A DNA stretch of 64,000 bases from an uncultured Planctomycetota bacterium. GTDB lineage: Bacteria; Planctomycetota; PLA2; JAEUHO01. Positions 1 to 64,000 of this stretch are shown piece after piece. The stretch lies in the NCBI GenBank assembly GCA_963752285.1, contig CAVVXN010000005.1:736001-800000 (forward strand), read 5' to 3'. A model generated the notes under the pieces. The model was not told where the DNA came from. It ran no database searches and worked only from the letters and a program-made list of their open reading frames with translations. The stretch's first letter is position 1. Each line of letters starts with the position of its first letter. Both the position numbers and the translations under genes were made by a program.

Positions 1-453
1 AGCGCGGGCCAGCTCGAGGTGCAGCGACTCCTCGTCCCGGCGGTCGTGCACCTCGGCGGCGCCGAGGCGGCGGCGCTCCTGGAGGCGCAGGACCTCCTCC
101 GGTCGCTCGGATGGATCGTCGAGGGCTTCGGCGCGGGGACCGTCGCCGTCCACGGGATGCCGGCCGTCCTCCGGCGACCCGACCCCGAGGCCGCGCTGCT
201 CGACGTGCTGCAGGTGGTCGAGCAGGGCGAGCGCGCGGGGCTCGACCGGGCCCAGCTGCTGGGCGACGCCGTGGACCGCCTCGCGTGCCGCGCCGCGGTG
301 ATGGCGGGCGACCGGCTGCACGACGAGGAGGTGCTCGCGCTGCTCGCGGAGGCCGAGTCGCTCGAACACGCCCACTCGTGTCCGCACGGACGCCCGACGC
401 GGCTCACGATGTCGAGGGCCCACCTCGAGCGGTGGTTCCACCGCACGGTCTGA
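1..453 (+). CDS. mutL: DNA mismatch repair endonuclease MutL, C-terminal fragment (gene begins upstream of window)
   Basis: Frame is open from base 1. C-terminal MutL motifs ACRAAV..GD.L and SCPHGRPT, plus QRLLVP at the start of the C-terminal domain. Confidence 0.93.
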   Translation, partial: SAGQLEVQRLLVPAVVHLGGAEAAALLEAQDLLRSLGWIVEGFGAGTVAVHGMPAVLRRPDPEAALLDVLQVVEQGERAGLDRAQLLGDAVDRLACRAAVMAGDRLHDEEVLALLAEAESLEHAHSCPHGRPTRLTMSRAHLERWFHRTV

Positions 454-465
454 CGGGGTCGGCGA

Positions 466-1374
466 TCAGTTGGGGGCGGCGAACCGGCTCGCGTCCACCC
501 CGATGTTGATCTTGATGTCCTGCACGGTGGCCGAGAGGAAGGGCGTCGGCGACGGACGGCCGTCCGGGCCGGTCAGCAGCGCGTAGCCGTAGATCGTGCG
601 CGGGTAGCGGAACTCGCGGTTCTGCTGCGATCGCGCGTCGTCCCAGTCCTTGAGGATGTAGTCCTCGGTCGGGTCGCCCTTCGTGCGGTCGCCCTCGACG
701 CGGACGATGCCCGGCCAGGTCGCGACGTCCTCGCCCGTCTTCGGGTCCGTCTCGTACGCGATCCAGAACGTGATGTTGCTCCGACCCGCCACCTTCCGCA
801 CGACCTTGAGCCAGTTGCCGGCGTACACCGTGTTCGGCGTGCCCGTCGTCTTCTTCTCGAACACGAACGTGGTGCCGGGGCCCTTCAACGTCTGGGGGGC
901 GAGGAACGTGGCGATGTCGCCCAGGCGGTCGCGGTCGTCCTGGAGCTGCGTGATGGAGCGGCGACCCTCCGCCGAGAGCACGAGGTTCTGCACCCGGCCG
1001 TCCGGCAGCCGGATCCACGCCGTCGTCCCGTTCAGGATCTTCGTCGTGGTCGCGTTGTTCGTGGTGAGCTCCATCCGGTAGTTGCCGGGCTCCTGGAGCC
1101 AGAGACGCATCTCGCCGGTCGCCTGGTTCGCGTCGAGCTTCAGCCACGCGTCGAGCTTCGTGTAGAAGTCTCGGATGGAGGGGATGCCCTGCTGGCCGCG
1201 GGCGACGTACCGGACCATCTGGTCGAAGTACCGGGTTCCGAGGACGACCGACTGGTCGGCGGGCTGAGGAGCGGCCGGCGGGGCCACGACGGGGCCGCCT
1301 TCCGCACGGGCGGGGGCCCGGCCCGTCAGGAGGAGGGCGAGGCCGAACAGCGGGACGATCAGGCGCGTACGCAT
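466..1374 (-). CDS. Exported hypothetical protein, possibly LolA-like / lipoprotein-sorting fold
   Basis: ATG at 1374 gives signal peptide MRTRLIVPLFGLALLLTGRAPARA. Non-shadow amino-acid composition. Segment GEMRLWLQEPGNYRMEL..KILNGTTAW resembles LolA-like beta-sheet proteins. Fold call is tentative. Confidence 0.75.
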   Translation of the reverse strand: MRTRLIVPLFGLALLLTGRAPARAEGGPVVAPPAAPQPADQSVVLGTRYFDQMVRYVARGQQGIPSIRDFYTKLDAWLKLDANQATGEMRLWLQEPGNYRMELTTNNATTTKILNGTTAWIRLPDGRVQNLVLSAEGRRSITQLQDDRDRLGDIATFLAPQTLKGPGTTFVFEKKTTGTPNTVYAGNWLKVVRKVAGRSNITFWIAYETDPKTGEDVATWPGIVRVEGDRTKGDPTEDYILKDWDDARSQQNREFRYPRTIYGYALLTGPDGRPSPTPFLSATVQDIKINIGVDASRFAAPN

Positions 1375-1555
1375 CTTCCGTGTGCTCCCTGGGCCGCGCG
1401 GGCCCGAACCGCCGATCATAGGGGCGGAGCCGCGGGGCGGGGTCCAGGAGGGCCCCCGGGTGGGGGCCTCCGGGTTGGACGGGCCGGGCGCGGGGTGGGA
1501 TGCTCCCCGCCCGACCGAGGGGGGACCCTGCCCGGTCGGGGGAGGCGAGCGCCCC

Positions 1556-2860
1556 GTGCACCCGGTCGATCGGCCCCTCACCCGCGGCCTCGCGCCCGGC
1601 GTGACGCTCCACGTGCTGCCGACGCGGCGGTTCACGACCGCGTGGTGCCGGGTGGCGCTGCCCCGACGCCCGGGCCGGGACGTCAGCGGGACCTCGCTCC
1701 TCGCGAGTGTGCTCGAGGCGGCGACGGAACGCCACCCGACCCGCGAGGCGCTCGCGTGGGCGCTCGCCGACCTCGGCGGGGCGACGCTCGGCGTCTCCGT
1801 CGGCCGGCTCGGGGACGCCCACGTCCTCTCCGCCTCGCTCGAGTGGCCCCTCGCGGGCCTCGGCCGGAGGGAGGACCTCCTCGGGAAGGGCCTCCGACTC
1901 CTCGGCGACGTCCTCGCCCGCCCGAAGCGGGAGCGGCCCGGCCGGGACGACCTCGACGAAGGGATCGTCTCGACCGAGCGCCAGAACCTCGCGCAGAGCC
2001 TCGCCGCGGTCCGCGACGACAAGGCGCGCTACGCGCTCCGGCGACTCCTGGAGACCGCCTGCGAGGGCGAGCCGTACGCGACCGACGCGCTCGGGCGGAC
2101 CGAGGACCTCCCGGGGATCGACCCGCGGGGACTCTCGCGCCTGCACGCGAGGCTACTCGCGAGGAGCCCGGTCGTCGTGTTCCTCGCGGGCGACGTCGAT
2201 CCGGCCGCCGCCGTGCGTTCCGTGCGGCGTCACCTCCTCTGGCCCCGCCGCGCGGCGGGCGTGCGCCGCTTCCCACGCGCCGCCGCCGTACGCCGCGCCC
2301 GCGCGGTCCCGCGCCGCGTGGTCGAGCGCGACACCGTCCAGCAGACGCGCCTCGCGCTCGCCTGGCGGGCGCCGGTCGGTCCGCGCTCGCCGCTGCTCCC
2401 CGCGGCGGTCGTGCTGGCCGGCGTGCTCGGCGGCGGGTCGTTCTCGCGTCTCTTCAAGGTCGTGCGCGAGACGGACGGCCTGTGCTACGACGCGTCGGCG
2501 GCCTGGCACGCGGCGAAGGGGCTCCTCACGGTCGAAGCGGGCGTGGACGAGGCGGAGAGGGCCCGCGCGGTCCGGCGGGTGCGGTCCCTCGTCGCCGAGG
2601 TCGCCGCGGGACGGCTCGACGCGCGGTCCCTCCACGGGTTCGCGGAGGCGGTGCGGAGCCGGTTCGAGGCGCTCGGAGACGACCGGGCCTCGATCGCCGC
2701 CTGGTCGCTCGACGCGCTCCTGCTGGGGATCGATCCGGACCCGGAGGCCTATCGCCGGCGTCTCGCCGCCGTGGACGCTCGTGCGGTCCGGGCCGTGGGC
2801 CGGCGCCTCGGCGCCGAGGCGAGCTACGCGCTCGCGCCCCGGCCGGGGAGGCGGCCGTGA
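1556..2860 (+). CDS. M16 (insulinase) family protein, non-catalytic subunit, YmfF-like
   Basis: GTG at 1556 after GGAGG. LHVLPTRRFTT N-terminus and LGGGSFSRLFKVVRETDGLCY (M16 C-terminal R/Y motif). No HxxEH motif. Confidence 0.85.
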   Translation: MHPVDRPLTRGLAPGVTLHVLPTRRFTTAWCRVALPRRPGRDVSGTSLLASVLEAATERHPTREALAWALADLGGATLGVSVGRLGDAHVLSASLEWPLAGLGRREDLLGKGLRLLGDVLARPKRERPGRDDLDEGIVSTERQNLAQSLAAVRDDKARYALRRLLETACEGEPYATDALGRTEDLPGIDPRGLSRLHARLLARSPVVVFLAGDVDPAAAVRSVRRHLLWPRRAAGVRRFPRAAAVRRARAVPRRVVERDTVQQTRLALAWRAPVGPRSPLLPAAVVLAGVLGGGSFSRLFKVVRETDGLCYDASAAWHAAKGLLTVEAGVDEAERARAVRRVRSLVAEVAAGRLDARSLHGFAEAVRSRFEALGDDRASIAAWSLDALLLGIDPDPEAYRRRLAAVDARAVRAVGRRLGAEASYALAPRPGRRP

Positions 2861-4176
2861 GCCGCCCCCTCGCCGAGCGCCCGGTGGTCGAGGTCGCGCC
2901 GGTCACGGGACACGAGGTGGTCCGGGCGCGGACGCGCTCCGGGGCGGAGGTCGTCGTCGTCGTCATGCCCGGCTTCTCCTCCGCCTTCGCGGTGCTCGCG
3001 ACGCGGTTCGGATCGATCGACGACCGGCTGCCCGACGGGCGGAGGCTGCCGGCCGGCACCGCGCACTTCCTCGAGCACGTGATGTTCCAGAAGGAGACGG
3101 GCGACCTCTTCGACGTGTTCGAGGCGCGCGGCGCGGCGTCGAACGCCTACACGACGTTCCACCACACGGCCTACCTCTTCGCGTGTACGCACGACCTCGA
3201 CGAGAACCTCGCGACCCTCCTCGAGTCGGTGGCGCGGCTCGAGGTCGATGCGCCGCGGATCGAACGCGAGCGCGCGATCATCGGACAGGAGATCGCGCTC
3301 TACGCGGACGACGCCGCGTGGCGCGCGGCGTTCGGCCTCTACCGGGCGCTCTACCGGGCCCACCCCGTGCGGGACGACATCGTCGGGGACCGCGCGTCGG
3401 TCGCGCGGATCCGAAGGCCCCTCCTCCAAGCCGCACACGCGGCGTACTACGCGCCCGGGAACCTGGTGCTCGCCGTCGCGGGCGACGTGGACCCGGGCCG
3501 CGTGATCGTGGCGGCCGAGAGACGCCTCGGCCCGGCCCGCGGGCGCGCGCGGCGCGCGCCCCGGCGCGCGGCCGAGCCGGCCGCGGTCGCCCGCGCCGAG
3601 GTCCGCGCCCGGCTTCCCGTGGGGCGTACGCACGTCGTCCTGGGACTCAAGGACCGGCCGCGTGCGAACGGCCCGGCCCGGATCCGCCGGCATGTGGAGA
3701 CCGCGCTCGTCCTCGACCTGCTCTTCGGCGACGGTGGGCGGGTCGAGGCTCCGCTCTACCGCGAGGGCGTGGTGGACGACAGCCTCTCCGCGATCTACGA
3801 GGACGAGATCGACTTCGCGCACGTGGTCGTGAGCGCGGAGGTGGACGACGAAGCGCGTTACCGGGCCCGGCTCCTCCGTGCGCTCGACGAGGCGGGCGCC
3901 CGGCCGTTCGGGCGGGACGAGCTCGACCGGGTCCGCCGCCGCGCCCGCGGGCGGTTCCTGCGGACCTTCAACGCGCCCGAGAGCGCCGCCTACTGGGCAC
4001 TCGGCCACGCGCTCGACCGGGCGCCCCTCGGCGCACGCGTCGGCGCGCTCGACCGCGCCGCTCCCGCGGCGCTCGACCGTCGGCTCGCGACCCTGCTCCG
4101 GCTGCCGCGGGCGTGGTCGATCGTGACCCCCCCCGTTGAGGCGACCGGTCGCCGACGTAGAATCCCGGTCCGATGA
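2857..4176 (+). CDS. M16 family zinc peptidase, catalytic subunit, YmfH-like
   Basis: GTGA overlap with the upstream stop. FGSID, GTAHFLEHVMF (HxxEH), SNAYTT and ERAIIGQEI motifs. Confidence 0.9.
   Translation: MSRPLAERPVVEVAPVTGHEVVRARTRSGAEVVVVVMPGFSSAFAVLATRFGSIDDRLPDGRRLPAGTAHFLEHVMFQKETGDLFDVFEARGAASNAYTTFHHTAYLFACTHDLDENLATLLESVARLEVDAPRIERERAIIGQEIALYADDAAWRAAFGLYRALYRAHPVRDDIVGDRASVARIRRPLLQAAHAAYYAPGNLVLAVAGDVDPGRVIVAAERRLGPARGRARRAPRRAAEPAAVARAEVRARLPVGRTHVVLGLKDRPRANGPARIRRHVETALVLDLLFGDGGRVEAPLYREGVVDDSLSAIYEDEIDFAHVVVSAEVDDEARYRARLLRALDEAGARPFGRDELDRVRRRARGRFLRTFNAPESAAYWALGHALDRAPLGARVGALDRAAPAALDRRLATLLRLPRAWSIVTPPVEATGRRRRIPVR
4136..4163 (+). promoter_or_regulatory. Putative sigma70-type promoter for the WYL gene, with a 14-bp palindrome in the spacer
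   Basis: TTGAGG (4136-4141), N16, TAGAAT (4158-4163), ending 9 nt before ATG 4173. GGCGACCGGTCGCC at 4140-4153 is a perfect palindrome. Confidence 0.55.
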
Positions 4177-5273
4177 CCACCATCGCGCGCGATCGCATCC
4201 GTCGCTGCCTCGCCATGATCCCGTTGATCCGTGCGCGGCCCGGGATCCGCATCCCCGACCTGGCGTCGATCTTCGGGGTCCGCGAGGAGGAGGTCTGGGA
4301 GGACATCACGGAGGTCCTGACGCTCTGCGGCGTTCCCCCGTACCTCCCGCACAACTACCTGGTCTTCTCCATCCACGGCGATCGGGTGCGCATCCACTTC
4401 GCGGAGCACCTCTCCCGACCGGTGCACCTCACCCTGCAGGAGGCGCTGGCGATCGACCTGGCCCTGCGCAGCGTCTCGGGCGGACGTCCGCCGGCGTTCG
4501 GCGACGCCGCGCCGCGCCTGCGGGCGAAGCTGGCCCAGCTCCTGGGCGGGCGGGAGCGGGCCGCGCTCGAGCGGTTCGACCGGTCGCTCGCGGGCGCGCC
4601 GCCCTCCGACCTGGTCACGGACACGATCGGGGTGCTGAAGGAGGCGATGGCCCGGAACGTCTCGGTGGAGATCGAGTACTACACGGCCTCCCGGGACCGG
4701 GAGTCCACCCGGACGATCGACCCGTACGGCCTCGTGGACCACCGAGGGAACTGGTACGTCGTGGCCCGGGACCACCTGCGCGCGCGGGAGCTGCCCTTCC
4801 GCGTGGATCGGATCCGCGCGGCACGGATCCTGCCCGGCGCGGGGTACGAGGTCCCCGACACCTTCACCACGGAGGACTTCCGCCGGGACGAGATGTGGCG
4901 GGAGGGGCCCGAGGACATCGTGGTCAAGGTGCGGTTCGCCGCGCCCGTGGCCGCCCGGGTGCGGGAGGAGGCGGCACGCCGCGACGTGAAGGACGGCCCC
5001 GAGGGGAGCGTGATCCGGTCGTTCCGGATCCAGCGCGGACGGCCGCGCTGGCTCTTCACCCACGTGGCGCGCTACGGGCCCGCGGCGGAGGTCCTGGAGC
5101 CGCCCGAGGTCCGGCGGGGCATGGCGACCTTCCTGGACGCGGTGCGTCGGTCGTCCGGCGAGGCGCGCGAGGAGGCGGGATCCGTGGAGCCGCGGATCCG
5201 CCCGACGGCGACCGCGGCGGCGCGGAGCCGACCGAGCCGACCGAGAACCCGCCGGAAGCCGCGCTCCTCCTGA
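4173..5273 (+). CDS. WYL-domain transcriptional regulator, PafC-like (wHTH-WYL-WCX)
   Basis: N-terminal R.LAMIPLI..RPG....LA..FGV....V..DI..L.LCG.P pattern of PafC. WYL core IEYYTASRD.ESTRTIDPYGL....GNWYVVA.DH......PFRVDRI. C-terminal WL..YGP.AEVLEPPE.R. Confidence 0.9.
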   Translation: MTTIARDRIRRCLAMIPLIRARPGIRIPDLASIFGVREEEVWEDITEVLTLCGVPPYLPHNYLVFSIHGDRVRIHFAEHLSRPVHLTLQEALAIDLALRSVSGGRPPAFGDAAPRLRAKLAQLLGGRERAALERFDRSLAGAPPSDLVTDTIGVLKEAMARNVSVEIEYYTASRDRESTRTIDPYGLVDHRGNWYVVARDHLRARELPFRVDRIRAARILPGAGYEVPDTFTTEDFRRDEMWREGPEDIVVKVRFAAPVAARVREEAARRDVKDGPEGSVIRSFRIQRGRPRWLFTHVARYGPAAEVLEPPEVRRGMATFLDAVRRSSGEAREEAGSVEPRIRPTATAAARSRPSRPRTRRKPRSS

Positions 5274-5410
5274 TCGCGTCCGATCACTGGCCGATGGCGA
5301 GCGGATGGGGGCCCCGGTATCATCCGGACCAGCGGCCCCGGCGGCTACGGCTCCGGCGGGTGGCCGGGGGCGCGGGGTCTCTGCGACTGGGACGCGGAGG
5401 AGGTTGCGCC

Positions 5411-8400
5411 ATGGGCACGGGCGGGCTCCGACGGCTTCGGGCCGTGGGGCGGGGATCGGTCCTCGCCCTTTTCCTCCTCTCGACCGCTCGGACGGGGGTC
5501 GGCGCCGACGATGCGGCGTCGAAGGGTCCCGTCTGGACGCCGTACCACGCGGGACTCGAGTCCACCGGGATCTCCTCGCTCCGCATCCAGGGCCGGAACG
5601 CGGACGAGATGTTCGCCTTCGTGCACGGGCTCGGGATCGCGAGGTCCAAGGACGAGGGTCAGACCTGGGAGGTGATCCAGGAGGGGATCGACCCGAAGCA
5701 CGTCCCGGGACCGCGCGACCCCGTCGAGATCACGCTCGACTCCAAGGAAGACAAGCTCGTCTGGGTGGTGACGAAGGGCAACGTGTACTTCTCGGAGGAC
5801 GGCGGGGAGCACTGGCAGAACCGGTCGAGCGGCGCGCTCGTCTCCCGGTCCTGGGACCGGCGAGAGAGCGAGATGCTGATCCGCGGGGTCGCCGTGGACC
5901 CGAAGAAGAGCCTGCACGTCCTCGCGGGCACGCGCACCGGCGGGCGGATGCGCGGCGGTCTCTTCGAGACGAGCGACGGCGGCAAGACGTGGGAGCAGAT
6001 CGCGGGCGACGACGTGCAGAAGAGCGAGCTCGGATGCGACGCGTGGCCGATCGTGCTCGATCCGCGGACGGACAAGAACGTCGGCGTGGGGGGGGAGCGG
6101 GGCTTCTGGTTCAGCGACGACCGCGGTCGTCACTTCAAGCCGGCCGACATCGGCGACGTCGGCATCCATGTGGTCCACTCCGTGACCGAGCTCACGTCCC
6201 GGAGCAAGGAGCTCGTCCTGTGCGATGCGCGCGGCCTGTGGAAGTCGCGCGACGGTGGCAAGCACTGGGACAAGAAGCCCGTGCTCGAGGGGGATTGCCA
6301 GTTCGCCGCGCAGTCGCCGTGGAGCCGCAGCCTCGTGTTCGCCGTCCTCCGCGGCCGGGGCCTCGTGTCGAGCGAGGACGGGCGAAACGCGAAGTGGGAC
6401 TCGCGCGGCAACGAGGAGCTCGAGATTCGCGAGATCCTCTTCGACCCGCGCGACAAGGACCGGATCTTCTTCGCCAGCCCCTCGACCGGACTCTACGTGT
6501 CGAAGGACGACGGCGTGTCGATCGCACCCGTGAAGGGGAACGCGCCCGTCGTCGTCCCGGCTGTCGTCGCGGTCGCGCACCACCCGACGGACGTGGACCA
6601 CCTCCTCGCGGCGACGGACCAGGGTGTGCTGTTCGTCTCGGGCGACCGGGGCGAGTCGTGGAAGCGCGCCGGGCGCCTCGGGATGGTGCCCACGCGGCTC
6701 CTCGGCCTCCCGGCGTCCGACTCGACGTGGCTCGCGGCGGGCCGCCGGCTGCTCCGGAGCCCCGACCACGGGGCCACGTGGGAGAAGCTGTACGAGCCGG
6801 AGGACCCCGAGGAGCGCGTCGTGGACGTCGCCCGCGTCGGCGACGGGGGCCTCGCGATCCTGCTCGAGCGGTCTCGTACGGTCCTCGCGAGCAAGGACGG
6901 CGGGCGCACGTGGGAGACCTCGAAGCCGCCGACGAAGACGGCCGACGCGTGGGCGAGCTCCCTCGCGGTGGACGGCACGAATCCCGCGCACCTGCTGATG
7001 GCCACGCGAACCCTGGCGGACTCCTGGACGGGCAAGGACCACGAGGGCGGCCCGTTCGAGTCGTGGGACGGCGGCAAGACCTGGAAGCCGATCGCGGAGG
7101 GGCTCCTGTCCGTGAAGGAGCCGAAGCGGGACTGGAACCGCGGGCGCCTCGCGCTGATCGACCGCACGGCGGGGGTGATGCTCTACGCAGCCGACGGCCT
7201 GGGGCTCTTCGCACGGTCCATCGTCCCGCCCGACGACAAGTCGGCCGAGGCGGCGGGCTGGGTGGACGTGAGTCCGTCCCTGCCGCACTCCGTCGTGGAC
7301 GCGTGGACGGTGCTCGCCCCCGAGCAGGCCGGAGGGCCGGGCGAGCTGGTCCTCCAGGTGGACGGCGAGAACGAGACACGGCTCATCGCGCGCGCGAGCC
7401 TCGCGCGACTGGCGGCGCGGGCGAGCGGACAGGAGGCGGCCGCGACGCCCGGGGCCCCGGCGCTCTGGACGTCGATGCCCGACCCCGGGACGCGGCTGGC
7501 CTGCCTCGACGCGGACCCGCACCTCCACGGGCGCCTCGTCGGGGCCGACGCCGTCGGAACGGCGGGCGTGCTCGTGTTCGGGGTTCCGGGGCAGCGTCCC
7601 GCGGAGGAGGAGAAGCCGAGCGGCGCCGCGACGCCGGTCCCCGGCCCGTCCCAACCCGCGCACAAGCCCCCGCCGAGCGGCCTCCTCGCCTTCACGGCGG
7701 GGAGCGACGGTCAGGTCCGTGTGTGGAACCTGGCCGAGGGCAAGGTCTTGAAGAGCCTCAACGGGCACACCGACGAGGTGTACGCCGTGGCGCTCGCGCC
7801 CGACGAGAGCGTGGTCGCGACGGGCGGGGCCGACAAGTCGGTGCGCGTCTGGGACGCGGCGGACGGTAAGGAGCGGCAGACCCTCGATCCCAAGGAGTAC
7901 GACGCGAAGGTGAACGCCCTCGCGTTCGCACCCGACTCGAAGACGCTCTACGTGGCGATGGAGGAGAGCTGGGCGATCGTCCAGTGGAACCTCGAGACGC
8001 AGGAGCGCCACGCGCTCGAGGGGCACACGGCCGGCGTGCTCGCGTTGGCCCTCACGCCCGACGGGTCGCGCCTCGTCTCGGCGGGGCGTGACCGGACGAT
8101 CCGGGTCTGGGACCCGGCGGATCCCGCGTCGTCGCGGCGGATCGACGCGGGCATCGAGGTGCTGTGCCTCGCCGTCTCGCCGGACGGGAAGCGCGTCTAC
8201 GCCGGAGGGCGCGGTGCCTCGGTGCGCGTTTTCGACCTGGCGGAGGCCAAGCAGGTGGGCGCCGCCGAGGTCATGGGCGAGTACGTGAGCGACCTCGCGC
8301 TCGACCCGGAGGGCAAGCGGCTCTACGTCGCGGGCGACAAGGGCCTCGCGGCGGTAGACGCCGCGACCCTCGCGCCGGTGGAGGGGCCGGCCGCGGGACG

Positions 8401-8683
8401 GTACGAGGGTCCGTCGAAGGCGGTCTTCTCCGTGGCCGTCACGCAGGACGGGGGCTGGGTGGTCGCGGGGGACAGCGAGAGCGGCCTCTGGCTCTGGGCC
8501 ACGGACGAGGCGAAGCCGTACTGGTCGTCCACGACGGCCCACGCCGGGTCGATCCACGACGTGGTGCTCACGCCGGACGTGGCGCAGGCGAAGCCCGGCG
8601 AGGGCGGCGCCCCCGCCCCGGCGCCGCCGGACGGCGACCCGCCCGTGCCGCCTTCCGACGTCCCGTCGCCCGGCGGAAGCTAG
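5411..8683 (+). CDS. Large exported protein: BNR/Asp-box (VPS10/sialidase-like) propellers plus C-terminal WD40 propeller
   Basis: ATG 5411 after GGAGG, with a signal-like N-terminus. About 11 S.D.G.TW Asp-boxes, then WD40 repeats (GHTDEVYAVAL.PD...ATGGADKSVRVWD; GHTAGV...SAGRDRTIRVWD). Confidence 0.88.
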   Translation: MGTGGLRRLRAVGRGSVLALFLLSTARTGVGADDAASKGPVWTPYHAGLESTGISSLRIQGRNADEMFAFVHGLGIARSKDEGQTWEVIQEGIDPKHVPGPRDPVEITLDSKEDKLVWVVTKGNVYFSEDGGEHWQNRSSGALVSRSWDRRESEMLIRGVAVDPKKSLHVLAGTRTGGRMRGGLFETSDGGKTWEQIAGDDVQKSELGCDAWPIVLDPRTDKNVGVGGERGFWFSDDRGRHFKPADIGDVGIHVVHSVTELTSRSKELVLCDARGLWKSRDGGKHWDKKPVLEGDCQFAAQSPWSRSLVFAVLRGRGLVSSEDGRNAKWDSRGNEELEIREILFDPRDKDRIFFASPSTGLYVSKDDGVSIAPVKGNAPVVVPAVVAVAHHPTDVDHLLAATDQGVLFVSGDRGESWKRAGRLGMVPTRLLGLPASDSTWLAAGRRLLRSPDHGATWEKLYEPEDPEERVVDVARVGDGGLAILLERSRTVLASKDGGRTWETSKPPTKTADAWASSLAVDGTNPAHLLMATRTLADSWTGKDHEGGPFESWDGGKTWKPIAEGLLSVKEPKRDWNRGRLALIDRTAGVMLYAADGLGLFARSIVPPDDKSAEAAGWVDVSPSLPHSVVDAWTVLAPEQAGGPGELVLQVDGENETRLIARASLARLAARASGQEAAATPGAPALWTSMPDPGTRLACLDADPHLHGRLVGADAVGTAGVLVFGVPGQRPAEEEKPSGAATPVPGPSQPAHKPPPSGLLAFTAGSDGQVRVWNLAEGKVLKSLNGHTDEVYAVALAPDESVVATGGADKSVRVWDAADGKERQTLDPKEYDAKVNALAFAPDSKTLYVAMEESWAIVQWNLETQERHALEGHTAGVLALALTPDGSRLVSAGRDRTIRVWDPADPASSRRIDAGIEVLCLAVSPDGKRVYAGGRGASVRVFDLAEAKQVGAAEVMGEYVSDLALDPEGKRLYVAGDKGLAAVDAATLAPVEGPAAGRYEGPSKAVFSVAVTQDGGWVVAGDSESGLWLWATDEAKPYWSSTTAHAGSIHDVVLTPDVAQAKPGEGGAPAPAPPDGDPPVPPSDVPSPGGS

Positions 8684-8721
8684 GGCCCCAACGCTCCGTT
8701 CCCACCCCCGCGCCGGACGCG

Positions 8722-11253
8722 CTAGCGCGCCACGAGCACGACGAGGCGTCCCGGAACCACCATCTCCTTCTCGACGGTCAGCCCCTCGAGGTGATGGGCC
8801 ACCTTCGGGAGCGACTTCGCGCGGCGGAGCACCTCGGCCTCGGGCTCGTCGGCCGGTACGCGGAGGCGGTCCCGGACCTTGCCGTTCACCTGGACGGCGA
8901 GCTCGACGGAGGACCCCACGAGGTGGGCCTCGTCGAACGTCGGCCAGGGACGCCGGCAGAGGAGGTCCTGGCCCCCGAGACGCGCGGCGATCTCCTCGGC
9001 GACGTGCGGCGCGAACGGCTCGAGCATGCGAAGGAAGGCGTCGGCCATCTCGCGCGGCACCGGGCGATCCGAGGCCCGCTCGACCATGCCGTTCAGAAGC
9101 ACCATCAGCTTCGAGATGGCGACGTTGTACGCGAGCGACTCCATGTCGGCGGTGACGCCGGCGATGGTCCGGTGCAGCAGGACGAGGTCGTCCCCCTGCG
9201 GCGGGTCGTCGGAGAGCGGAGCGGGCTCGGCGCGGTCGTCGCCGACGTGCAATCGCCACGCGCGCGACAGGAAACGGGAGACGCCGGAGATGTCGCTGCG
9301 GCTCCAGGTCTTGTCGGCCTCGGGCGGGCCCATGAACAGGATGTAGAGGCGCAGCGTGTCGGCGCCGTGCTCCTGAACGAGCTCGTCGGGGTTGACGACG
9401 TTCTTCTTCGACTTGCTCATCTTCTCCACGACGACGTGCGCGGGGCGCCCCGTCGCGCGGACCACCATCGTCCCGTCGCGCGCCTCGACGTCGTCGGCCG
9501 CCAGGTACGGACCGCTCTCGTCCGCCCGGAAGGAGGGGGAGCGGATCATCCCCTGGTTCACGAGGCGCTGGAACGGCTCCTTCGTGTGGACCAGGCCGAG
9601 GTCGAAGAGCACCTTGTGCCAGAAGCGCGCGTACAGGAGGTGGAGCACGGCGTGCTCGGCACCGCCCACGTACACGTCCACCGGCAGCCAGTAGCGCTCC
9701 GCCTCCGGCGAGACGAAGGCCTGGTCGTCGTGCGGGTCGGCGAAGCGCAGGTAGTACCAGCACGAACCCGCCCACTGGGGCATCGTGTTCGTCTCGCGCC
9801 GCGCGGGCGCGCCAGTGCGGGGGTCGGTGGTCTCGACGAAGGACGGGATCGCGGCCAGCGGGCTCTCGCCCGTTCCGGTGGGGCGGTAGCTCTCGACCTC
9901 GGGCAGGCGAACCGGCAGCGACGACGCCGGCAGGGGCACGACCTGCCCGGACTCCGTGCGGACGAGGGGGAACGGCTCGCCCCAGTACCGCTGGCGCGAG
10001 AAGAGCCAGTCGCGCAGGCGGTACTGCACCTGCGGGCGCCCGAAGCCCTCCTCGGCGAGCCAGGCGACGATTCGGGACTTCGCCTCGGCGACCGGGAGGC
10101 CGTCGAGGAACGACGAGCGGACCAGCGTCCCGTCGCCCTCCCAGGCGGACGTCTCGAGGTCGCCCCCGGTGACCACCTCGCGGACCTCCAGACCGAACGT
10201 GCGCGCGAACTCCCAGTCCCGCTGGTCGTGTCCCGGAACCGCCATCACCGCGCCCGTCCCGTAGCTCGGGAGCACGTAGTCGGCGATCCAGATCGGGATC
10301 TCGCGACCGTCCACGGGGTTCACGGCCATCGCGCCGGTGAAAACGCCGGTCCGCGCCGTCTCGGCGACGCGGTCGCGCTCGGAGCGTCGCGCGGTCCGGT
10401 CCACGTAGGCCGCCACGTCCTCTCGCTGGGTGTCGGTCGTGACCTTCCCCACGAGCGGGTGCTCGGGAGCGAGCACGCAGAACGTCGCGCCGAAGAGGGT
10501 GTCCGGACGCGTGGTGAAGACGGTGAACGAACCGCCGCCCTTCACGCGGAACACGACCTCGGCGCCCTCGGACCGGCCGATCCACTCCCGCTGCATCTGC
10601 TTGATGTGCTCGGGCCAGTCCACGCCCTCGAGATCCGCCAGGAGGCGGTCGGCGTAGGCGGTGATCCGCAGGAGCCACTGGCGCATCGGCCGCCGCTCCA
10701 CCGGATGGCCGCCCCGCTCGCTCTTGCCGTCGATGACCTCCTCGTTTGCCAGCACCGTCCCGAGGGCGGGGCACCAGTTCACGGGGATCTCGGCCTCGTA
10801 CGCGAGCCCGCGCTCGAGGAGGCGCAGGAAGATCCACTGCGTCCACCGGTAGTAGGAGGGGTCGGTGGTGTCGATCTCGCGGGACCAGTCGAACGACCAG
10901 CCGAGGCGCCGCGCCTGGCCCTTGAAGGTCGCGATGTTCTTCTCGACCGCGACCCGCGGGTGGACCTGGTTGTCGATCGCATACTGCTCCGCGGGGAGAC
11001 CGAACGCGTCCCAGCCCATGGGGTGGAGGACGTTCGACCCCCGCGCACGCTCGTACCTCGCCACCACGTCCGTGATCGTGTAGTTCTCTACGTGGCCGAG
11101 GTGCAACCCCTCCCCGGAGGGGTACGGGAACATCCCGAGCACGTATTTCTTGGGTCGCGGGTCGTGGTCCCGGGCCCGGAAGACGCCCTCCGCCTCCCAC
11201 CGCGCCTGCCAGCGGGGCTCGATGCTCCTGGGGTCGTACGCCGTGCGTTCCAC
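8722..11253 (-). CDS. leuS: Leucine--tRNA ligase
   Basis: MFPYPSG.GLHLGH (HIGH motif), GWDAFGLPAE, FTTRPDTLFG, DWLFSRQRYWG, KMSKS and QVNGKVR. GGAGG upstream of the GTG start. Confidence 0.98.
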   Translation of the reverse strand: MERTAYDPRSIEPRWQARWEAEGVFRARDHDPRPKKYVLGMFPYPSGEGLHLGHVENYTITDVVARYERARGSNVLHPMGWDAFGLPAEQYAIDNQVHPRVAVEKNIATFKGQARRLGWSFDWSREIDTTDPSYYRWTQWIFLRLLERGLAYEAEIPVNWCPALGTVLANEEVIDGKSERGGHPVERRPMRQWLLRITAYADRLLADLEGVDWPEHIKQMQREWIGRSEGAEVVFRVKGGGSFTVFTTRPDTLFGATFCVLAPEHPLVGKVTTDTQREDVAAYVDRTARRSERDRVAETARTGVFTGAMAVNPVDGREIPIWIADYVLPSYGTGAVMAVPGHDQRDWEFARTFGLEVREVVTGGDLETSAWEGDGTLVRSSFLDGLPVAEAKSRIVAWLAEEGFGRPQVQYRLRDWLFSRQRYWGEPFPLVRTESGQVVPLPASSLPVRLPEVESYRPTGTGESPLAAIPSFVETTDPRTGAPARRETNTMPQWAGSCWYYLRFADPHDDQAFVSPEAERYWLPVDVYVGGAEHAVLHLLYARFWHKVLFDLGLVHTKEPFQRLVNQGMIRSPSFRADESGPYLAADDVEARDGTMVVRATGRPAHVVVEKMSKSKKNVVNPDELVQEHGADTLRLYILFMGPPEADKTWSRSDISGVSRFLSRAWRLHVGDDRAEPAPLSDDPPQGDDLVLLHRTIAGVTADMESLAYNVAISKLMVLLNGMVERASDRPVPREMADAFLRMLEPFAPHVAEEIAARLGGQDLLCRRPWPTFDEAHLVGSSVELAVQVNGKVRDRLRVPADEPEAEVLRRAKSLPKVAHHLEGLTVEKEMVVPGRLVVLVAR

Positions 11254-11365
11254 GAGGGCCTCCGGGGCCGAACGGAAGCGACGAGGGTAACCGCCGGCCC
11301 GGCTCGCGACGTGGCCCCGCCGGACCGCGCGCGGGTCGCGCGGGTCACACCCACCCGGGGGTCGG

Positions 11366-12622
11366 TCACTCGTGGCGGAGGGCCTCGACGGGGTCGAGCG
11401 CCGCGGCGCGGGCGGCCGGGTAGATGCCGAAGACCACCCCGATCGCGGCGGAGATCCCGAACGCGATCACCAGCGACCACGGCGTCACCACGGTCGGCAT
11501 GCCGAAGAAGTGGGAGAGGAGGGGCGGCCCGCCGACGCCCAGCAGGAGCCCGATCGCGCCGCCCGCCGCCGAGAGGAGGACCGTCTCGGCGAGGAACTGG
11601 GTGACGATGTGGGAGCGGCGCGCGCCCACGGCGCGGCGGATCCCGATCTCCCGCGTCCGCTCCATGACGCTCGCGAGCATGATGTTCATGATCCCGATGC
11701 CGCCCACCACGAGGGAGATGGCGGCGATGATGCTCCCGACGATCGTCCAGATCCGCTTCGTCTCCTGCGCCTCGCGCAGGAGCTCGAGGGGAACCGTGAG
11801 GCGTACGTCGCCTTTCGGGTACCAGCGCTCGACCATCGCGCGGAGGGCCACGGCGATCTCCGGCACGGCCTCGAGGCTCTGCGCCTCGACGACCACGCGG
11901 TGGAGCTCGACGCGCTGCAGGGAGAAGCTCCCCGTCGTCCGGTTGGAGATGACCGAGCCGTAGCGCTCGTTCATCGTCGTGAGGGGCAGGAAGAGGGCCG
12001 CGTCCACGTCTACGAGCGCTCCGCCGGGGGAGTCGCCCCGGCCCGCGAGCACGCCGACGACCTTGTAGGCGAGCGGGCCCGCCCACACGAGCCGCCCCAG
12101 CGGGTCCGAGCTGAGGAACAGCCGGGTCGCCAGCTCGCTCCCGAGCACGCAGACCGCGCGCTGCTCACGCACGTCCGCGTTCACGATGAACCGGCCCCGC
12201 TCGAGCCGGAGCGCGCTCACGTCCGCGTACTCGGGAACGGTGCTGGCGATCGTAGCGGGGAACTTGCGCGGCCCGAACCGCACCTCTTCGGGGATGTCGC
12301 GGCGCGGCACCACGCGCAGCACGCCGGGGACGGTCTGTCGGATCCGCTCCACGTCCACGCGCTTGAGGCCGTACTCGAGGACGTGCTGTCGCCCCTTCGT
12401 CGCGTCCTCGCTCGTGGTGGGCTGCACGCTCGTGAGGAGGATGTTCCGCGACCCGAGACGACGGATCCGGGCCTGGGCGTCCTGGCTCGCCCCTTCGACG
12501 ACCGCCAGCGTCGTGACGACCGATCCCACGCCGAGGAGGATCCCGACGACGGTCAGGAGAGAGCGGAGACGGTGGAGCCAGAGCGTCTTCCACGCCACCT
12601 GGACGACGCGGACGGCCCTCAC
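11366..12622 (-). CDS. ABC transporter permease, MacB/FtsX family
   Basis: HRLRSLLT..GI..GV.SV N-terminus, GGIGIMNIMLASV.ERTREIGIRRAVGA, QFL.E, PA.RAA.LDPVEALR. GTG overlaps the ATPase stop. Confidence 0.95.
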   Translation of the reverse strand: MRAVRVVQVAWKTLWLHRLRSLLTVVGILLGVGSVVTTLAVVEGASQDAQARIRRLGSRNILLTSVQPTTSEDATKGRQHVLEYGLKRVDVERIRQTVPGVLRVVPRRDIPEEVRFGPRKFPATIASTVPEYADVSALRLERGRFIVNADVREQRAVCVLGSELATRLFLSSDPLGRLVWAGPLAYKVVGVLAGRGDSPGGALVDVDAALFLPLTTMNERYGSVISNRTTGSFSLQRVELHRVVVEAQSLEAVPEIAVALRAMVERWYPKGDVRLTVPLELLREAQETKRIWTIVGSIIAAISLVVGGIGIMNIMLASVMERTREIGIRRAVGARRSHIVTQFLAETVLLSAAGGAIGLLLGVGGPPLLSHFFGMPTVVTPWSLVIAFGISAAIGVVFGIYPAARAAALDPVEALRHE

Positions 12623-13317
12623 GAGCGGGCCTCGATGCGGTCGATCCGCCCGTCGAGCATGTGCAGCGTGCGGTGCGCGCGCTGCGCGATCTTCGGGTCG
12701 TGCGTGACGACGACGATCGTCGCGCCCTCCCGGTTGAGGTCGTCCAGGAGGTCGAGGATCTCGAGCCCCGTGGCCGAGTCGAGGTTCCCGGTCGGCTCGT
12801 CGGCGAGGATCAGACGAGGTCGGTTCGCGAGCGCGCGGGCGATCGCCACGCGCTGCTGCTGGCCGCCGGAGAGCTCCGTGGGGCGGTGGTCGAGGCGTCC
12901 CGCGAGGCCCATCCGCCGGGCGAGCTCCAGGGCGCGTTCGTGCGCGTCGCGACCGCCCATGCCGGCGTACTCGAGCGGCACCTCGACGTTCTCGAGCACG
13001 GTGAGGTGCGCGATCAGGTTGTACGACTGGAAGACGAAGCCGAGGTGCGTGTTCCGGACGCGCGAGAGCTCGTCGTCGTCCAGGTCCTCGACGTCGCGTC
13101 CTCCGAGGCGGTAGCGGCCGTGGCTTGGGCGGTCGAGGCAGCCCAGCACGTTCAGCAGCGTGGACTTTCCCGAGCCCGAGGGGCCCATCACCGCGAGGTA
13201 CTCGCCGGCCCCGATCACGAGGTCCACCTCGTCGAGCGCGCGGACGTCCGTGTCGCCCATGCGGTAGACGCGGGAGACACGCTCCAGGACGGCGACCGGA
13301 CCGTCCGCAGCCGTCAT
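12619..13317 (-). CDS. ABC transporter ATP-binding protein, MacB/LolD family
   Basis: Walker A GPSGSGKST, signature LSGGQQQRVAIARAL, Walker B ILADEPTGNLD, VTHD. Confidence 0.96.
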   Translation of the reverse strand: MTAADGPVAVLERVSRVYRMGDTDVRALDEVDLVIGAGEYLAVMGPSGSGKSTLLNVLGCLDRPSHGRYRLGGRDVEDLDDDELSRVRNTHLGFVFQSYNLIAHLTVLENVEVPLEYAGMGGRDAHERALELARRMGLAGRLDHRPTELSGGQQQRVAIARALANRPRLILADEPTGNLDSATGLEILDLLDDLNREGATIVVVTHDPKIAQRAHRTLHMLDGRIDRIEARS

Positions 13318-15389
13318 CGTCTCCCGCCCCGGCTCCGGCCCCCGGCGTGGCCCGTCGATCCCGCCGGGGTCGCGGCGTCGGGTTTCGCGCCGGCATCGGG
13401 CGCGGCGGGCGCGGCGGACGCGTCGGACGCGGGCGCGGCGCCGCCCGAAGGCCCGCCCGGGTGCGCGGCGCCCCCGTGGGCGTCGGCCGGGGGCGCGGTC
13501 TCTGCGGCTCCGCCCGCCGCCGGGGCGCCCGGGGCGCCGCGCCGCGTCCTCGCGCCCGACGGCGCCCGGCCGTGGGTCCCGGACGACATGCGGCCCGCGT
13601 GGGGCGGTGCGAGGAGCACGTGCTCGCCGGGCTCCACGCCGTCGAGGATCTGGACCACGAGATCGTTCGAGAGCCCGAGCCTCACGGGCCGGGGCGTGGG
13701 CTCGCCCGGACCTTCGGACACGTAGACGACGGGACGATCCGCCGTGCCGGCGACCGCCTGGACCGGAACGCTCACGGCGTCCTCGATGTCGGCCACGAGG
13801 ATCTCGACCTTCGCGCTCATGCCGGGCCTGAGCGTCGGCGGGACCGCGTCGAGCTGGATCTCGGTCGAGTACACCTTGAGGTCCGGGTTCAGCCAGCTGT
13901 CCGGCGGATCGGGGAGACGCGCGACGGTCTTCACGACGCCCGGGATGGGGCGGTCGGGGAAGGCGTCCACGAGCACCGTGGCCGGCTGGCCCTCTTGCAC
14001 GCGCTCCACCACGGACTCGTGGATGCTCACCTTCACGCCGAGGCTCGCGAGGTCGGGGATCTCGATCAGGGGCTGGCGCTCCTGCACGAGCACCCCCTCG
14101 CGGATCGGGTTGTCGTTGCCCCACCGGCTGTGCCGCTGGCTCGACGCGTAGACGACGAGCCCCGGCTCGGTCGCTCGGATCGTGGCCGCGGCCACCTGGC
14201 GCTGGAGACGCTGGAACCGCTCCGACTGGAGCTGTTCCTGCTCGGTGCGCGAACGGACCTCGGCCAGCTCGCGTTCCTCGGAGGAGCGCGCGCTCTTGAG
14301 GGTCCGCGCGAGCTGCGCCTCGGCCTCCACCAGGTTCGAGAGGAGGCGCTCCGTCTCCTTGCGGAAGTCGTACGTCACGTACTGGTCCCGCGCCGTGCGG
14401 GCGCGGTCCAGGTCGATGCGCCAGCGCTCGAGGGCGATGCGGTCGGCCTCCTCGTCCTCGCGGCTGACGTATCCCTTCTCCAAGAGCCGACCGGTCCAGT
14501 CGAGCTTGACCTGCGCGCGACGGAACTCCTCGTCCGCGATCGAGATGTCGCTGTCGAGCTTGCGAATCGTCTGGAGGGCCTCGCCCTCGAGGCGGGGGTC
14601 GTCGAGCAGCCGCGCGATCCGCCCCTCGAGCGGGTCGGGCTGCTCCGCCGCCGCCATCGCGGCTGCGGTGGGGGGGACGGTCGGAGCCGCCGCCGGCGGG
14701 GACGCGTCGTCTCCGTCCGACCCGCCCGCCGAGACGGGGCCGCCGTCGCCGGCGCCGGCCGGGGCGGGCGCCGTGGGCTCGTGCCGCGCGGTCGGAGCCT
14801 GTGCGGGGGCGGTCGGGGGGACCGACACCCCCGCTTCGGGGGCGTCGTCCGGCGGCAGGTCCACCGGGAGGGCCGCCGCGCTGAGCAGGTCGCCCGAGAG
14901 GTCCTTGCCGACGTACCGCTCGAGGTCGAGGCGCGCGAAGCGCACCTCGAGCTGGGCCTTCCGGATCTCGCTCGCGTTCTGCTGCTGCGTGATGTCGAGG
15001 CTCGCTTCCGCGTTCTTCCGCGCGGCGGTGGCCTGGGCGAGGTCGATCTTCTGACGGTTCAGCTGGTCCACGGTGTTGGCCGCGTCGAGCTGAACGAGCA
15101 ACCGGTGCTCGGCGACGTCCTGGTCGGTCAGGATCGTCCCTTCCGGGACGATGAACAGGATCGCGGCGTTCCCCTCGACCCTGCTCGTGATGGTCTGCGA
15201 CTTGAGCGCCTCGACGCTGCCGCTCTCGAGGACCGTGACGCGGAGCCGCCCGCGCTCGACCTCCGCCACGGGCGGGCCCGAGGCGCCCGTGTCGGCCCGC
15301 CCGGCGAGCCACCACCAGATCCCGCCGCCCAGGAGGAGGACGACCAGCAGGAGGACCCACGGTCCTCGTCGGGCGCGCCGGGCGGACAT
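13314..15389 (-). CDS. Efflux periplasmic adaptor subunit (HlyD/MacA family) with low-complexity insertion and tail
   Basis: N-terminal transmembrane helix, V.ESGS.EA...TI.SRVEG, long coiled coil, IRA...GLVVY, LRPGMSA.VEI, V.LGLSND..V.I..G. Confidence 0.92.
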   Translation of the reverse strand: MSARRARRGPWVLLLVVLLLGGGIWWWLAGRADTGASGPPVAEVERGRLRVTVLESGSVEALKSQTITSRVEGNAAILFIVPEGTILTDQDVAEHRLLVQLDAANTVDQLNRQKIDLAQATAARKNAEASLDITQQQNASEIRKAQLEVRFARLDLERYVGKDLSGDLLSAAALPVDLPPDDAPEAGVSVPPTAPAQAPTARHEPTAPAPAGAGDGGPVSAGGSDGDDASPPAAAPTVPPTAAAMAAAEQPDPLEGRIARLLDDPRLEGEALQTIRKLDSDISIADEEFRRAQVKLDWTGRLLEKGYVSREDEEADRIALERWRIDLDRARTARDQYVTYDFRKETERLLSNLVEAEAQLARTLKSARSSEERELAEVRSRTEQEQLQSERFQRLQRQVAAATIRATEPGLVVYASSQRHSRWGNDNPIREGVLVQERQPLIEIPDLASLGVKVSIHESVVERVQEGQPATVLVDAFPDRPIPGVVKTVARLPDPPDSWLNPDLKVYSTEIQLDAVPPTLRPGMSAKVEILVADIEDAVSVPVQAVAGTADRPVVYVSEGPGEPTPRPVRLGLSNDLVVQILDGVEPGEHVLLAPPHAGRMSSGTHGRAPSGARTRRGAPGAPAAGGAAETAPPADAHGGAAHPGGPSGGAAPASDASAAPAAPDAGAKPDAATPAGSTGHAGGRSRGGRR

Positions 15390-15458
15390 CGGGCCGAGGG
15401 TACCAGCGTGGCGCCGGTCCGGCCCCTTCGCGCGCCCCTCGAGCGCGCGCCTCGTCCG

Positions 15459-17204
15459 CTATCTCTCCCCGGGCGCGGACGCGGGCGGGAACGCGGGCGC
15501 CGCGGGGGACGGCGTCGCGGGCGGGGCCAGCGCGGTCGGCGCCGGCGGCGACTCCGCGGTCGGCGAGCCCGACGGCGCCTCGGGCTCGACCCAGCGTCCG
15601 TCGGACCCGACCTGGAGGATCCCGACGTCGCGGAGCAGGACGAGACGGGCGATCGCGTGGTCCACGAGTGCGCGCGTCAGTGCGTTCCGCGCGATGACGA
15701 GGGCGTCCTCGGCGTCGAGCCGGTCGCGCGTGGTCGCCCGGCTCGCCTCGAGCAGGAGGTCCGTGCTCTCCACCCGCCGTTCCGCCAGGTGCACGCCCTC
15801 GGCCTCGATCCGGTAGCTGTCGCGCGCGCGTTCGAGCTGGCGCAGGGCCTCCCGCACCTGGAGGCGGACCTGGTCCTCGAGCGCCTCCCGGTCGCGACGC
15901 GCGCGCATCGCGTCGATCGTCGCGTGTCGGAACGCGTTCCGCTCGGCCGTGCGTTCGAGCGGGAGGTCGATCGTCGGGCCCGCGAACGCCTCGATGTCCG
16001 CGTTCGAGAGCGACTGACGCGAACCAGGTTCTCGCTGGAGGAAGGCCTGGACCTCCAGGTTCGCCCCGGGGCCCAGCTGGTTCGCGGCGACGAGGACCCT
16101 GCGCATGGCGTCCTCCTCGCGGCCGTTCGCGTTCTCGAGGTCGAGCCGCCGCGCCAGCGCCGTCTCGACGGCGGTGGCGCGCTCCACCGGCACGGCACGC
16201 GGGCCCTCGGAGCGGAGCCTCTCGAGGGCGTCCTCCGGGATCTCGACGTCGGCGTCCACCTGGATGCCGAGGGTCTCCTTCATCTCGTCGAGCGCGGTCT
16301 CGTACGCCGTGCGCGCCGCGAGCCGGCGGTTCTCCGCGACGAGAAGGTCCTGCCTCGTCTGGTCCACCTCGAAGTCGGCGAGGCGGCCCGCGCCCGTCGC
16401 GCCGTACGCCTCCTGCCGGGCGAGGAGGCGGCGCAGGCTCTCGTACGTCAGGTCTTCGTTCTTCCACGTGTCGCGCGCCTCGAGGAGGCGGTAGTACGAC
16501 GACACCACGTCTACCGTGAACGACTGCTGGAACCGCGCGTACGAGCGGAGGGCGTAGAGCACGTCCCGCTCGGCCTGCGTCAACGGCTCGCGCGCGTACC
16601 AGCCGGCGCCGCGCGCCATGGGGAGCAGGAGGTCGAGGCTCAGGAGCGTGCGCGCGGGCTCGAACGGATCGCCGCTCGCGAGACTCGCGAGGAATCCCGA
16701 CGCGAGGTCCACGATCAGGCGACCGCCGGTGCTGAAGTTGCGCGTCGCGGTGAGGTCGACCGTTCCCTGCGGCGTGGTGTCGTTTCGGTTGATCCGGGTG
16801 CCCGCCCCGAGCGAGAGGCCGGCGAGGGGGTTCGTGAGGTCGTTCCGGACGCCCGTCAGGTCGAGCGCGACGAGGTACACGTCCTCGCGTTGACGGAGGT
16901 AGTCGCGCGAGGCGGCCGCGGCGAGCGCGAGGGCGTCCTCCAGGGTGAGCCGAAAGGTGCGGGACTCCCGCCGCGCGCAGGCGAGGCGGTCCGCGGCGTC
17001 CACGTCGAGGCGTCCCGCGACCTCGGGCACGCGGGCGCGCGTCGAGGCGAGCGCCGCGTAGACCTCGCGGTCGGCGCCCTCCTTCGTGAACCGCGCGCAG
17101 GCGCCCCCGCCGACGGCGAGCCACCCGACGAGGAGGAGGAGGGAGCGCGCCAGGGCCCGTGCCGGGCGGCGGCCCGCGCCCTCGGCCGGCTTCGCCGGGG
17201 TCAT
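15459..17204 (-). CDS. TolC family outer-membrane efflux protein (probable lipoprotein)
   Basis: Signal ending GGGAC, LTLEDAL.LA, helical repeats (V...YY.LL; AL..RLDL; LDAE..L..A.NA...A..DH), and position at the head of the adaptor/ABC operon. Confidence 0.9.
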   Translation of the reverse strand: MTPAKPAEGAGRRPARALARSLLLLVGWLAVGGGACARFTKEGADREVYAALASTRARVPEVAGRLDVDAADRLACARRESRTFRLTLEDALALAAAASRDYLRQREDVYLVALDLTGVRNDLTNPLAGLSLGAGTRINRNDTTPQGTVDLTATRNFSTGGRLIVDLASGFLASLASGDPFEPARTLLSLDLLLPMARGAGWYAREPLTQAERDVLYALRSYARFQQSFTVDVVSSYYRLLEARDTWKNEDLTYESLRRLLARQEAYGATGAGRLADFEVDQTRQDLLVAENRRLAARTAYETALDEMKETLGIQVDADVEIPEDALERLRSEGPRAVPVERATAVETALARRLDLENANGREEDAMRRVLVAANQLGPGANLEVQAFLQREPGSRQSLSNADIEAFAGPTIDLPLERTAERNAFRHATIDAMRARRDREALEDQVRLQVREALRQLERARDSYRIEAEGVHLAERRVESTDLLLEASRATTRDRLDAEDALVIARNALTRALVDHAIARLVLLRDVGILQVGSDGRWVEPEAPSGSPTAESPPAPTALAPPATPSPAAPAFPPASAPGER

Positions 17205-17470
17205 CCGACGAGCCCGCGGTGGACGAGCAGGGCGGGGCGGGACGCGGACTCCGGGCGGACGAAGAAGTGGCGGCCCGTGAGCCGGCGGCCCTCGCCCTCC
17301 GGCACGACGATGCCCTCGCCGTCGGGTGCCTTCTCGTCGGGGCCGGTGGCGAACCGGACGCCGCCCTCGATCGCCCGCACGACGACCGAGGGCTCCTTCC
17401 GCGCGTCGGGCCGGCCGCCGAGATACGTCCAGCCGTCCGTCTTCCTGAGCCTCAGCGCCATCTGCTCCAC
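17201..17470 (-). CDS. Small hypothetical protein (89 aa), first gene of the TolC/adaptor/ABC operon
   Basis: GGAGG 7 nt before the GTG, a TAGAGT -10-like element upstream, stop codon overlapping the TolC ATG (ATGA), globular-looking composition. Confidence 0.65.
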   Translation of the reverse strand: MEQMALRLRKTDGWTYLGGRPDARKEPSVVVRAIEGGVRFATGPDEKAPDGEGIVVPEGEGRRLTGRHFFVRPESASRPALLVHRGLVG

Positions 17471-17796
17471 GGCGTAACCTCCGCGCGGCGCGACTCTACC
17501 CGCCTCGCGCCGCCGGGAGCATCAAGCGTCGATCGGCTGTGACGGAGTCGTGACGAACGGGCGGCGACGCGGGACGCTATGGGACCTTGGCGGCGCGTAT
17601 CCGGCGTGTTCCGGGCCTCGGGATGCAACCCACGTGCGCTCGACGGGAGTACGCTCTGGGGGTCCGCGAGAGGTTCGGCGAGGAGGTCAGAGAGAGTCGG
17701 CTCGCCGAACGTCCACGGGAGATTGTTTGCCAAGGGCGATGCCCTGCCCTACATCTGGGCGTTTGGGGGGCACCCCAATCAGGAGGTAGGTCTGCC

Positions 17797-18819
17797 ATGT
17801 CGAAGCATTCGTTCGTGGAGAGCGGGGGCATCCTCTTCGCCGTCGCGCTGGGTGTGCTCCTCTCCGGTTGCTGCAGCCCGTGCGGCGATCCCTGCGCGCC
17901 GGCGCCGTGCGCCGCGCCCTGCGCTACGCCTTGCGCGACGCCCTGCGCCACCCCGTGCGCGGGCGTGGTGCCGACCGACATCCCGCCCGAGGCCAAGCCC
18001 GGTGAGGCGTGGTGCCGGGTGTGGGTCCCGCCGACGTACGACAACGTCGAAGAGCAGGTCTGCGTGTGCCCGGCCTCGTGCGACCGCAAGTGGGTCGAGC
18101 CCGTGTACGAGGAGAGGACGAAGACCGTCTGCGTGAAGCCCGAGCAGAAGATCTGCGTACCCGAGCCTGCGGTCTACGAGACCCAGCAGGAGCAGGTCTG
18201 CGTGTGCCCGGAGCAGGTGGTCAAGCACCCCGTTCCGGCCGTCTACGAGACCGTGCAGGAGCAGGTGATGACGTGCCCCGCGCGCACCGAGTGGCGCCGC
18301 GTGGACTGCACGCCCGAGCAGCTCGCCGCGGGCGAGAAGCAGGGCGACTGCTGGATGCTCGTCGAGGTCCCGCCCGTGTACGAGAACCGCTGCAAGCAGG
18401 TCTGCACGCAGCCGGCGACGTGCACCGAGGAGACGATCCCGGCGAAGTACGAGACCCGTTGCAAGCAGGTCTGCACGAAGCCCGCCGCCACCCACCAGGA
18501 GACCGTCCCCGCGCAGTACGAGGAGGTCACCGAGCGCGTCTGCACGCAGCCTGGTTACTGGCAGGAGCTGCCGGTCGCCGCGAAGTACGAGACGCGCACG
18601 AAGCCCGTGTGCAAGGCCCCCGGCCACTGGGAGTGGCGCCGCAACCAGGCGTGTGAGGTCCCGCAGGGCCAGCCCGCCGCGGGGATGGCGCCCGCGCCGG
18701 CGACGCCGGAGGCCGCTCTGTCCGACACGGGTCCCGAGCCCGAGGCGGCTCCGGCGCCCGAGGCCGGTTCCGAGGAGCCCGCGGTGCCCGAGGACATGAT
18801 GGGTGGGGACGCCCACTAG
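17797..18819 (+). CDS. Cys/Pro-rich lipoprotein A: OmcA-like CxxP N-terminus plus eight 23-aa repeats
   Basis: AGGAGG RBS, lipobox LSG|C, CCSPCGDPCAPAPCAAPC(ATPC)3, PEAKPGEAWCRVWVP, repeats PAxYETxxxxVCxxPxxxxxxxV. 28 Cys in 340 aa by hand count. Confidence 0.9.
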   Translation: MSKHSFVESGGILFAVALGVLLSGCCSPCGDPCAPAPCAAPCATPCATPCATPCAGVVPTDIPPEAKPGEAWCRVWVPPTYDNVEEQVCVCPASCDRKWVEPVYEERTKTVCVKPEQKICVPEPAVYETQQEQVCVCPEQVVKHPVPAVYETVQEQVMTCPARTEWRRVDCTPEQLAAGEKQGDCWMLVEVPPVYENRCKQVCTQPATCTEETIPAKYETRCKQVCTKPAATHQETVPAQYEEVTERVCTQPGYWQELPVAAKYETRTKPVCKAPGHWEWRRNQACEVPQGQPAAGMAPAPATPEAALSDTGPEPEAAPAPEAGSEEPAVPEDMMGGDAH

Positions 18820-18831
18820 CCCGACGCCCTG

Positions 18832-18906
18832 CCTCGTGGGCGGGCTCGTCCCGCCCACGAGGTGAAGCGCTGCCGACGGCCCCCTCGCGGGGCCGTCGGT
18901 CGTTTC
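18832..18906 (+). terminator. Tandem hairpins / intrinsic terminator after lipoprotein A
   Basis: 13-bp stem CCTCGTGGGCGGG/CCCGCCCACGAGG (18832-18862), then an 11-bp stem CCGACGGCCCC/GGGGCCGTCGG (18873-18899) followed by TCGTTTC. Confidence 0.7.
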
Positions 18907-18933
18907 GGGGGGCCGTCGCGGTAGGGTGGGGGC

Positions 18934-20277
18934 GTGTCGCGCGCGCTCCTCGTCGGGACCCTGCTCCTCCTTCTCGGGGCGGCGCTCCGCGCCGGCGACG
19001 AGCCGCCGCGGGTCGAGGAAGCGCTCCAGAAGCGCATCAACGAGGCGATCGAGCGCGGCACCGGGTGGCTCGTCTCGAAGCAGCGCAAGCGCGACGGGTC
19101 GTACCCGGGACTCGCGGAGCCGATGCCGCCGGGGCACTTCGACGCGATGGACGTGGGGCTCGACGCCCTGGTCGTCCTGACCCTCGCGCACTCCGGCGTG
19201 GATCCCCACGACGACGCCATCCGGAAGTGCCTCGACTTCTGCCGCTTCGAGTACTCGGGCGGCAAGGGATCGTGGAACCTCAAGTCCAGCGGCAACCTGA
19301 TGGTCTACGTCGCGTCCACGCTCGTTCTCGCGCTCCTGGCCGTCCACGCGCCCGAGGCGCAGAACGTCGTCGCGAAGCGGGATCGGTACGGGGTGCCCGT
19401 GCCGCCCAAGCCCGTGCACTGCAAGCTCCCCTCCGCCGACCGGCACTGGATCGAGGAGCTGGTCGAGTTCCTGGTGAAGGCGCAGGTGAAGCCCGCCGGG
19501 GGGTGGCGGTACCCCGGCAACCCGGTGGACTCGGTCCCGGCCGACACCGACCTCTCCAACACGCAGTACGCGCTGCTCGCGCTCGAGGCGGCGGCTCGCT
19601 GCGGGATCGACGCGCCGGACGAGACCTGGAAGCTCGCCGCGGAGTACCTCCTCCGCGAGCAGGACGAGGACGGCCTCGAGGTCGAGCTCCTGGTGCCGAG
19701 CCCGACCTGGACGACGGGCAGCCCCGAGGCGGAGCGCTTCGTCGGCGGGGGGACGTGGAAGACGCGCGGGTGGTGCTACCTGCCCGGGCACCCCGCGCTC
19801 GCGACGGGCTCGATGACCTGCGCCGGCGTCACGGGCCTGGCGATGGTGAAGGAGCGGCTGTGGGCCCGTGGGCACCTGGACCCGGAGCTGTCCAAGCGGA
19901 TCGACCGCGGCCTGCTCGACGGCCTCGCGTGGCTGCAGGAGCACTTCACCGTCGAGGACAACCCGGACCCGCCGAACCAGTGGCACTACTACTACCTCTA
20001 CGGCCTGGAGCGCACGGGGGCCAAGACGGGCGTGGTCTGGATGGGGAGGCACGACTGGTACCGCGAGGGCGCGCTCCACCTCCTCGCGGCGCAGACGAAG
20101 GAAGGCGGGTGGCGGTCCGCGGTGGGGCAGGACCAGCCCGCGGACTCGAGCGAGTCGGAGATCACGCAGACCTGCTTCGCGCTCCTGTTCCTCGAGCGCG
20201 CGACGCAGCGTCCCCCGATCCCCCTCGTCCCGCCGGTGGTCACGGGCGGGGGAGAGGCGCCCGCGGAGGGGCGATAG
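18934..20277 (+). CDS. Exported prenyltransferase/squalene-oxidase-repeat (alpha/alpha barrel) protein
   Basis: Signal peptide, AI.RG..WL...Q..DGS, AQ....GGWRY, DLSNTQYA.LAL, GSMTCAG, YYYLYGLER.G, Q...GGW, T.FALLFL motifs. Confidence 0.85.
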   Translation: MSRALLVGTLLLLLGAALRAGDEPPRVEEALQKRINEAIERGTGWLVSKQRKRDGSYPGLAEPMPPGHFDAMDVGLDALVVLTLAHSGVDPHDDAIRKCLDFCRFEYSGGKGSWNLKSSGNLMVYVASTLVLALLAVHAPEAQNVVAKRDRYGVPVPPKPVHCKLPSADRHWIEELVEFLVKAQVKPAGGWRYPGNPVDSVPADTDLSNTQYALLALEAAARCGIDAPDETWKLAAEYLLREQDEDGLEVELLVPSPTWTTGSPEAERFVGGGTWKTRGWCYLPGHPALATGSMTCAGVTGLAMVKERLWARGHLDPELSKRIDRGLLDGLAWLQEHFTVEDNPDPPNQWHYYYLYGLERTGAKTGVVWMGRHDWYREGALHLLAAQTKEGGWRSAVGQDQPADSSESEITQTCFALLFLERATQRPPIPLVPPVVTGGGEAPAEGR

Positions 20278-20386
20278 CCCGGGAGCGCGGGGCGATCGGA
20301 CAAAACGGGCCCCGCATCCTCCGGTGAGGTGGGTGCGCTCCGTAGAATTCGCGTCGCAAGGGTCCGCCCACCTGGAGACCGAGCCC

Positions 20387-22444
20387 ATGTCGGATCGCCC
20401 CGAGCCCGAGAGCCCCGCTTCGAGATCCGCGGGCGACGACCTCGCCACCCGCTCGATCAACACGGTCCGGACGCTGGCGATGGACGCCGTCGAGCAGGCG
20501 AAGTCGGGGCACCCCGGCACGCCGATGGCCCTCGCGCCGCTCGCGTACGCGTTGTTCGCCAAGGTGCTCGCGTACGACCCCGGGCGGCCCGACTGGCCCG
20601 ATCGCGACCGCTTCGTCCTCTCGTGCGGGCACGCGAGCCTCCTGCTCTACTCGATGCTCTACCTCACGGGGTACGGGCTCGAGCTCGAGGAGATCGAGTC
20701 GTTTCGACAGTGGGGCTCGCGGACGCCGGGCCACCCCGAGCACGGCATCGCGCCGGGCATCGAGACGACGACGGGTCCGCTCGGGCAGGGTTTCGCGAAC
20801 GCGGTGGGGATGGCGCTCGCCGAGCGGATGCTCGCGGCGCGCTACAACCGTCCGGACCACGAGGTGATCGACCACCGTACGTGGGCCATCGCGAGCGACG
20901 GCGACCTGATGGAGGGGATCAGCCAGGAGGCGGCGAGCCTGGCCGGGCACCTCGGTCTCGCGAAGCTCTGCGTGTTCTACGACGACAACCACATCACGAT
21001 CGACGGCTCGACGGACCTCGCGTTCACGGAAGACGTCGAGACGCGATTCCTCGGGTACGGGTGGCGCGTGATCCGTCTCGGCGACACCGCCACGCCCGCC
21101 GACTACGTCGCCGCGGCGGAGCGCGCCCGGGCCGAAGCGGCGTGCCCGACGCTGGTGATCTGCCGCACGCACATCGGGTACGGCGCGCCCAACAAGCACG
21201 ACACGGCCGCCGCGCACGGCTCGCCGCTCGGAGCCGACGAGGTCCGCGCGGCGAAGAAGAACCTCGGCTGGCCCGAGGACGCGAAGTTTTTTGTCCCGCC
21301 CGACGTGCTCGAGCACATGCGCGAGCTCGGGCGTCGCGGCGCGAAGACCCGGGCGGCGTGGGAAGCACGGCGCGCCGCGCACCGCGACGCGCACCCCGAG
21401 CTGGCGGCGCAGCTCGACCGGGTGCTGGCGGGGCGCCTCCCCGTGTCCCTCGACGACGCCTGGCCGAGCTTCGAGGCGGGGCGGGCGGTGGCCACGCGAA
21501 AGCGATCGCACGCGGTGCTGAACGCGATCAAGGACGCGCTGCCCGAACTCGTCGGGGGGTCGGCGGACCTGACGGTCTCGAACGGTACGGAGCTCGCCGA
21601 CGCGGGGGCGGTCAGCGCGGACTCGTACGAGGGACGGAACCTCCACTTCGGCGTGCGCGAGCACGCGATGGGCGGGATCCTGAACGGGATGGCGCTCCAC
21701 GGCGGTCTCCGGCCGTACGGCGGGACGTTCCTCGTGTTCAGCGACTACATGCGGCCTTCGATCCGGCTCGCGGCGCTGATGGGTGTGAACGTCACGTACG
21801 TGTTCACGCACGACTCCATCGGGCTCGGTGAGGACGGCCCGACGCACCAGCCGATCGAGCAGCTCGCGGCCCTCCGCGCGATCCCCGACCTTCGCGTGAT
21901 CCGACCGGCCGACGGCGCGGAGACGACCGAGGCGTGGCGCGTGGCCGTCGAACGAGGCGGACCCACGGCGCTCGTACTCACGCGACAGAAGGTCCCCGAG
22001 CTCGCGCGGGGCGACGGCGCGCTCGCGTCGGCGTCGGGTCTCGCACGCGGCGCGTACGTCCTCAACCCGGAGGTCGAAGACCCCGAGGTCTCGTTCCTGG
22101 CGACCGGTTCCGAGGTGCAGCACGCGCTCGCCGCGGCGCGAATCCTGTCGGACGAGGGCGTCCGCGCGCGGGTCGTCTCGTTCCCGTGCTGGTCGCTCTT
22201 CGAGGAGCGGCCCCGTGAGGAGCAGGAGCGCGTTCTCGGCCCGGACGCCGTGCGCGTGGCCGTCGAGGCGGCCGCGTCGTTCGGGTGGCACCGATGGGTC
22301 GGGTCGCGCGGCGCGCTCGTTACGATCGACCGGTTCGGGGCGTCCGCGCCGGGCGATCGCATGATGCGGGAGATGGGGTTCACGGCGGAGAACGTGGCCC
22401 GCGTCGCGCGCGAGGCGCTCGCCGCCGCCCGCGCGCCGTCCTGA
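20387..22444 (+). CDS. tkt: Transketolase
   Basis: SGHPGTPM, RDRFVLSCGH, TTGPLGQG, SDGDLMEG...DDN TPP motif, FGVREHAM, THDSIGLGEDGPTHQP. Confidence 0.98.
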   Translation: MSDRPEPESPASRSAGDDLATRSINTVRTLAMDAVEQAKSGHPGTPMALAPLAYALFAKVLAYDPGRPDWPDRDRFVLSCGHASLLLYSMLYLTGYGLELEEIESFRQWGSRTPGHPEHGIAPGIETTTGPLGQGFANAVGMALAERMLAARYNRPDHEVIDHRTWAIASDGDLMEGISQEAASLAGHLGLAKLCVFYDDNHITIDGSTDLAFTEDVETRFLGYGWRVIRLGDTATPADYVAAAERARAEAACPTLVICRTHIGYGAPNKHDTAAAHGSPLGADEVRAAKKNLGWPEDAKFFVPPDVLEHMRELGRRGAKTRAAWEARRAAHRDAHPELAAQLDRVLAGRLPVSLDDAWPSFEAGRAVATRKRSHAVLNAIKDALPELVGGSADLTVSNGTELADAGAVSADSYEGRNLHFGVREHAMGGILNGMALHGGLRPYGGTFLVFSDYMRPSIRLAALMGVNVTYVFTHDSIGLGEDGPTHQPIEQLAALRAIPDLRVIRPADGAETTEAWRVAVERGGPTALVLTRQKVPELARGDGALASASGLARGAYVLNPEVEDPEVSFLATGSEVQHALAAARILSDEGVRARVVSFPCWSLFEERPREEQERVLGPDAVRVAVEAAASFGWHRWVGSRGALVTIDRFGASAPGDRMMREMGFTAENVARVAREALAAARAPS

Positions 22445-22519
22445 GCGCGGCGCCCGACCGCGCGCGGGGGCGGGCCCCCCTCGTACGTAGAATCGCCCGC
22501 TTCATCGTGGGGAGTCGCC

Positions 22520-23380
22520 ATGTCGTCCACTCGTTCGTCGGTAGCGAGGATGCTCGCCCTGAAGGCGTCCGTCGTGTTCGCGCTCGCCCTCTTCGCCGCG
22601 GCGCCCTCGGCGCGGGCGTCGGGCTACGACCTGAACGGCCGTCTCGCGCCGGAGCTCACGTTTCCCGACGGGATGAACGGGATCTCCCGGAGCACGTCGC
22701 TCTCGTCGTACCGCGGGCGGGTCGTCTACCTGAAGTTCGTGCTCCGGGACTGCCCGATCTGTCGCGGCGAGCTCCCGCGCGTCCAGGACCTCTACGAGCG
22801 GTGGGGCGGCAGCGGGTTGGCGGTCGTGGTCGTCGTCCACCAGTACCGCCCCGCCGAGATCCAGCCGTTCCTCGATCAGTTCGGCTACTCGTTCCCCATC
22901 GGGTGCGACCTCGACGGCTCCCTGGCGCAGCGGTACGGCGTGGGACACCGTCCGGCCGACTACCTGATCGGCGTGGACGGCCGCGTGAAGGCGAGCAACG
23001 CGGTCTCGGACGCGGAGATCCGGACCGAGCTCGCGCACTACCGCATGGCCCGGATCGGGGAGGTGCCGCCCGAGCTCGACGCCTTGAAGGACGCCGTGTG
23101 GCGCTGGGACTACGGGACCGCGCTCCGGGCCGGGGAGCCCGTGGCCGAGCGGCCGGAGGCGTCCGCGTCGGTGAAACAGGTGGTCGAGCGGACGCGGGCG
23201 CTCGCGAAGGAGGAGCTCGACGCGAGGGTTGCGTACGCCGACGTGCTCGTCCGACGCGGCCGGACCGAGGTCGCGAGGACCTTCTACGAGCGGGTGGTGG
23301 ACTACTACAAGGGAACCAGCCTGGAGACCCCCGCCGCGGACGCGAGAGCGCGCTTCCTCGCGTCGCTGGGGACGCGATGA
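22520..23380 (+). CDS. Exported TlpA/redoxin-family thiol-disulfide oxidoreductase with helical C-terminal extension
   Basis: Signal peptide ending ARA, APEL.F.D, SLSSYRGRVVYLKF...CPIC (CxxC), YGV..RP..YLIG.DGRV. Confidence 0.85.
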   Translation: MSSTRSSVARMLALKASVVFALALFAAAPSARASGYDLNGRLAPELTFPDGMNGISRSTSLSSYRGRVVYLKFVLRDCPICRGELPRVQDLYERWGGSGLAVVVVVHQYRPAEIQPFLDQFGYSFPIGCDLDGSLAQRYGVGHRPADYLIGVDGRVKASNAVSDAEIRTELAHYRMARIGEVPPELDALKDAVWRWDYGTALRAGEPVAERPEASASVKQVVERTRALAKEELDARVAYADVLVRRGRTEVARTFYERVVDYYKGTSLETPAADARARFLASLGTR

Positions 23381-23569
23381 CGGAGCGGTGACCCGACGCT
23401 CCCGGCCGAGAGGGCAGTACGCCCCGAACGCCCCTTTCGAGGCCATCTTCCCTGCCCTCTCGTGAACCGGTCGCGAGGCCGATCGGGAGGGGGACGGTAT
23501 GCTCACGCACGAGGAGCCGGCGAGGGCCGGGCGTCGTCGCCCGACCGGCTCCGACCAGGGAGGAGGTCC

Positions 23570-24742
23570 ATGGTGACCAGGACCACGCTCGAGACATCGT
23601 CGATCGACCGCGTCGCGGGCCGGAGCCGGCGCGCGTGGCCGCTCGCGCTCGTCGTGCTCGCGCTCGTCGCGACGGGCTGCGCCACGGGCCACGCGATGGC
23701 GCCGGCGCCGATGGCCGCTCCCGCGACGGCCGCGCTGCCCCCGCCCACGGACCGACCGCCGGAGGCCAAGCCGGGCGAGGCGTGGTGTCGCGTGTGGGTG
23801 CCCGGCGAGATGGGCGTGATCCAGGAGACCGTGTGCGTGAAGCCGCCGTGCAAGCACACGGTGACGATCCCGGCCAAGTACGGCAGGCGCCCGAAGCTCG
23901 TCTGCGTCGCCGAGGCGCAGCTCGGCGAGCGCGATACGCCCGCCCGGTGGGCGACGAAGAAGCGTCCCGTGATGGTCTGCCCGCCGCGGGAAGAGCTCCG
24001 CCGCGTGGACTGCCCCCCCGCCGACCTCGCGCCGGGCGAGGTGCAGTGCGAGTGCTGGACGAAGGTCCAGCACCCGGCCGTCTGGGGTGAGGAGGACTGC
24101 CCCGTCTGCGTGTCGCCGGAGCGGACCTGCCTCGAGTACAAGCCCGCCGAGTACAAGGTCGTCCAAGAGCGCTTCCTGCTCGAGCCGGCGCACACCGAGG
24201 AGGTGTGCGAGCCGGCGGTGTTCACGACGCGGTGCCGCCAGGCCCCGAGGTGCGGGGGCCACTGGGAGTGGCGCCGAAACGTCGCGTGCGAGGTCCCGAC
24301 CGAGACGGCGACCGCCCCTCCGATGCCCGCTCCCGCGCCGGTACGGCTCAAGGCGTTGCAGGTGGAGATGCAGGACCGCGCGGAGTCCGGCGCGGAGGCC
24401 GGGCAGTTCTCCGTGGGCGACATCGTGCGCTACGACCTCGTCGTCGCGAACGACGAGGGCTCGGAGGGACTGGACGGCCTGAAGGTCGACTTCGCGTTGC
24501 CGCCCGAGCTCGAGTTCGTGAAGGGCGGCGGCTACGGCGTGACCGTCAGCGGCTCGGGTCAGCAGGCGACCTCCGCGAGCTTCGACGTTCCCGTCGGCCA
24601 GTCCGTGACGATCTCCGTGGAGTGCCGCGTCCTGTCGGCGCCGCCTTCCAGCCTCGTCCAGACGAAGGCGACCGTGCGCGACGCCACGGGCACCGAGCTG
24701 GCCGAGGAGACGGAGAGCACGACCCTCAAGCCGAAGCAGTGA
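23570..24742 (+). CDS. Cys-rich lipoprotein B: paralog of A (six 23-aa repeats) plus C-terminal DUF11/OmcB-like domain
   Basis: AGGAGG RBS, lipobox ATG|C. Shares PPEAKPGEAWCRVWVP, RRVDC and GHWEWRRN.ACEVP with gene A. C-terminal VGD.VRY.L.V.N....L.V...LP.ELEFV (DUF11-like) ending ETESTTL. Confidence 0.88.
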   Translation: MVTRTTLETSSIDRVAGRSRRAWPLALVVLALVATGCATGHAMAPAPMAAPATAALPPPTDRPPEAKPGEAWCRVWVPGEMGVIQETVCVKPPCKHTVTIPAKYGRRPKLVCVAEAQLGERDTPARWATKKRPVMVCPPREELRRVDCPPADLAPGEVQCECWTKVQHPAVWGEEDCPVCVSPERTCLEYKPAEYKVVQERFLLEPAHTEEVCEPAVFTTRCRQAPRCGGHWEWRRNVACEVPTETATAPPMPAPAPVRLKALQVEMQDRAESGAEAGQFSVGDIVRYDLVVANDEGSEGLDGLKVDFALPPELEFVKGGGYGVTVSGSGQQATSASFDVPVGQSVTISVECRVLSAPPSSLVQTKATVRDATGTELAEETESTTLKPKQ

Positions 24743-25551
24743 GCGGCGCCGGCGGGGGGGCGCGTCGTCGCGCGGTCCTCGTCGCGTCGGTCCTCCTCGC
24801 GGGCGCGGGGTCCGCGTGCGTACCGCTTCGGACGGGCCCGCGCGGGGGTGCCGCCAGGCGCGTTCTCCCCGCGGCCGTGATCCTGCCCGTGCGCGGGCAC
24901 GCGCAGCGTCACGCCCTCTCCTGCGAGTCCCGGTCGGCGGTGGACCTCCTCGCCGCGTACGGGATCGAGGTCGAGGAGGACAGCTTCCTCGAAGGGCTGC
25001 CTCGTTCGGAGAACCCGGAGCGCGGCTTCGTCGGCGACGTGGACGGCCCGGCCGGTCGCCTCCCGCCCGACGGCTACGGGGTGTACGAGGGACCGATCGC
25101 GCAACGGATCCGGTACTTCGGTCTCGAGGCGGAGGCGGTGCGTGGCCGCGACCTCGACTGGCTCCGCGGCCGGCTGGCGGAGGGCCGTCCGTCGATCGTC
25201 TGGGCGACGGCCGGGCTCGAGCCCGCGACGCCGAGGCGCCTCCAGACCTCGTACGGCGAGACGTTCACGGCGGTCTTGTACGAGCACACCTACCTGCTCG
25301 TCGGGTACCGGCGCGGCTCGGTCCTGCTCGTGGACGCGGGCACCGGCGAGCGGACCGAGGAGGACGAGGCAAGGTTCGAAGGGGCGTGGGCCGCTCTGGG
25401 CCGTCGCGCCGTCGTGCCGCGCGACCCGCTCGGGACGCCGCGTTCGGTGGGCTCCGAACGTCGATCCCGGAGGACGCCTTGTGCATTGGATCGACATGCG
25501 GCACCATGCGCGACATGTTCGGGCGGTCGGGAGGATGCCCAAAACCCCTGA
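24739..25551 (+). CDS. C39-like papain-fold cysteine peptidase (C39_2/YvpB-like), probably exported
   Basis: GTGA overlap with lipoprotein B. Q....SCE (catalytic Cys), NPERGFVG, GYGVY, G.P.IVW, EHTYLLVGY (His), LVD (Asp). Hydrophobic N-terminus ending SAC. Confidence 0.88.
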   Translation: MSGAGGGARRRAVLVASVLLAGAGSACVPLRTGPRGGAARRVLPAAVILPVRGHAQRHALSCESRSAVDLLAAYGIEVEEDSFLEGLPRSENPERGFVGDVDGPAGRLPPDGYGVYEGPIAQRIRYFGLEAEAVRGRDLDWLRGRLAEGRPSIVWATAGLEPATPRRLQTSYGETFTAVLYEHTYLLVGYRRGSVLLVDAGTGERTEEDEARFEGAWAALGRRAVVPRDPLGTPRSVGSERRSRRTPCALDRHAAPCATCSGGREDAQNP

Positions 25552-25593
25552 TGCGCGGGGTTCGGGCGGACCCGCCTCCCCGGGGCCGGGCCG

Positions 25594-25608
25594 TGGCACC
25601 CGTCGTGC
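25594..25608 (+). promoter_or_regulatory. Putative sigma54 (-24/-12) promoter
   Basis: TGGCAC-CCGTC-GTGC with exact GG-N10-GC spacing, intergenic, 67 nt before ATG 25676. Confidence 0.6.
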
Positions 25609-25675
25609 GACCGCCCCTGGCGAAGGCGAGCCACGCCGAGATCGTCGGCAGGCCGCCCTGGACGCGGAGGGATCC

Positions 25676-28600
25676 ATGCTGAAGCCGACCACCTGGCTCC
25701 TGGCGGCGCTGCTGCTGCCCTTGTTCTGGGCCGGCTCCGGCGCCCCGGCGGGCGCAGAGGGGACCGTCGTTCCGACCGCCGAGGGGGGGTGGCGTGGCGT
25801 GCCGGACCTGGCCGAGGACAGCGGCCAGTTCCTCCTCGTCTCCGGCGTCGAGAACGCCGGCATCCCGGGCACGGGCCCCGGGGAGGACCCGGGCCAGCTC
25901 GTGCTCGCCTCGATCTTCGACGAGAACCCGTCGGGCCCCGACGTCGAGCTCGCGATCTTCGACGGCGACACGTCCGGCATCTGGGACCAGCGTGACGACC
26001 GGCCGCCGGTGTCCCCCGAGCTCGGCGTCCGCAAGCCCTTCGACTCGGTCTACCGGGTCTACCCCGACCCGACCGGCGGCGTGGCGCGCGCTCTCGCGCG
26101 TGGCAGCCGTGCGACCACGGACCCGGTTACCCCGGTGGACCGCGACGGCATACCCGAGGTGGACGACGGCGGCATGCCGCTCCCGGCGGTGTACCCGGTC
26201 CTCACCACGAACGCCCTGGGCTCGACGTTCAGCGGCACGAACGCGGCGTGGATCGAGCTGATGAACCAAGAGGGCGACGAGTCCGCCCGCATCGCGGGGA
26301 GCTCGACGTTCGTCTACACGCTTCGCGTGACGCTCGAGGACGGACCGAACGGAGCGCTGAACGGCTTCGAGGTGAACGGCTTCAAGGTCGCCATGACCGG
26401 CCGGCCCCGGCTTCCGAACGGGACGCTCCTGGGCTTCGTCGGCGGCGTGGTGGACATCCGGACGATCCAGGGTTTCGCGCAGTCCGAGGACCCGCTCCCC
26501 GGCTCGACGTATCGTCCGCCCTCGCGCAACGACACGCTCACGAACCACTACGGGGGCGAGTTCGACTTTTCCTTCGACGTGGGCACGGTCTGCGAGGACG
26601 TCGGCTTCGCGGAGGGCGACGCCGATTGGAACGCTCCGATCTCTCCGGACTCGATGTTCGGCGACCAGAACCCGACCGGCATCCCGCCGGACGACGGCGG
26701 TCGGTACGTGTTCGGGACCCAGGTCATCGACAACACGAGCCTGAAGATCCCGCTGCCCGCCGCCGACGAAGCGCTCGGCCGCCACGGGCTCCTCTGGGAG
26801 ATCGTGGACCCGAGTGGCTCGGTCCGGCTCTCGTCCGACGACTCGCCGCTCGGCCATCCGTCGTACTCCGGCGCGATCCAGTCGCCCGTGGCGCCCGTGG
26901 GCGACCCCTTCCAGACGACGACGCTGTCCAAGGACGTGCTGAACAGCCTGAGCGGCACGTGGACGTGGCGCTGGCGCGGCGTGGACAGCCGCAACGCGAT
27001 CTGGGTGAAGGCCCGGGGCGGCTTCGGGCCGAGCCTGGGTGGACCCGTCGTCTCGGGCCGCGTCTGGTGCGACGACGGCAACGGCATCTTCGACGAGGGC
27101 GAGACGCCGCTCGCCGGGGCGACCCTCGTGTTCGAGCCGGTCCCCGCCAGCGACTTCGAGGTGCCGATCATGACCGGCGCCGACGGGACCTGGCAGACCC
27201 ACTCGCTCGGAGCGGGCACGTGGCGTCTGCTCTCGGTGACGCCGGCTCCCGGGTCGTCCAGCGCGTTCGACCCCGCGACGCCGCTCCCGCGGACGTTCGA
27301 GGTGGACTCCTGCGAGGGCGCGACCTTGGACGTCCCCGGCATGTGCGGCTCGGCGCAGGGCCGCATCGCGGGCCGCGTCTGGTGCGACGAGCTCGAGAAC
27401 GGCGTCTTCGACGAGGGTGTGGACATACCGCACGCCGGCGTGACGGTGACGATCACGCCCTCGGGGTCGGCCACGCCGATCGCCACGCTGACGACCTCGG
27501 CCGACGGCACGTACCAGTCCGGACTGCTCGACGCGGGCGACTACACCGTGAGCGTCGATCCGGCCGACCCGGCGCTGGGCGGTCCCACGCCGCTTTCCCC
27601 GACATCGGTGACCGCCACGGTGGTGGCCGAGCAGACGACGAACGTGGACTTCTGGTTCCGCTGCCGGTCCGAGGTGTCCGGTCACGTGATTCGCGAGCAC
27701 CTGACATGCGACGGGGCGTGGGAGAAGGACGTGGAGTCGGGCATCCCGGGCGTGGAGGTCGTGCTGACGCTCCTCGACGACCAGGGCCAGCCGACCCCGA
27801 CCTCCCGCACCGCGACGACGGACGCGACGGGGTACTACGAGTTCACGGACGTCGTGCCCGGCACGTACCGGCTGACGGTGGACGGCGACCAGGCGAACGT
27901 GGTGCGTCTCGCCGCGAACTCCGGGACGACGATCGGGCCGCTCGAGGTGGTCTCGTTGATGAGCTACCCCGACAACGACTTCTTCTTCTGCCCGGGGAAG
28001 ATCCAGGTCAAGGTCGTCAAGAAGGCCCACGGCGAGGCCTGCCAAAACGTGATCGACGTGGGTGACACCCCGATCGCCGGGGTGACCGTGCACCTGTCCG
28101 GAGCGAGCGCCACGACGACGCCCGGTCCGTTCACGGCCACGACCGACGCCACGGGCGTCGCAACCTTCACCGACCTCGACGCCGACATGTACTCCATGTC
28201 GATCGCGGGGTCCCAGACGGTCCTCGTATCGCTGCAGCCCGCCGACGGCGCGACGGCGGCCACCGTGACGCTGCCTGCGGGCGGTCTCGTGGTGATCCCG
28301 AGCGTCTGGTGCGAGGAGACGTGCTCGATCACGGGCACGGTGTTCCGCGAGGCGGAGTGCGTGCCGTGGTGGACGTACGCCGGCCAGGGCATCGGCGGGG
28401 TGACGGTCGAGCTCCGACGGGCCGCCGACGACCCGAGCGGCGCCGCGTACGCGACGACGACGACCGACGCCACGGGCTACTACGCCTTCCTCGACATCCC
28501 GACCGGCGCGTACGTGGTCAGCGTTCCGGACGGACAGGCGGCCCTGGCCGACCTCACGGCCACCACCGACACGTCGGTGGCGGTCCGGCAGTGCGGCTCC

Positions 28601-31375
28601 GGGGTGGACTTCCGGTACGGGACCGCGGGCCTCCGGGTCCACGTCGTGCTGGACGTGTCCTGCTGCGGGTGCGCCGACGGCGGCCTCGTCGCGACGGTCA
28701 AGCTGGAGAAGCTCGACGCCCCGGGCCAGGGCCGGAGCCTCGAGCTCATGACGGGTCCCGACGGGGTCCTGACCTTCCCGAGGCCCGACCAGCCCGCGCT
28801 CTTGCCCGGCCGCTACCGCGTGTCGGTGTCGGCGACCGGGCCGGTAGTCGCGCACGGAGACCTCGTGAAGGAGGTCACCCTCGGCGTCTGCCGCCCGGTG
28901 GACGTGACCTTCGAGTTCTGCGGCACGGCGAGCCTCGTCGGCCGCGTCATCCGCGAGACGGTCGACTGCAACGGCATCGTGGAAGCCGGCGAAGCCGGCA
29001 TCCCCGGCGTCGCGGTGCGGCTCGTCCCCGTGTCGCCGGCCGGGGCGGCCCGCGTCGCGACGACGGACGACACGGGCGCCTATTCCTTCCTGAACCTGCC
29101 GCGCGGCTCCTACGTGGTGCAGGTGGACGGCGGGCAGGCGACGCTCGTGGACCTGAACCCGAGCTCGCTCACACAGGTCCCCGTGACCCTCGTCCCGCCG
29201 GACGAAGGACAGGTGGACTTCACGTTCTGCGCGCCGGGGCGCGTCTGCGGGACGGTCTACCGCGAGCCGCTCGGCGACTGCGACGGCACGCTCGGTGACG
29301 GCGACGAGCCGCTCAGCGGCGTGGTGGTGTCGCTGATCCCGGTCGACCCGAGCGGGCCCACGCTCCAGCGTGTCACCGACGAGCGGGGCGGCTACTGCTT
29401 CACGAAGCTCGATCCGGGTCGCTACGAGGTCTACGTGGACGGCTCGCAGCCGATCCTCGTGAGCCTCTCCGGGACCACGGCGGGCCGCGTGGCCGTCGAT
29501 CTCGGGCCGAGCGGGGACGAGACGGTGAACTTCGGCTACGCGCCGCAGTCCATCACCGGCTACGTCTTCCGCGAGCCGCAGGGGCAGTGCGACGGCGTCT
29601 ACGAGGAGGACGTGGACAGCCCGATCCCGGGCGTCTCCGTCACCCTGATCAAGCTCGACACGCCGTACCGCGGTCTCTCCCGGGTCGCGGTGACGAACGC
29701 GAACGGGCTCTACCGGTTCCTCGACATCCCCTCCGGCCGCTACGAGGTGGCGGTCACCGGCGGGGTTCCGGCGGACCTCACGCCGAGCACCCCCGAGGTC
29801 GTCACGCAGCCGCTGCCGGTCTGCCGCCACCGTCGGGTGGACTTCGGCTACTGTCCGCCCGAGCTCACCGAGATCTGCGGCACGGTGTTCCGCCAGCCGT
29901 GGAACCACTGTGACGAGGTCTTCGACGACGGCGACACGGGCGTGCCCGGCGTCACCGTTCGTCTGGAGAAGACGGACGGGGCCGACGCCGGCTGGATCCG
30001 CGAAGAGGCGACCGACGAGAACGGGCACTACTGCTTCGAGAACCTCCCGGCGGGGACCTACCTGGTCCGCGTGCCGGGGGGACAGCCCCAGCTCGTGAAC
30101 CTCACGCCGAGCACGCCGGAGCAGATCCAGGTGGTGACGCAGGTGGGCGAGGACCACGACGGCGTGGACTTCGGCTACTGCCCGCCCTGCCCGCGGGTGC
30201 CCTGCTGTGACGGCGACCTGCACGAGGTGGTGGTCGAGACGCGCTTCTGGCTGGACCCGTGCGAGAGCTGGTACGACGTGTACGCGTACCTGAAGGACGG
30301 GTGCGGCGACTGCGCGACGGAGATCGACTACGCCGGCATCTACTTCCACGGGGGCTTCCCCGGGGCCGTGACCGGCTACAACGACGTCCTCACGCTCGAG
30401 AACGTCTGGCGCGAGGGCGGATGGGTGTACGTCCGGCTCCGCCTGACGGCGCAGGGAGCGGCGTTCCCGCGCGGGTTCTTCGGGAAGGGGACCCGGTCGG
30501 TGATCGTGACCCTGGGCGACCAGAAGCGCCAGGGCTGCGTGGAGCTCCGGTGCGAGAAGGTGCGACCGGGCTCCTGGTTCACGTCGTCCGACGCGTGCTA
30601 CCTGCCCGACTGCCCGCCGGCGAGAGACGCCTGCGTGCTCGCGTCGGGTAGCTGGGACGACCGGTCGCCGTGCTGCAGCGCCGACTACCGCGTGCTCGAC
30701 ACGTACTCCTGGGAGAACTGGCAGACGTGCGACGGGAAGCCGGAGTGCAAGCAGCAGAGCGAGTCGTGCAAGGCCGGCTACAACACGGTCGAGATCGAGA
30801 TCGACTACTGGGTCAAGAACCACGGCGACCACCACGTGTTCGACGCGGGGTTCTGGTCGTGGGGCAAGACCGAGATCGACCACGTGGGGCTGTCGTTCGA
30901 CGGGACGTCGTGGGAGGGCTCCAAGAAGAGCGACCACGGCCTCGCGACCCTGCTCTACGTGCGTCGGATCGACACCGGGGACGCCGCCGACCTGTGGCGG
31001 GCCCGGTTCCTCGTCCGCTCGTGCGACCGCGCCGACGGGAATCCCGGCGTGCTGCCCGAGCAGCTCGAGATCCGGTCCAAGGTGGACGAGGGCGAGCACG
31101 ACTACTGGCTCGACCTGAACTACGCGAGCAACGCGTGCCTCGAGACGGGGCCGATCCTGTGGAACGGCGAGTTCACCGGGGTCAACCTGATCCGCTGGGT
31201 GAGCGTCCTCGACGCGGCATGGTGCCCGCCCGTCCCGTGCGACGGGTCGTGCGACACGCCCTGCTCGACCTGCCCGCCCGAGACGCCGCCCCCGTCGAAC
31301 GGCAAGCCCGCGCCCAAGACGCCGCCGCAGCCCGTGTGCAAGCCCACGCCGAAGAAGGGCCACGGCCGCCGCTGA
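25676..31375 (+). CDS. Very large exported protein (~1,899 aa) with ten Cys-containing SdrD-B/Cna-B-like repeats and a Cys-rich C-terminus
   Basis: GGAGG RBS and signal peptide. Repeats of the form I.G.V(W/F)....C.G..D.GE..I.GV.V.L....TTD..G.Y.F..L..G.Y.V....DFG(Y/F)C at about 27046-30181. Ends in a Pro/Cys/Lys-rich tail. Confidence 0.9.
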   Translation: MLKPTTWLLAALLLPLFWAGSGAPAGAEGTVVPTAEGGWRGVPDLAEDSGQFLLVSGVENAGIPGTGPGEDPGQLVLASIFDENPSGPDVELAIFDGDTSGIWDQRDDRPPVSPELGVRKPFDSVYRVYPDPTGGVARALARGSRATTDPVTPVDRDGIPEVDDGGMPLPAVYPVLTTNALGSTFSGTNAAWIELMNQEGDESARIAGSSTFVYTLRVTLEDGPNGALNGFEVNGFKVAMTGRPRLPNGTLLGFVGGVVDIRTIQGFAQSEDPLPGSTYRPPSRNDTLTNHYGGEFDFSFDVGTVCEDVGFAEGDADWNAPISPDSMFGDQNPTGIPPDDGGRYVFGTQVIDNTSLKIPLPAADEALGRHGLLWEIVDPSGSVRLSSDDSPLGHPSYSGAIQSPVAPVGDPFQTTTLSKDVLNSLSGTWTWRWRGVDSRNAIWVKARGGFGPSLGGPVVSGRVWCDDGNGIFDEGETPLAGATLVFEPVPASDFEVPIMTGADGTWQTHSLGAGTWRLLSVTPAPGSSSAFDPATPLPRTFEVDSCEGATLDVPGMCGSAQGRIAGRVWCDELENGVFDEGVDIPHAGVTVTITPSGSATPIATLTTSADGTYQSGLLDAGDYTVSVDPADPALGGPTPLSPTSVTATVVAEQTTNVDFWFRCRSEVSGHVIREHLTCDGAWEKDVESGIPGVEVVLTLLDDQGQPTPTSRTATTDATGYYEFTDVVPGTYRLTVDGDQANVVRLAANSGTTIGPLEVVSLMSYPDNDFFFCPGKIQVKVVKKAHGEACQNVIDVGDTPIAGVTVHLSGASATTTPGPFTATTDATGVATFTDLDADMYSMSIAGSQTVLVSLQPADGATAATVTLPAGGLVVIPSVWCEETCSITGTVFREAECVPWWTYAGQGIGGVTVELRRAADDPSGAAYATTTTDATGYYAFLDIPTGAYVVSVPDGQAALADLTATTDTSVAVRQCGSGVDFRYGTAGLRVHVVLDVSCCGCADGGLVATVKLEKLDAPGQGRSLELMTGPDGVLTFPRPDQPALLPGRYRVSVSATGPVVAHGDLVKEVTLGVCRPVDVTFEFCGTASLVGRVIRETVDCNGIVEAGEAGIPGVAVRLVPVSPAGAARVATTDDTGAYSFLNLPRGSYVVQVDGGQATLVDLNPSSLTQVPVTLVPPDEGQVDFTFCAPGRVCGTVYREPLGDCDGTLGDGDEPLSGVVVSLIPVDPSGPTLQRVTDERGGYCFTKLDPGRYEVYVDGSQPILVSLSGTTAGRVAVDLGPSGDETVNFGYAPQSITGYVFREPQGQCDGVYEEDVDSPIPGVSVTLIKLDTPYRGLSRVAVTNANGLYRFLDIPSGRYEVAVTGGVPADLTPSTPEVVTQPLPVCRHRRVDFGYCPPELTEICGTVFRQPWNHCDEVFDDGDTGVPGVTVRLEKTDGADAGWIREEATDENGHYCFENLPAGTYLVRVPGGQPQLVNLTPSTPEQIQVVTQVGEDHDGVDFGYCPPCPRVPCCDGDLHEVVVETRFWLDPCESWYDVYAYLKDGCGDCATEIDYAGIYFHGGFPGAVTGYNDVLTLENVWREGGWVYVRLRLTAQGAAFPRGFFGKGTRSVIVTLGDQKRQGCVELRCEKVRPGSWFTSSDACYLPDCPPARDACVLASGSWDDRSPCCSADYRVLDTYSWENWQTCDGKPECKQQSESCKAGYNTVEIEIDYWVKNHGDHHVFDAGFWSWGKTEIDHVGLSFDGTSWEGSKKSDHGLATLLYVRRIDTGDAADLWRARFLVRSCDRADGNPGVLPEQLEIRSKVDEGEHDYWLDLNYASNACLETGPILWNGEFTGVNLIRWVSVLDAAWCPPVPCDGSCDTPCSTCPPETPPPSNGKPAPKTPPQPVCKPTPKKGHGRR

Positions 31376-31401
31376 CCGCGCCCGGCGCGCTCCCGAATCC
31401 C

Positions 31402-31430
31402 GCGAGGCGGCCCGTTCCGGGCCGCCTCGC
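31402..31430. terminator. Hairpin between convergent genes (likely terminator)
   Basis: 13-bp perfect stem GCGAGGCGGCCCG/CGGGCCGCCTCGC followed by TTCACTT. Confidence 0.65.
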
Positions 31431-31431
31431 T

Positions 31432-32427
31432 TCACTTCCGGGTTGGCTCGACCGCGGCGAAGCGGCCCGCGAGAAAGCGCCCGGACGCCTCGGCGATCCC
31501 GGGGAGGAGGACGAAGGAGGTCTTGTGCCCGAAGGGCAGCGTGACCCGGCGGGGCCGGCCGAGCGCCTCCCAGAGCCGGAGCTGATAGCCGGTCGGGATC
31601 GAGGTGTCCCGCATCGCGACGAACATCAGGACCTCGTCGCGCGGGACGCGCGGGGCGAGGAGGACGGGATCGGTCACGATGCGGCGCCGGAGACGCTCGC
31701 GGAGGTCCGCGTCGGAGAGGCGGAGCGCCTCGCGGACCGCGGCGCGGTAGCGCACGAACCGGTCCTCCTTGGACTCCGCGAGGACGTCGGCGAGGGGCCC
31801 TCCCGCCAGCACGAAGACGTGCGCGACGGGCCGCGGGTCCACCCCGGCGAGCGTCGCGCTGATCGTGGCGCCCGCGCTGACCCCGAACGTCGCGATTCGC
31901 CGGGGATCGACCTCGGGCCGCGTGACCAGGTAGTCGAGGGCCTGGCGGCTCTGCACGACGTACGCGCGAAGCTCCCCCTCCGCCTGGTCCAGAGCCGTGT
32001 TCGGGTCGAAGTCGAACTCCTTGCGCATCACGACGGCCGCGACCCAACCCCGGCGGGTGAACGACGAGGCGAACTCGTTCATGAGGAGGGTGCTGTTCGC
32101 CAGGACGGGCGACATGAGCACCAGCGGTCGCGGCGCCGCGCCGAGCGGGCGCGGGAGCCAGAGGAGGATCTCGGTCGGGTCGCTCGCGTGCGAGAGGCCG
32201 CGGAGGGCCGGCGGCATCCGCTCCTGGATCTCGAGGCGGTGGATCTCCTGGTACTTCTCGACGTGCCAGACCGCCTCGCGGAGCAGGGCCGGGGGCGGGC
32301 CGGGGACCTCGTACCGACGGGGCGACGGCGCGTCGGGCCCCGGCGCGGGACGGGCCGTGGTGGCCGCGCCTCGGACCGCGCACGCGGCGAGCCCGAGCAG
32401 CGCCAGGCAGGCAGTCGTCGTCCGCAT
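31432..32427 (-). CDS. Alpha/beta hydrolase family lipoprotein
   Basis: Lipobox LAA|C, VDPRRIATFGVSAG nucleophile elbow, D (RDTSIP) and H (GHKT) triad candidates. Confidence 0.85.
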   Translation of the reverse strand: MRTTTACLALLGLAACAVRGAATTARPAPGPDAPSPRRYEVPGPPPALLREAVWHVEKYQEIHRLEIQERMPPALRGLSHASDPTEILLWLPRPLGAAPRPLVLMSPVLANSTLLMNEFASSFTRRGWVAAVVMRKEFDFDPNTALDQAEGELRAYVVQSRQALDYLVTRPEVDPRRIATFGVSAGATISATLAGVDPRPVAHVFVLAGGPLADVLAESKEDRFVRYRAAVREALRLSDADLRERLRRRIVTDPVLLAPRVPRDEVLMFVAMRDTSIPTGYQLRLWEALGRPRRVTLPFGHKTSFVLLPGIAEASGRFLAGRFAAVEPTRK

Positions 32428-32471
32428 GGCCCGGTAGCCTACCCCCCGCATCCCAGGACCGGAGACCACGA

Positions 32472-33074
32472 ATGACGGGGCGATTCCGCCGTCACTCGAC
32501 CGCGGAACTCGTGGGTCTCCGCCCCGATGCGGATCGGCGCGAGCGGAGCCGCCTCGACGTGGTGGTGGTGCTCGACGACGTGCGCTCGGCCGACAACGTG
32601 GGACTGGTCTTCAGGCTCTGCGACTGCGTCAACGTGAAGGCGCTCTGGCTCACCGGCATCACACCGTGGCCGGGCGTGAGCGAGCACGCGACACGCCGCA
32701 TCGCCAAGACGGGCGTCGGCGGGAGCCTCGACGTGCTCCCGTGGCAGCGCTTCGACGATCCGGTGCCGCCCGTCCGGCGTCTCCAGTCCGAGGGTTGGCG
32801 CGTCGTCGTGCTCGAGCAGGGCGACGGGAGCGTCTCGTGGCGCCGCGCGACGCTCGCGCCGCCGCTGGTCCTCGTGCTCGGGCACGAGCGGACGGGCGTC
32901 CGCGACGACCTGATCGCCTGCGCCGACGAGGTCGCGGAGCTTCCCGTCCGCGGGATCACGAACAGCTTGAACGTCGCCCTCGCGGCGAGTGCGGCGCTCT
33001 ACGAGGTGCTGCGCCGCCGTCAGGAGGACGAGTCGTCGCCCGATCCGGCGCCGTCTCCGCCCCCGTCGCCCTGA
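32472..33074 (+). CDS. TrmH/SpoU family RNA 2'-O-methyltransferase
   Basis: VVVLDDVRS..NVG..FR, LVLGHERTGV, LP..G..NSLNV..AA..LYE. Confidence 0.93.
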   Translation: MTGRFRRHSTAELVGLRPDADRRERSRLDVVVVLDDVRSADNVGLVFRLCDCVNVKALWLTGITPWPGVSEHATRRIAKTGVGGSLDVLPWQRFDDPVPPVRRLQSEGWRVVVLEQGDGSVSWRRATLAPPLVLVLGHERTGVRDDLIACADEVAELPVRGITNSLNVALAASAALYEVLRRRQEDESSPDPAPSPPPSP

Positions 33075-33838
33075 CCGCCGCTGTGGTGCCGCCGGCCGCC
33101 GTGGCGCGACGAGGCATCGGCCTTCTTCTCGCGCGCCTCGGCGCGGCGGGCGGCCGCGGCCTGGAAGTCGAAGCGATCCTTGGCGCCGCGCCACCACGCG
33201 CGCCACGCGTCCGGGTCCGAGCCGATCTTCGTCTCGCCCGTGGCGTACTCGAGGGCGGCGCGGACCGCCGCGCGGTGGCCGTCCCCGGCGCGACGCCGGG
33301 CGCCGTACGCGATGAGGGCCTCGATCGCCTCGGCGGCGGGGACGTTCCCCACCGCCATCAGACGGGCGCGGATCTGGGCGATCGGCGCCTCGCCGTGCAC
33401 GTCCAGGAGCGCCTGGATCGAGACCTTCTCGGCCAGGTCGTGGAGCGCGGGGACGAGGAGCGCCTCCCGCGCCAGGTCCTCGTCCGACGGCTCGCGCGGG
33501 AGCGGACGCAGGAGCGCGGCGAGTCCCCGGGCCGCGGCCTTCTTCTCCTTGGGGGCCGTACGCTTCGCGAGGGCGTCCACGGCGGCCTGCCGCACCTCGA
33601 GGGCGTCGTCCTTCGCCGCCCGGAGGAGCGGCGCGGTCAGGAGCGCGTCCTGCATGCCCTTCGCCACGTTCGCGGCCGCGAGGCGCACGCCCGTCTCCGG
33701 GCTCTCGAGGCCCTTCTGGACCGCTTCGGGCGTGCCGAGGTCCACCCCCTCGTCGGCCCGCGACGCGGCGAGCGGGAGGGACGCGAAGAGCGCCGCGGCG
33801 AGCGCCGCGACGAATCGAGACGGGGACGGACCGCTCAC
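33020..33838 (-). CDS. Exported HEAT-repeat protein
   Basis: GTG 33838 with GGAGG upstream (alternative ATG 33853). Signal peptide ending SRA, VRLAAA and D....VRQAAV.AL HEAT-like repeats, AL...TG....G.D..AW..WW motif. Confidence 0.75.
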   Translation of the reverse strand: MSGPSPSRFVAALAAALFASLPLAASRADEGVDLGTPEAVQKGLESPETGVRLAAANVAKGMQDALLTAPLLRAAKDDALEVRQAAVDALAKRTAPKEKKAAARGLAALLRPLPREPSDEDLAREALLVPALHDLAEKVSIQALLDVHGEAPIAQIRARLMAVGNVPAAEAIEALIAYGARRRAGDGHRAAVRAALEYATGETKIGSDPDAWRAWWRGAKDRFDFQAAAARRAEAREKKADASSRHGGRRHHSGGQGDGGGDGAGSGDDSSS

Positions 33839-33952
33839 GGCAATGCCTCCCATCGACCGGATCCTGAAACCCGCACCCGACCGCCGGGGTTTCGGGCGCC
33901 TTGGCCGCGGGCGCCCGCCGGGCCGGGGCGACGCGCGCGTAGGATCGTCGGC

Positions 33953-34693
33953 GTGCTGATCCTCGTACCCACCGAGGCGGAGGCCCGCCTCCTCTGGCCC
34001 GACGCGCCGTGCCCCTCGGACGAGCGGCCGATCGCCACCCGGCTCGGCCCGCACGAGATCGAGGCGGCGCTCGTCGGGTTCGGCCCCGCCGCGGCCGGGG
34101 CGCTCGCGGCCCTCGCGCTCGCGCGCAGCGCGGCCCGGCCGGTGGTGCTCGTCGGGGCGGCCGGGACGTACCGGCCCGACGTGCTGCCCGTCGGCGCGGC
34201 CCTCCTCGCCCGTCGCGTCCTCTTCGCGGACCTCGGCCGGGGAGAGGGAGCGGACTTCGTGCCGGCCGACCGGCTCGGATTCGACCAGGCGCCCCCCGGC
34301 GCCGGCGTGCCGCGGGTCTCTGGCGCGCTCGAGACGGAACTGCTTCCCGGGGCCGGGGTGGGGGCGGGCCTCGTGCTCACCGTGGCCCGCGCCTCGGGCA
34401 CGCCGGACGCGGCGCGGGCCCGGGCGGATGCGCACGCCGGCGCGCTCGCCGAGGACATGGAGTCGTTCGCCGTGGCCCTCGCCGCCGCTCGGCTGGGGAT
34501 CCGGGTCGCCGTGCTCCGCGGCATCTCGAACCGGGCGGGCGAAGCGGGTCCCGGACGCCTCGACCTCGGGGAGGCGCTCCGCGCGGTCCGCGACGCGCTC
34601 ATCCGGCACCTCGGGGGCGGGGGGCGTCCGCCTCGCGGCGACGACCCGGAAGGAAGGACGGCCCCGACCGGCCGGAGCCGATCGGGGCCGTGA
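33953..34693 (+). CDS. mqnB: Futalosine hydrolase (PNP/MTA-SAH nucleosidase family)
   Basis: LILVPT..EA, GFGP.AAG, VLVG.AG.Y, D.G...G..F, LTV...SG, EDMESFAVALAA, LRGISNRAG. Confidence 0.8.
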   Translation: MLILVPTEAEARLLWPDAPCPSDERPIATRLGPHEIEAALVGFGPAAAGALAALALARSAARPVVLVGAAGTYRPDVLPVGAALLARRVLFADLGRGEGADFVPADRLGFDQAPPGAGVPRVSGALETELLPGAGVGAGLVLTVARASGTPDAARARADAHAGALAEDMESFAVALAAARLGIRVAVLRGISNRAGEAGPGRLDLGEALRAVRDALIRHLGGGGRPPRGDDPEGRTAPTGRSRSGP

Positions 34694-34818
34694 GGTCCAT
34701 CCCGAGGAAGCGCATGGGGAGGAGGATCGCGCCGGAGCCACAGGCCCCGGCATTGCAGGAGGATCGCAGGACTCGGGCGAACCCGCCGGGCCGAACCCGG
34801 CCCCGACATATCGACGAT

Positions 34819-35817
34819 ATGCACCCCACATCTGAAGCCCTTCTTCAGAGCGCCGCGTCGCCTGGCCCGCGACCGAGGTCCCGGTCCATCGGGTGGCGGG
34901 TCCCGCTGGCCCTCGCCGGCGCCCTCCTCGTCCTCGCCGCGTGCGGGAAGGACGGCGCGTCGGGGGACCGCGGCGGCGCGTTCGTGAACCCGACCTTCCC
35001 GGACGGCCCCCTCCAGGGGCAGGTCTACGGCCAGGAGATCTGGCTCACGTACTTCGATCCGCCCCACGCCCGCTACGGCCGCCGCGTGAACCGGACGAAG
35101 GAGGCGGCGCTCGCCCTCGCCCGCGATCTTCGCGAGCGGGTGAAGCGAGGCGAGGACATCGGCACGCTCGCGCGGAGCTTCAGCAACGCGCAGGGCGGGG
35201 TGGCGGACGGATGGACGGGGGTGCTCCCCCTGGATCCCGGGCACCCGACGATCCGCGAGCGCGCCCTCGCCTCCGTACGACCCGGCGAGGTCACGCCGAT
35301 CGTGGACTGGCTCGGGGGCTTCTGGTTCGGGAAGCGCGCCGACGAGACGACCGGGAAGCGGCTCGAGGCGGAGTTCCACCGACTCGCGCGCCTGCGCGTC
35401 TCCTTCCGGGCGATCGTGATGGTCTACCGAGGATCGTGGATGCCCGACACCGCCCTTCGCGAACAGGTCACCCGCTCGAAGGAGGACGCCCTGCGCCTCG
35501 CACGAGCGCTCATCGTGCGCCTCCAGTCCGGCGAGCGCTTCGAGGACCTTGCGAAGCAGTACTCGAACGACGGTGCGAGCGCGGCGAACGGCGGGCTGGT
35601 CACGGTCCAACCGCCCGGCGGGGGCGGGCCGCCGACGCCCTGGATCCCCATGAACCACCCGAGCATCCCCGAGAGCGTGATGAAGGTCGTGCTCGAGGAC
35701 GATCCCGGGACCCTGCACCCCGAGCCGATCGTGAGCGAGCGAGGCGTGTTCGTGATCCGGACCGAGGGCCGGAAGGAGGTGGACGAGCCGGCGCCCGCCG
35801 CGAGCGCCCCTCAATAG
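34819..35817 (+). CDS. Parvulin (PpiC-type) peptidyl-prolyl isomerase lipoprotein with two rotamase domains
   Basis: Lipobox LAA|C. Two copies of R(T/S)KE.AL.LA..L..R...GE....LA...SN....GG. PIVSERGVFVI. Confidence 0.85.
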   Translation: MHPTSEALLQSAASPGPRPRSRSIGWRVPLALAGALLVLAACGKDGASGDRGGAFVNPTFPDGPLQGQVYGQEIWLTYFDPPHARYGRRVNRTKEAALALARDLRERVKRGEDIGTLARSFSNAQGGVADGWTGVLPLDPGHPTIRERALASVRPGEVTPIVDWLGGFWFGKRADETTGKRLEAEFHRLARLRVSFRAIVMVYRGSWMPDTALREQVTRSKEDALRLARALIVRLQSGERFEDLAKQYSNDGASAANGGLVTVQPPGGGGPPTPWIPMNHPSIPESVMKVVLEDDPGTLHPEPIVSERGVFVIRTEGRKEVDEPAPAASAPQ

Positions 35818-36284
35818 CGGCGCGCGTCCGGCCGGCGCGCCCAGCGGAGGAGCACCTCCTCCGCGCCGGGCCGAGGGAGGTGGACCTGGGGCGTCTGGCG
35901 CGCGTCGGGCGCGCGCAGGAACTCGGCGTAGAAGCGGGCGTCGTCGAACCCGGCCCGCGCCGCGCCCGCACGGTCCACGGCGTAGACGATCCGATCCACG
36001 CGTGCCCACCAGGCGGCGCCGAGGCACATCGGGCAGGGCTCCGACGACGCGTACAGGACGGCGCCGCAGAGCAGCGGGGTGCCGAGGCGCGCCGCGGCCT
36101 CGCGGAGCGCGAGGATCTCGGCGTGGGCCGTTGGGTCGGAGAGCCCGAGGACGCGGTTTCGGCCCCGGCCGACGACGCGGCCCTCCATCGCCACGACGGC
36201 GCCGAAGGGTCCCCCCTCGTCGGACGCGAGGGCTTCCCGCGCCAGGTCGATCGCCTCGTCGAGCAGCGCCTCGTCGGTGGACAC
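35811..36284 (-). CDS. Nucleoside/guanine deaminase (cytidine deaminase-like family)
   Basis: GGPFGAVV, N.V....DPTAHAE, LY.S.EPCPMCLGA..WAR, A..AGFDD..FY (GuaD-like). Start codon uncertain. Confidence 0.9.
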   Translation of the reverse strand: MSTDEALLDEAIDLAREALASDEGGPFGAVVAMEGRVVGRGRNRVLGLSDPTAHAEILALREAAARLGTPLLCGAVLYASSEPCPMCLGAAWWARVDRIVYAVDRAGAARAGFDDARFYAEFLRAPDARQTPQVHLPRPGAEEVLLRWARRPDARRY

Positions 36285-36361
36285 GGGACGAGGCGTACCC
36301 GGCCCGACGGGAACGCGCAAGGCCGCGGTACGATCCGCCGCGACCGATCGGAGGGGTCGCG

Positions 36362-37531
36362 ATGTCATCGCCCTACGCGCCCACGGCCGCCGAGCAGGAG
36401 GAGTGCCTCGCGACGCGTCGCGACGTGCACCGTCACCCGGAGCTCAAGTACGAGGAGCACCGGACCGCGGCGCTCGTGGCCGAGCGACTGCGGAGCCTCG
36501 GCTACGAGCCCCGCACCGGGGTGGGGGGGACCGGCGTCACGGCGGTGACCGAAGGCCGGGCGCCGGGGCCGACGGTCCTCCTTCGCGCCGACATGGACGC
36601 GTTGCCGATCGAAGAGCAGAACGAGGTCCCGTACCGCTCCGAGGCGTCCGGTCGGATGCACGCCTGCGGTCACGACTGTCACGTCGCCGTCGCCCTCGCC
36701 GCCGCGCGGGTGCTCCGGCGGCTGCCGCCGGCGCGCGGACGCGTGAAGCTCTGCTTCCAGCCCGCCGAGGAGGGCGGGAACGGCGCCAAGGCGATGATCG
36801 ACGACGGCGTGCTCGACGACCCCGCGGTGGACGCGGTGTTCGGGCTCCACGTGTGGAACCACCTCCCCGTCGGGAAGGTGGCCGTCACGCCCGGGCCCTT
36901 CATGGGGGCGATCGACCGCTTCCGCGTGCGCGTGGTGGGGCAGGGGGGGCACGGTGCGGTCCCGAACGAGTCGCGCGACCCGGTCCTGGCCGCCGCCCAC
37001 GTGATCACGGCGCTGCAGCAGATCGTCTCGCGGAACGTGGACCCGCTCGAGGGCGCCGTCGTGACGGTGGGGCGCGTGCGGGGCGGCGATGCCTTCAACG
37101 TGATTCCCGACGCCGTCGAGCTCGAGGGCACGATGCGGTCGTTCTCGAGCTCGGTGTGGGCCGCGCTTCCCGGGCACCTCGAGCGGGCCGCGACGCGGAC
37201 GGCCGAGGCGTACGGCTGTCGCGCGGAGGTCGAGGTGGACCGCCTGATGCGGGCGACGGTGAACGCGCCCGAGATGGCCGACCTGGTTCGGGAGGTCGCC
37301 GCGGGCGTGGTGGGGGGCGACAACGTCGTCTCGCTGCGCACGTTCACGAGCGAGGACTTCTCGGAGTTCCTGGAGCGGCGACCCGGGTGCTTCTTCTTCG
37401 TCGGGTCGAGGAACGAGTCCCTGGGAAGGGTGCATCCGCACCACTCGCCCCGCTTCGACGTGGACGAGAGCGTCCTGCCCCTCGCGACCGAGCTCCTGGT
37501 CGGCGTGGCGCGCCGGTACCTCGAGGCATGA
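36362..37531 (+). CDS. M20 family amidohydrolase (M20D/Acy1-like)
   Basis: RR..H.HPEL..EE..T, LRADMDALP, MHACGHD.H, FQPAEEG, G.GGHGA, SEDFS, PHHSP.F. Confidence 0.95.
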   Translation: MSSPYAPTAAEQEECLATRRDVHRHPELKYEEHRTAALVAERLRSLGYEPRTGVGGTGVTAVTEGRAPGPTVLLRADMDALPIEEQNEVPYRSEASGRMHACGHDCHVAVALAAARVLRRLPPARGRVKLCFQPAEEGGNGAKAMIDDGVLDDPAVDAVFGLHVWNHLPVGKVAVTPGPFMGAIDRFRVRVVGQGGHGAVPNESRDPVLAAAHVITALQQIVSRNVDPLEGAVVTVGRVRGGDAFNVIPDAVELEGTMRSFSSSVWAALPGHLERAATRTAEAYGCRAEVEVDRLMRATVNAPEMADLVREVAAGVVGGDNVVSLRTFTSEDFSEFLERRPGCFFFVGSRNESLGRVHPHHSPRFDVDESVLPLATELLVGVARRYLEA

Positions 37532-39060
37532 CGCTCGGGCCGCGCGACACCGATCCGGCGGTCGTGTGTCCCGCCTCGGCCGAGGCGCTGGAGGAGATCC
37601 AGCTCCTCGTGAAGGCGCGCCAGCCCCTGCTGGTGGTCGAGACGTGGGAGGAGGATCGGCTCGAGGAGACGCTCAAGGAGGCGGCCGAGAAGCTGCACGT
37701 CCCGTATCACGTCTGGTCGATCACGGGCGGCCTTCGGATCGAGGGTGGCGCGCACGAGCTCTACGACACGAAGGCGCCCCTCCGCGCGCTCGACAACCTG
37801 CCGTCGATGGGGGACGAGGGCATTTGGCTCTTCAAGGACCTCCAGCACTTCCTGAGCCGGGCGGACGTCGTGCGACGGTTGCTGGACCTGTGTCGCCTGC
37901 GCCCCGAGCAGCACCGTACGCTCGTGCTCTCCGGTCCGGTGATCGACCTTCCCGCGGAGCTCGCGAAGGTGGGGATGCCGGTCCGCCTGTCGCCGCCGAC
38001 GGACGCCGAGCTCCGCATGCTCGTGGCGCGGGTCGTGCGCGACCTCGCCCGCCGTCAGCGCGTCCGCGTGGACCTGAGCGACGACGATACGCGACGCCTG
38101 GTCTCGGGCCTGAAGGGCCTCACGTACGACGAGGCCGCCCGCGCGGTCGCGCGCGTGGTGCTCGACGACGGCGCCCTGACGGGCGCGGACGTCGCGACGG
38201 TCCAGGCCATCAAGCGTTCGAGCCTCGAGGCCGGCGGCGTCGTGAGCTACGTGCCGCCCGACCCGAGGGGCGTCGAGGTCGGCGGGTTCGACGCGTTCAA
38301 GCGCTGGCTGTCGAAGCGGGTGAAGGCGTTCTCGCCCGAGGCCGAGGCGTTCGGTCTGACGCCTCCGAAGGGGGTCGTGCTCCTCGGGGTGCAGGGCTGC
38401 GGCAAGACGCTCGCCGCGCGGCTCGTCGCCGCGACCTGGGGCCTGCCGCTCCTGAAGCTCGAGCCCGGCCGGCTCTACGACAAGTTCATCGGCGAGTCCG
38501 AGAAGCGGCTCGACGGCGCGCTCGACACGTCCGAGACGCTCGCTCCCTGCGTGCTCCTCATCGACGAGGTGGAGAAGGGCTTCGCCGCCACGGGAGGTTC
38601 CGACGTGGACGGGGGGCTCTCGCGTCGCATCTTCGGCCGACTCCTCGGCTGGTTGCAGGAACGCCGCTCCGCCGTCTTCGTCGTGGCGACGTCGAACGAC
38701 GTGGCGGCCCTCCCGCCGGAGCTCCTCCGCAAGGGTCGTTTCGACGAGGTCTTCTTCGTGGACCTGCCGGACGAGGAGGAGCGGCGCGAGATCTTCTCGC
38801 TCCACCTCCGGCGCCGCGACCGTGACCCGGCCGCGTTCGACCTCCCGCGCCTCGCGAAGGTCGCCCAGGGGTTCAGCGGCGCCGAGATCGAGCAAGCCAT
38901 CGTGAGCGCGCTCTACACGGTCTTCGCCGCCGGCCAGCGGCTCGACACGGACGCGATCGCGGCCGAGATCTCGGCGACGCGTCCTCTCTCCGTCCTCCGC
39001 GCCGAGGACGTGGCGCGCCTCCGCGCGTGGGCCGCCGGCCGCGCGGTCCCGGCGCGCTGA
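37528..39060 (+). CDS. AAA+ ATPase, Ycf46-like
   Basis: ATGA overlap. N-terminal PLL.VETWEE.R and degenerate first domain (FKDL.HFL), Walker A GVQGCGKT, Walker B LLIDEVEK, LPPELLRKGRFDE.FFVDLP, LR.WA..RAVPA. Confidence 0.92.
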   Translation: MTLGPRDTDPAVVCPASAEALEEIQLLVKARQPLLVVETWEEDRLEETLKEAAEKLHVPYHVWSITGGLRIEGGAHELYDTKAPLRALDNLPSMGDEGIWLFKDLQHFLSRADVVRRLLDLCRLRPEQHRTLVLSGPVIDLPAELAKVGMPVRLSPPTDAELRMLVARVVRDLARRQRVRVDLSDDDTRRLVSGLKGLTYDEAARAVARVVLDDGALTGADVATVQAIKRSSLEAGGVVSYVPPDPRGVEVGGFDAFKRWLSKRVKAFSPEAEAFGLTPPKGVVLLGVQGCGKTLAARLVAATWGLPLLKLEPGRLYDKFIGESEKRLDGALDTSETLAPCVLLIDEVEKGFAATGGSDVDGGLSRRIFGRLLGWLQERRSAVFVVATSNDVAALPPELLRKGRFDEVFFVDLPDEEERREIFSLHLRRRDRDPAAFDLPRLAKVAQGFSGAEIEQAIVSALYTVFAAGQRLDTDAIAAEISATRPLSVLRAEDVARLRAWAAGRAVPAR

Positions 39061-39544
39061 CCCGGCGCCCGCCCGCGCCCCGGCCCGCCGCGCCTTTGCC
39101 CGCAGCGCCTCCACCCGCCGCGCCCCGGCCCGTCGTGCCCGCGCCAGCGCGACGCCGGCTCGCGCCGAGGAACCGACGCCCGCCCCCCGGGCCGGATCGC
39201 CTCCGTCCGGCACGCCCCGAATCGTGCGAGGCGCCCCCTCCGGACGCCCGGCGACCCCGCGGGCCGTCGAGACGACGCGGAGGGCGAGGACGCGCCCGAC
39301 CGACGACGGGACCCGGCGGCCGTCTTCGACGGCGGGCGCCCGGGATACGCAGGTTCCGGGCTGGGGCGGTCCCCGGGACCGAACACCCTCCGGGCCACGG
39401 ACCCACCGGAGAGGCCCCCCCCACAGGTTCCCGAGCCCGGAGCCGGGGCCCCCGGACCCGGTCCCGCCGGGTGGTGGCGAGGGGGCGGACGTGGTACGGT
39501 CCCGGGCTCGCCCGGGCGGGGGGCGGATCGAGGGAGGGCGCGGG

Positions 39545-39772
39545 ATGGCGGTGATGCGGGTCGTGGATCTCGCCGCGTCTTCGCGGCGCGGGTTCGACGA
39601 AGCGGTCCGAAACGCGCTCGACGAGGCTCGGCTCGCGGAGGCCGCGGCGCCGGGCGGCCGCGAGCAGGTGCGGAGAGCCTGGCTGAACGAGCTCTCGGTG
39701 CGCGTCAAGGACGGCCGGATCGACGAGTACTCGGTCCAGGTGAAGGTCACGCTCGCGCCCGGCGTCGTCTGA
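39545..39772 (+). CDS. Dodecin-family small protein
   Basis: GGAGG RBS. MAV.RVV.L.ASS..GFDEAV..AL..A ... AW..E..V.V.DGRI.EY.V..KVT pattern. Confidence 0.8.
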   Translation: MAVMRVVDLAASSRRGFDEAVRNALDEARLAEAAAPGGREQVRRAWLNELSVRVKDGRIDEYSVQVKVTLAPGVV

Positions 39773-39818
39773 GGGCCTGTCCGGGGCGATTCTTTGCGCG
39801 GCGGAGACGCCGTTGGCC

Positions 39819-40613
39819 ATGCCGACCGATCCCGACCTTCCCGCCGCGCCTTCCTCGAAGATCGCGGCCGACCTCCGGGACGCCCTCCGACGCGTGCGTT
39901 CCGTGGGCGTCATCACGGGTGCCGGCATCTCGGCGGAGTCGGGCATCCCCACGTACCGCGGGGTGGGGGGGATCTACGCCGATCCCGCCGAGGGCGACCG
40001 GACGGTGGAGGCGTTGTCGGGCCCGACGCTCGCGCGCGACCCGGACCGCACGTGGCGCGCGGTGGCCGACCTCGCGCGCCGCGCCCTCAACGCACGACCG
40101 AACGCCGCGCACCAAGCCCTCGTCGCGATCGAGGACGCGGTCCCGACGTTCACGTTGTTGACGCAGAACGTGGACGGCCTCCATCGGATCGCGGGCAGTC
40201 GTAACGTGATCGAGATCCACGGGGACGTGCTCGACACGCGGTGCACGGCGTGCGAGGCACGCGGCCGCCTCGAACGCGAGACGCTCGCCGCGCTCGAGGG
40301 TACGCCGCGGTGCCCGCGCTGCGGCGGGGGCCTGCGCCCCGACGCCGTTCTCTTCGACGAGATGCTCCCCATCGCGAAGGTCGTGGCGCTGAGAGAAGCC
40401 TTCTACGTGAACGTGCCCGACCTCGTGCTCGTGGTCGGGACCACCGCGCTCTTTCCCTACATCTCCGAGCCCGTGCACCTCGCCGCGCGGGCCGGCCGCC
40501 TGACGGTCGAGGTGAACGTCGGGCCGACCCCCCTCACGACGAGCGTCCGGCACCACCTGCGCGGCCCCGCGAGCGTCTGGGTCCCGAGGATCGCCGCGGC
40601 GCTCGGGCCCTGA
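39819..40613 (+). CDS. cobB: NAD-dependent protein deacylase, Sir2/CobB family
   Basis: TGAGISAESGIPTYRG, PN.AH, TQNVDGLH..AGS, EIHG, CxxC...CxxC, LRPD.VLF.E, VVGT. Confidence 0.93.
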   Translation: MPTDPDLPAAPSSKIAADLRDALRRVRSVGVITGAGISAESGIPTYRGVGGIYADPAEGDRTVEALSGPTLARDPDRTWRAVADLARRALNARPNAAHQALVAIEDAVPTFTLLTQNVDGLHRIAGSRNVIEIHGDVLDTRCTACEARGRLERETLAALEGTPRCPRCGGGLRPDAVLFDEMLPIAKVVALREAFYVNVPDLVLVVGTTALFPYISEPVHLAARAGRLTVEVNVGPTPLTTSVRHHLRGPASVWVPRIAAALGP

Positions 40614-40685
40614 GCGCGCGCGATTCGCGCAGAAGTCGGGGTGGCGACGGCGGGTCCGTAGAGTAGGTGGACCTCGGAGGATGCC

Positions 40686-43355
<2,670 letters not shown>

Positions 43356-43386
43356 GGGACGGGGCCCGCCGCGGTCCGGGGAAGCC

Positions 43387-44106
43387 TCAGCGGGCCCGGA
43401 ACAGGCCGTACTTCGCGAGGCAGACGATCGCGCGGACGCCGTCGCGCCAGCCGATCTTCTTGCCCTCCCGGTAGGTCCGACCGTGATACGAGATGCCGAC
43501 CTCGTAGATCCGCACGCCCTCGACGCGCGCCATCTTCGCGGTGACCTCCGGCTCGAATCCGAATCGGTCCTCTCGGAGCGAGAGCCCCTTCAGCACGGGC
43601 GCGCGGAACATCTTGTAGCAGGTCTCGAGATCGGTCAGGTTCAGGTTCGTCACGGCGTTCGCGAGGAAGGTGAGGAGACGGTTTCCGATCGAGTGCCAGA
43701 AGAAGAGGATCCGGTGCGGACGTCCGCCCATGAACCGCGATCCGTACACGACGTCCGCGCGATCCTCGAGGAGCGGCCGCAGGAGGAGGTTCAGCTCGCG
43801 CGGGTCGTACTCGAGGTCCGCGTCCTGGACGACGAGGAAGTCCCCCGTGGCCCGCGCGATCGCCGTCCGGATCGCGGCGCCCTTCCCGCGGTTCCGGTCG
43901 TGACGCACGGCGACGACCGGCGCCCCGGGCCGCGCGGAGAGCACGCCCTGGAGGCGCTCCCACGTGGCGTCGGAGGACCCGTCGTCCACCACGACGATCT
44001 CGCGCTCGACGCCGGCCTCGAGCGCGACCGTGAGCAGGGTCTCGAGCACGCGCGGGAGAGTGTCCTCCTCGTCGTAGACCGGCACGAGCACCGAGAGCGT
44101 GGGCAC
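43387..44106 (-). CDS. Glycosyltransferase family 2 (polyprenol-phosphate sugar synthase, DPM1-like)
   Basis: AGGAGG before the GTG. LSVLVPVY.E, VDDGSSD, N.GKGAA, QDADLEYDP, LTD.ETCYK, FGFEPE.TAK, EGKKI.W.DG. Confidence 0.93.
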   Translation of the reverse strand: MPTLSVLVPVYDEEDTLPRVLETLLTVALEAGVEREIVVVDDGSSDATWERLQGVLSARPGAPVVAVRHDRNRGKGAAIRTAIARATGDFLVVQDADLEYDPRELNLLLRPLLEDRADVVYGSRFMGGRPHRILFFWHSIGNRLLTFLANAVTNLNLTDLETCYKMFRAPVLKGLSLREDRFGFEPEVTAKMARVEGVRIYEVGISYHGRTYREGKKIGWRDGVRAIVCLAKYGLFRAR

Positions 44107-44171
44107 CGTCGTCCTCCTGTCCCGGGGCGATTCCATACCACGCGGGGCGTCCCGTGCCCCGTGGGAGCGCC

Positions 44172-46190
44172 GTGAGCGTCGTCCGGCCGGCCGTCGGGGG
44201 GCGTCGGGTCGCGACCGTCGTGGTCCTGCTCGCGATCCTCGGCCTCGCGGGCGTCCTGCGGATCGGACGGCCGGGCCTCGTCGAGTTCCGGCGCGACGAG
44301 GCGAACCTCTCCCGCCTCGCCCTCGACATGGCGCGGGGGCACGGGGTCGCGCTGCTCGGCATCGGGTCGTCGATCGGGGTACCGAACCCGCCCGCGAGCG
44401 TGTGGGTGATGGTCCCGCCGTTCCTCCTCGGGAACGACCCCGTCCTCGCGACGTCCTGGGTCGGGTTCGTGAACGTGCTCGGCGTGCTGCTCCTCTTCCT
44501 CTTCGCGCGGCGCTACGCGGGAACGCCGGCCGCGCTCGTGGCGGCGGCCCTCTTCGCGGCCGGACCGTGGCCCGTCCTGTTCTCACGCAAGATCTGGGCG
44601 CAGGACATGCTGCCGCCGCTCGCGATCCTCGTCGTGTGGACGGGGATCCGCGGCTTCCTGGAGGACCGGCCGCTCTCGCGGTTCCTCCACCTGCCCCTCC
44701 TCGCCTTGGCGGGACAGGTCCACTACGCCGCGATCGTGCTCGTGCCCGTGTCCGCGTACCTGGTCTTCGCGCGGCGCCGCCTCGACCGACCGCTCGTGCT
44801 CGGCACGGCCGCGGCGGTGCTCTCGTTCGCGCCGTTCGCGTACGGCGGTCTCCGGGCGCTCGCCGCCGTCCCCTGGCTCGCAGGCGAGGTCCTGCGGCAC
44901 CCGGTCGCGGGCCACGCCCTCGGTCTCTCCGCCGAGTCGTTCGCGCTGTTCGCGCGCGCCGTCGGCGGCGCGGGGGCGACGGCGTTGGTGCTGGGCGAAG
45001 AGGCCGCACGGGCGCCCGTGCTCCTCGACCTCGCCGAGCCGGTCTTCGTCGCGCTCGGCCTCCTTGCGGTCGTCGCGGCCGGTTGGCTCGTCGTCCGCGC
45101 GGCGCGGCGCGGCGGAGCGGATCGGCGCGTGGACCGCGCGCTCGCCGTCTGGCTCCTGGCCGCGCCGCTCGCGTTCGTCGTCACGTGGGTGCCCGCGCAG
45201 ACCCACTACCTGATCCCGGTGCTCCCGGTGGCGTACCTCGCCGTCGCGATCCTCGGTCGGGACCTCCTCCGCGCCTTCGCCCGACGCCGGGGCGGCGCGG
45301 CGTGGACCGCCGCGGCCGCGGCGACCGCGACCGCCGGCGTCGTGCTCCTCGCCGCCGCGGCCTCCTGGACGCTCCTGGACACCGTCTCCGCGCGGGCGAC
45401 CCCGGGCGGGTTCGGCGTGCCGCTCGGCGCGCGGATCGAGGTGCGCGACCGCGTCCTCGCGGCGCGGCCCGCGCACCTGCTCGTGCGCGCGGGCGGACAG
45501 GACGTGTGGATGGACGAGGAGACCTCGGTGTGGGACGCGGTCTTCTCGGGTCTCGCGGACGTGCGGTTCGTCCCGCCGGGGGTCGAGGTGCGCCCGGCCG
45601 AGGCAACACTCCTCCTCGCCGAGGGATGCGACGGCCCCGGGGAGCGGATCCCCCTCGGCCCGCCGGGCGCCGGGGGCGTTCCCCGCGCGTGCGTACGCCT
45701 CCTCCGCGTGGGGCCGCGCGGTGCGGACCGCCCCGCGGACCTCGCGGCCGACGTCACGCCCCTCGACCTCCCCTCGTTCGCCGTCGGGGCCCGACTCGTC
45801 GGCGTCCGTCGCGACGCGTCGCGCGGCCGCCTGGACCTCGTCTGGCGGCTCCCCGGCGCGCGGACGGGGCCTTTGCGGGACGACTTCTCGGTCGGGCTCG
45901 ACCTCCGGGACGCCGCGGGGCACTCCGTCGCGACCGTCGATCGCGACTTCTGGTGGGGGCGCTGGTGGCGCCCAGAGGACGTGGTGACCCTCCACGTGGA
46001 CCTCGGCGACGCCCGACCGGACGGGGCTGCGACGGCCCCGTCCCTCCTGGCCGCCGCGCGGACCGTCGCGGTCCGACTCCGGACGACCGAGCCCGCGCCG
46101 GGAGGGCCGCGCGTGCACGAGGTGGGCGGGATCGGGTCGGACGGCAGGCCGACGGGACCCTCGCTCGTCGTCGAGCTTCCGGGGCGGTGA
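44172..46190 (+). CDS. Multi-pass membrane glycosyltransferase, ArnT/PMT (GT-C) like
   Basis: EF..DEA in the first loop, G..SS.G.PNPP, FSRKIWAQD.LP, many hydrophobic helices, extracytoplasmic C-terminal domain. Confidence 0.8.
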   Translation: MSVVRPAVGGRRVATVVVLLAILGLAGVLRIGRPGLVEFRRDEANLSRLALDMARGHGVALLGIGSSIGVPNPPASVWVMVPPFLLGNDPVLATSWVGFVNVLGVLLLFLFARRYAGTPAALVAAALFAAGPWPVLFSRKIWAQDMLPPLAILVVWTGIRGFLEDRPLSRFLHLPLLALAGQVHYAAIVLVPVSAYLVFARRRLDRPLVLGTAAAVLSFAPFAYGGLRALAAVPWLAGEVLRHPVAGHALGLSAESFALFARAVGGAGATALVLGEEAARAPVLLDLAEPVFVALGLLAVVAAGWLVVRAARRGGADRRVDRALAVWLLAAPLAFVVTWVPAQTHYLIPVLPVAYLAVAILGRDLLRAFARRRGGAAWTAAAAATATAGVVLLAAAASWTLLDTVSARATPGGFGVPLGARIEVRDRVLAARPAHLLVRAGGQDVWMDEETSVWDAVFSGLADVRFVPPGVEVRPAEATLLLAEGCDGPGERIPLGPPGAGGVPRACVRLLRVGPRGADRPADLAADVTPLDLPSFAVGARLVGVRRDASRGRLDLVWRLPGARTGPLRDDFSVGLDLRDAAGHSVATVDRDFWWGRWWRPEDVVTLHVDLGDARPDGAATAPSLLAAARTVAVRLRTTEPAPGGPRVHEVGGIGSDGRPTGPSLVVELPGR

Positions 46191-46245
46191 GGCGGGGGCG
46201 GGGCGCCGCGGGCCGTCCCCCCCGGGGACTACCCTCTTCGCCCCG

Positions 46246-47340
46246 ATGTCGATCGACCGCCCTCCCGTGGGGATGGGTGCTCCGGGCGTCCGCCCCGCGC
46301 CGCGCGGGCGCGGCGTCGCGGAGAACCCGCCGAACCGCTTCACCGAGATCCACGTCGAGCTCGACGACGACGCGCCCGTGGACGAGCGGCCTCGGACCGT
46401 CTACCTCGAGGACCACGCGCGTTCCATCCTCGTCGCGAACGACAGCCCGGACGTGGGCTTTCGCGTGGGCTTGAACCCGTACCGCGGCTGCGAGCACGGC
46501 TGCTCGTACTGCTACGCGCGGCCGTACCACGAGTACCTCGGCTTCTCCGCGGGCCTCGACTTCGAGACGAAGATCCTCGTCAAGACCGACGCGCCCGTCC
46601 TCCTCGAAGCGGCGCTGGGGAACCCGCGATGGGCGCCCGAGCCGATCGGCCTCTCGGGCGTCACCGACTGCTACCAGCCGGTGGAACGGAGGCTCGGCCT
46701 CACGCGCGCGTGCCTCGAGGTCCTGGCCCGGTTCCGGAACCCGGTCGGCGTCATCACGAAGAGCGCGCTCGTGACCCGCGACCTCGACGTGCTCGGCGTG
46801 CTGGCCCGGGACGACGCCGCGAGCGTCTGCCTCACGGTGACGACGCTCGAGCCCGACCTCGCGGCGCGTCTGGAGCCACGGGCGGCCCGCCCCGCGGCGC
46901 GACTCGAGGCCGTCGCCCGCCTCCGGGAGGCGGGGGTCCCCGTGGGCGTCGCGGTGGCGCCGGTGATCCCGGGGCTCACCGACCACGAGATCCCGAGGAT
47001 CCTCGCCGCCGCCGCCGAGGCGGGGGCGCGCGCGGCGTTCTACACGGTGCTGCGCCTGCCCCACGCGGTGAAGGAGCTGTTTCCCGCGTGGCTCGAACGG
47101 CACGAGCCCCTCCGTCGAAGCCGCGTGCTCGCGCGCCTCGCGTCGCTGCGCCACGGCGCGTACGACGACGGTCGCTTCGGGATTCGGATGCGCGGCGAGG
47201 GGCCGTACGCGGAGCAGATCCGGGGACTGTTCGAAGCGGGCTGCCGGCGCGCGGGACTCGCGACCGGGCTCCCGCGGCTCTCGACGCGCGCCTTCCGTCG
47301 CCCGGAGGGAGAGCGGCAGGGGCGCCTCTTCGCGTGTTGA
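46246..47340 (+). CDS. Radical SAM protein, PA0069/Rv2578c (spore photoproduct lyase-like) family
   Basis: GRG...NP.NRF, N.SPDV.F...NPYRGCEHGCSYCYAR (CxxxCxxC), GLDFETKI, TD.YQP.E, AP.IPGL.D.E. Confidence 0.93.
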   Translation: MSIDRPPVGMGAPGVRPAPRGRGVAENPPNRFTEIHVELDDDAPVDERPRTVYLEDHARSILVANDSPDVGFRVGLNPYRGCEHGCSYCYARPYHEYLGFSAGLDFETKILVKTDAPVLLEAALGNPRWAPEPIGLSGVTDCYQPVERRLGLTRACLEVLARFRNPVGVITKSALVTRDLDVLGVLARDDAASVCLTVTTLEPDLAARLEPRAARPAARLEAVARLREAGVPVGVAVAPVIPGLTDHEIPRILAAAAEAGARAAFYTVLRLPHAVKELFPAWLERHEPLRRSRVLARLASLRHGAYDDGRFGIRMRGEGPYAEQIRGLFEAGCRRAGLATGLPRLSTRAFRRPEGERQGRLFAC

Positions 47341-47359
47341 GGCGAACGCGCCGGCTCGG

Positions 47360-49903
47360 TCAGCGGCCCGTGGCGAGGTGCCACGCGACGTCGAAGAGCC
47401 CTGCCGTACGCACGCCCGTGTCGCCCCGGTCGAAGACCTCGGGCCCGAAGAGGACGTAGTCGGGGAACCCCACGCCCGACGAGAGGTACGCGCAGGGGAT
47501 CGTGGCTCGCTCGCCCTTCTCGCCCGTCCACGCCACGGCGCCCGCGAGCGCGCCCTCGTCTCCGAGGCGCGGGTAGAGGAAGAGCGCCGCGAGGTCGTCG
47601 CCCTCGTAGGTACGCGCGCCGACGACGGCCCGCCCGCGGTCCACGCGGAGGGGGCACGACGGGGGGAGGACGTGATCCCACGCCGCGTTCGTGCTCGCGT
47701 TCCCGTACAGCACGACGTTGCGACCCACGTAGCGCGGCGCGTGCGCGAGCAGCTCGGCGTCGGAGATCGTCTCGGCCGCGCCGTTGCCGCGGTACCACCA
47801 GCGCTCGGCGTCGTACCGGGCCCGCTCGAGCGCCTGACGGTCCTCGGAGGCGTCGCCCGCCGTCCCGTAGACGAGGACGAAGCGCCGGTCGAAGAGCCGC
47901 CAGAAGGGTCCGCTCCGCCCGGGCGACCGCTCGCCCGCCGGGATCCGGTCGGCGACCACGCGCCACGTGCCGCCCGAGCGCGCGAGCGCGAGGCGCGGCG
48001 TCTCCGCGGGCCACAAGACGTCGGTTCCGTCCACGTGGACCGCGCCGACCTTCCACGCCGCGGGCGGCGCGAGCGAGAGCCGGCGGACGTTCTTCGTCGC
48101 GACCGTCAGCGCGCCGCCCGCGAACGACGCGTCCACGTGGAGCAGCTCGCCCACCTGGATCGGCTGCTCGAGCCGCACCCAGAAGTCGGCGCTGTCCTCG
48201 GCCGGGTCGGCGGTCGTGACGTGGAGGGCCGCCGGCGCCTCCGGGATCTCGTGCGCACGGAAGGCGTCGAAGAAGGCGGGCCAGTCCACGCAGTCCGCGC
48301 CCGGCGAGGCGTCGCCGTCCCACCAGTGGCCCATCTTCGGGATCACCTGGAGCGCGTAGTCCATCCCGGGGAGCGCGTTGAGGCGCGCCTCCATCGTCCG
48401 GGCTTCCGAGACCGGGACGCAGTCGTCCGCCTCGCCGTGGAGCTGGCGCACGGGGACCGCGGCGAGGTTGTCGGCGAGCGCCAGCGTGTCGGACGGGGCG
48501 TCCGCCGCGTCCCAGAGCCGGGCGAGCGGGCCGTCGCGCGGACCGCCCGCGTACGTCGCGAACGAGACCCACGCCGCCGACGGCGCGACGACGGCGAAGC
48601 CGTCCGGGTCGTTGACGGCGAGGTGCCACGTGCCGTGTCCGCCCATCGAGTGTCCCGAGAGCGACACGCGACGACGGTCCACCCCGGTGTCCGAGAGCGC
48701 GTCGGCGAGGACCTCGTACGCGTCCAGGCGTCCCCACTGCTGCCAGTCGAACCCGAAGGGGCGGCGGTTCGTGGGCGCGACGATCACGAAGTCGGGCTTC
48801 GGGGCGTAGGCCTTCACCTGTCCGAGCGCCTGGACGCCCGCGCCGTGGAGCGTGAGGAGCATGCGCCGGGGCGCGCCCTTCGCGTCGCCGACCGGCGGGA
48901 GGAGGGCGTACGTCTGGACGCCTCCGTCGATCGCCGAGACGAACGTGCGGCGGCGTGGCGCGTCGGCCGAGACCACCGGGAGCGGGAACGACCAGTGCCC
49001 GATCACGCGGTCGCAGTTCGCGAGCTCGACGTCGAGGCGGGCCTCCTCCGCGGCGTCGGGGACCTCGATGGGCCGGAGGACGAGCGGCACCTTCGTGACA
49101 CCGAGCGGAGGGATCGAGACGAGGCGGACGCCGCCCGAGACCCGGCGGTCGCCCACGTGGACCGTACCTTCGACGTCCACGCCGATCGCGAGCGTCGTGC
49201 TCGCGTTCACCACGACGACCGCCGCGTCGGGCGCACGGGACTCGCCCCGGACGAGGTCGGGGAGGGTCGGGTCCTCGGTCGCCACGAAGAGGGGCGCCTC
49301 CGGCCGCTCGAAGCGCACGCGAAACGGTCCGCGCGGCGCCAGGACGAAGAGCGCGTTCGCGCCTGCCCGGAGCTCGACGGGCACGCGGACGATCCCGTGA
49401 CCGTACGCGTCGCCGACGAACGGGGTCCCGTTCACGAAGAGCGCGCCGGCGCGCTCGACGGACGCGAGCCACACGCCGTCGGCGGACGCCGTGACGGTTC
49501 CCGCGGCGTACGACGCCTCGTCCGGGTCCACGAAGCCGCGTTCGTCCGGCACGGCCGGTCGCCACGCCGCGTGGCTCCCGTCCGCGGCCTCGACGACGAC
49601 CCCGGCCTCGGGCGCCTCCGCCGACGGCGCGAGGAGGTAGCGCCGGAAGGCCGCCGACGGACGAAACGGCTCGCGCGGCCCGCCCGCGTCGAGGTCGAGG
49701 AGGAGCCAGCGCTCCACGACGGGCGTCGCGGCGGCGGCGGGCTCGTCGGCCCGCGCCGGGGCGACGAGCCGCCCGGTCCCGAGGACCGTCCCGAGCCCCA
49801 GCGCGGCCGCCAGGACCGCCCGGGTCGCCCATCGGCTGCCGCCCGCGCGGTCCCCACGGAGCTTCCCGCGCGAGACACGAAGGCCCGCTCGTCCGTGTTC
49901 CAT
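47360..49903 (-). CDS. Exported S9/esterase-type alpha/beta hydrolase with N-terminal beta domains
   Basis: ATG 49903 with GGGAGG. Signal peptide ending ARA, LHGAG, LSGHSMGGHG nucleophile, HG..DD.VP, GHWW. Confidence 0.85.
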   Translation of the reverse strand: MEHGRAGLRVSRGKLRGDRAGGSRWATRAVLAAALGLGTVLGTGRLVAPARADEPAAAATPVVERWLLLDLDAGGPREPFRPSAAFRRYLLAPSAEAPEAGVVVEAADGSHAAWRPAVPDERGFVDPDEASYAAGTVTASADGVWLASVERAGALFVNGTPFVGDAYGHGIVRVPVELRAGANALFVLAPRGPFRVRFERPEAPLFVATEDPTLPDLVRGESRAPDAAVVVVNASTTLAIGVDVEGTVHVGDRRVSGGVRLVSIPPLGVTKVPLVLRPIEVPDAAEEARLDVELANCDRVIGHWSFPLPVVSADAPRRRTFVSAIDGGVQTYALLPPVGDAKGAPRRMLLTLHGAGVQALGQVKAYAPKPDFVIVAPTNRRPFGFDWQQWGRLDAYEVLADALSDTGVDRRRVSLSGHSMGGHGTWHLAVNDPDGFAVVAPSAAWVSFATYAGGPRDGPLARLWDAADAPSDTLALADNLAAVPVRQLHGEADDCVPVSEARTMEARLNALPGMDYALQVIPKMGHWWDGDASPGADCVDWPAFFDAFRAHEIPEAPAALHVTTADPAEDSADFWVRLEQPIQVGELLHVDASFAGGALTVATKNVRRLSLAPPAAWKVGAVHVDGTDVLWPAETPRLALARSGGTWRVVADRIPAGERSPGRSGPFWRLFDRRFVLVYGTAGDASEDRQALERARYDAERWWYRGNGAAETISDAELLAHAPRYVGRNVVLYGNASTNAAWDHVLPPSCPLRVDRGRAVVGARTYEGDDLAALFLYPRLGDEGALAGAVAWTGEKGERATIPCAYLSSGVGFPDYVLFGPEVFDRGDTGVRTAGLFDVAWHLATGR

Positions 49904-49928
49904 CTGCACCTCCCGGGTGAGGAAGCGG

Positions 49929-50672
49929 TCAGGCCCCGGTCGGGCCGAGGCGCTCGGCGAGGAAGGCGGCCGTCATCCGTCGCGCGCGGCGCGCCGCGTC
50001 GGGATGGTACACGACGCCGCGCTCGGGATCGCGCGCCTCGGGGTTCGTGAAGCCGTGGCGCGCGCCACCGTGGACGACGAAGGTGAAGTCCACGCCCGCG
50101 GCCTCCATGGCGGCGAGGAAGGCGTCCACCCGGTCCGGCGGCACGAGCGGGTCCGCGTGCCCGTGGTGCACCTGGAGGCTCGCTCGGACCCGGGCCGCGT
50201 CGGCCTCGGCGACCTCGGGCAGGATCCCGTGCAGGGTCGCTACGGCGCGGAGCGCGGCGCCGTCGAGCGCCAGCTCGAGCGCGGCCGCGCCGCCGAAGCA
50301 GTAGCCCACCGCCCCGACGCGCGACGCCTCGACGTCGGGGCGGCGGGCCAGGGCGTCGAACGCCGCCCGTCCGCGACGGCAAAGGGCGGCGCGGTCCCTC
50401 TGGAGCGGCTCCATCCACGCGCGGGCCTCGGCGCGGGAGGACGCGAGCCGGCCCTCGCCGTAGAGGTCCACGGCGAGCGCCGCGTACCCCGCGCCCGCGA
50501 GCCAGCGGACCTCGTCGCGCGCGAACGGGCCGAGGCCGACGAAGGTGGGGAACACGAGCACGCCGGGCACCGGGACGGTCGGGTCGGCGGGCCGCGCGAG
50601 GAGACCGCGGCAGCGAAGCCCGCGGTCCTCGTAGTCGAGCGTCTCGAGGAGAAGCCCTGGATCGTGCGCCAT
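49929..50672 (-). CDS. Dienelactone hydrolase family protein
   Basis: PGVLV....G, GY.ALA.DLYG, GYCFGG (catalytic Cys), HG..DPLV, HGFTNP. Confidence 0.93.
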   Translation of the reverse strand: MAHDPGLLLETLDYEDRGLRCRGLLARPADPTVPVPGVLVFPTFVGLGPFARDEVRWLAGAGYAALAVDLYGEGRLASSRAEARAWMEPLQRDRAALCRRGRAAFDALARRPDVEASRVGAVGYCFGGAAALELALDGAALRAVATLHGILPEVAEADAARVRASLQVHHGHADPLVPPDRVDAFLAAMEAAGVDFTFVVHGGARHGFTNPEARDPERGVVYHPDAARRARRMTAAFLAERLGPTGA

Positions 50673-50730
50673 CGCGCCTCCGTGTCCCGTGCGGCGCGTA
50701 GGATGCCCCCACCCGAAGGGAAGCGACCCG

Positions 50731-51783
50731 ATGCCGAAGACCCCCCGCGCCCGACGGCCGCGCCGACGCGCGCGGCGTCCCGCGTGGGTCTCCTGGCCCG
50801 ACGAGCGCCTCCTCGACCTGCGCCTGAAGGACCTCGGGCTGGAGGTGGAGGGCACCGTGCTCGAGGAGCGGGTGGCGAGGCTCCACGAGGAGCTCCAGGC
50901 GCGCGGCCTGGGCCTCAAGCCGCACGCCTGGCTCTCGACGGAGTGGTTCTCGCCCGACGGCATCCCGGGCATCGCGGTCCCCTTCTACCTCGCGCACCCG
51001 CGCCTGATGGCGCTCGAGCGCCGGATGATGCTGGAGGTCGAGGGGAGCTCCGAGCGGGAGTGCATGAAGATCCTTCGGCACGAGGCCGGGCACGCGTTCG
51101 ACACGGCCTACCGGCTCCACTTCCGGCGCTCGTTCCAGGAGGCGTTCGGCCGCGCGCGGCCCTACCCGACGACGTACCGCCCGAAGCCCGTCAGCCGGAG
51201 CTTCGTGCTCCACCTGGACGCGTGGTACGCCCAGAGCCACCCCGCCGAGGACTTCGCCGAGACCTTCGCGGTGTGGCTGTCGCCGGGGAACCGCTGGCGT
51301 CAGACGTACGCCGGCTGGCCGGCCCTGAGGAAGCTCGAGTACGTGGACGGGCTGATGCAGGAGGTCGCGGGTCGCGCTGCGCGGGTGCGCTCGCGCGCGC
51401 GACCCGAAAGGCTCTCCACACTGACGCAGACCCTCGGCGCGTACTACGCGTGGAAGCGGGGCTACTACGGGACCCAGCACCCCGAGGTGTGGGACCGGGA
51501 CCTGCGCCGCCTCTTCTCCGACCAGCCCGAGCACAAGGAGCGGGAGACGGCGTACGCGTTCCTCCGGCGCGTTCGGGCCGAGGTCCGCGAGCGCGTGGCG
51601 CACTGGACGGGCCTCTCGCAGTACACGATCGACCAGGTGCTGAAGGACATGATCGTTCGCTGCAAGGACCTGCGGCTCCGCGTGCGCGCGTCGGACCGTC
51701 AGACCAAGCTCGACACGACCGTGATGCTCACGGTGCTCACCATGAACTACCTCCACAGCGGGCGGCATCGGGTGGCCCTGTGA
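50731..51783 (+). CDS. Putative zinc-binding metallopeptidase (HExxH)
   Basis: LRHEAGH..D.AY and downstream YAQSHP.EDFAETFAVWL (third ligand Glu). EWFSPDG.PGIA.PFYL.HPRL. Confidence 0.85.
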   Translation: MPKTPRARRPRRRARRPAWVSWPDERLLDLRLKDLGLEVEGTVLEERVARLHEELQARGLGLKPHAWLSTEWFSPDGIPGIAVPFYLAHPRLMALERRMMLEVEGSSERECMKILRHEAGHAFDTAYRLHFRRSFQEAFGRARPYPTTYRPKPVSRSFVLHLDAWYAQSHPAEDFAETFAVWLSPGNRWRQTYAGWPALRKLEYVDGLMQEVAGRAARVRSRARPERLSTLTQTLGAYYAWKRGYYGTQHPEVWDRDLRRLFSDQPEHKERETAYAFLRRVRAEVRERVAHWTGLSQYTIDQVLKDMIVRCKDLRLRVRASDRQTKLDTTVMLTVLTMNYLHSGRHRVAL

Positions 51784-51823
51784 GACGGCGCACGGACGTC
51801 GAGCCGGGGGGCGAGGTGCTCGC

Positions 51824-52855
51824 GTGAAACGACTGCGGGTGCTCGTGCTCCTGCACCGCGACCTGATCCCCCCCGAGTCGATCGAGGGGCTCTCCGACGA
51901 GGAGCTCTTCCGCGCGCCGTGGAAGACGGAGTACGACGTCGTCGCGACCCTCCGGGAGGCGGGGCACGACGTCCGGGTGCTCGGCGTCGTGGGCGACCTC
52001 ATGGCGATCCGCGAGGCGGTCGAGCAAGGGGAGCCTCACGTCGCCTTCAACCTGCTCGAGGAGTTCGACGGCGTCGCGGTGTACGACCAGCACGTCGTGG
52101 GCTACCTCGAGCTGCTCCGGCAGTCGTACACCGGGTGCAACCCGCGGGGCCTGATGCTCGCCCGCGACAAGGCGCTCAGCAAACAGCTCCTCGCCTACCA
52201 CCGGATCCGGGTACCGGCCTTCGCCGTCTTCCCGCGGGGGCGGAAGGTCAGCCGGCCCCGGCGCCTCGCGTTCCCGCTCTTCGTGAAGTCGGTGACCGAG
52301 GAGGGCTCCCGCGGCATCGCCCAGGCCTCGCTCGTCCAGGACGACGAGCACCTCGTGGAGCGCGTGGGCTTCGTGCACGAGCACGTCGGGACCGACGCGA
52401 TCGCCGAGGAGTACATCGAGGGTCGCGAGCTCTACGTCGGCCTGCTCGGAAACCAGCGTGTCCGCGTCCTCCCGATCTGGGAGATGCACTTCACCAAGAT
52501 GCCGCCCGACGTCCCCCGGTTCGCGACGGGGCGGGTCAAGTGGGACGTCGCCTACCAGCGCCGGTGGGGCATCGAGACGAGCGCCGCGCGGGACCTTCCC
52601 GAGGGCGCCGAGAAGCGGATCGTCCAGATCTGCCGGCGGGCCTGGAGGATCCTCTCGCTCTCGGGCTACGCCCGGATGGACCTGCGCATGCGGCCGGACG
52701 GGGAGGTGTTCGTGATCGAGGCGAACCCGAACCCCCAGATCGGCTATGGTGAGGACTTCGCCGAGTCGGCAGAGACCGTCGGTCTGCCCTACGACGCCCT
52801 CCTCGAGCGGATCATGAGCCTGGGGCTCCGGTACCGGGCGGAGTGGAAGGGCTGA
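51824..52855 (+). CDS. ATP-grasp ligase, D-Ala-D-Ala ligase-like (non-canonical N-terminus)
   Basis: FNL.E.F, YTG.....L..DKALSK..L, FPLFVK....GS.GI, EEYIEGRE, GYARMD.R, IEANPNP. Lacks the GG.S.E..VS start of classical Ddl. Confidence 0.88.
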   Translation: MKRLRVLVLLHRDLIPPESIEGLSDEELFRAPWKTEYDVVATLREAGHDVRVLGVVGDLMAIREAVEQGEPHVAFNLLEEFDGVAVYDQHVVGYLELLRQSYTGCNPRGLMLARDKALSKQLLAYHRIRVPAFAVFPRGRKVSRPRRLAFPLFVKSVTEEGSRGIAQASLVQDDEHLVERVGFVHEHVGTDAIAEEYIEGRELYVGLLGNQRVRVLPIWEMHFTKMPPDVPRFATGRVKWDVAYQRRWGIETSAARDLPEGAEKRIVQICRRAWRILSLSGYARMDLRMRPDGEVFVIEANPNPQIGYGEDFAESAETVGLPYDALLERIMSLGLRYRAEWKG

Positions 52856-52965
52856 GCGCGGCGACGGCCTCCGGCTCGGCCGGGACCCCGGACGTTCGCC
52901 GCCCCCGGGCGTCCGTTGGCTCGTGGACGCCGGGTGGGGCAGAATCGTGCGACCCAGGGGGGCCG

Positions 52966-53670
52966 ATGGCTACGGGATCGAACGGGCAGGACCACGACGG
53001 CGGGAGCCGACGCGCGGCGCACGAGAGCCTGCTCTACGGCTCGCTCTCGCGCGTCTACGACGCCGTGTTCGCGCGCGTCTTCCTCCCGCGCGTCGCGTTC
53101 GTGATCCGCGCCCTGGACCTCCAGGCCGGCACACGCGTGCTCGAGATCGGCGCCGGCACCGGCGGCTCGCTCCCCGCCTACCCCCCGGACTGCGACGTCA
53201 CCGCGCTCGACCTGTCCGCACAGATGCTCCGGCGCGCGCAGCACAAGATCGAGCGCATGGGGTGGAAGCACATCCGCCTCGTCGAGGGCAACGCGACGCG
53301 CCTGCCGTTCCCCGACGACGCCTTCGACGTGGTGGGCGCGTTCCACATGGTGACGGTGGTGGACGACCCCGACCGGATGATGCGCGAGGTCGTGCGGGTC
53401 TGCCGGCCGCACGGGCGGGTCGCGATCGTGAACAGGTTCCGGAGCGAGGTGCCTGCCCTCGACCGACTGGAACAGAGCCTCGAGCCGATGACACGGGGCT
53501 GGGGATGGGGCACGCTTCGGCGGGAGGAGGTCCTGGAAGGCCAGCCGCTCCGCGTCCTCGACGCACGGCACGGGGGACCGCTCGGCCTCTTCACGGCCGT
53601 GGTCGCGGAGAACACGAAGCCCGGGCGTGCGGCGGCCAGCGCGCGGGGTCAGGACGAGGCGGACGCGTAG
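52966..53670 (+). CDS. Class I SAM-dependent methyltransferase, PmtA (phospholipid N-methyltransferase)-like
   Basis: Y.....VYD.VF..VF, VLEIGAGTG.SL..YP, DLS.QML, L.FPDD.FD, V.VV.DP....E..RVCRP.G....VN.F. Confidence 0.8.
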   Translation: MATGSNGQDHDGGSRRAAHESLLYGSLSRVYDAVFARVFLPRVAFVIRALDLQAGTRVLEIGAGTGGSLPAYPPDCDVTALDLSAQMLRRAQHKIERMGWKHIRLVEGNATRLPFPDDAFDVVGAFHMVTVVDDPDRMMREVVRVCRPHGRVAIVNRFRSEVPALDRLEQSLEPMTRGWGWGTLRREEVLEGQPLRVLDARHGGPLGLFTAVVAENTKPGRAAASARGQDEADA

Positions 53671-54446
53671 GCCCGGAGGCCCAGCCGCCACAGCGCGCCC
53701 ATCGCCAGGAGCGCGGCGACCGTGACGCCCACGACGTGGAGCACCAGGGGCCAGGAGAAACCCTGGAAGAGCGCGCGGGTGGGAAACGAGACGATCACCG
53801 CAAAGGGGAGGATCGACGTCAGGAGCCGGCCGACGAAGCCGGTGAAGATCCCGTCCGGCCGATCGGCGAGCTGGTCGAGCGAGAAGTAGATCTCGCGGAG
53901 CCCGTGGACGGTGTGCAGCCAGAAGACGGGGATCAGCAGGGTCATCTGGAGCGCGTACCGGAGGATCACGCCCACGAGCAGGAGTCCGACGTAGAGCACG
54001 ACCGAAGGGAGCGGGAGGGGGCCGGGGTACCGGGCGACCACCACGGCGAGGACCGCGAACGCCAGCAGGAGGTTCAGGAACGAGTTCGCGGCGAAGTCCC
54101 TCAGGCTCAACATGAAGAGCGCGGAGACCGGGCGGACCAGGTGGTAGTCGAGATCGCCCCGGTTCACGTAGATCGGGAACCACCACATGTTGTTCGAGAA
54201 GATCGTCATGTGGAGCGCGTCGGACACGAAGACGCCCCCGGCGAACACGAGTACCTGGTCCCACGTCCAGCCACCGAGCGCGCGGGTGTGCGCGAAGAGG
54301 ATCCCGAAGAAGCCCAGGTTCACCGCGTAGAAGACGACGTCCATGAACACGCGGAAGAAGAAGTCGAGCCGGAACTGCAGCGCCTTCGAGAACGAGAAGC
54401 GGAGGAAGGAGGCATAGAGGCGGAGGTAGCGCACGCGGGGGCTCAC
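53649..54446 (-). CDS. ABC-2 type permease (DUF990-like)
   Basis: FR.DF, LGGW, V..GDLD..LVRP, P..IF....L..ILP.......P. About six TM helices. Start overlaps the upstream stop. Confidence 0.88.
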   Translation of the reverse strand: MSPRVRYLRLYASFLRFSFSKALQFRLDFFFRVFMDVVFYAVNLGFFGILFAHTRALGGWTWDQVLVFAGGVFVSDALHMTIFSNNMWWFPIYVNRGDLDYHLVRPVSALFMLSLRDFAANSFLNLLLAFAVLAVVVARYPGPLPLPSVVLYVGLLLVGVILRYALQMTLLIPVFWLHTVHGLREIYFSLDQLADRPDGIFTGFVGRLLTSILPFAVIVSFPTRALFQGFSWPLVLHVVGVTVAALLAMGALWRLGLRAYASASS

Positions 54447-55255
54447 ATTCCGATGCCGCTGTACTGGAGGCTCCCGCGCCGCCACACGGCGCGCGCGGGC
54501 AGGGCGAAGACGAGCGTCCAGCCGAGGGTGAGGACGAGACCCGTGGCCCACGCCGAGACCGAGGTCCGTCCGAGGAGCGCGCCGACGGGCGCGTCGTAGA
54601 GGTAGCGGAAGGGGAGGACGTCCACGACCGCGCGGAGCCCCGAGGGGAACACGGCCAGGGGGAGCAGGGCGCCGCCGAGGAGCGCGCACGTGAAGCGGAG
54701 GCACACCGCGAGGCTCCACACGTTGTCCGCCCAGAACGCGACGCACTGGATCGGAAAGCCCATCGTGAAGTAGAGGAGGTTCGCGGCGGCGAGCGACAGG
54801 AGGGCCATCGCGGCCGAGAGCGGCGAAAGGGCGACGCCCGCGCCCTCGCGCGCGAGGACGGGGAAGAGGGCGGCCAGGAGGACGAGCTGGATCAGGGCGG
54901 GAACGAGGCTCCCGAGCGACTGCGCGTACTTGAAGGCGAAGTACGAGGTCGGGAAGACGAGGTAGCGGTTGAGACCGCCCTCGTAGATGTCGTTCGAGAC
55001 CCGCCCGGTGAGCTCCGGGCCCCTCACGATGCGCCCGAAGAGGATGACCGCGAGGTAGTAGACGAGCATGCCGTGGAGGTCGTAGCCGGCGATCGTGCCG
55101 TGGCCCGACTCTCGGAACATCGCGCTCCAGAGGAACCACGCGAGGCCGATCTCGACCGCGAAGGTGGCGAACGCGTTGATCCAGAAGTCGACGCGGTACG
55201 ACATGCGGCTCCGCGCCTCGATCAGGACGACCTGGACGAAGAGCCGCGGGCTCAC
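54443..55255 (-). CDS. ABC-2 type permease
   Basis: YR.DF, IAGY....M..YY, I..G.L..YL..P, G.LLPL..FP, LPF.Y. About six TM helices. Confidence 0.88.
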   Translation of the reverse strand: MSPRLFVQVVLIEARSRMSYRVDFWINAFATFAVEIGLAWFLWSAMFRESGHGTIAGYDLHGMLVYYLAVILFGRIVRGPELTGRVSNDIYEGGLNRYLVFPTSYFAFKYAQSLGSLVPALIQLVLLAALFPVLAREGAGVALSPLSAAMALLSLAAANLLYFTMGFPIQCVAFWADNVWSLAVCLRFTCALLGGALLPLAVFPSGLRAVVDVLPFRYLYDAPVGALLGRTSVSAWATGLVLTLGWTLVFALPARAVWRRGSLQYSGIGM

Positions 55256-56280
55256 GGCGCGCCCCCGGTCCCACTGCGGTCGGTGAGGATCCGCTCGATG
55301 ATCGTCCCGACGTCCGGCTCCTCGATCGTGAGGTCCACGACCGGGAGCCGCGCGAGCACCTCGGAAGCCGCACGCGCGACCCGCGACCGCGGGACGCGAA
55401 GACGCAGCACGTTCTCGTCGAGGTGCACGACGGTTCCGAGGTCGGCCAGGTCCGAGGGCGTGGGGCGCGGACGCGGTGGGGACCCGCGCGGTCCGTCCAC
55501 CCCGTCCCGTCCGAGGTGCGCGATGACCACTTTGTGGTCCGCGTAGCGGTGGACGACCTCCTGGAGGCTACCGTCGTACACGAGCTCGCCGTCGCGGAGG
55601 ATCAGGATGCGCTCGCAGAGGCGCTGGATGTCCTCCATGTAGTGGCTCGTGAGGAGCATGGCGGGCCGCCGGGCCTGCCGGTACGTGAGGACGAAGTCGC
55701 GGACCGCGCGCTGCGCGGTCAGGTCGAGGCCGATGGTGGGCTCGTCCAGGTACACGACGCGCGGTCCGTGCAGGAGGGCGGCGATCAGCTCCATCTTCAT
55801 GCGTTCGCCGAGCGAGAGGCGGCGGACCTGGATCTCGAGCTCCTTCGTCACGCCGAGCATCGAGGCGAGGTCGTCGAGGTTCTTCCGGTACTCCGCGGCG
55901 GGAATCCGGTAGATCTCCTTCAGGAGGAGGAAGGCGTCCGCGGCCGGGAGGTCCCACCAGAGCTGCGCCTTCTGCCCCATGATGAGCGCGATCTGGCGGC
56001 GGAAGCGGTCGTCACGCTCCCACGGGCGGAACCCGAGCACGTCCGCGTCGCCCGACGTGGGGTGGATGATCCCCGCGAGCATCTTCGTGAGGGTGGTCTT
56101 GCCGGCGCCGTTCGCGCCGAGGAGCCCTACGATCTCGCCCTCCTGGACCTCGAACGAGACGTCACGGACCGCTCGCTTCTCGACCGTCTCGCGACGGACG
56201 AGTGCGCGGAGCGAGGCGACGAGGCCGGGCGCCTTCTTCGGCACCCGGAAGGTCTTCGAGAGGCGGTCGGCGCGGATCAC
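55252..56280 (-). CDS. ABC transporter ATP-binding protein
   Basis: GANGAGKTT, GQK.QLWWDLP, LSLGERMK.EL.AALLH.P, LDEPTIGLD, TSH.M.DI. Confidence 0.95.
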   Translation of the reverse strand: MIRADRLSKTFRVPKKAPGLVASLRALVRRETVEKRAVRDVSFEVQEGEIVGLLGANGAGKTTLTKMLAGIIHPTSGDADVLGFRPWERDDRFRRQIALIMGQKAQLWWDLPAADAFLLLKEIYRIPAAEYRKNLDDLASMLGVTKELEIQVRRLSLGERMKMELIAALLHGPRVVYLDEPTIGLDLTAQRAVRDFVLTYRQARRPAMLLTSHYMEDIQRLCERILILRDGELVYDGSLQEVVHRYADHKVVIAHLGRDGVDGPRGSPPRPRPTPSDLADLGTVVHLDENVLRLRVPRSRVARAASEVLARLPVVDLTIEEPDVGTIIERILTDRSGTGGAP

Positions 56281-56446
56281 GGGCCGCCCAGACGAACCGC
56301 AGGGCGGGCGCGGCGCAAGGTCCGGCCGCCGTGCCGGCTCGCCCCGGAGGAGGCGGGGCGGTGGCGCCGTGGAGCGCGCGATCCCGGGCGCGGGCGGATC
56401 GCGCGGCGCTATCCTGGGTCGTCCGACCTCGCGGAGGGCCCATCCC

Positions 56447-56461
56447 TGGCACGTCCCGTGC
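56447..56461 (+). promoter_or_regulatory. Putative sigma54 (-24/-12) promoter
   Basis: TGGCAC-GTCCC-GTGC with exact GG-N10-GC spacing in a divergent intergenic region. Same variant as at 25594. Confidence 0.55.
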
Positions 56462-56544
56462 CCGATGTCCGGCGGCGCCGCCGCTCCGACCCGCGCGCGC
56501 GTCCGGGGACGCGTCCGGGCGACGGACGGATCTACACGCTGGTC

Positions 56545-57435
56545 GTGACGGCGGCGTTGGCGCTCTTCAACGCGTGCGCGCCGGACGACCCGTCGGCAGG
56601 CCCGACCCCAGACGCCCTCGTTCCCTTCGCCACGGCCCCCCTGGCGCCGCCGGCCGACCGGGACGAGGCGGTGGCCCGCCAGCTGCCGTTGGGGCTCGTC
56701 CCCGAGCCGCGTCGTGCGCTGGTCTCTCCGCGGCCGATCGAGCCGGACGCGCTCCGAGGCGGTCCCTACGACGTGATCGTGGAGGACGCCTCGCAGGACT
56801 CGGCGGAGGGCGCGCTCGGCGCCGCCACGAGGGCGGGGCTGACCGGGCGGCGCGCCGCGCTCACGGCCCACGGCGTGTACGTCCTCTGGCTCCCGGCGCG
56901 CGCGACCGAGGAGGAGGGGCTGCGGACCCAGGCTCGGCGCATGGGCGCGGTCTTCGCACGGGTCACGCTGTGGCGGGACGACTTCGCCGCGCACCCGACA
57001 CGGGTCGGCCTCGCGGGGCACGCGGACGAGACGCCCCTCGACCCGGGCGCGCTCGTGGCCGCGGCGCGCGCGCTGCCCGCGGAAGACCCCTCTGGCCTCG
57101 GCACGTATCCCACCGCGCTGCCCTTCTTCTTCTACGCGGGCGACCTCGGCGCCGCCGAGGGCCGACTCGGCGCGGCCACGGCGGGCGTCCTCGCGGAGGA
57201 CGCGCTCCTCGGTCTCGAGCGCCGGCTGGCCACGGCGGTCCCGCCCGCGAGCGACCCCTACCTCGCCCGACTCGACGCGGCCGAGCGACGCCGCGCGGGC
57301 GCCGGCCTGGCTCTCCGCACCCTCTCGGTCGCCCTGACGCTCGACCGGCCCCGGGAGCACCGTCGCGCGCTCCTCGAGTACGTGCGAGCCGTCCCCGGCG
57401 CGGACCGTCCCCCGCTCGATCCCTGGGTGCGCTGA
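56545..57435 (+). CDS. Hypothetical protein, possible lipoprotein (start uncertain; alternative GTG 56458)
   Basis: Fills the gap between the ABC operon and the MOSC gene. Hydrophobic stretch ending LFNA|C followed by a Pro-rich linker and a globular-looking region. Confidence 0.6.
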   Translation: MTAALALFNACAPDDPSAGPTPDALVPFATAPLAPPADRDEAVARQLPLGLVPEPRRALVSPRPIEPDALRGGPYDVIVEDASQDSAEGALGAATRAGLTGRRAALTAHGVYVLWLPARATEEEGLRTQARRMGAVFARVTLWRDDFAAHPTRVGLAGHADETPLDPGALVAAARALPAEDPSGLGTYPTALPFFFYAGDLGAAEGRLGAATAGVLAEDALLGLERRLATAVPPASDPYLARLDAAERRRAGAGLALRTLSVALTLDRPREHRRALLEYVRAVPGADRPPLDPWVR

Positions 57436-57533
57436 GGTCCGCCCCTCACCGTGGCGACCCACGGGGCGGGCGCGACGTCCGCCGGTATGCTCCCCTCGTT
57501 CCCCGGCCGGACCGGTCGCGGGGGAGGGATCGG

Positions 57534-58001
57534 ATGACGCCTCGCGGAACGGTGCTCGCCATCGCGGTCCGCACGGAGCGGGACGGGCCGATGCGCACCG
57601 TCGAGACCGCGCGGGTCGAGCCCGACGGCTGGCTCGAGGGCGACCACGGCGCAAGCCCGCGCCGCGGCGTCACCTTCCTCGCGAAGGAGTCGTGGGACGC
57701 CGCGATGCGGGACCTCGGGGCCGACCTCCCCTGGTGGACGCGCCGGGCGAACGTCCTCGTCGAGGGCGTGGACCTCCTCCGACGCGTGGGGGGACGGCTG
57801 CGGGTCGGCGAGGTGCTCGTGTCGGTCGAGGGCGAGACGAAGCCCTGCGAGGTCATGGACCGCGCGCAGCCGGGCCTGAGGCGCGCCCTCGAGCCCGAGG
57901 GACGCGGCGGCGTGTATGGACGCGTGATCGAGGGCGGCACCATCGCGCCGGGGGACGCGGTCCTCGCCCTCGGCGGCGAGAACGAGGGTAGGGAGCGGTG
58001 A
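57534..58001 (+). CDS. MOSC domain-containing protein
   Basis: G.V..I, LEGD, R.VT, RRAN..VEG.DL, L.VGE, T.PC..MD, GRGG...RV..GG.I..GD.V. Confidence 0.9.
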   Translation: MTPRGTVLAIAVRTERDGPMRTVETARVEPDGWLEGDHGASPRRGVTFLAKESWDAAMRDLGADLPWWTRRANVLVEGVDLLRRVGGRLRVGEVLVSVEGETKPCEVMDRAQPGLRRALEPEGRGGVYGRVIEGGTIAPGDAVLALGGENEGRER

Positions 58002-58690
58002 TGCGGTGTTTCCTCCACTCCGGCGGCTACTTCCGAGACGCCCGGACCGAGATGCTCGACTACCTCGGCTCCGTCCGACGGCTCGTCTTCGTCCCGTTCG
58101 CCCTCCAGGACGTGGACATGTACACGGGCCGGGTGCGCGAGGTGGCGGGCGCCTGGGGCATCGAGATCACGGGCATCCACGAGCAGGGAGATCCCCGCGC
58201 GACGCTCGCGCGGGCCGACGCGGTCTTCGTGGGCGGCGGAAACACCTTCCGCTTGCTCTCGCGCCTCTACGAGGCGGACCTCCTCGAGCCGCTCCGGCAG
58301 GCGGTCCGGGACGGTCTTCCCTACCTCGGGAGCAGCGCGGGGAGCAACCTCGCATGCCCGACGATCATGACGACGAACGACATGCCGATCGTGTATCCCC
58401 CGTCGTTCGACGCGCTGGACATCGTGCCCTTCCAGATCAACCCGCACTACCTCGACCCCGACCCCGACTCCACACACCAGGGCGAGACGCGGGAGGTGAG
58501 GATCCGCGAGTACCACGAGATGAACGCGAACGCCGTGGTCGGGCTCCGCGAGGGGTCGCTGCTGCGTCGCGAGGGCGAAACGCTCGAGCTCCGGGGCTCG
58601 GTGGGGGCCCGGCTCTTCCGTCGCGGCCTGGAGCCGACCGAGCACGTGCCGGGCGACCGGCTCGACTTCCTCCTCGGCGTAGAGGCCTGA
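57998..58690 (+). CDS. pepE: Dipeptidase E (peptidase S51)
   Basis: FVPFA, FVGGGNTF.LL, YLGSSAG.N...PTI.TTNDMPI, PFQINPHY, H.GETRE.RI.E. Confidence 0.95.
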   Translation: MMRCFLHSGGYFRDARTEMLDYLGSVRRLVFVPFALQDVDMYTGRVREVAGAWGIEITGIHEQGDPRATLARADAVFVGGGNTFRLLSRLYEADLLEPLRQAVRDGLPYLGSSAGSNLACPTIMTTNDMPIVYPPSFDALDIVPFQINPHYLDPDPDSTHQGETREVRIREYHEMNANAVVGLREGSLLRREGETLELRGSVGARLFRRGLEPTEHVPGDRLDFLLGVEA

Positions 58691-58693
58691 CCC

Positions 58694-59665
58694 TTGGCGC
58701 GTCTTCCCGTCCGGCGGGACGACGTTCTCGCGGCGGCCGAACGCATCCACCCCTACGTCCACCGGACGCCGGTGTTCCGGTCGCGTCAGCTCGACGAGGC
58801 GACCGGCGCGCACGTCTTCTTGAAGTGCGAGAACCTCCAGCGCGTCGGTGCCTTCAAGATGCGCGGCGCGACGAACGCGATCGCGCGCCTCGACCCGCTC
58901 GTCCGGACGCGGGGCGTCGTCACGCACTCGAGCGGAAACCACGCCCAGGCGGTGGCCCTCGCGGCGCGCCTCTTCCACGTGGCCGCGACGATCGTGATGC
59001 CCGAGGGCGCCCCCGCCGTGAAGCGCGAGGCGACGGAGGGCTACGGCGCCCGGATCGTCCCCTGCCGCCCGACGCAGGCCGACCGCGAGTCGACGGCGGC
59101 CCGCGTGGTGGACGAGACCGGGGCCGCGCTGATCCCGCCGTACGACCACGCCGACGTGATCGCGGGCCAGGGCACGGCGGCGTGGGAGCTCCTGGAGGAC
59201 GTTCCCGACCTCGAGGCGGTCCTCGCGCCCGTGGGCGGAGGCGGCCTCCTCTCGGGCACGGCGGTCACGGCCTCGACATCTCCGGGCGTGCGCGTGATCG
59301 GCTGCGAGCCGGAGGGCGCCGACGACGCACGCCGCTCCCTCGGGTCGGGCGTCCGCGTGACCGAGCAGACGCCGGACACCATCTGCGACGGGCTCCGGAC
59401 CGTGCTCGGCGAGATCCCCTTCGCGATCCTCTCCGCGCTGGGCGTCCGCGTCGTGACGGTCACGGACGACGAGGTGCGCCTCGCGATGCGGTTCCTCCTC
59501 GAACGCACGAAGCTCGTGGTCGAGCCGTCGGGCGCGGTCCCGGTGGCGGCGCTCCTGGCCGGCAAGGTCGAGGACGTCCACGGCCGCCGCGTCGGCGCGA
59601 TCCTCTCGGGCGGCAACGTGGACCTCCGCGCCTGGGCCGACGCCTACGGCCGCGCGAAGCCGTAG
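58694..59665 (+). CDS. PLP-dependent serine/threonine dehydratase / serine racemase family protein (no ACT domain)
   Basis: KCENLQRVGAFKMRGA (PLP Lys), HSSGNHAQA, AGQGT, PVGGGGLLSG, EPSGA, SGGN. Confidence 0.93.
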   Translation: MARLPVRRDDVLAAAERIHPYVHRTPVFRSRQLDEATGAHVFLKCENLQRVGAFKMRGATNAIARLDPLVRTRGVVTHSSGNHAQAVALAARLFHVAATIVMPEGAPAVKREATEGYGARIVPCRPTQADRESTAARVVDETGAALIPPYDHADVIAGQGTAAWELLEDVPDLEAVLAPVGGGGLLSGTAVTASTSPGVRVIGCEPEGADDARRSLGSGVRVTEQTPDTICDGLRTVLGEIPFAILSALGVRVVTVTDDEVRLAMRFLLERTKLVVEPSGAVPVAALLAGKVEDVHGRRVGAILSGGNVDLRAWADAYGRAKP

Positions 59666-59806
59666 CCTCACGGCAGGGAGGGAACGCTCGTTCTCGTCTC
59701 GGCCGCTCGGGCCCTGGGCCTCGTTTCGGGAACGACGGTCGGCCGCCCGAGCGCGACGATCGAGGACGGTCGGATCGGGCGGCTTCGGCTCTCCGGTGCG
59801 CGGCGG

Positions 59807-61804
<1,998 letters not shown>

Positions 61805-61937
61805 TCGCCCGCCATTTCACGGCGCGCCGAGGGGCGCGCGGAACGATTCCCGGGACACGAGCCCGCGGCGTGGACCGGGCGGGCGGCGGCCGGGCGCGAG
61901 GAGAACGGGGAGGAGCCCGCGGCGCGCGGCGCGGGGA

Positions 61938-62026
61938 TGGTGCCGAAGGCGGGACTCGAACCCGCAAGACCGGTAAAGGTCACCAGGTCCTGAACCTGGC
62001 GCGTCTGCCAATTCCGCCACTTCGGC
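61938..62026 (-). tRNA. tRNA-Leu (CAG)
   Basis: Acceptor stem GCCGAAG/CTTCGGC plus ACCA, D-loop AATTGGCAGA, anticodon arm CCAGG-TTCAGGA-CCTGG, long variable arm, GGTTCGAGTCC T-loop. Confidence 0.97.
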
Positions 62027-62040
62027 CAAAGCAGGGGGGG

Positions 62041-62068
62041 ATCGTAGTCCCCGTGACCGCAGGGTCAA
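62041..62068 (-). promoter_or_regulatory. Putative sigma70 promoter of tRNA-Leu
   Basis: Minus strand TTGACC-N16-TACGAT ending 14 nt before the tRNA 5' end. Confidence 0.65.
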
Positions 62069-62104
62069 GGGCCGCGCCCTCGGGCGCCGCGCGGCGGGTC
62101 CCGT

Positions 62105-62142
62105 GGAGCGCCGGTCTACGGAGCGCCGGTCTACGGAGCGCC
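62105..62142. repeat. 15-bp tandem direct repeat (about 2.5 copies) spanning a stop codon
   Basis: GGAGCGCCGGTCTAC x2 plus GGAGCGCC. Confidence 0.85.
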
Positions 62143-63972
62143 CTTCGGCGTGAGGCACGAGCGACAGGTGCCGCACCAGTCCTGGGGGAGCGAGAGGACC
62201 TCTCCTGCGTCCGCCGGGACGACGACCGGCTTCGACATCAGGAAGGCGCCGGCCGGCGCGGCGACGGTCGGGTGGCCGCGGATCACGCCGCCCTGGCCGT
62301 CCGTGATCGACGAGCCGCCGACCGCCTGCCAGTGCATGAGGTACCCGCCGCCCGCCGTGGTGCACACGCTGTCGGTCCCCGAGGCCGGGCAGTTCAGGGT
62401 GTCGTCGACGAAGTCGTGCGTACCGTCCTGTTCGACCGTGTGGTAGAGGCCGAGGTAGTGGCCCAGCTCGTGCGCGGCGATGAGCCCGATGGTGCTCGTT
62501 CCGTAGCCGTCGTAGATGCTCATCACGCCGGAGACACCGGTCCCGTTCAGCTTGGGCCCGCCGATGGTCGCGGACACGCCGACGACGCCACCCCCGAACG
62601 CCACCTGGACGAAGTAGAGGTTCAGCCGGGTCCGTGTCGCGGCGGACGACAGGCGGAGCATGTTCGCGAACTCGGTGTTCGAGGTGACCTGGTCGAAGGA
62701 AGAGTCGGTGACGTCGTAGTAGTCGATGCTCCCGATCCGGACGCCCTGCTGGGAGAGGATCGAGTCGATGCGCGTCAGGATGGCCTGGAGGCGGTTGTCG
62801 GTCGCGGCCGTCGAGGCCTTCGGGGTGATGCCGTTCGCGAGCCACACGTTCAGGTCGAGCGTGCCGCCCGACGCGCCGCCGGCCGTACGTCGCTCGACGA
62901 TCGCGCGCACGATCATGTTCGCGCCGGTCCCCTGCAGGCGACGCAGCGAGAAGTGGTACGTGCCGCCGCCGGGGACGAGCTGGACGTTCGCGCGGTCCGT
63001 GTTCGGGACCGTCGCGTCGAAGACCTCCTGCTCCGGGTACCAGACGTAGGCGCCGGTGCCGGAGGAGTTCTCGTAGACCTTCCCGCCGGGGCCGGTCCAC
63101 GTGTCGAGGCCGATCACCGGGGTCGTGAACACGCCGTTCGGAATCGCGCCCTCGACGGTCACGGAGATCGCGTCGGCGGGGACGCTCACGGCGAGGACGG
63201 AGGTGCGTCCGCCCGAGTCGAGGGGGAGCGACCCGTAGTCGGTGACCTCCTCGTTCCCCGAGCCGACGGTCTCGGCCAAGACGGAGATGTCCACCCCGCC
63301 GCCGGGGTCCGCGGGACCGAGGACCAGGGTGCCGTCGTGGATGCCGGCCTGGGTGGGCGCGTACCGGATCGTCACGCTCGCGGTGGCGCCCGGGTCCACG
63401 GTCATGGGGAAGGGGCTCCCCACGACCGAGAAGAACGCGCCGGGCAGTGTGACGCCCGTGAACGTGACGGGGCTCAGCGTGCTCAGGTTGATCGCCTGGG
63501 CCGTGAGGTCCTTCGTCTGGGCCGCGTCGACGGCGCCGAAGTCGAGGCTCGGGGTCACCAGCCCCCAGGTCACCCTCTCCCCGGTCGCTCGCACGATCCA
63601 GGTGCGGTCCTCCGGGCCGCCGGGCCCCTCGAAACGAAGCGTCACGTCGCCCGACGCCACGCCCTCCCCGAGGGCGGCATGGACGAGGTGGAGCGTCGCG
63701 GACCCGCCGGCCGGCGCGGGCGCCGGGAGGTCGGTCTGGTCCACCGTGAAGGGGCCCGTCGCCAGCGCCTCGGTGACGGTCGCGTCGCCGGCGAGCGGAT
63801 TCGGGAAGGCGACCTCCGTGCGGTCCGGGACGGTCGAGGCGACGGTCCCGATGTCGAGCAGGCTCGGGGTCGGCTGCGAGGTCGTGCCGGACCCGCCTCC
63901 ACCACCGCACGCGCCGGCGAGGAGCAGGAGCGTGGCGAGCAGGGCGGAGCGTCGCGGCACGAGTCTGGGCAT
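62131..63972 (-). CDS. Lipoprotein with two Ig-like (choice-of-anchor D/PapD-like) domains and an M43/pappalysin-like zinc metallopeptidase domain
   Basis: Lipobox LAGA|C plus poly-Gly, LDFG.V...T.....N...PG....V.IRY.PT..G...G.L, AHELGHYLGLYHT (HExxHxxGxxH), YLMHW Met-turn. Confidence 0.88.
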   Translation of the reverse strand: MPRLVPRRSALLATLLLLAGACGGGGGSGTTSQPTPSLLDIGTVASTVPDRTEVAFPNPLAGDATVTEALATGPFTVDQTDLPAPAPAGGSATLHLVHAALGEGVASGDVTLRFEGPGGPEDRTWIVRATGERVTWGLVTPSLDFGAVDAAQTKDLTAQAINLSTLSPVTFTGVTLPGAFFSVVGSPFPMTVDPGATASVTIRYAPTQAGIHDGTLVLGPADPGGGVDISVLAETVGSGNEEVTDYGSLPLDSGGRTSVLAVSVPADAISVTVEGAIPNGVFTTPVIGLDTWTGPGGKVYENSSGTGAYVWYPEQEVFDATVPNTDRANVQLVPGGGTYHFSLRRLQGTGANMIVRAIVERRTAGGASGGTLDLNVWLANGITPKASTAATDNRLQAILTRIDSILSQQGVRIGSIDYYDVTDSSFDQVTSNTEFANMLRLSSAATRTRLNLYFVQVAFGGGVVGVSATIGGPKLNGTGVSGVMSIYDGYGTSTIGLIAAHELGHYLGLYHTVEQDGTHDFVDDTLNCPASGTDSVCTTAGGGYLMHWQAVGGSSITDGQGGVIRGHPTVAAPAGAFLMSKPVVVPADAGEVLSLPQDWCGTCRSCLTPKGAP

Positions 63973-64000
63973 GGCGGGGACTCCGCGAGGTGGGACCACA

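Follow-up and report, generated by a model that had tools for sequence, protein, structure and literature searches.

Does a short run of genes in a Planctomycetota bacterium encode a protein envelope held together by disulfide bonds? The question is raised by the segment 17797..31375 of the window, that is, of the whole stretch of 64,000 nucleotides analysed here (contig CAVVXN010000005.1, positions 736,001 to 800,000, forward strand). A preliminary description had seen in this segment three unusually Cys-rich exported proteins, a redoxin and a C39 peptidase, and had proposed that they form a crosslinked envelope, coat or appendage akin to the OmcA/OmcB layer of chlamydiae.

The wider issue is how PVC bacteria came to Cys-crosslinked protein walls, the known cases being (i) OmcA and OmcB of the chlamydiae; and (ii) the YTV proteins of the Planctomycetia. 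OmcB carries an array of DUF11 domains. According to the consulted sections of the cited papers, chlamydiae possess a disulfide-crosslinked outer membrane complex (COMC) of Cys-rich proteins, with OmcA, OmcB and MOMP as its components (PMC6752827, PMC2811131), in which OmcA is a 9 kDa lipoprotein with approximately 15% Cys (PMC1403754, PMC2811131). The same sections report in R. baltica an OmcB homologue without Cys, which is called unexplained (PMC1403754), and disulfide-crosslinked walls have been suggested there for the YTV proteins of Planctomycetia (PMC8567305, PMC12673574).

The locus and its predicted ribbon proteins

An ORF check of the window confirmed seven ORFs, all of them on the + strand (Table 1; signal peptides and lipoboxes are by-eye readings of the sequence, made without a predictor). 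A and E are extreme in Cys content, while G belongs to the top 3-4%: the median Cys content is 0.68% in the 2770 ORFs with 100 aa or more that passed a codon filter (from a total of 14767; the filter drops some real genes and every short one), of which 25 reach the level of E (at least 4.3%) and 92 that of G (at least 2.8%). The claim of three unusually Cys-rich exported proteins consequently stands for A and E, and has to be toned down for G. No Rfam element was found within the cluster; elsewhere in the window there are a TPP riboswitch (61714-61806, - strand) and a tRNA (61941-62026, - strand). An 89-aa gene with no Pfam match (17204-17470, - strand), located between a TolC-like gene and A, is kept in most mapped relatives.

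Table 1. Features of the cluster, in window positions; residue numbers refer to the encoded proteins.
Feature	Position	Strand	Description
RTGAC-N6-RTGAC direct repeat upstream of A	17539..17554	+	Candidate regulator site
A	17797..18819	+	Lipoprotein, 340 aa, 28 Cys (8.2%), LSGC lipobox at residues 22-25; Cys/Pro linker 25-54 (9 Cys), predicted 4+4-unit beta-ribbon 72-286 (19 Cys), acidic Pro-rich tail
B	18934..20277	+	Exported prenyltransferase/cyclase-like repeat protein
tkt	20387..22444	+	Transketolase; housekeeping neighbour
D	22550..23380	+	Exported TlpA/ResA-like CxxC redoxin (CPIC); C-terminal TPR-like helices
RTGAC-N6-RTGAC direct repeat upstream of E	23377..23392	+	Candidate regulator site; overlaps the stop of D here, clear of the stop in most relatives
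GGTAnnnT box	23496..23503	+	Candidate -10 element, about 100 nt downstream of the repeat
E	23570..24742	+	Lipoprotein, 390 aa, 17 Cys (4.3%), ATGC lipobox; predicted 3+3-unit beta-ribbon 72-240 (15 Cys), C-terminal DUF11-like Ig domain ~260-390 (1 Cys)
F	24739..25551	+	Peptidase_C39_2 lipoprotein-like gene; catalytic Cys/His/Asp intact
G	25676..31375	+	Secreted protein, 1899 aa, 54 Cys (2.8%), signal-like N-terminus

A and E are paralogues, 39% identical over 229 residues. The core of both is a repeated 23-residue unit, PAxYETxxEQVCVxPAxxxxxxV, and both are Cys-loaded members of an unnamed family of predicted long beta-hairpins (hereafter, ribbons). A has no match in Pfam or NCBIfam. A search with A returned 623 relatives, 120 of which were listed: the best 68 of these 120 are mostly Cys-rich and of similar size, and the lower 52 are mostly Cys-poor and carry PG_binding_1, the Cys-poor ones bearing, among the matches listed, names from Shewanella, Chromatiales, Thiotrichales and Opitutaceae. 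The PAxYxTV-repeat proteins of Pseudomonadota and Opitutaceae with a C-terminal PG_binding_1 domain (PF01471) share with A and E the ribbon core, at 28-42% identity and with E-values reaching 1e-34, as well as the conserved end cysteines. But while these relatives contain 2-10 Cys and most of them a terminal peptidoglycan-binding domain, A and E contain 17-28 Cys and no such domain (a Pfam search gave no PF01471 match in either). No functional study of the PAxYxTV/PG_binding_1 proteins was found in the literature search.

The ribbon family was found in 24/24 genomes of the same planctomycete family and in 0/16 others, and its profile matches 20/201 genomes across the phylum. Versions from other planctomycete families have far fewer Cys, and some paralogues inside the same family are also Cys-poor. 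A third ribbon paralogue of the genome (C5:2256323-2257027) has 19 Cys and RTGAC-N6-RTGAC upstream; a further one (C3:136986-137960) is without this motif and appears downstream of a tRNA-like sequence. In other planctomycete families, short secreted proteins with VW(V/I)PG motifs (L118, L119, L120) resemble minimal ribbons. A literature search, made largely in open-access papers, found no description of the ribbon family, the locus or the upstream motif. For the ribbon core there is neither a Pfam family nor a match in the fold searches, from which novelty of the fold does not follow.

The AlphaFold model of A has two long strand runs with pLDDT >90 at both ends; in its middle, where A has one extra unit per arm compared with most aligned relatives, pLDDT falls to 39-55. 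In 96 distinct 3+3-unit cores (effective number 49), mutual information peaks on a single antidiagonal, above the parallel diagonals, and the covarying positions on this antidiagonal include Glu/Lys and Glu/Arg pairs. Such covariation would fix an antiparallel hairpin independently of AlphaFold, fold and register being predictions. Cys-Cys covariation over 43 cores was dominated by kinship and was set aside. Neither fold searches with the model of A nor a PDB sequence search gave anything significant; among the weak Foldseek matches of A are barrels made of long hairpins, for example the phi29 collar (E 0.013, TM <0.13). If fully extended, the modelled ribbon would be at most about 25 nm long in E and 33 nm in A, and twist would shorten it.

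In the covariation register, two pairs of end Cys are placed so that almost every core could be stapled internally. The repeat Cys with the highest conservation (78%, 92% and 93%) face Thr across the hairpin and are mostly partnerless. Altogether, 693 of the 1369 core Cys have no cross-strand Cys inside a generous register; if CC, CxC and CxxC pairs are allowed, 531 of the 1369 are still partnerless and 95 of the 96 cores keep at least two free Cys. A can form at most 4 pairs among its 19 core Cys. Odd and even Cys counts are about equally frequent in the cores, in which many Cys positions are variable. From strand alternation, the conserved VC cysteines should all lie on one face. Since about half of the core Cys are unable to pair inside the predicted monomer, and the key ones are conserved, the earlier expectation that these Cys are conserved and not merely intramolecular gains support, and bonds between molecules are likely. 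This argument, the principal one for bonds between chains, presumes that the hairpin stays extended.

The redoxin, the gene order and the accessory genes

Loci were mapped from most of the 24 relatives, which are labelled as Planctomycetota MAGs, and this gene-neighbourhood mapping confirmed that homologues co-occur and co-localise. The redoxin D matches AhpC-TSA (E 2.5e-16) and Redoxin (E 1.6e-13) in Pfam, and keeps its CxxC in the orthologues inspected; its best NCBIfam match is ResA, below cut-off. That a redoxin lies immediately upstream of E, as first described, was borne out as a tight link: of the 20 informative relatives, 19 have D immediately in front of a ribbon gene (outside these 20 are G008, with no D match, and G012, G023 and G024, with D at a contig end), and in 6 of the 19 the ribbon gene behind D is devoid of the DUF11 tail. 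The 93% complete genome G006 keeps D with neither A nor E at the locus. The D-E pair is intact despite M48/Trk-like insertions upstream, as well as where the A-tkt block sits on another contig (G002, G015). D is likely a disulfide isomerase or reductase with the ribbons as presumed substrates. Distant D-like redoxins with one in-frame TGA, possibly selenoproteins or split genes, occur at C5:1821523-1822173 and as matches in many relatives.

Synteny alone is weak evidence here, because the housekeeping neighbours are about equally syntenic: tkt, B and the TolC/MFP efflux, SpoU and Trk genes are about as syntenic as A, and B, a syntenic neighbour, has at least 8 paralogues. B, tkt and F are passengers. 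F matches PF13529 with 42.7 bits (cut-off 24) and its GTG overlaps the stop of E, so the reported coupling of a C39 peptidase to E exists here; the linkage is, however, not conserved, since F is present in 13/24 relatives and adjoins E only in one of these 13 (G009). This neighbourhood rules out F as a maturation enzyme of the Cys-rich proteins. At 4 of 10 other F loci examined, F lies beside ABC-transporter-like genes, in agreement with PMC10318531. A single operon was rejected as well, as a separate upstream element precedes each of the genes A and E; a sigma-70 scan detected no promoter, which is not surprising at 73% GC.

The giant protein G consists of (i) a head (residues 28-455); (ii) 10 SdrD_B-like repeats, as counted by alignment (the Pfam SdrD_B match, E 1e-77, covers 8 stretches); and (iii) a Cys-rich C-terminal region (1502-1888). 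In 112 repeats from 9 proteins of this type, the Cys occupy fixed Ig-domain columns, two of them with 29 occurrences apiece, which is what an internal pair would give. Among the 9 proteins, one is almost Cys-free and two have three Cys per repeat, which may leave room for bonds between repeats or chains. The head, with 24 representatives among 1.84 billion proteins, is lineage-restricted; its model is a low-confidence beta-sandwich (pLDDT 57) whose best match (Z 6.9, rmsd 3.1, 113 aligned) stands among many generic jelly-roll-like folds. LipL32, suggested as a relative of the head by the ESM Atlas (0.89), was not confirmed.

G directly follows E in 8/24 relatives and lies behind it after a 6-kb gap in G015; G001, G005, G009 and G011 have no G at the locus despite intact flanks. 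First taken for a structural subunit, G turns out to be an optional neighbour with its Cys mostly at fixed Ig-domain positions, probably a variable accessory in the form of a stalked adhesin, which D may help to fold. The SdrD_B/DUF11 (CLIPPER) fibrillar adhesins, as presented in the consulted part of their description (bioRxiv 10.1101/2025.04.25.650565), likewise have a signal peptide, a head and a tandem SdrD_B-like stalk, whereas G has stereotyped Cys in its repeats, a lineage-restricted head and no known anchor identified. The tail profile of E matches the CLIPPER structure 9IFR weakly (E 6e-4). Beside tkt in G002, a 3462-residue SdrD-like repeat protein has just 4 Cys (L047:2-10387).

Comparison with known walls, dispersed parts and a shared upstream repeat

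A resembles OmcA in its lipobox (LSGC, residues 22-25) but not in size or Cys content (340 aa, 8.2% Cys), and just its 30-residue linker is OmcA-like in composition. Chlam_OMP3 gave no match to A and none in the genome at E 0.1, and Chlam_OMP6 none to E or anywhere in the genome; the ribbon core of A and E is unrelated to either. E has a single DUF11-like domain (23.6 bits against a cut-off of 24.6) and not an array, 9 of 20 aligned E members matching DUF11 at E 0.1, and its Cys sit in the ribbon and not in the DUF11 tail, unlike those of OmcB. The initial likening of A and E to OmcA and OmcB was thus abandoned; closer analogues are found elsewhere in the genome.

The OmcA-like analogues are four tandem Cys/Pro-rich lipoproteins of 53-95 aa with 7-17 Cys (C5:1645677-1647238), two of them preceded by RTGAC-N6-RTGAC; the same four-gene set occurs in G001 and G009. 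The 95-aa member matches 12/24 relatives and 0/16 others: in 9 the matches are stand-alone PNPC-repeat lipoproteins, and in 4 they fall on the N-terminal part of A-type proteins, both forms occurring in G019. The linker of A itself resembles this lipoprotein, although both are of low complexity. The OmcB-like analogue is a 780-aa multi-DUF11 lipoprotein with 16 Cys (C2:215648-217987), present in 23/24 relatives, whose last domain is 51% identical to the tail of E and also occurs in a secreted protein with two domains (C5:951551). The 780-aa lipoprotein in turn matches, at 27% (E 5e-19), a multi-DUF11 protein of G038 that has no Cys and is of the kind of the reported R. baltica OmcB homologue, so the suggested link to OmcB is an indirect one; the direct comparison of the tail of E with the G038 domain is weak (7% probability). 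Because these closer analogues are unlinked to the locus, the system would be a dispersed set and not a 13.6-kb stretch.

Mur ligases are present in 25/25 family genomes and in 41/41 genomes searched, and the genome also has transpeptidases, OmpA domains, VKOR and DsbD. A protein wall replacing peptidoglycan is ruled out by the Mur ligases and transpeptidases and, since the host keeps its peptidoglycan genes, any mesh would supplement peptidoglycan. The COMC and the present case share exported Cys-rich structural proteins, a Cys/Pro-repeat lipoprotein, DUF11-type Ig domains, Cys-bearing porins and dedicated thiol oxidoreductases, all in a PVC bacterium. The genome holds genes for all those part types; crosslinking has been shown in chlamydiae. 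Unlike in the COMC, the OmcA-like and OmcB-like genes of the host are unlinked and the peptidoglycan pathway is kept.

The YTV proteins (PF07639), as portrayed in the consulted sources, resemble A and E in being exported, rich in Cys, Val, Thr and Pro, repetitive and two-armed, and the YTV cluster is the nearest named ESM Atlas neighbour of A (cosine 0.84, a lead only). The 23-residue unit and the lipid anchor of A and E set them apart. PF07639 matches 0/25 family genomes, and a profile-profile comparison of the A family with 8 of 10 extracted YTV proteins gave a 13% probability over 9 columns; on these grounds homology of A to YTV was rejected. The weak YTV matches L071 and L072 (family f2) turned out to be large pilin-like proteins that carry a long insertion rich in Tyr, Thr and Val; they are not YTV wall proteins.

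What A and E do share with other envelope genes is a direct repeat upstream. In hand-cut upstream regions, with the own genome included, the core TGAC-N7-TGAC (nearly always RTGAC-N6-RTGAC) is present in 7/14 regions of A and 15/23 of E, that is, 22/37 (mean of 300 shuffles, 0.1), and none was found in the other 15; many orthologues of A and E also have the GGTAnnnT box in front of them. When the 48 cores in the genome are scored with a matrix derived from 20 sites in other genomes, the A and E sites come first and second. The genome contains 30 full sites, against 5-11 for control spacings (non-codon-period), and 19 of the 30 precede a gene with an RBS and a signal-like hydrophobic start, against 6/68 for control spacings.

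A gene was called at 29 of the sites, and 22 of their proteins were scanned for families. Those with a family include (i) a Porin_O_P with 10 Cys; (ii) two secretins; (iii) an OMP barrel; and (iv) a SurA-like protein, in addition to TPR, HEAT and EF-hand proteins and some unrelated genes. Nine motif-bearing proteins have no family, among them two porin-like proteins, the third ribbon paralogue and two tiny Cys-rich lipoproteins. The motif is absent upstream of B, tkt, D, G and the C3 ribbon paralogue, and precedes the multi-DUF11 gene only with a mismatch. Its count exceeds the control spacing in 23/25 family genomes, sometimes narrowly, and an excess is also seen in many genomes outside the planctomycete family. 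This candidate motif suggests co-regulation of A and E with porins, secretins and tiny lipoproteins. The repeat resembles a Pho box, a reading that was rejected: no site within one mismatch was found upstream of either pstS-like gene.

Readings of the locus

The model to which we give an even chance is that A and E are Cys-rich long beta-ribbons, likely lipid-anchored and likely joined by disulfides into a reinforcing mesh, with D as the likely isomerase; the envelope location of A and E and their intermolecular bonds are what we infer. Each 23-residue unit would pair with a unit of the returning strand to give a rod, whose ends would be stapled by two disulfides. The VC cysteines would then be free to link, at intervals of 23 residues, to the ribbon next to them; alternatively, their partners would be the tiny Cys/Pro lipoproteins, the Cys-bearing porins and the multi-DUF11 lipoprotein of the same cell. 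As the PG-binding domain is missing from A and E, the cross-links would take over its holding role, while oxidation would come from VKOR, and D would draw its reducing power from DsbD. Of the crosslinked envelope system originally placed at this locus, what the model retains is the probable ribbon lipoproteins and their redoxin; the other parts are dispersed, and F and the metabolic genes are passengers. The mesh model is weakened by the low confidence in the middle of the A model (pLDDT 39-55), by G006, by the motif being missing in 15/37 regions, in modest excess in several relatives and present outside the family, by the Mur ligases, which leave no missing wall to replace, and by the roughly equal odd and even core Cys counts with their many variable positions.

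An explanation that we consider unlikely, though deserving of weight, is that A and E act as single or small-oligomer struts or spacers in the envelope, as their peptidoglycan-binding relatives would, with no mesh, the extra Cys stabilising a folded-back or paired ribbon or binding metal. The fold works without extra Cys, as the Cys-poor versions in other families and some paralogues indicate; inside the hairpin, partners are available for the Cys of the end staples and for some of the variable ones, and peptidoglycan and OmpA-domain genes are present. Yet the best-conserved repeat Cys have no internal partner in the supported register, and the tiny PNPCNQ-repeat lipoproteins that share the motif resemble cross-linkers and are hardly large enough to fold. 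It is improbable that the ribbons oligomerise laterally into a long, disulfide-locked beta-barrel, a tube or fibre that would serve as conduit in the periplasm or as surface appendage, with G as its tip or stalk adhesin. This reading would suit the long-hairpin barrels among the weak Foldseek matches, the secretins with the same motif and the 8/24 relatives in which G directly follows E; those matches are not significant, however, and reflect just a long hairpin, and G has no motif upstream and is absent from the locus in four relatives. Quite improbable is a mere conservation of gene order, in which the Cys-rich genes are unrelated in their jobs and D serves other substrates (e.g. cytochrome c maturation). 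The similar synteny of tkt, B, efflux and Trk genes, the ResA match of D, the retention of D without E in G006 and the demonstrably passenger status of F speak for it; against it, the A and E paralogues share a position-conserved motif which B, tkt and D lack, and D-E is intact where genes were inserted upstream or the block was split.

Carried one step further, and with correspondingly more doubt, the mesh model becomes a disulfide corset in the manner of chlamydiae on top of peptidoglycan: lipoprotein ribbons of 25-33 nm that exchanged a PG-binding domain for a Cys zipper and share one regulator with the OmcA-like micro-lipoproteins, the Cys-bearing porins and the secretins, and the OmcB-like lipoprotein alongside. 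This more specific proposal is tentative. If true, PVC bacteria would have a third solution next to the COMC and the YTV walls, and the COMC parts list would not be confined to chlamydiae. A planctomycete family that keeps its peptidoglycan genes together with OmcA-like, Cys-bearing OmcB-like and ribbon proteins offers an intermediate state. In the literature search, no precedent was found for the ribbon family, the putative Cys zipper and the upstream motif, a crosslinked envelope as such being of a kind known mainly from chlamydiae. In any case, the Cys-poor ribbon relatives are common, unstudied peptidoglycan-binding proteins of cultivable bacteria, in which the rod model is testable.

The motif also yields a short candidate list of envelope proteins for the lineage. 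The genome has seven OmpR-type regulators, one of them beside motif-bearing porin-like genes: at C3:153180-157871 it lies directly upstream of two such genes, which have no Pfam match, and is a candidate regulator. Just after another OmpR-type regulator gene, four CTGAC units follow each other with 11-bp spacing (C4:209754-209790).
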